Positions 1 through 23,318 of a stretch of DNA of 23,318 bases are shown one piece after another; the first letter of the stretch is position 1, and the number at the start of each line of letters is the position of its first letter. Position numbers and translations under genes: made by a program. The notes under the pieces are model-generated. The model worked only from the letters and a program-made list of their open reading frames with translations, did no database searches and had not been told where the DNA came from. The DNA is from an uncultured delta proteobacterium (lineage in GTDB: Bacteria > Desulfobacterota > Binatia > UBA9968), in assembly GCA_963737905.1 (NCBI GenBank), contig CAVTUQ010000024.1, positions 1-23,318 of the forward strand, read 5' to 3'.

Positions 1-129
1 TCCTTTAACAACGCTCTCACCTCCCTAACTCATTGGTTTTCTGAAAGAAACCCGGCTTTCGATGACCTGGCATGCTAGCTGCTCTATTGTGTTTCCATCA
101 ACTTCACTCAACCAAGGGAGGAAAGGAAA

Positions 130-1031
130 ATGCAACATAATTATTCATACCAATCTGCGCTCGCAGTCTGGGACCGAATCGGCTGGAAAGTGGACGATAT
201 CATCGGCGGCGACAAGCGGCTCGAATTCACCAAACCGTTCATGCCGGAATCGCTGGCTCAGGCGCAGCGGCTTTCCTTTCTCACCCCTGACGAACAGTTA
301 ACTCTAAACCAGATCGCGGGCATGAGTATCTTGCCATGTTCGGTCCTGTCGAGGAGTCCATACTCCCCGACGCGGTTAACCATGCGCGGCCGCAAGTCTC
401 CGGAGACGATTACCGCGTCCGGGCTGCTCGAGTTCGCCGGTGAAGAAGCAATATATCCATCTTTTCAAGTGCTTCCGGCAGGAGTTCGAGAACGGGTTAG
501 GAAGCAAATGCGACTTCTCGGTTCCGCCGAGGACGTGAGCCGGTTCGTCCTTTCCCATAGTCCCTTGGGAGTCGGAATTGCGATTCTACACATCGAGTGG
601 ATTATTTTCAGGGATTACATCGAGGGCGTCAAGGATAATCAGGATCTACCCCGAGTTCAGTAGCCTGTTCAAGAACCACCGGCTGGAGGAATCCCAACAC
701 ACGAAGCTTGATACATCGATCCTGGAATCGGTGGTAAAGGAATCGACCCCCCGAGAGATCGACCAGGTTTCAAGGAATACGGCGAGATTGGTGCCTTTCT
801 CGACGATAGAATTGAACAGCAAGCGGAGTGAAATGTGGAAAGTTTCGTTCAAGCGAGCGGAAGAAACCTCTCCAAGAGCGAGCGCGAAGAGATGAACAAC
901 GCCGTTATCAAGGGCATGCGCTGGACCTATCTTGGAACCGGCATGACGCATCCGAACGTTCTCGCCACCGTCGAGGAGATTAAGCCTGAAGCGAGAAACA
1001 GATAGAGGAAATGGCGCCAGTGTTTTGTTGA
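130..1031 (+). pseudogene. Ferritin-like diiron protein (AurF/para-aminobenzoate N-oxygenase-like superfamily), multiply frameshifted
   Basis: Good RBS (ggaggaaaggaaa ATG). Joining frames gives ...LNQI-RGHEYLAMFG-VEE..DDYRVR-LLEFAGEEA-HLFKCFRQEFENG..AILHIEW..LEESQHTKLD..GMRWTYLGTGMTHPNVLATVEEIKPEA..EEMAPVFC*. The E..EExxH..E..EExxH pattern is that of diiron-carboxylate ligands. About 7 frame changes are needed; these could be real decay or sequence error. Confidence 0.75.
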
Positions 1032-1066
1032 GCAAGAATGCAAAATGAAAAATGTAGGAGGAAGCT

Positions 1067-1444
1067 ATGTCAGTCGCAGAAACAACAAAAGAAATGCCTT
1101 TGACGAAAGACATTCTAGACCACCACTTAAAGTGTTTTGGCGAGGGCGACCTCAAGGGTATTCTATCTGACTATGCCCCGGGTGCCGTCCTGTTCACGTC
1201 GGACGGACCCCTCAGGGGAGTCGACGCAATTAGGCCGTTGTTCCAGGCGATGATTGCGGAGTTTGGAAAGCCTGGCGCAGCGTTCAGCATGAAGCAGCAG
1301 TTTGTCGAGGGCGACTATGCCTATATTCTATGGGGCGCGGAGACTGCAGAAAACTTGTACGAGATAGGCACGGACACGTTCGTCGTGCGCGACGGCAAGA
1401 TTGTGGCCCAGTCATTTACCGGCAGGATTACGCCCAAAGGCTGA
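1067..1444 (+). CDS. SnoaL-like / NTF2-family protein
   Basis: 125 aa with strong RBS (aggaggaagct ATG). Pattern DHHLKCFGEGDLKGILSDYAPGAVLF..RGVDAIR..GTDTFVVRDGKIVAQ is typical of the SnoaL/NTF2 fold. Confidence 0.88.
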   Translation: MSVAETTKEMPLTKDILDHHLKCFGEGDLKGILSDYAPGAVLFTSDGPLRGVDAIRPLFQAMIAEFGKPGAAFSMKQQFVEGDYAYILWGAETAENLYEIGTDTFVVRDGKIVAQSFTGRITPKG

Positions 1445-1492
1445 AAACAAGTCTTTATTCCGGTGACAAAATTTAACGAGGAGGCGAGTATC

Positions 1493-2875
1493 ATGACAAC
1501 GCAAACGTCGAAGGTGAAAGAAGAGCTCAAAGACAAGATCAAGGGGAACGTCCTGGTTCCCGAGGACAGCGGTTACAAGGAAGCTCGGCAGATATGGAAC
1601 GCCATGATCGATCGGCGGCCTGCGGTTATCGTGCAGTGCGTACAGGCTGACGATGTTCCACCAGCAATCCAGTTTGCGCGAAAAAGCGGGCTTGAACTTT
1701 CAATTCGCGGTGCCGGACACAACATCGCAGGCAATGCCCTCTGCGACAACGGCGTTATGATCGATTTTTCAAGAATGAAAAGCGTTCGCGTAGATGCCGG
1801 GAAACGGCGGGCCTATGTCGAGCCTGGGGCGACCCTCGCGAATTTCGACGAAGCGGTACAGGCGCACGGCTTGGCGACGCCAGTGGGAATCAATTCCACG
1901 ACAGGCATCGCCGGTTTAACGTTGGGCGGCGGCTTCGGGTGGCTGACTCGCAAATACGGCATGACGATCGACAATCTCGTCTCCGTCGACATGATCACGG
2001 CCGATGGCAAGAAATTGCAGGCAAGCCAAAGCGAAAATGCGGACCTTTTCTGGGCTATTCGCGGCGGCGGGGGAAATTTTGGCGTCGTCACCCAGTTTGA
2101 ATTCCAACTTTTCCCCGTGGGTCCCGAAATCGTTGCCGGCTTGATCGTTTTTCCGTTCAACCAGGCAAAGCAGATACTGACCAAATATCGTCAATTTGTA
2201 GATTCGGCACCCGAGGAGCTCAACGTTTGGGTGGTTTTGCGCAAGGCTCCGCCGTTGCCTTTTCTTCCGGAAAACGTACACGGCAAGGAAGTCGTTGTGC
2301 TGCCGATCTTTTACTGCGGCGCCGCAGCGGAAGCAGAGAAACTGATCGCTCCTCTGCGCGCTTTCGGTAATGCCCACGGCGAGCATATCGGCGCACAGCC
2401 CTATGTTGCGTGGCAAAAGGCCTTTGACCCTTTGCTGACGCCGGGCGCGAGAAACTACTGGAAGTCGCATAACTTCACGGAGCTTGCCGACGGAGCGCTG
2501 AATTCCATTATCGAGTTCGCCGGGAAGCTGCCCTCGCCACAGTGTGAGATTTTCATAGGGCTGATTGCCGGTGCGCCCAACCGCGTCGCCCCTAACGCGA
2601 TGGCTTATGGTCATAGGGACGCGAAGTTCGTGTTGAACGTGCACGGACGATGGGACGAAGCGAAGGATGACCAGAAGTGCATTGGGTGGTCACGCGAGTT
2701 TTTTAAAGCCAGCAAGCCCTACGCGTCAGCCGGCGCTTACGTAAATTTTATGACCGACGAGGAGGGCGACCGCGTCGCCGCGGCTTACGGATCCAACTAT
2801 GATCGCCTGGTGGAAACCAAGAAACGCTACGATCCGGAAAATATTTTTCACTTGAATCAGAACATCAAACCTTGA
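1493..2875 (+). CDS. FAD-binding oxidoreductase, berberine-bridge-enzyme/6-hydroxy-D-nicotine oxidase-like (FAD_binding_4 + BBE)
   Basis: Motifs RGAGHN (covalent-FAD His), TGIAGLTLGGGFGWL, DLFWAIRGGGGNFGVVT and C-terminal YVNF..AYGSNYDRL..KKRYDPENIF. Start moved from GTG 1463 to ATG 1493, which follows gaggagg. Confidence 0.93.
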   Translation: MTTQTSKVKEELKDKIKGNVLVPEDSGYKEARQIWNAMIDRRPAVIVQCVQADDVPPAIQFARKSGLELSIRGAGHNIAGNALCDNGVMIDFSRMKSVRVDAGKRRAYVEPGATLANFDEAVQAHGLATPVGINSTTGIAGLTLGGGFGWLTRKYGMTIDNLVSVDMITADGKKLQASQSENADLFWAIRGGGGNFGVVTQFEFQLFPVGPEIVAGLIVFPFNQAKQILTKYRQFVDSAPEELNVWVVLRKAPPLPFLPENVHGKEVVVLPIFYCGAAAEAEKLIAPLRAFGNAHGEHIGAQPYVAWQKAFDPLLTPGARNYWKSHNFTELADGALNSIIEFAGKLPSPQCEIFIGLIAGAPNRVAPNAMAYGHRDAKFVLNVHGRWDEAKDDQKCIGWSREFFKASKPYASAGAYVNFMTDEEGDRVAAAYGSNYDRLVETKKRYDPENIFHLNQNIKP

Positions 2876-2888
2876 AGCGGATGTCGTT

Positions 2889-2954
2889 ATGGAAGGTTTC
2901 TTACTCTTCGCCCTCATACTGTTCTATGTGGCTATTTCCTTTGGTCACTCATAG
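2889..2954 (+). CDS. Possible small single-pass membrane peptide (MEGFLLFALILFYVAISFGHS)
   Basis: 21-codon ATG..TAG ORF starting 13 nt after the oxidoreductase stop, almost entirely hydrophobic. RBS is weak. Confidence 0.3.
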   Translation: MEGFLLFALILFYVAISFGHS

Positions 2955-3112
2955 AACAAGCGCGAAGGCATTTGGACAACGTGAGCATAGTCGTTTTGCC
3001 TGGGCTCCGGCGCGAATAAGCCGCGAATTGTGACCAAACCAGTAATCAAAACCGTGACGCCATCAGCGGAAAAATTTAGGGGGATCCACATCCCTCATTC
3101 TTAAATGATGCT

Positions 3113-3949
3113 ATGGCAACAACGTGCCCGGTCGACTTCGATGTAGATAGATTGCGCCGGCTCGTGCGTGTGGAGTACGATCGGCTGGCGCGGGAACCCA
3201 GGGGGAACTTTCATTTTCATCGAGGACTGGAGTATGCTTGCCGCATACTCCATTATGACCCCGAGGAGTTGGCAACAATCCCATCCGAATGCACCGCGTC
3301 CTTTGCCGGTGTCGGCAATCCGCACCGCATCGGTCCCATCGAACCGGGTGAAACAGTCCTTGATATCGGGTGCGGCGCCGGCATGGATCTTTTGCTGGTC
3401 GCGCGCCGCGCCGGCCCTTCGGGAAAAGCGATTGGAGTGGATATGACCCCCTCCATGCTCGAGCTGGCCAAGCGCGGCGCACTGAAGGCCGGCTTATGGG
3501 AGAACACTGAGGTTCGCCGCGGCACGGCCGAAGAGCTGCCAGTGGCGAGCGAGAGTGTCGATGTTGTTATCTCCAACGGCGTCCTCAACTTATCACCCGA
3601 CAAGGACCGCGCCTTTCGCGAGATATACAGAGTGCTGCGTCCCGGGGGCCGCTTGTATTTTGCCGATGTGGTCGTTCAAAGAGAACTCTCACTGGCAACG
3701 CGAAGCGATGTCGATCTTTGGGCAGCGTGAATTAGCGGCGCTCTGCCGGAGGTGGAGCTTTATGAAATCACCGCTGGCGTTGGTTTGACGGATGGGAAGA
3801 TCGTCGAGCGCTTCGATTGTTATGAAGGTACCTCTGCTAAAGCAAAGTTATCCAAAGACCTTCTCATTCACGGCGTGAATTTTCTCGCCCGCAAACCGTC
3901 GCGCTCAAGAGGGGCCAACGATCAGCAAACGTCGGACAGGCTAGGATAG
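3113..3949 (+). CDS. Arsenite-methyltransferase (ArsM/AS3MT)-like class I SAM methyltransferase, predicted selenoprotein (278 aa, Sec at TGA 3728-3730)
   Basis: SAM motif VLDIGCGAGMD, IGVDMT, DVVISNGVLNL, EIYRVLRPGGRL. ORFs 3113-3730 and 3752-3949 are in the same frame and are separated only by the TGA. Read-through gives DLWAA-U-ISGAL, matching the ArsM LWxxC(I/V)xGAL motif. Confidence 0.88.
3731..3777 (+). promoter_or_regulatory. Putative bacterial SECIS element
   Basis: Stem GCUCUGCC (3740-3747) / GGUGGAGC (3751-3758) has 8 pairs including 2 G-U. Its apical loop GGA starts 17 nt after the UGA. A lower stem UUAGCGG (3732-3738) / CCGCUGG (3771-3777) is also possible. Confidence 0.72.
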
Positions 3950-3954
3950 TCGGG

Positions 3955-4869
3955 ATGGAAAAATCATCCGAGAAAGAAATCACCACGGCGACTCTTACAG
4001 TTTTCGCCCTTATCGCCTTTGCCGCCAACTCGGTCTTATGCCGATTGGCGCTCGGCCAGTCGGCCATCGATCCTGCAAGTTACACGGCGGTCAGGCTGAT
4101 CACAGGAGCGATCACTTTGTGGATCATCAATCGCTTCCTCCGGGCCGGATCCTTCGGGAAGTCCGGCGGCAGCTGGATTTCTGCAGCAATGCTTTTTCTA
4201 TATGCGGCAACCTTTTCTTTCGCCTACCTAAGCTTGAGCGCGGGAACTGGCGCGTTGATTCTATTCGCAGCGGTGCAAATTACGATGATCGCGGTTGGCC
4301 TCTATGCGGGCGAAAGACCGGAGCTATTGGAGTGGCTGGGATTATTCATCGCCATTGCTGGCCTGATTTATTTAGTGTTTCCCGGGATCACCGCGCCGTC
4401 CATCCTCGGATCGCTACTCATGGCCACCGCCGGCATCGCCTGGGGTGTTTACTCTCTCAGAGGCCGAGGAGCCAGTGATCCTGTCAGTGTCACCACGGAC
4501 AATTTTCTACGCACAGTGCCCTTGGCCCTCGGTCTCATCTTGTTATGGCTATCGACGCTGACTATAACCCCGATGGGTCTTCTCTGGGCAGCCCTATCCG
4601 GATCCATCACGTCGGGAGTCGGCTATGTCCTATGGTATGCGGCGCTGCCTCGCCTGACAGCGACACGGGCGGCCACGGTCCAGCTAGCACCGGCACCGCT
4701 AGCAGCACTTGGCGGAGTTGTCGTTTTATCTGAAGCGATTAGTCTGCGTCTGGTGATATCGTCTGTGGTGATTCTGGGTGGGGTCGGCCTGGCGGCTTCC
4801 CGTCGCACGTCCGTTTCCAAGCGGCCAGAGTCTTTAACCGCTGTCGTACAGACTTCCATCAGAGACTAG
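3955..4869 (+). CDS. EamA/DMT-superfamily transporter
   Basis: 304 aa, about 10 hydrophobic segments in two repeats, with AFAANSVLCRLAL and SGVGYVLWYAALPRL motifs. It starts 5 nt after the read-through stop of the methyltransferase. Confidence 0.9.
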   Translation: MEKSSEKEITTATLTVFALIAFAANSVLCRLALGQSAIDPASYTAVRLITGAITLWIINRFLRAGSFGKSGGSWISAAMLFLYAATFSFAYLSLSAGTGALILFAAVQITMIAVGLYAGERPELLEWLGLFIAIAGLIYLVFPGITAPSILGSLLMATAGIAWGVYSLRGRGASDPVSVTTDNFLRTVPLALGLILLWLSTLTITPMGLLWAALSGSITSGVGYVLWYAALPRLTATRAATVQLAPAPLAALGGVVVLSEAISLRLVISSVVILGGVGLAASRRTSVSKRPESLTAVVQTSIRD

Positions 4870-4963
4870 AAGCGACTTAAGATCTCACAGCAAACAGAAT
4901 TTTTCGTTGCCGAAGTTCTTTAATCGACACGCGGCACATTCTGTATGTTTCACATGTTTCTCG

Positions 4964-4987
4964 GCGTCCACGTCCGACCGTGGATGC
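4964..4987. terminator. Hairpin between convergent genes (possible terminator)
   Basis: gcgtccacg-tccgac-cgtggatgc, a 9-bp stem with one G-U pair. No clear U-tract directly adjacent. Confidence 0.3.
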
Positions 4988-5029
4988 TCAACTCATTTTT
5001 GAACTGGGAGTGAGATCTCAGATGATGAC

Positions 5030-5449
5030 TCATGCGAGGCGGACAACGATCACCCCCATCACTACCATGCAAACCAGTTGTGTAAAAAAGAAAATAAACC
5101 TCAGGGTTACTGCGAAGTTGGTAGGCGTGAGGGCGATATGGACGATGGTCTGGCAAACGCGGGCCGCCAGCAATAGGATCGCCAACCGATCCAGCGTAAC
5201 GCTCCGGATGCCGGTCGCGACAATGGCCACCACCACCGCCGTGTAGAGTGGCAGGTTCTCCAGACAGTTGGCATGAGCGCGCATGGCCCGCTGGTACCAA
5301 TCGCTTCCATGTGGCTCGTCGGCCGGAAATTCCTTAATCGCTGCTCGTCCCGTCAAAATCCGACTCCATCGATACCAGCCGATGGTGCTCAGAAGCGTGA
5401 TTGCAGTCCACGTCGCAAAACCCAACAAGACCCAGATCGGGATTGACAC
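5030..5449 (-). CDS. MAPEG-family membrane protein
   Basis: RAMRAHANCLENLPLY and ARVCQTIVH motifs, 4 hydrophobic helices. Likely start is GTG 5449 (MSIPIWVLLGF) rather than TTG 5479. Confidence 0.87.
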   Translation of the reverse strand: MSIPIWVLLGFATWTAITLLSTIGWYRWSRILTGRAAIKEFPADEPHGSDWYQRAMRAHANCLENLPLYTAVVVAIVATGIRSVTLDRLAILLLAARVCQTIVHIALTPTNFAVTLRFIFFFTQLVCMVVMGVIVVRLA

Positions 5450-5602
5450 GAATCCAACCCTCTGCTTGAACTGGGCCAAAATTCTTTCGCCGCACGTGCG
5501 GTGGCCATGAGACCTGGCGCTCAGGAGTCAATGCTTCGACAATCTGGACCGGTGGGTCTATGCAGACAAAATCTACTAGGAGTTCACACCTCCGGCCAAT
5601 TA

Positions 5603-5642
5603 GACGGCTTGAACGACTGCAACGTTTGGAACGGCTGGAACT
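5603..5642. repeat. Degenerate 9-nt tandem repeat (consensus aacggcttg)
   Basis: gacggcttg aacgactgc aacgtttgg aacggctgg aact, 14 nt beyond the TPP enzyme stop codon. Confidence 0.75.
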
Positions 5643-5656
5643 GTCCCGAGTCGGCC

Positions 5657-7405
5657 TCACACCATCTGCATGTACACATCGACCAGGGCCGGTCGTTTTT
5701 CTTCTTTGATGACCTTGATCGCCCGTTCCACCGCCGGGCGAATCTTCTCCGGTTCGGTGATCGGCCCCTCGCCGTGAACGCTAAAGGTGCGCGCCAAGTT
5801 GGCAAAGTCCACCGGGGGCTTGGCCATTTCCATACCCACCAGTTTGTTCTCCACCGGCCGGCCGCGGTGGATCGCGACCTTTTCCTGGTGCTCCACATCG
5901 TTATAATAAACCCGATTGTTGGTCATTACCGTCAACAAAGGCACTCCGGTGTTGGCCGCAGTCCACAGGGCGCTCGGTGTGTACAGCATCTCGCCGTCGC
6001 GCTGCAAATTGACGCAGATCTTGCCCGTGCCCCGATAGGGTAGCGACGCGCCGACGGACGCGGCGGGACCGTAGCCTAATCCGCCACCGCCATAGCCGCC
6101 GAGAAAAAGGCCGGGTTTATCCCAAGTCCAGAGACGGCTCGGCCAACCGCGAAAAGCCCCGGCGACCAGCAGCCAGTCTTCCTTCTTGAGCGCTTCCCAA
6201 ATTTCGTAGGCCAAGCGCGGCGGCGCGATGGGCCGCTCGTCCCAACGCTTTTTGAGATCCGCTTGCCAGCGCGCGTGAACTTCCTCGTGCTGCCCCGTCA
6301 TCGCCTTGCGCCGGTCATCGACGACGCTGTTGGAAAATTTGCCCTGCTTTTTGATTTCTTCAGCCAAAGCCGGGAGAAAAACTCTCGTGTTCGCGACGAT
6401 GGGCAGATCCACCGGCGCCAGTTGTTGAAAATCGCTGGTCCAACTCCGCACCGAGAGATCGTTGAGCGTCACGTTGATCACCTTGCAGCCGGGCTTGGTC
6501 GCAGGGGCGGTCGCGTGGGTCGCGGGGTCCTGCTTGACCAGAGCGCCGAATAGATCGGTCATGTCTAGCCCCATGATGACGTCGGCGTTGGCGATCAGCT
6601 CGCGGTTCTTGCCGGTAAGATTCAACGAATGCGTGTTGGGAAAATTCATGCGCGCGCCGAAATCGATGACCGGGATCGACAACAGATCGGCGAGCGCCAC
6701 CAGGCTCATCACCGCGTCGTTATTCCGGCCCACGTAATCAGCGAGGATCACCGGATTCTGCGCCGTCGACAATAGTCGCGCTGCTTCTTTGATCGCATCG
6801 TAGTCCGCTTGCAGCGGCGCCGGGGGACGGAAGCGGCTCGGATCGGGCAGCGGGATCTCTTTTTCGATCGCGGCCTCCTGATCGGTGACATCGAAGCAGA
6901 GATAGACCGGCCCGCCCGGGTCGCTCATGGCGATGCGATAGCCTCGCATGATCGAGGACGGAAACGCTTCGACGCCCACGGGTTGGTCGTCCCACTTGAC
7001 GAAGTCGCGCACCAGATTACCCTGCACCTGCGCCGTATGGATCCAGTCGATCCACGGGCGGCGTTTACTCGAATTCATCGGTCCTGTGCCGCCCATGACC
7101 ATCACCGGCGTGTGGTCGCACCAGGCGTTGTAGATCGCCATGGAAGCGTGTTGCAAGCCGACCACGTTGTGGACGATGGCGGGCATGATCTTACCCGTCG
7201 CTTTGGCGTAACCATGCGCCACCGCGACGGCGATCTCTTCGTGACAGCAGAGAATCATCTCCGGATTGGGTTGTCGGCCGCTCTCATAATTCACTAGAGA
7301 ATCGTGAATTCCGCGAAAGCTCGACCCCGGGTTGAGCGCGACGTATTCAATGCCAAGGATTTTCAACAGATCAACGACGAGATCCGATCCATAACGCGCT
7401 GCCAT
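5657..7405 (-). CDS. Thiamine-pyrophosphate-dependent enzyme (acetolactate synthase large subunit/benzoylformate decarboxylase-like)
   Basis: N-terminal GSDLVVDLL..LNPGSSFRG..CHEEIAVAVAHGYAKATG and C-terminal TPP motif QRDGEMLY..TNNRVY. RBS gaggagg. Confidence 0.92.
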   Translation of the reverse strand: MAARYGSDLVVDLLKILGIEYVALNPGSSFRGIHDSLVNYESGRQPNPEMILCCHEEIAVAVAHGYAKATGKIMPAIVHNVVGLQHASMAIYNAWCDHTPVMVMGGTGPMNSSKRRPWIDWIHTAQVQGNLVRDFVKWDDQPVGVEAFPSSIMRGYRIAMSDPGGPVYLCFDVTDQEAAIEKEIPLPDPSRFRPPAPLQADYDAIKEAARLLSTAQNPVILADYVGRNNDAVMSLVALADLLSIPVIDFGARMNFPNTHSLNLTGKNRELIANADVIMGLDMTDLFGALVKQDPATHATAPATKPGCKVINVTLNDLSVRSWTSDFQQLAPVDLPIVANTRVFLPALAEEIKKQGKFSNSVVDDRRKAMTGQHEEVHARWQADLKKRWDERPIAPPRLAYEIWEALKKEDWLLVAGAFRGWPSRLWTWDKPGLFLGGYGGGGLGYGPAASVGASLPYRGTGKICVNLQRDGEMLYTPSALWTAANTGVPLLTVMTNNRVYYNDVEHQEKVAIHRGRPVENKLVGMEMAKPPVDFANLARTFSVHGEGPITEPEKIRPAVERAIKVIKEEKRPALVDVYMQMV

Positions 7406-7484
7406 AAATACCTCCTCGACGATTATTGACTTGAACAGCGACCGAGGACCGAGTCCCCTTCGCTAATGGGCAATGCGCCTCTAC

Positions 7485-7556
7485 AGTTCAAAGTTCAAGG
7501 TTCAAAGGGGGAGGGGGGATAAATACCTTGAACCTGGAACGTTGAACTTTTGAACG
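7485..7556. repeat. Inverted-repeat element made of 7-nt units (agttcaa)n / (ttgaact)n
   Basis: Left arm 7485-7507 agttcaa agttcaa ggttcaa ag; right arm 7526-7548 cc ttgaacc tggaacg ttgaact, followed by one more unit. Arms are complementary at 20 of 23 positions around a G-rich loop. Confidence 0.85.
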
Positions 7557-7568
7557 GCCCTTTGGGCC

Positions 7569-8657
7569 CTAGTGAACGGCGGCCGACTGAGACGCCACCT
7601 GTAACGGCTGCGGAATTTCCATGTCGTAAAGCTTTGCCACGTTGGTGCAGACAAGTTTCCTGCGCACATCCGCCGGCAGGTGCCCAAGGTCGCGATCGAT
7701 ATATTTTTTTGATTCCGGCCATGTAGAATTTCCGTGGGGATAATCGTTGGACCACATACAGTTGTCCTGACCCCACCATTCGAAACTATGGCCCGCCGCG
7801 GTGTCGCGGAAGAACGTCCCATAGACCTGTCGGTTGAAATATTCGCTGGGGTTTTTCGTGATCGGCGGAGGATTCACGCCTTTGAACCTGTTGTAATAAT
7901 AATCCCACTGCTGGAGCATGAACGGCATCCATCCGATCTCATTCTCGACGCTGACGAACCTGAGCTTGGGATATCGATCCAAGACTCCGTAGAAAATCAG
8001 TTCAAAAAACGCATCGATGATTTCCTTGAGCTTCAGATTCACGCTGCCCCGATAGGCCTCGACGCCTGTTCGCTTGTTACCGAACACGGTTTCCTTGTGG
8101 TAGCCATGCCCGGTGAGGATATGCAGATTCACCGGCATGTTGAGATCCTGGGAAGCCGCCCAGAACTTATTGTAATGCTCCGAATGAAACGGTAGGTCCG
8201 GATGTGGCGCCTGCCAGATGATCGATCCCTTGAGACCGGCCTTCGCGCAACGCTCCAGCTCCTTTACCGCCGCGTCGATGTCATAAACCGAGATCGCGCC
8301 GATACCAATCAAACGATTGGGAGCAACCTTACAATACTCAAACAACCAATCGTTGTACGCTCGGAAACAGGCCTCTTGAAGCTTTGCGTCGTCCATGGCG
8401 AAGTGCGGCAGCAGGTTGGTCGGGTAAAGCACCTCGGCGCTGAGCCCGTCGGTTTCCATCTCCTTGATTCGGCAATTTGGATCCGACCCACCTGGATGCG
8501 TCTGAAAGCTTTCTCCCACTTTGAGCTGGGGAAAAACCGGAGCTTGTTCTCGGAACGACGGCGCAACTCGCTCCTTCACGGTGTTGGGTGGTTCCATCAC
8601 GTGGGAGTCCGAAGAAATCAGCACCTCACAACCTGCATTATTTCCATTGCCAGCCAT
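7569..8657 (-). CDS. Amidohydrolase_2-family metal-dependent hydrolase/decarboxylase
   Basis: ISSDSHV, EVLYPT, RAYNDWL, PVNLHIL, VENEIGW and MWSNDYPH motifs. RBS aaggagg. Confidence 0.92.
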   Translation of the reverse strand: MAGNGNNAGCEVLISSDSHVMEPPNTVKERVAPSFREQAPVFPQLKVGESFQTHPGGSDPNCRIKEMETDGLSAEVLYPTNLLPHFAMDDAKLQEACFRAYNDWLFEYCKVAPNRLIGIGAISVYDIDAAVKELERCAKAGLKGSIIWQAPHPDLPFHSEHYNKFWAASQDLNMPVNLHILTGHGYHKETVFGNKRTGVEAYRGSVNLKLKEIIDAFFELIFYGVLDRYPKLRFVSVENEIGWMPFMLQQWDYYYNRFKGVNPPPITKNPSEYFNRQVYGTFFRDTAAGHSFEWWGQDNCMWSNDYPHGNSTWPESKKYIDRDLGHLPADVRRKLVCTNVAKLYDMEIPQPLQVASQSAAVH

Positions 8658-8700
8658 AAAATCTTCCTCCTTTAGCCATATGTATATGGTTACCTATTCA

Positions 8701-8777
8701 TTAACCGCAAAAAACTCAAAGTTCGCAAAGTTTTCGAAAAAACTTCTCTTTGTGTTTTATGCGTTCTTTGCGGTCAA
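8701..8777. repeat. Inverted-repeat element made of 9-nt units (cgcaaagaa-like)
   Basis: Left arm ttaac cgcaaaaaa ctcaaagtt cgcaaag; reverse complement of right arm ttgac cgcaaagaa cgcataaaa cacaaag. 22 of 30 positions match. Confidence 0.82.
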
Positions 8778-8855
8778 GTTTCTCCTCAATCGTAGCGACT
8801 ATTGCAGGTCTACCACCACAGACCTCAACGGGTCAACCGGGCGCGAGCACGCTCA

Positions 8856-8924
8856 CAGTTTCGAGTCTCGTGTTTCGAGTTTCGTGTTTTAAACCCGAGA
8901 CTAGAAACCCGAAACACGGAACTG
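8856..8924. repeat. Inverted-repeat element made of 7-nt units (gtttcga)n / (tcgaaac-like)n
   Basis: ca gtttcga gtctcgt gtttcga gtttcgt gtt - tta - aacccga gactaga aacccga aacacgg aactg. Arms are complementary at 26 of 33 positions. Confidence 0.88.
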
Positions 8925-8949
8925 AAAAGGCCGAGCCAGGCCTTTTCAG
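8922..8949 (-). terminator. Probable intrinsic terminator of the binding-protein gene
   Basis: Perfect 11-bp inverted repeat ctgaaaaggcc-N6-ggccttttcag overlapping the stop codon. On the minus strand the GC stem is followed by UUUUCAGUU. Confidence 0.6.
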
Positions 8950-9941
8950 AAGAGCCCTTCTTTTTCCAACTTCCGTGCGATGCGCTCGTCGATGACATCT
9001 TCGGCTTTGAGCTTGCGAATCTGCTCGTTGCTTCTGCCGAGAATACGGATCACGTTGCGCAGGCCATCGACGTTGGCATAAATCCGCCGGTCGTAAAGGA
9101 CCTTCATCATGTCATAGCCCGCCTCCGCGTCTTCTACCTTTGACAAGCGCAAGGTGCGCATCAAGCTCCGGATAACCGTAGGTTTGTTTTCAGGAGTATT
9201 GATGAATTTTATGGTCTCGATCATCGCTCTAAGGTAGCGCTCTACGGTGTCGGGCGAGCGGTCGACAAAGCTCCGCCGCGCCATGATGCCCAGACCCTGA
9301 AACGGGATGCCGAGCGTGAGAAGATCGGCCAGAACGCGGAAACCCTGCCGCTCTAGTTGAGCCCCAAACGCATAACCGAGATACGCCCCATCGATAATGC
9401 CGCCGGTTGCAAGCGCTTGAGCCATAACCCCCTGATCGCCGATGATCCGAAACTGAATGTTGTCACGCTCCGGATTGATCCCCCAGTGATCAAAAGCCAG
9501 CATGCTGAACATCCACACGCCCCCGCCGATACTTTGGACGCCGATCCTTTTGCCCTTGAGATCCGCCGGCGTCTTGATATTGGGAGCGACCACGAACGTG
9601 CCATCGAGCTTGTTAATCAAACCTGCGACGAAAACCAAATCGAGTCCGCCGGCCATGGCGCCGATGGATGCACCCGTAGCCGAACCGCCGTGAAATTGCG
9701 TCTCTCCGGCAGCCAGCGCCGACAAGCCGACCGCGCCGCTCCGCACGTTGACGACTTGAGCGTCCAGACCATACTTTTGAAAAATCCCCGCATCTTTAGC
9801 CACAAAAAGCACGCCACTGCGCTCGTTCAACCCGCCATAAGTGACGACGATCTTTGTCGGCGCCGAGGCGGCAAAAACGGCAGGAGAAAAGCCCAGCGTC
9901 AAAACTAGAACGATCAAACAACATCGCATCCGATACTCCAT
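8946..9941 (-). CDS. ABC transporter substrate-binding protein, NMT1/THI5/SsuA-like
   Basis: Signal peptide MEYRMRCCLIVLVLTLGFSPAVFAA, LFVAKDAGIFQKYGLD and IKTPADLKGKRIGV motifs. Start taken at ATG 9941 (or GTG 9944) behind gaggag; the ORF-track extension to 10295 overlaps the antitoxin gene. Confidence 0.9.
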   Translation of the reverse strand: MEYRMRCCLIVLVLTLGFSPAVFAASAPTKIVVTYGGLNERSGVLFVAKDAGIFQKYGLDAQVVNVRSGAVGLSALAAGETQFHGGSATGASIGAMAGGLDLVFVAGLINKLDGTFVVAPNIKTPADLKGKRIGVQSIGGGVWMFSMLAFDHWGINPERDNIQFRIIGDQGVMAQALATGGIIDGAYLGYAFGAQLERQGFRVLADLLTLGIPFQGLGIMARRSFVDRSPDTVERYLRAMIETIKFINTPENKPTVIRSLMRTLRLSKVEDAEAGYDMMKVLYDRRIYANVDGLRNVIRILGRSNEQIRKLKAEDVIDERIARKLEKEGLF

Positions 9942-10098
9942 CACTTTATTACTCCTCTTTCCCATCGACGACTTCTTGTACTCCGTGCACATCTCGGATT
10001 GCAAGCGCATCGGTTTATGACTTCTGTTCGCTTCAGGTCGCCGGAGCCCTCTATGAAATCCGGTCGAGCCGGGGTAAACCCGGCACCCGGAGCAAGTC

Positions 10099-10132
10099 TT
10101 GACGCGCGCTTTCAATTGACCATAATGGTCAA
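10099..10132 (+). promoter_or_regulatory. Sigma70-type promoter with overlapping palindromic operator for the TA operon
   Basis: -35 TTGACG (10099-10104), 16-nt spacer, -10 CATAAT (10121-10126). The perfect palindrome TTGACCAT-A-ATGGTCAA (10116-10132) covers the -10. Confidence 0.75.
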
Positions 10133-10158
10133 GTAGGACAAACCAGAAAGGAATATCT

Positions 10159-10449
10159 ATGAAGACTACAACCGTCTCAAAACTCAAGGCTTCTCTCAGT
10201 GAGTATCTACGATCGGTCAAGGCAGGCGAAGAAGTCCTAGTCACTGAACGCGGGCGCCCTATTGCCAAGCTCACTCCGGTCGCAAGTTCCGACATTCTGC
10301 CTGATCACTTGGTCGAAATGGAAAAACAGGGTTTCATCAAAATCGGCTCAGGAAAGTTGCCGAAGGGTTTTTGGGATCTTCCGCGGCCCAAAGATCCTAA
10401 GGGGTTGGTTCTCAAGACTGCTTTACGGGAACGGGAGGAGGGCTGGTGA
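10159..10449 (+). CDS. Phd/YefM-family antitoxin (VapB-like)
   Basis: TVSKLKASLSEYLRSVKAGEEVLVTERGRPIAKL is the Phd/YefM signature. The stop overlaps the toxin start (GTGA). Confidence 0.92.
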   Translation: MKTTTVSKLKASLSEYLRSVKAGEEVLVTERGRPIAKLTPVASSDILPDHLVEMEKQGFIKIGSGKLPKGFWDLPRPKDPKGLVLKTALREREEGW

Positions 10450-10880
10450 AATTCTGGGACACATCCGCGGTTGTCCCTCTGTGCGTAATCGAGCCCATTA
10501 CCGGAACCGTTAAATCAATTCTCACTGGAGACCCTTCGCTCGTCGTTTGGTGGGCAACGAGGACTGAATGTGTCTCAGCCCTCAACCGGCAAACCCGAGA
10601 AGGCAGCTTGCGTATCGAGGACGAACACCAGGCACATCACGTACTAAGGCAACTTGCGGACGCCTGGACCGAGGTTCAACCGAGCGAAATTCTTCGTGGG
10701 ACCGCGGAGCGGCTACTAGCCGTGCATGCTCTCAGAGCAGCAGATGCTTTTCAGTTAGCGGCCGCTTTGCATTGGTGTCAAAGACAGCCGGTGAACAGAG
10801 AGCTGGTCTCCTTCGACACCCGGTTGCGAAACGCGGCATACAAAGAAGGATTCACGCTCCGTCCCGCCCAGATTCACTGA
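10446..10880 (+). CDS. vapC: PIN-domain toxin, VapC family
   Basis: MKFWDTSAVVPL, TE, LRAADAFQLAAA and SFDTRLRNAAYKEGF carry the PIN acidic catalytic residues. Confidence 0.9.
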   Translation: MKFWDTSAVVPLCVIEPITGTVKSILTGDPSLVVWWATRTECVSALNRQTREGSLRIEDEHQAHHVLRQLADAWTEVQPSEILRGTAERLLAVHALRAADAFQLAAALHWCQRQPVNRELVSFDTRLRNAAYKEGFTLRPAQIH

Positions 10881-10946
10881 GCAGTATACGTGAAGGCACC
10901 GCGCGGAAAATCTTCGTCCGGGTTTCTGGACGCTCGATGTAACCGA

Positions 10947-13900
10947 TTACGTAAGTTCTTCGAGCAGTGCTTTTGCCTCTTTCAAGTCGGCCGTGTCAAA
11001 CCCTTCAGTAAACCAGCCGTAAATATCACCTAGCAATTTTCGCGCTTCTCCTGTCCTACCTTGCCTCTGCCACAGCCGACTCATGCTCATCGCTGCCCGT
11101 AACTCCAACGACTTCGCTTGCTGTCGGCGTGAAATCTCGATAGCCTCCGAAAAACTCTCCTCTGCAGAACGGTGAACGAACTCTGCTTTCTGCATTCCAG
11201 GCTCTGCATTCAAAAGAAGCTCGCCTCTCAGCCGATGTAGCTCTGCCTCGTAATACCACCCTCCGTTTTTGTGCGACCAAGCTACTTCGGACAGCACAGT
11301 CAATCCCTCCTCTGCCTTCTTCACTTTCCCATAAATCTTCGCTAGGAGAACCAGATAATGCGACCGGGCCACTTCTGCGCCTGTGGTCTTATAGGCGAGC
11401 AGACCCTGGCACATTTGTGCAACGCCTTTCTCTGCTGTTTGTCCTTCATCGGCCAGTGCCCAACCGCGTAGGATGGTTCCCTGCGTAAACCAGTAAGGGA
11501 ACCCATACTTGCTTGCGAGCGCCAGGAGTGCCTCCGCTCGCTCTTGGACTGCTTCACGCTCTCGACGGAATTCATGGAGCCAGGCAGCATAGCCCAGGGC
11601 CTCAGCTAAGGTTAGGGGATGAGATAATTCCTCGGCGAGAGCTAGCGCGTCTTGACTTCTCTTCAGGGCCCGGTCCGGATAGCCAAGCAACCACAGCGCC
11701 AAGGCTCCAAAGTCTCTGCAGCACACCCCGGGGTCGTGCCCACCATAGAGAAGGGCCAGGACGCGGTGCTGTGGGGAATCATAGAGATCAATCCCATGTT
11801 CCGAGTGCGCTCTGGCTAGAGTCAACTCTCCAAGAAAGAACGAGTTAGCCCACATCGCGTGATGGGCTTCGAGGAGAAGACCGGCGTCACGCAGGCGCTG
11901 ACCCAGACTAAAGAGTTGCGTGGCTAGATCTCTCGCTGTTTGTAACTCTCCCCGCTGTAGATGAAGTAGCCATAGTCCCCACAATACGGGGAAAAGCTGC
12001 GAGGTCTCGCCTACCTGTTGGCACAATTCCCGTGCCCGCAGGTAAACGGGTTCGATTTCTGGCGCGCCGAAACCTTTGGTTGACTGGAGCGCCGGGCCAA
12101 GGGCGAGCAGCAGAGCGAGCTCTTGCTTTTCGCGTTCGTCGCTTAAAGGCAACGTCTCGACGACTTCCAACGCTCTCGTGAAATAGGCCACCGCCTCTAA
12201 GTTCGCCGAACGCGATAACGCCTTGGTCCCGGCTTCGCGGAGATACATAACCGCTTTGTCCCACACCTCTCCCCTGACGGCATGGTCAGCCAAGCGCTCC
12301 ACTTGTTCGCCGAGTCTGTCCCGGTAAAGCTGCTCCGTTATTTCGACGATGCGCGTATGAAGCGCGCGCCGGCGATCGTGCAACAGCGTTCCGTAAGCAA
12401 CCTCGTGTGTAAGGGCGTGCTTAAAGGTGTATTCGATATCCGGAAAGAGACTCGTCTCGTAAAGAAACTCAGCGGCCTGAAGCTGAATCAGTCCACGTCT
12501 GACTTCTTCTTCGGACTGAGCCGCAATGGCTTGGAGCAGCGCCAATGGAACGTCCTTGCCTATAACGGCCGCCGATTGAAGAAGACGTTTCTCATCTAGC
12601 GTAAGTCTATCAATCCGAGCGGCTAACACCGCCTGTACGGTTGCCGGTACCTGCGTGCTCTCAAGCGGCCTGGCGAGACGATAATTTCCCCGCTCGCCCA
12701 CTAGCAGTTTGGTCTCCACTAATGTGCGAACGCTCTCCTCGATGAAAAAAGGGTTCCCTTCCGTTCGCTCGATCAGTAGCTTTTTCAACGGCGCGAGGCT
12801 CGAATCACTTCCCAAAAGTGCCTGGAGCAGTTCCTCCGCGCTTTCAGGCGGCAGAGGATCAATCCGGAGTTGGCTGTAATAGGTCTTGCTCCCCCAGCCG
12901 TGCTGGTACTCCTGCCGATAGTTGACCAACAGCAGAAGTCGCGCAGTCGGAAGACTCTCAATCAAGCTATCCAGGAAAGACTGGGTCTCCGAATCGATCC
13001 AGTGAAGATCTTCGATGACCAAGAGCAAAGGTTGGATTTGGCTCTCTCGTAGCAGCAAACGCTTGATTGCCTCTAGGGTGCGCTGGCGGCGCAGTGGAGG
13101 ATCCGAGCTCTGCCATACTTGGTCCTCGAGCTTCAAGTCTAAGAGTGCCAGGAACGCAGGCAGTGTGGGCTCTAGAGACTTATCCAGTGTCAGGAGCTTC
13201 CCTGTAACTTTCTCGCGAATCTTCCGCACATCGTCTCGGTCTTCAATGGCGAAGTATGCCTTGAGCAGGTCGATCACTGGAAGATACGCAGTCGCTTTGC
13301 CGTAAGAGACCGAGCCGCTTTCAAGGATAAGCCAGTCCACGGTACGGCGAGAATGAGCGAACTCCCAGAACAGACGGGACTTGCCTACCCCCGGCTCACC
13401 GACAAGGGCTACCACCTGGCCGTGGCCGCTGCCTGCCTTATCGAGAGCCCGGCGGAGAGTCTCAAGCTCAGTATCGCGTCCGACGAAGCGCGTGAAACCG
13501 CGCGCGGCTGCTGCTTGCAGCCGAGAACGTGTGGCTCCAACTCCAGTAACCTCATAAACTTCCACCGGCTCAGTTAGTCCCTTGACGTTGACCGGGCCAA
13601 GCGACTTCACCTGCACATAGCCTTCGGCTAGTTGTAGTGTGTCCGCGGTTATCATGATCGACCCCGGCATCGCCATCTGTTCCATCCGCGCGGCCAAATG
13701 GGTGGTCTGCCCAACGGCCGTGTAATCCATCTTCAGGTCGCTGCCGATCGATCTGACTACGACTTCTCCAGAATTCACGCCAACTCGAATCTGAATCGGA
13801 ATGCCCTCAGTTCTCTGAATGCTCTCTGCATACTTCTCCACCGACTCCTGCATCCTGAGCGCGGAGTAACAGGCTCGCACTGCATGATCTTCATGCGCGA

Positions 13901-14342
13901 GCGGCGCACCAAACAGCGCCATGATCCCATCGCCCATGACCTGGTTGACGGTACCTTCATATCGGTGCACCGCTTCCATCATGTGCTCGAGCACCGGGTC
14001 AAGAATCTTCCGCGCTTCCTCCGGGTCACGGTCCGCAAGTAACTCCATCGATCCTTTTATATCCGCGAACAGCACCGTCACCTGCTTGCGTTCGCCTTCG
14101 AGGGCGCTCTTGGAAGTCAAAATCTTCTCGGCAAGGTGTTTGGGGGTATAAGTTTCGGGAGAAATGAAGCGCGTTGCTATAGCCGGTTGAGCACTCACCG
14201 ATTGCCCACACTCGAGACAGAACTTCGCCCCCGCAGGAAGCTCTGTGCCGCACACGGCGCATTTTAGGGCCAGCACAGTTCCGCACTCGAGGCAAAATTT
14301 TGCCTGCGGCGGATTCTCCTGCTGGCAACGCAGACATTTCAT
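10947..14342 (-). CDS. Double zinc ribbon - class III adenylate/guanylate cyclase - STAND/AAA ATPase - TPR protein (1131 aa)
   Basis: Four CxxC pairs at the N-terminus; cyclase motifs VTVLFADIKGS, MGDGIMALFG, HLAARMEQ; Walker A GEPGVGKS and Walker B LLVIEDLHW; helical TPR tail ending GWFTEGFDTADLKEAKALLEEL. Confidence 0.95.
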   Translation of the reverse strand: MKCLRCQQENPPQAKFCLECGTVLALKCAVCGTELPAGAKFCLECGQSVSAQPAIATRFISPETYTPKHLAEKILTSKSALEGERKQVTVLFADIKGSMELLADRDPEEARKILDPVLEHMMEAVHRYEGTVNQVMGDGIMALFGAPLAHEDHAVRACYSALRMQESVEKYAESIQRTEGIPIQIRVGVNSGEVVVRSIGSDLKMDYTAVGQTTHLAARMEQMAMPGSIMITADTLQLAEGYVQVKSLGPVNVKGLTEPVEVYEVTGVGATRSRLQAAAARGFTRFVGRDTELETLRRALDKAGSGHGQVVALVGEPGVGKSRLFWEFAHSRRTVDWLILESGSVSYGKATAYLPVIDLLKAYFAIEDRDDVRKIREKVTGKLLTLDKSLEPTLPAFLALLDLKLEDQVWQSSDPPLRRQRTLEAIKRLLLRESQIQPLLLVIEDLHWIDSETQSFLDSLIESLPTARLLLLVNYRQEYQHGWGSKTYYSQLRIDPLPPESAEELLQALLGSDSSLAPLKKLLIERTEGNPFFIEESVRTLVETKLLVGERGNYRLARPLESTQVPATVQAVLAARIDRLTLDEKRLLQSAAVIGKDVPLALLQAIAAQSEEEVRRGLIQLQAAEFLYETSLFPDIEYTFKHALTHEVAYGTLLHDRRRALHTRIVEITEQLYRDRLGEQVERLADHAVRGEVWDKAVMYLREAGTKALSRSANLEAVAYFTRALEVVETLPLSDEREKQELALLLALGPALQSTKGFGAPEIEPVYLRARELCQQVGETSQLFPVLWGLWLLHLQRGELQTARDLATQLFSLGQRLRDAGLLLEAHHAMWANSFFLGELTLARAHSEHGIDLYDSPQHRVLALLYGGHDPGVCCRDFGALALWLLGYPDRALKRSQDALALAEELSHPLTLAEALGYAAWLHEFRREREAVQERAEALLALASKYGFPYWFTQGTILRGWALADEGQTAEKGVAQMCQGLLAYKTTGAEVARSHYLVLLAKIYGKVKKAEEGLTVLSEVAWSHKNGGWYYEAELHRLRGELLLNAEPGMQKAEFVHRSAEESFSEAIEISRRQQAKSLELRAAMSMSRLWQRQGRTGEARKLLGDIYGWFTEGFDTADLKEAKALLEELT
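11163..11212. repeat. Intragenic 7-nt-unit repeat with inverted arm, in frame within the cyclase TPR tail
   Basis: Plus strand tgcagaa cggtgaa cgaa | ctctgct ttctgca ttccagg ctctgca ttc. It encodes NAEPGMQKAEFVHRSA between two helices. Confidence 0.6.
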
Positions 14343-14404
14343 AATCCGGCCTTCTCGCCTAAATTTCTGGATCTCTTGACTTCAGTATGAACGTTTCGGA
14401 TTGC

Positions 14405-14490
14405 TCACCACGGAGTCGCCGAGGACGCGGAGAAAAATTTTTTGATCGAGGAATACTTCTATCTTTGCGAACTCTATGTCTCCGTGGTGA
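14405..14490. repeat. Inverted-repeat element made of 8-9-nt units (cacggag/cgcagag-like)
   Basis: Left arm tcac cacggagt cgccgagga cgcggaga; reverse complement of right arm tcac cacggaga catagagtt cgcaaaga. 21 of 29 positions match and the outer 11 bp are perfect. Confidence 0.82.
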
Positions 14491-14527
14491 ATACTCTTTC
14501 ACAGTAAACTCGAAAGCGCCATATTTC

Positions 14528-15889
14528 TCAGGCCGGTCGGATATTCTGATTCAGGTGGAAAAGATTAGTCGGGTCATACTTTGCTTTCAGCATTCGCAGG
14601 CGCTGGTAGTTCGGCCCGTAAGCTGCCGCGACGGCGTCTTCTCCATCATCGTCTCCCAAGTAGTTTACGTAGCGCCCTGGCGTGAAGCTGGGCCGCATGA
14701 GGTCATACGCTTGCCGCGCCCACGCAATATTCGGAGCGTTGTCGGCCGGTTCGAGCCATTCAGAGACGACCAGAAAGTTATAGCCCTCGTGACGGTGTGG
14801 GAACGCCGTCTCGCTCACGCCGACACGCGTCGCCGCGCCGTGAATGTGCTCCAGCAACAGGCCGCTCATCGGCGAGGGACATGCCGCGAACTGAGAAACT
14901 AGCGTGTCGATGGCCCCATCGCTGAGTTCACCTATGAAATTGGATTTCCAGTAGTTAAGGGCGCCCCGAGGAAATCCGGCGTCCAGCATCTTATTCGTCT
15001 CCTCGTAGGTTGTTGGACCGATGGAATCCAGAATCGGCGTGCCGAACTTCTTAATCGGCTGAAGGGCAGCCTCTGCTTCGGCGAGAGGACCGCAGTGGCA
15101 CAAAATGATAACGGCGATCTGAGCGCCGTCGGGCGCGTGCAGCAGCGCGCCGAAGATCGTGAGGTCGTCGGTCAATCCCGCCGATGTGATCTCCCGGAAA
15201 AATTTCAGCACATCGCGAGCGCGGTCGAAGGGGTGGGCGATGAGCCCACTGGTGACTGTCCCAACCGGGTGCAAGCGGTACTCCAACCATGAGACAGCGC
15301 CGAAGTTGCCGCCTCCGCCTTGAAGACCCCAGAAGAGATCGGCGTTTTCATCCTTGCTTGCCCGCACGATGTCACCCGAAGCAGTAATGACCTCTGCAGA
15401 AATGAGATTGTCAGTCGCCAGCCCATACCTGGCCATGAGCCACCCGAGGCCGCCACCGAGCGTCAAACCCGCGATGCCAGTCGTGGAGATCACGCCGCCG
15501 GTGGTCGCTAGCCCATGTGCCTGCGTTTCGCGGTTGAATTCACGCCAGGTCACTCCGCCCTGAGCGCGCGCCGTGCGACGGACCGGATCAACGTGGATGC
15601 CCTTCATGAGCGACATGTCGAGCATCAGCCCATCGTCACAGACAGCCCTGCCGGCAACGTTATGACCGCCGCCGCGCACCGCCAATTCAAGTCCGTGAGT
15701 GCGCGCGAAGTTTACCGCGTCAACGATGTCAGCGTTACCTACGCAGCCGGCAATCAACGCAGGGTGCCGATCGATCATACCGTTGTGGACCTGCCGTACT
15801 TCATCGTACCCGGATTGATCGGGACGCAGGAGCACGCCGGAAAAGCGAGCGGACAGGTCAACGATACTGGCTTGATCGAGCGCAACCAT
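14528..15889 (-). CDS. FAD-binding oxidoreductase, BBE-like (paralog of 1493-2875)
   Basis: RGGGHNVAG, TTGIAGLTLGGGLGWL, DLFWGLQGGGGNFG and YVNYL..AYGPNYQRL..KAKYDPTNLFHLNQNI motifs. RBS ggagga. Confidence 0.93.
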   Translation of the reverse strand: MVALDQASIVDLSARFSGVLLRPDQSGYDEVRQVHNGMIDRHPALIAGCVGNADIVDAVNFARTHGLELAVRGGGHNVAGRAVCDDGLMLDMSLMKGIHVDPVRRTARAQGGVTWREFNRETQAHGLATTGGVISTTGIAGLTLGGGLGWLMARYGLATDNLISAEVITASGDIVRASKDENADLFWGLQGGGGNFGAVSWLEYRLHPVGTVTSGLIAHPFDRARDVLKFFREITSAGLTDDLTIFGALLHAPDGAQIAVIILCHCGPLAEAEAALQPIKKFGTPILDSIGPTTYEETNKMLDAGFPRGALNYWKSNFIGELSDGAIDTLVSQFAACPSPMSGLLLEHIHGAATRVGVSETAFPHRHEGYNFLVVSEWLEPADNAPNIAWARQAYDLMRPSFTPGRYVNYLGDDDGEDAVAAAYGPNYQRLRMLKAKYDPTNLFHLNQNIRPA

Positions 15890-15968
15890 GAAATTCCTCC
15901 CAAAGACTTTTAGATAGTTGTGCCTTATAAATGTTCAATAGAACCACGGCTACAAAGCTTATCGGGTT

Positions 15969-16003
15969 GTTTCGAATTTTGGATTTCAAGTTTCGAGTTT
16001 TTT
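15969..16003. repeat. Degenerate 7-nt tandem repeat (gtttcga type), single arm
   Basis: gtttcga attttgg atttcaa gtttcga gtttttt, the same unit as 8856-8924, about 30 nt beyond the stop of the frameshifted cyclase gene. Confidence 0.65.
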
Positions 16004-16031
16004 GTCCCTTCCGTCTCATACGGGTAGTGCC

Positions 16032-19000
16032 TTAACTCAACTGCTCAAGTTCCGCTTCCGCCTTTTCCAGCCACAATCCCATTTCTATTTCCCGCATCAT
16101 TGCGACGCCATTGAGATATGCCTTCGCTTGCTCCAGATACCTGTTTTACGATAAAGTTTTCCGAAACCCACGTGGCAGTGAGCGATAAGCGGTCGCATGC
16201 GGAGTTCATCGGCTAAGGCCATCGCTTGCTCATAATGATTTTCCGCCTTTGCCGTATAAGGAACATCGGCGTACAAAAGAATCTCACCTAGAACGTAAAG
16301 TGGCTATTGCTGCGTAGCCGCGATATCCTTGGCGCCGGGAAAAATCAAGCGCCTGGTTGGCAAGTGAGGTGGCTTCTTCCAGTTTACCGATCAACAAGTA
16401 GCCCTGCGCTAACTGTCCGCGGCCAAAAAATCCTAGCTCGCTTTTTCGTCAATTCCAACAGGGGTATAGCCTCACCAACCCGTCCAGCTGCAGCAAACGC
16501 ATTCCCGAGAACCACCGCCACACGAGCAACATTCTGTTGAATGTCCCATGATCGGCAAAGTTCCAGGCTCCGTTCGAGTGCGGCGATCGCCTTATCAATA
16601 GCACCTTTCCTCAGATGCATGCATCCTACAGCGAAGTATGCGGTGTAGAGATTGTAGGGGTGATTAGCCACCTCCGCTATGCGTACCACTTCATTGGCGT
16701 GAATCGCCGCTTCAGCGAACTCGCCAAGGTCCGAAAAAGGAAGTCAAATGATAACGCGATCCGACCGAGGCAAGAAACACCAAGCCGAAGCGTTCGTATA
16801 TTTGATCGCCTACGAGTGCGTCGACATTTAGTCTGAAATGTTCAATGGCTTGATCGTACTCGCCTCGTCTGTAATGGGCCGAGCCAAGGAAATGATTAGC
16901 TTGAATCCGGAGACTGAAATCATCAATTGCCGATGCGATCGCGAGCGCGCGTTGACCCGTTTCGATAGCTTGAAGAGCATCATCTCCTGCCTGAACAAAG
17001 TACCCACTCAGATAGGCCGAAACTTGACCGAGCCGTCCTTGGTCATTCAGTGACTCAGCCAACGCTTCGGCTTCGCGCATTCGTTCTAACAACTTCGCTT
17101 GCTCCCCAAGTGGTTGAAGCGAATTTCGAAGCTCAAGCCGAATGTCGATGGCCTGCTCCAGAGTTTGGCGATTTTCAGGACGGTGTTTCAGTGCTTCGAG
17201 CGCTTGCTGGAGATAAGTTACCGCCTCGCTGTGCACTGAACGATTCGCGGCCTTCGCGCCAGCCTGCCGCAAGTAGCTCAGCGCTTTATCCCACACTTCG
17301 CCTCGTAACGCGTGGTAAGCGAGCCGCTCTACTTGTTCGGTCAGTCGGCCGCTATGGAGCCTCTCGATCCCCTCAACGACAGCGGCGTGCAACGAACGCC
17401 GACGATCTTGGACGAGACTTCCGTAGGCGACTTGGCAAGTAAGACCATGCTTGAAAGTATATTCAAGATCCGGAAATAGTTTGGTTTCGTAGAGAAATTC
17501 CGCCGCCTGAAGGTGAACCAGAGCCGCGACGCAACTCCTCTTCCGGCAGCTGGGCAATAGCAGACAGAAGCGTGAATGGAATATCCTCGCCGATCACTGC
17601 GGCCGATTGGAGAAGACGCTTCTCTTCCGCAGGCAGGCGATCGATCCTAGCGGCCAGCACCGCCTGAACCGTCGCGGGCACCTCAATACTCTCAACGGGT
17701 TTGGCCAAGCGATAGACGCCTCGCTCGCTTTCGAGTACTTTGGTTTCCACCAGCGTTCGGACGCTCTCTTCTAGGAAAAACGGGTTTCCCTCTGTGCGTG
17801 CAATCAAGAGTTGCTTGAGACTTTGAAGACTAGAATCATTTCCCAGCAAGCTCTGGAGCAATTCCTCGGCGCTCTCCGTGGGCAGAGGATCGAGCCGAAG
17901 TTGAGAGTAGAAGGTCTTGCTTGCCCAGCTATGTTGGTATTCCGGACGATAATTCACTAGCAAGAGCAGCCGTGCGGTCGGTAGACTTTCCAACAGACTA
18001 TCGAGCACCGCTTGCGTTTCTGAATCGAGCCAGTGCAGGTCTTCAAACACGATCAGTAATGGCTGCGCTTGGCTCTCTCGAATCAGGAGATGTTTACAAG
18101 CGTCCAATGTTCGCTGGCGCTTTTGAGGGGGATCGAGAGCCTGCCATTGTTGGATCTCGACAGGTAGATCCAGCAGGGCGAGAAATGCCGGTAACGTCGG
18201 CCCCAAGGATTGATCGAGGGTCAGCAGTTTCCCGGTTAGCTTCTCGCGAATTTCGCGCTGGTTATCTCGGTCATGGATTTTGAAATACGCCTTGAGAAGA
18301 TCGAGCAAAGGAAGATACGGCGTCGCCTTACCGTAAGAAACCGAGCCAGATTCGACGATTAACCATCCCTGTGTCCGATGCGAATGGGTAAACTCATAGA
18401 ATAAGCGCGATTTGCCGACACCAGGTTCTCCGACCACACCGACCACCTGACCATGGCCTGTTTCTGCTCGCTCAAGCGCTTTTCGAAGCTGCTCGGTTTC
18501 AGCATCGCGCCCGACGAATCGAGTAAGCCCCCGGCTAGCCGCCGCTTGCAACCGCGTGCGCGCTGCACCAGCGCCGGTCACCTCATAGACTTCCGCCGGT
18601 TCGCTCATCCCCTTCACATTAACCGGACCGATTGATTTCACTTGAACAAAGCCCTCGGCAAGGCGAAGGGTATCAGCAGTTATCAGAACCGACCCCGGCA
18701 TCGCCATCTGCTCCATCCGAGCAGCCAAGTGCGTGGTCTGACCCACAGCTGTGTAATCCATCTTCAAGTCACTCCCGATGGACCGCACAACGACCTCGCC
18801 TGAGTTCAAACCAACTCTTATCTGGATAGGAATTCCCTCGGTCCGCCTTAGTCCCTCAGCATACCTCTTAACCGACTCCTGCATCCTGAGCGCCGCGTAG
18901 CATGCTCGGACAGCATGGTCTTCATGCGCCAGCGGCGCGCCAAACAGCGCCATGACGCCATCGCCCATGACCTGATTGACTGTTCCCTCGTAGCGGTGCA

Positions 19001-19373
19001 CCGCTTCCATCATCTGTTCAAGGATTGGATCAAGGAGTTTGCGCGCATCCTCCGGGTCACGGTCCGCAAGCAACTCCATCGATCCTTTCATGTCGGCGAA
19101 CAGTACCGTGACTTGCTTGCGCTCACCTTCGAGCGCGCTCTTCGACGTAAGAATCTTTTCGGCGAGGTGTTTGGGAGTGTAGGTCTCAAGCGAAGTAAAG
19201 CGCCGTTGCGTAACTACGCCAGCGCCCACCGGATGCGCGCACTCGGGGCAAAACTTTGCGGTCGCGGAAAGCTGAGTGCCACAGTTCACACAGCTGCGGG
19301 CCAGCGGAGCCGCACACTCCTCGCAGAACTTTGCTCCGGATGGATTTTCATGCTGGCAGCGAGAACACTTCAT
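16032..19373 (-). pseudogene. Second zinc ribbon - class III cyclase - STAND ATPase - TPR gene, frameshifted in its 3' part
   Basis: ORF 19373-17463 closely parallels the first ~620 aa of 10947-14342. Homology continues through frame changes near 17525, 16735, 16420, 16300 and 16140: ..VHLQAAEFLYE.., ..LGEFAEA.., ..LAQGYLLIGKLEEA.., ..LYVLGEI..MRPLIAHCH.., ..MGLWLEKAEAELEQLS* (stop at 16032-16034). Confidence 0.88.
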
Positions 19374-19595
19374 TTAGGTTTCCCATCGTCGGACTGAGAA
19401 GAGTGCGATCGACTTCAAATGTCTCATCCTCTGCCTTGCACTCAAGGGGGAGTAGAAAATCTCATGGCCCCTGGTCGGCAAGCTGGCGGTTTTTGCCTAC
19501 CACTGTTTCGATTCATTGTCCACATCAGTTTCCTGCTCTTCCGAACTACGGGCAAGGGAGAATCGACTCGGCTGGTTTGAAGAGAAGAACCGCCG

Positions 19596-19626
19596 TGGTA
19601 TGAATGGTCGCGAATACCAAATGGTA
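19596..19626 (+). promoter_or_regulatory. Putative RHH antitoxin operator (TGGTA/TACCA boxes)
   Basis: TGGTAT (19596-19601) ... ATACCA (19614-19619) and TACCA-AA-TGGTA (19615-19626), 20-50 nt upstream of the antitoxin start. Confidence 0.5.
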
Positions 19627-19645
19627 GGCGCAGGAACAATCCTTT

Positions 19646-19900
19646 ATGGCAATGAAAAAAATCGCGATCTCGCTGCCCGAGCCTGTTCTGGAGCGAATCG
19701 ATAAACTAGCCGCAAGCCGGGGCGAGTCCAGGAGCCACCTGATTGCGACGGTCCTAGACCGCGTGGCGCGCGCCAAACGCGATCGGGACGTAACGGCTCG
19801 AATTGATGCGCTCCTAGCCGATGAAATGATCGCAGCTGAGCAGAAGTCCACAGCGGACGAGTTTCTTCGGATGTCCCCTTGGCCCAGAGGGAAGTGGTAA
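19646..19900 (+). CDS. Ribbon-helix-helix (CopG-like) antitoxin
   Basis: MKKIAISLPEPVLERIDKLAASRGESRSHLI is an RHH signature. The gene overlaps the downstream toxin start. Confidence 0.88.
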   Translation: MAMKKIAISLPEPVLERIDKLAASRGESRSHLIATVLDRVARAKRDRDVTARIDALLADEMIAAEQKSTADEFLRMSPWPRGKW

Positions 19901-20241
19901 TACACCAAGGTGACCTGTACTGGATCGCCTTTGGCAGTGGCCGGGGTTCAGAACCCTGGGGCCGCAGGCCAGCCCTGGTCTTACAACACGATCGATTTAA
20001 CCAGAGTCGTCTGAATACAGTTGTAGTCGTCGCCATTACTTCTAACCTCCGCTACGCCTCACTGCCTGGTAATGTTCGCCTGCGGAAAGGCGAGGGAGAC
20101 TTGCCAAAGACATGCGTGGCCAATGTCACGCAGATTCAGACTATCAACCGAGCCTACTTAATCCAGAAAATAGGAACTCTCCCTCGCCACCTGTTGCGGC
20201 GCGTTTGGGACGGAGTGCGGCTCGTGGCAGAAGTAGACTAA
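19894..20241 (+). CDS. mazF: PemK/MazF-family endoribonuclease toxin
   Basis: QGDLYW..GSEPWGRRPALVLQHDRFN..TVVVVAITS..SLPGNVRL..ANVTQIQTI motifs. Likely GTG start at 19894, coupled to the antitoxin stop. Confidence 0.9.
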   Translation: MVIHQGDLYWIAFGSGRGSEPWGRRPALVLQHDRFNQSRLNTVVVVAITSNLRYASLPGNVRLRKGEGDLPKTCVANVTQIQTINRAYLIQKIGTLPRHLLRRVWDGVRLVAEVD

Positions 20242-20268
20242 TAAGCTCAAACTCGCATTGAGGACACT

Positions 20269-22113
20269 TCATGCCGAAGCCTCCAGCACGGGTAGAGAGA
20301 AGCTGAAAGTAGAACCCTCGCCTGGAGCGCTGGATACGGTGATCCGCCCGCCGTGCAGCTCAACTAGCAAGCGTGTGATCACGAGCCCAAGCCCCGTGCC
20401 ACCACCCACCTGGGGCGAGCGATCGTGCGCTCTGAAAAATTTAGTAAACAGTTGCGCCTGATCTTCGGGCGAGAGGCCAATGCCAGTGTCGCTGACGTCC
20501 ACGCGCACAAACCCATCGTCGCGCCGGGCTCCAACCGTAATGCTGCCCTCCACCAGCGTGTACTTGTGGGCGTTGGAGATAAGGTTCGTCAGGATCTGCG
20601 TCACGCGGTCTTGATCTGCCCACACAGCCGGTAGCGGCTCGACGAGGTCGAGGCTGAGCCGCTGCCGCTTGGTTTCGATCAACGGGCGCAACGAGCCGGC
20701 GACCTCCGGGATCAGATGGGCGAGGTCCAGGTTCGTGCGGTGGAGATCGAGCCTGCCTGCCTCCATGCGCGAGAGATCAAGGAGATCGTTGATCAGCCCC
20801 AGCAGCCGGTCCGCGTTCTTCTTGACCAGGGTCAGGCTCTCGCGCTGCTCTCCAGCGATCTGCTCGTCCTCGAGCAGCAGTTCGGCGTAGCCCTGAATCG
20901 AGGTGAGCGGCGTCCGCAGTTCGTGCGAAACCATCGAGACGAACTCGGTCTTCAACCGGTTCGCCTCCTGAATGGCCACGTTCTGCTGTTCGAGCTGGTA
21001 ATTTTTCCGGCGGAGTTCCTCCTCCAGAAGCCTCCGCTCATGCGCCCGGTCCAACGACTCGGCCATCTGGTCGAACGCGCCAGCGAGCTGGCCCAGCTCC
21101 CCCTGCTCATGGGGAAGACCGGTGCGCACGCCCAACTCCCCAGCAGCGACTCGTTTCGTCGCTTCCACGAGGGCTTGAATCTGGCGGACGATAAACAGGT
21201 TTCCACCCACCCAGGCTGCGGCGAGCGCGAGTCCAGCGACGAGCCCCAGCATCGCAAGATTGCGGGCGAGAATCTGGTTGACGCCGGCAAAAGCGACAGC
21301 CGCCGGGATGCCAACGCTCACGTACGCGTCCGCGCTTTGCGCAGCGCCGCCGAACGGCGCGAACGAAAAGAGCCGCGGTATGCCGTCCGTGCCCGGAGCA
21401 TCGACCGTGCCATTACCCTTTTGAGTCTGAATGGCGTTCAAGACGAGCGGCTCCGGCATGAGCTTGCCAATCCATTTCCCGTCGTCCGGATAGCGCGACA
21501 GAATCGTGCCGTTGCGGTCGGTCACCGTCAGCATTGTTCCTTCCGGCAATCCCGCTTGGCTAGCCAGTTTGTTGAGCCAGTCCAAATCGAGCGCCGCGAA
21601 AACTACCGCTTGGACACGGGCCGCGTCGTCGAGCACAGGATAGCCGAAATTGACGCTTGCCCTATAGGTGAGGCGCCCGACCTGATACTCGCCGATGGCG
21701 AAGTCACGGGTCTCGAAGGCGCGCCGAAAATAGACGCGGTCGCCAAGGTAGGCTTGACCGGGGACGGCGCTGCAAAAGATGTTGCCATCGGCGTCGATGA
21801 CTCCCAGGTTAGCGTACGACGAACGTTGCGCGAGGAGATTGGCGAAGAGCGCGTTGCAAGCGGCGCGGTTACGATCGCGAACGGCGGGGAGTTGCGCAAG
21901 CGTCACGAGAAGCTGTTGTGCGTCATCGATCAGACGCTCGTAATCTGCAGAAACGAGGCGGGATAGGCGCATGGCGTGCTCTTGCACGAGCTCCTTTCTG
22001 AGCTGGCGCTCTTCCAGGTTAGTGTAGAGCGCGAGCCCCAACGCCGGGATGACGGCGAGAAGCACGAGCAGCAAGAGCCGGGTCCGCAGACTTCCAAGAG
22101 AAAGTCGCGCCAT
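20269..22113 (-). CDS. Membrane sensor histidine kinase (Cache - HAMP - HisKA - HATPase_c)
   Basis: Two TM helices flank a Cache-like domain (DRVYFRRA); HAMP ELGQLAGAFDQMA; H-box SHELRTPLTSI; N-box NLISNAHKYT; G boxes DTGIG and GGTGLGL. Confidence 0.95.
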   Translation of the reverse strand: MARLSLGSLRTRLLLLVLLAVIPALGLALYTNLEERQLRKELVQEHAMRLSRLVSADYERLIDDAQQLLVTLAQLPAVRDRNRAACNALFANLLAQRSSYANLGVIDADGNIFCSAVPGQAYLGDRVYFRRAFETRDFAIGEYQVGRLTYRASVNFGYPVLDDAARVQAVVFAALDLDWLNKLASQAGLPEGTMLTVTDRNGTILSRYPDDGKWIGKLMPEPLVLNAIQTQKGNGTVDAPGTDGIPRLFSFAPFGGAAQSADAYVSVGIPAAVAFAGVNQILARNLAMLGLVAGLALAAAWVGGNLFIVRQIQALVEATKRVAAGELGVRTGLPHEQGELGQLAGAFDQMAESLDRAHERRLLEEELRRKNYQLEQQNVAIQEANRLKTEFVSMVSHELRTPLTSIQGYAELLLEDEQIAGEQRESLTLVKKNADRLLGLINDLLDLSRMEAGRLDLHRTNLDLAHLIPEVAGSLRPLIETKRQRLSLDLVEPLPAVWADQDRVTQILTNLISNAHKYTLVEGSITVGARRDDGFVRVDVSDTGIGLSPEDQAQLFTKFFRAHDRSPQVGGGTGLGLVITRLLVELHGGRITVSSAPGEGSTFSFSLPVLEASA

Positions 22114-22116
22114 GGT

Positions 22117-23318
22117 TCACGTGCCCCCTTCGCCAGCATTCTTTCGCCTCAGCCAAACGTGCACACGCGCACGGATGTGCGTTGGCTTGAATGGCTTGGT
22201 CACGTAGTCGGTGACCCCAGCCGCGAATCCCTCCGCTGTGTCCTCTGCCTCCACCTGTGCGGTCAGAAGCACCACGGGGACGTTGCGGAGGTCCGGGTCT
22301 GACTCGGCGCGCAGGGCGCGGCACACCTCCAGCCCATTGCGGCCGGGCATGTTCCAGTCCAGCAGGAGAAGATCCGGGCGCTCGGCGCGGGCGATCTCCA
22401 GCGCTGCGTTCCCGTCGCTCGCCGACAATAGCCGGTAGCCCTCTGGCCGGAGTGTCATGGTCAAAAGACGCAGGATGTCCGGGTCGTCGTCAACGAGTAA
22501 GATGGTTGCTGACGCGGCTCCAACCCCTTTGGCAATGGCATCTTCCGGTCGCCTCTCGGTGCGTGGCGCGACGGCCTCCCGCTCCGCCAGTTCGATTGTC
22601 TGGCCCTCTGCAGCAGCAAACACGTCGAGCCCGCCGGCAGCGGCGCGCCGGCGGCAGATCTCCACAAGCTGGTCTAGCGCCGTGTCATCTCGGAGCGGAT
22701 CATGGTGAAACAGCGCCAGCCGCTTCACGCCCGCTGCGAGAGCAAAGTCCACGGCCAGCTCGGCCGGGCTATGGCCCCATGTGAGCTTGCTCGGGTACTC
22801 CTTCAGCGTGTACTGCGCATCGTGGATCACGAGGTCAGCGCCGGCGAGGAACGCGACGTGCCGCTGGTCCTCGCGGTGAACCGGGAGAGCCTGAGCTGAG
22901 CTGGTTAACTGGGGCTGATGGCGCGAATGCGGCTCGTGATCGGTTGCGTAGACCACCGTCACGCCGCCGGCTTCCAAGCGGTAACCCAGCGCAAGCCCGG
23001 GGTGGTTCAGGTAACGGGCCGTAACCCGAACGTTGCCAAGGTCAAAGGTGCCCTCAGCAAGCTCGTGGTAGCGAATCGTGGCGTCGAGCTGGCCAAGTGT
23101 CACCGGGAAATATGTGTACTCCATCTGCCCGGCGAGGGTATCCTCCAGTCGCTGCCCCAAACCCTGCGCCGCATAGACGTCCCATTCGTTCCCCGGGATG
23201 AAGAGCGGCGCAAAAAAAGGAAAACCCTGGATGTGGTCCCAGTGCGTGTGAGTGAGCAGGAGATGACCGCGTATGGGACGCTCGCCCGACGCCACCAGGC
23301 TGCGGCCGAGATCATGGG
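22117..23318 (-). CDS. Metallo-beta-lactamase-fold hydrolase fused to a C-terminal receiver domain (5' end outside the window)
   Basis: THTHWDHIQG, LNHPG, ATDHE, HDAQY, WGHS and FHHDP motifs, then receiver ILLVDDD..LLLDWNMP..LLTA..YVTKPF. The frame stays open to the window edge (HDLGRSLVASG...). Confidence 0.92.
   Translation of the reverse strand, partial: HDLGRSLVASGERPIRGHLLLTHTHWDHIQGFPFFAPLFIPGNEWDVYAAQGLGQRLEDTLAGQMEYTYFPVTLGQLDATIRYHELAEGTFDLGNVRVTARYLNHPGLALGYRLEAGGVTVVYATDHEPHSRHQPQLTSSAQALPVHREDQRHVAFLAGADLVIHDAQYTLKEYPSKLTWGHSPAELAVDFALAAGVKRLALFHHDPLRDDTALDQLVEICRRRAAAGGLDVFAAAEGQTIELAEREAVAPRTERRPEDAIAKGVGAASATILLVDDDPDILRLLTMTLRPEGYRLLSASDGNAALEIARAERPDLLLLDWNMPGRNGLEVCRALRAESDPDLRNVPVVLLTAQVEAEDTAEGFAAGVTDYVTKPFKPTHIRARVHVWLRRKNAGEGGT

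What the first reader, a model, noticed from the sequence alone, without database searches (positions are those of the whole stretch)
3113..3949. Hidden selenoprotein: ArsM-like methyltransferase with in-frame UGA at the catalytic Cys position and a SECIS-like hairpin
Seen: the two ORFs are one frame interrupted by a single TGA, giving DLWAA-U-ISGALPE. An 8-bp hairpin with a G-initiated loop lies 17 nt downstream, and the extended ORF ends 5 nt before the next gene. Known: in ArsM/AS3MT the LWxxCxxGAL cysteine binds the metalloid, and bacterial SECIS elements lie directly 3' of the UGA with a G in the apical loop. Sec-containing ArsM-like proteins have been reported as a class, so any novelty is at subfamily level. 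Inference: a 278-aa selenoenzyme that standard gene callers would truncate.
Basis: partly seen in the sequence, partly recalled or inferred. Interest (0 to 1): 0.85.

Follow-up and report, generated by a model that had tools for sequence, protein, structure and literature searches.

The report
Selenocysteine ArsM-like methyltransferase gene
This gene encodes a 278-residue methyltransferase whose in-frame UGA is almost certainly read as selenocysteine; selenoproteins of this kind are already known, but this widespread soil subfamily is routinely annotated as a truncated 205-residue protein and is probably not a true arsenite methyltransferase.

Summary
ORF 3113-3730 stops at TGA 3728-3730 and the same frame runs on to TAG 3947-3949, giving 278 aa with DLWAA-U-ISGALPE. 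An 8-bp hairpin (3740-3758, loop GGA) follows, and the next gene starts 5 nt after the stop.

The selenoprotein reading is strongly supported.
- TGA stands at this column in 108 of 120 related gene copies from two public collections; 9 have Cys codons.
- The hairpin is kept in register in 106 of 108 TGA copies and in 0 of 9 Cys copies. It shows compensatory changes and near-frozen synonymous codons.
- dN/dS downstream of the TGA (0.05-0.19) matches upstream (0.04-0.15).
- The genome has selA, selB and a Sec-containing selD, and uses TGA as its commonest stop.

One weak point remains: no tRNA-Sec was found in this 87%-complete MAG.

U206 aligns with the As-binding Cys224 of CmArsM. The Cys72 and Cys174 equivalents are Val and Gly, the protein scores below NCBI's ArsM cut-off, and no ars genes are nearby. 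It is therefore ArsM-like, not a demonstrated ArsM.

Sec-containing ArsM proteins with a UxxG motif have been in print since 2007. This is a new member of a known kind, of moderate to low interest.

The parts
3113..3949 (+). Full coding sequence of the ArsM-like SAM methyltransferase selenoprotein (278 aa, U206; stop TAG 3947-3949)
   Evidence: Translation with TGA=U. Pfam Methyltransf_31, E 1.6e-31. Full-length homologues of 261-283 aa align to the end, including a conserved C-terminal GVNFxARKP. dN/dS of codons 207-262 is 0.05-0.19, like the upstream part.
3728..3730 (+). In-frame UGA read as selenocysteine (residue 206)
   Evidence: TGA at this column in 108 of 120 related gene copies; Cys codons in 9. 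Aligns with Cys224 of CmArsM. The second copy in the same MAG (C4) and same-genus genomes G001 and G002 also have TGA.
3740..3758 (+). Bacterial SECIS-type hairpin: 8-bp stem 3740-3747/3751-3758, apical loop GGA 3748-3750, loop 17 nt after the UGA
   Evidence: Centroid fold of -11.5 kcal/mol. Pair counts and compensatory changes. In register in 106 of 108 TGA copies and 0 of 9 Cys copies. Frozen synonymous sites. Meets the four bSECIS model constraints quoted.
3943..3946 (+). AGGA Shine-Dalgarno-like motif for the downstream gene, inside the last codons of the extended ORF
   Evidence: Read directly from the sequence; it lies 8 nt before ATG 3955. Inference: translational coupling, which needs ribosomes to read past the UGA. 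No terminator-like site lies between 3730 and 3955 on the + strand.
3955..4869 (+). EamA/DMT-family transporter gene, probably co-transcribed
   Evidence: Pfam EamA, E 2.4e-17. A homologue was found in 27 of the 159 related loci, directly downstream of the methyltransferase in most of them.
1463..2875 (+). FAD-binding/BBE-type oxidase, a conserved upstream neighbour (context only; not shown to act with the methyltransferase)
   Evidence: Pfam FAD_binding_4 plus BBE. A homologue was found in 24 of the 159 related loci. It is separated from the methyltransferase start by 237 nt.

Best explanation
Bases 3113-3949 are one gene for a 278-residue class I SAM-dependent methyltransferase of the ArsM-like group. 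Codon 206 (UGA) is recoded to selenocysteine.

Recoding (inferred from the standard bacterial mechanism). During translation, SelB carrying Sec-tRNA(Sec) binds the hairpin at 3740-3758, immediately 3' of the UGA, and inserts Sec. When selenium or the machinery is lacking, a truncated 205-residue product results.

Position of Sec206 (shown by alignment). It sits in the motif DLWAA-U-ISGAL. This is the position of Cys224 of CmArsM (Cys206 of human AS3MT by recall), which holds the metalloid next to the SAM methyl group.

Function (inferred). Sec206 captures a soft, thiol-reactive substrate through a single Se-X bond and presents it for methyl transfer from SAM. The product or a conjugate leaves through the co-transcribed EamA transporter.

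Limit on the arsenic reading. The equivalents of ArsM Cys72 and Cys174 are Val67 and Gly156 throughout this subfamily. The canonical four-cysteine arsenite cycle therefore cannot run as described, and the substrate is not established.
For: One frame interrupted by a single TGA.

Codon at the column
- Genome contigs: 32 TGA, 1 TCA, 6 TGC and 1 TGT among the 40 gene copies where my motif search found the column, in 79 loci.
- Metagenome contigs: 76 TGA, 1 TCA, 1 GGA and 1 TGC; 1 of the 80 loci did not cover the column.
- 26 of the 37 remaining, more distant genome loci show Cys; the other 11 printouts did not include the column.
- Of the 120 best database protein clusters, 63 end exactly before the column and 55 continue through it: C 38, G 7, S 4, R 3, L 2, W 1.

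Coding downstream of the TGA
- dN/dS is 0.054-0.189 downstream and 0.044-0.154 upstream, against 14 relatives.
- The C-terminal motif GVNF/INY..(R/K)K is conserved in relatives down to about 45% identity.

Hairpin
- 95.1% of cells paired, 3 pairs with changes on both sides, 0 of 500 shuffles reach the covariation score, and slid registers reach at most 52% paired.
- 106 of 108 TGA copies against 0 of 9 Cys copies keep at least 7 of 8 pairs.
- Synonymous entropy is 0.34 against 1.20 bits, with 0 of 139 windows as low.
- bSECIS model constraints are met: loop of 3-9 nt, stem of 4-16 bp, G in the first two loop positions, 16-37 nt spacing, MFE at or below -7.5 (PMC13188914 Fig. 2 legend; values).

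Sec machinery in the genome
- selD 381 bits, selA 607 bits and selB 410 bits, all over their cut-offs and clustered on contig C29.
- SelD itself has an in-frame TGA in G-U-A-A-K.
- tRNA-Sec scores 64 bits or more in 15 of 20 relatives, including same-genus G002. Without the unpublished G006 and G012 the count is 13 of 18.

No reassignment of TGA
- TGA ends 667 of 1598 long frames in the MAG and 7 of 10 long ORFs in the window.

Independent assemblies
- Contigs of three DNA runs from three studies cross 3728-3730, and no other letter is listed there. 72 further differing places were not shown.

Position
- U206 = Cys224, G156 = Cys174 and V67 = Cys72 of CmArsM.
Against: - No tRNA-Sec gene was found in this MAG. 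I tried Rfam RF01852 (best hit 46.6 bits, a tRNA-Leu), ARAGORN (44 tRNAs, none SeC), blastn and nhmmer with the relatives' tRNA-Sec, and a look at the place syntenic to the same-genus selC. The MAG is 87.5% complete and 6.7% contaminated. Same-genus G001 (93% complete) also lacks a match over the cut-off.
- The sel genes are on a different contig (C29) from the window (C24). C24 duplicates part of C4 at 94.5% identity, so two populations may be binned together.
- The hairpin alone is not significant on the single sequence.
- Part of its conservation could come from the conserved peptide ALPEAEL.
- No protein-level evidence exists here.
- The functional part (substrate, role of EamA) rests on alignment and gene order only.
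Confidence: 0.9

Rival explanations
1. Rival on function: it is a genuine arsenite methyltransferase (ArsM) that methylates As(III) for detoxification, with Sec replacing one As-binding cysteine.
For: The best solved-structure matches are arsenite methyltransferases (5EVJ E 6e-30; 4FR0/4KW7 E 2e-29), and U206 aligns with Cys224. The best NCBIfam hit is PRK11873 arsenite methyltransferase. A Sec-containing ArsM with the same UxxG motif is listed as a known selenoprotein (PMC13188914 Table 1).
Against: - Cys72 is Val67 and Cys174 is Gly156, conserved as such in both Sec and Cys forms of the subfamily. The N-terminal 46 residues do not align with ArsM, so a Cys44 equivalent is not established.
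- PMC6138428 (passages) states that all four cysteines are needed for As(III) methylation and that Cys174-Cys224 form the binding site.
- PMC5552862 (methods passage) requires at least 3 of the 4 cysteines to call an ArsM.
- The score of 217.1 is below the NF008823 cut-off of 263, whereas a canonical relative (L085, with GCG, SNC and GC motifs) scores 334.1.
- No ars genes were found among the eight neighbouring ORFs scanned.
Confidence: 0.2
2. The UGA is read through without selenocysteine (near-cognate Trp or Cys insertion), or mostly terminates, because this organism lacks tRNA-Sec.
For: selC was not found in the MAG by five approaches, nor at the syntenic place.
Against: - selA, selB and selD are intact, and SelD itself needs Sec decoding.
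- The hairpin is under RNA-level selection that tracks the TGA.
- tRNA genes are often missing from MAGs; this one is 87.5% complete with 44 tRNAs.
- 15 of 20 relatives have tRNA-Sec.
Confidence: 0.05
3. The TGA is a true stop. On this reading the gene encodes a 205-residue methyltransferase followed by a separate small ORF (GTG 3752..3949, 65 aa), or it is a pseudogene or an assembly error.
For: Standard ORF calling gives exactly these two ORFs. 63 of the 120 best database clusters are annotated as ending here.
Against: - The GTG at 3752 is GCA/GCG (Ala) in most relatives, so there is no conserved start.
- The residues directly after the TGA (I-G/S-G-A-L-P-E) are conserved and continuous with Cys-containing full-length homologues.
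- dN/dS downstream is about 0.1.
- The same TGA occurs in 108 independently assembled copies and in contigs of three DNA runs, so it is not an error or a recent nonsense mutation.
- The Pfam methyltransferase model and the ArsM structure alignments run past residue 206.
Confidence: 0.03

Closest known systems
Sec-containing arsenite methyltransferase (listed as 'Arsenite methyltransferase, NF008823, UxxG, 1 Sec' in PMC13188914 Table 1, citing Fomenko et al. 2007 Science; also named in PMC2398784)
   Same: Class I SAM methyltransferase of the ArsM group with one Sec in a U-x-x-G motif. Here it is U-I-S-G, at the position of CmArsM Cys224.
   Different: This protein scores below the NF008823 cut-off (217.1 against 263). 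It has Val and Gly in place of ArsM Cys72 and Cys174, and a different N-terminal region with a conserved FHFH(R/T)G motif. I did not see the sequence of the listed representative or the 2007 paper itself, so which cysteines that protein keeps is not checked.
NCBIfam selenoprotein models NF041537 (ArsM/AhpD), NF041536 (ArsM/DUF2284) and NF047649 (methyltransferase/UXPK-star), attributed to Haft and Tolstoy 2025 in PMC13188914 Table 1
   Same: Same UxxG Sec motif. These models align with this protein from about residue 9, so they share the N-terminal region better than PRK11873 does, which aligns only from residue 40.
   Different: Those are fusion or double/triple selenoproteins of 283-459 model positions. 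This one is a stand-alone domain with a single Sec. Its scores of 214.6, 199 and 187.5 are far below the cut-offs of 510, 575 and 460. The 2025 paper is not held in the library, so I could not check whether it mentions the stand-alone form.
CmArsM / AS3MT, the structurally solved As(III) SAM methyltransferases (PDB 4FR0, 4KW7, 5EVJ)
   Same: Homologous over residues 47-234, with the SAM-binding motif (DxGCGxG) and the (L/Y)(W/Y)xxCxxGAL segment.
   Different: About 30-35% similar only. Sec replaces Cys224, Cys72 and Cys174 are missing, there is no long C-terminal domain (278 against 377-387 residues), and there is no ars gene context.

Membership tests
Bacterial selenoprotein gene (Sec-UGA plus bSECIS) | In-frame UGA at a column where homologues have Cys | tested here: met
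   9 Cys-codon copies against 108 TGA among 120 copies. 38 Cys among the 55 database clusters that read through. 26 further distant loci with Cys.
Bacterial selenoprotein gene (Sec-UGA plus bSECIS) | bSECIS model: apical loop of 3-9 nt, upper stem of 4-16 bp, G in the first two loop positions, 16-37 nt from UGA to loop, MFE at or below -7.5 kcal/mol (PMC13188914 Fig. 2 legend) | tested here: met
   Loop GGA (3 nt), 8-bp stem, spacing 17 nt, -11.5 kcal/mol. Conserved with compensatory changes. No dedicated SECIS predictor was available. Rfam gathering search gave no match in the window.
Bacterial selenoprotein gene (Sec-UGA plus bSECIS) | selA, selB and selD in the genome | tested here: met
   TIGR00474 606.9 bits, TIGR00475 409.8 bits and TIGR00476 381.4 bits, all over their cut-offs, on contig C29. 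SelD has U in G-U-A-A-K.
Bacterial selenoprotein gene (Sec-UGA plus bSECIS) | selC (tRNA-Sec) in the genome | tested here: inconclusive
   Not found in G000. The MAG is 87.5% complete. Present in 15 of 20 relatives, including one of the two same-genus genomes.
Bacterial selenoprotein gene (Sec-UGA plus bSECIS) | Selenium in the protein at that residue | not testable with these tools
   Needs 75Se labelling or mass spectrometry.
ArsM / AS3MT arsenite methyltransferase | Class I SAM-binding methyltransferase domain | tested here: met
   Pfam Methyltransf_31 E 1.6e-31, Methyltransf_11 E 3.5e-24.
ArsM / AS3MT arsenite methyltransferase | Four conserved cysteines (CmArsM 44, 72, 174, 224); at least 3 of 4 is the criterion used in PMC5552862 | tested here: not met
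   224 = U206; 174 = G156; 72 = V67; 44 is not alignable because homology starts at residue 47-52. At most 2 of 4.
ArsM / AS3MT arsenite methyltransferase | Score over NCBIfam NF008823 cut-off (263 bits) | tested here: not met
   217.1 bits. A canonical relative, L085, reaches 334.1. Five other members of the SNG group score 182.6-223.2.
ArsM / AS3MT arsenite methyltransferase | ars operon context (arsR, arsC, arsB/acr3) | tested here: not met
   Neighbours are SnoaL-like, FAD/BBE oxidase, EamA, MAPEG, a TPP enzyme, an amidohydrolase and NMT1-like. Only Pfam on eight neighbouring ORFs was run.
ArsM / AS3MT arsenite methyltransferase | As(III) methylation activity | not testable with these tools
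   Enzyme assay needed.
NCBIfam ArsM-fusion and double selenoproteins (NF041537, NF041536, NF047649) | Score over the curated cut-off; second domain and/or second Sec | tested here: not met
   214.6 of 510, 199 of 575 and 187.5 of 460. There is a single TGA in the frame and no extra domain.

The most novel reading that the evidence does not exclude
The 'SNG' group may be a separate, soil-abundant family of single-selenocysteine (or single-cysteine) methyltransferases rather than arsenite methyltransferases. The group is marked by FHFH(R/T)G ... F(A/S)G(V/T)GNP ... ISNGV ... DLW..(U/C)I.GAL.

On this reading the lone Sec captures a chalcogen species, such as sulfane sulfur, persulfide, selenide or selenotrisulfide, as a Se-S or Se-Se adduct, and SAM methylates it.

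The hint is gene order in the sister clade (43-49% identical, also TGA). There the gene lies beside an ArsR-type HTH fused to rhodanese (6 loci) and a rhodanese fused to a metallo-beta-lactamase-fold protein (4 loci). By recall, this is the gene set of persulfide-responsive operons. These counts come from 72 neighbour ORFs of about 45 non-independent loci.

In the window's own clade the constant partner is instead an EamA exporter.
Probability: 0.15. Interest if true: 0.6.

Novelty: new member of a known kind. Interest (0 to 1): 0.3.

Why it matters
Practical value. Gene callers cut this family at the UGA: 63 of the 120 best database clusters end exactly there, and NCBI-sourced names are only 'methyltransferase domain-containing protein'. 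No NCBIfam model reaches its cut-off. Annotating the 278-residue form would correct many soil MAG annotations and selenoproteome counts.

Biological value. The family is found in MAGs labelled Binatia, Deltaproteobacteria/Thermodesulfobacteriota, Verrucomicrobiota, Gemmatimonadota, Acidobacteriota, Actinomycetota and Thermomicrobiaceae. It keeps only one of the two metalloid-binding positions of ArsM, and keeps it as Sec. Surveys that count 'arsM' by homology may therefore be counting enzymes with another substrate.

It does not open a new principle. Sec/Cys pairs at this very position of ArsM-like enzymes are already in print.

Tried and rejected
- Rfam. The gathering search of the window found nothing. 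Searches by E-value found only an ordinary tRNA in the sel-gene loci and L001, and nothing at the place syntenic to the same-genus selC.
- Relaxed ARAGORN (-ps80). It gave about 90 'SeC' calls scattered over the genome. I treated these as noise.
- Single-sequence folding. It did not distinguish the hairpin from shuffles.
- Global recoding (code 4 or 25). Rejected, because TGA is the commonest stop.
- Sequencing runs. No run holds half of the sampled words; the best share is 0.43. Contigs of three DNA runs cover the TGA with no listed difference there, but the difference table was cut (72 places not shown), so this is weak. The one RNA run covers only 3384-3550 and 4181-4333 with short contigs. 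I draw no conclusion on expression from it.
- Tree. Sec and non-Sec rows interleave, with 6 changes, at least 4 forced by starred branches. My 'Cys' group wrongly included P0031, which has Gly at the column, and L101 and L085 are long branches. I use the tree only to say that Sec and Cys forms are mixed.
- Neighbour ORFs of the sister clade. They were picked by a crude ORF rule, and many loci are near-duplicates from similar samples, so the rhodanese/ArsR counts are a lead only.
- Structure prediction and fold search. Not done. I therefore could not check that the residues after 206 supply the last strands of the methyltransferase fold; that statement would be recall only.
- Haft and Tolstoy 2025 and Fomenko et al. 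2007. Not seen. I know them only through the table and reference list of PMC13188914. Supplements were not consulted.
- In print or not. Searches found no paper describing this stand-alone SNG subfamily as a selenoprotein. That is not proof that none exists.
Full report
**What is in the sequence**

ORF 3113..3730 (205 aa) ends at TGA 3728-3730. The same frame stays open to TAG 3947-3949. Read with TGA=U it gives 278 residues with DVDLWAA-U-ISGALPEVEL.

Nine bases after the UGA, an 8-bp stem forms between 3740-3747 and 3751-3758. It has a GGA loop at 3748-3750, and the loop starts 17 nt after the UGA. This hairpin is the centroid fold at -11.5 kcal/mol.

The next gene, an EamA-family transporter, starts at 3955, 5 nt after the TAG. 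An AGGA motif sits inside the last codons of the extended ORF. No terminator-like site lies between 3730 and 3955 on the + strand.

On this one sequence the fold is not better than shuffles: z = 0.28, and 117 of 200 shuffles fold as well. The case therefore rests on comparison with relatives.

**Is the UGA conserved, and what stands there in relatives?**

A protein search gave 7990 relatives among 8000 scored candidates. Of the best 120 clusters, 55 have exactly 205 residues. In all, 63 end immediately before this column and 55 read through it: C 38, G 7, S 4, R 3, L 2, W 1. Every non-Cys residue is a single-base neighbour of TGA. That is what one expects if gene callers only deliver a full-length protein when the TGA is mutated or misread.

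DNA sampled independently of gene calling shows the real proportions.
- In 79 loci from species-representative genomes, my motif search found the column in 40 gene copies: 32 TGA, 1 TCA, 6 TGC and 1 TGT. Two further motif hits lay outside the gene and were dropped.
- Of the remaining 37 loci, 26 show Cys. The other 11 printouts did not include the column.
- In 80 metagenome loci the counts are 76 TGA, 1 TCA, 1 GGA and 1 TGC; 1 locus does not cover the column.
- Same-genus genomes G001 and G002 also have one TGA in the match. So does a second copy in this MAG (C4:73617-74450, 98% identical protein).

**Is the part after the UGA translated?**

Codons 207-262 have dN/dS of 0.054-0.189 against 14 relatives. 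Codons 1-205 give 0.044-0.154. Some pairs had saturated dS and gave no value.

The residues directly after the UGA are continuous with the Cys-containing full-length homologues. A C-terminal motif (GVNFxARKP; G(V/I)N(F/Y)..(R/K)K in the sister clade) is kept down to about 45% identity.

The alternative start GTG 3752 is GCA or GCG in most relatives. A separate small gene is therefore not supported.

**Is the hairpin a SECIS?**

In an alignment of 33 TGA-bearing sequences, 95.1% of cells are standard pairs. Three of the eight pairs show changes on both sides: C-G to U-A in 10 sequences, U-A to G-C in 3, and G-C to C-G in 1. None of 500 shuffles reaches the covariation score or the paired fraction. 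Sliding the 3' arm by 1-3 columns drops pairing to 30-52%.

Across both collections, 106 of 108 TGA copies keep at least 7 of 8 pairs in register, against 0 of 9 copies with Cys codons. One of the two exceptions, L101, has on inspection of its sequence a different, slightly shifted perfect hairpin (read; not tested further).

Among 42 distinct close-clade sequences, synonymous codon entropy in the six conserved hairpin codons is 0.34 bits, against 1.20 bits in 144 other conserved codons. None of 139 six-codon windows elsewhere is as low. The one free third position, in codon 216, lies just outside the stem. This is selection on the RNA itself, not only on the peptide.

The hairpin meets the four constraints of the published bacterial SECIS model (Fig. 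2 legend of PMC13188914, read):
- a loop of 3-9 nt;
- a stem of 4-16 bp;
- G in the first two loop positions;
- 16-37 nt between the UGA and the loop, with MFE at or below -7.5 kcal/mol.

**Can this organism decode Sec?**

selD, selB and selA lie together on contig C29 and score 381, 410 and 607 bits, all over their curated cut-offs. SelD itself contains an in-frame TGA in G-U-A-A-K, the UxxK motif listed for selenophosphate synthetase in PMC13188914 Table 1. TGA is otherwise the commonest stop, ending 667 of 1598 long frames, so the code is standard.

The gap is selC. None of these found a tRNA-Sec:
- Rfam RF01852 (best hit 46.6 bits, a tRNA-Leu);
- ARAGORN (44 tRNAs);
- blastn and nhmmer with ten tRNA-Sec genes from relatives;
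- a look at the place syntenic to the same-genus selC.

The MAG is 87.5% complete. In the relatives, 15 of 20 have a tRNA-Sec of 64-79 bits, or 13 of 18 without the unpublished G006 and G012. That includes G002 of the same genus but not G001. I read the absence as an assembly gap, but it is the main open point.

A second caveat concerns binning. The window contig C24 duplicates C4:70517-93837 at 94.5% identity over 23.4 kb. The bin probably holds two sister populations, and the sel genes could formally belong to only one of them.

**What kind of enzyme is it?**

Pfam sees a class I SAM methyltransferase domain. The nearest solved structures are arsenite methyltransferases (5EVJ, 4FR0, 4KW7; E about 1e-29, or 1e-36 with a profile), with homology from residue 47-52 to about 234.

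Counting along the printed alignment with CmArsM:
- U206 falls on Cys224.
- G156 falls on Cys174.
- V67 falls on Cys72.
- The N-terminal 46 residues, with a conserved FHFH(R/T)G motif, do not align, so no Cys44 equivalent is established.

According to passages of PMC6138428, Cys174 and Cys224 form the metalloid site, and all four cysteines are needed for the first methylation of As(III). PMC5552862 accepts an ArsM only with at least three of the four cysteines. This protein has at most two.

It scores 217.1 bits on NCBIfam NF008823 (cut-off 263). It is also far below the cut-offs of the three ArsM-type selenoprotein models. A canonical relative with all motifs (L085) scores 334.1. Five other members of the Gly156 ('SNG') group, both Sec and Cys forms, score 182.6-223.2. 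Gly156 and Val/Thr67 are conserved across the group.

There are no ars genes among the eight neighbours scanned. Conserved neighbours in the close clade are the EamA transporter (27 of 159 loci searched) and a FAD/BBE oxidase (24 loci).

So it works like an ArsM in fold and in the position of its reactive residue. It fails the membership tests for ArsM proper.

**Mechanism**

Shown:
- one reading frame;
- a conserved UGA with a co-varying hairpin;
- Cys in homologues at the same column;
- Sec machinery genes in the genome;
- alignment of residue 206 with a metalloid-binding cysteine.

Inferred from the established bacterial mechanism: SelB carrying Sec-tRNA(Sec) binds the hairpin and inserts Sec at codon 206.

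Inferred from homology and gene order: Sec206 binds a soft substrate next to the SAM methyl group, and the EamA transporter exports a product. Which substrate is unknown.

Arsenite is possible (I give it about 0.2), but the missing cysteines argue against the described cycle. In the sister clade (43-49% identical, also TGA), neighbours include ArsR-HTH/rhodanese fusions (6 loci), rhodanese/metallo-beta-lactamase fusions (4 loci) and OsmC, among 72 crudely picked neighbour ORFs from non-independent loci. This hints at reactive sulfur or selenium species. I keep that as the novel reading, at about 0.15.

**Comparison with what is known, and verdict**

A Sec-containing arsenite methyltransferase with a UxxG motif is listed among known prokaryotic selenoproteins, with Fomenko et al. 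2007 as its source. Three ArsM-type fusion or double selenoproteins are listed from Haft and Tolstoy 2025 (PMC13188914 Table 1). PMC2398784 also names the arsM selenoprotein. I read only passages of these reviews. The two primary papers were not available.

The present gene has the same motif at the same position. It is a stand-alone, single-Sec form of a divergent subfamily that no NCBIfam model captures and that databases mostly hold as 205-residue fragments. I rate it a new member of a known kind: confidence 0.9 that it is a genuine selenoprotein gene, interest 0.3.

Noticed in passing
window 1-23318 (contig C24) against G000:C4:70517-93837: The whole window is duplicated in the same MAG at 94.5% nucleotide identity over 23.4 kb. 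This is probably two co-binned sister populations (checkM-type contamination 6.7%) rather than a true duplication. Both copies keep the TGA.
   Followed up: partly
G000:C29:71024-75669 (- strand; loci L009, L013, L015): A selD-selB-selA cluster. SelD is itself a selenoprotein, with an in-frame TGA in the motif G-U-A-A-K.
   Followed up: partly
G000 whole genome; syntenic place G000:C10:104000-111000 (L112): No tRNA-Sec gene anywhere in the assembly. The relatives carry a tRNA-Sec that is more than 90% conserved among them. In same-genus G002 it lies next to a gene whose homologue is on C10 here, but no tRNA is there.
   Followed up: yes
database proteins P0003-P0023; loci L034:545, L113:1158, L132:848: Full-length close homologues carry Gly, Ser, Arg, Leu or Trp at the Sec column. 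All are single-base neighbours of TGA (seen as GGA and TCA in DNA). The Ser variant P0008 stands for 12 sequences on 5 contigs, so some of these may be real Sec-loss variants rather than errors. L113 (TCA) keeps the stem sequence; L034 (TCA) still pairs in all 8 positions but with a changed, weaker stem (-6.5 kcal/mol).
   Followed up: partly
loci L045, L055, L168, L169, L170, L178 (upstream); L160, L168, L169, L172 (downstream): In the sister Sec clade the methyltransferase is flanked by an ArsR-type HTH fused to a rhodanese domain, and by a rhodanese fused to a metallo-beta-lactamase-fold protein. By recall, this gene set resembles persulfide-responsive operons.
   Followed up: partly
relatives G008, G011, G017, G019 (two TGA) and G006, G026, G029, G031 (open frames of 549-561 aa with one TGA): Related genomes carry further ArsM-like paralogues, either with two in-frame TGAs or with long fused frames. 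These probably belong to the double or fusion selenoprotein families of NCBIfam. I did not examine them. G006 is flagged unpublished.
   Followed up: no
window 5030-5479 (- strand): A MAPEG-family (membrane glutathione-transferase-like) gene lies just downstream of the EamA gene on the opposite strand. It is conserved in only 2 of the related loci.
   Followed up: no
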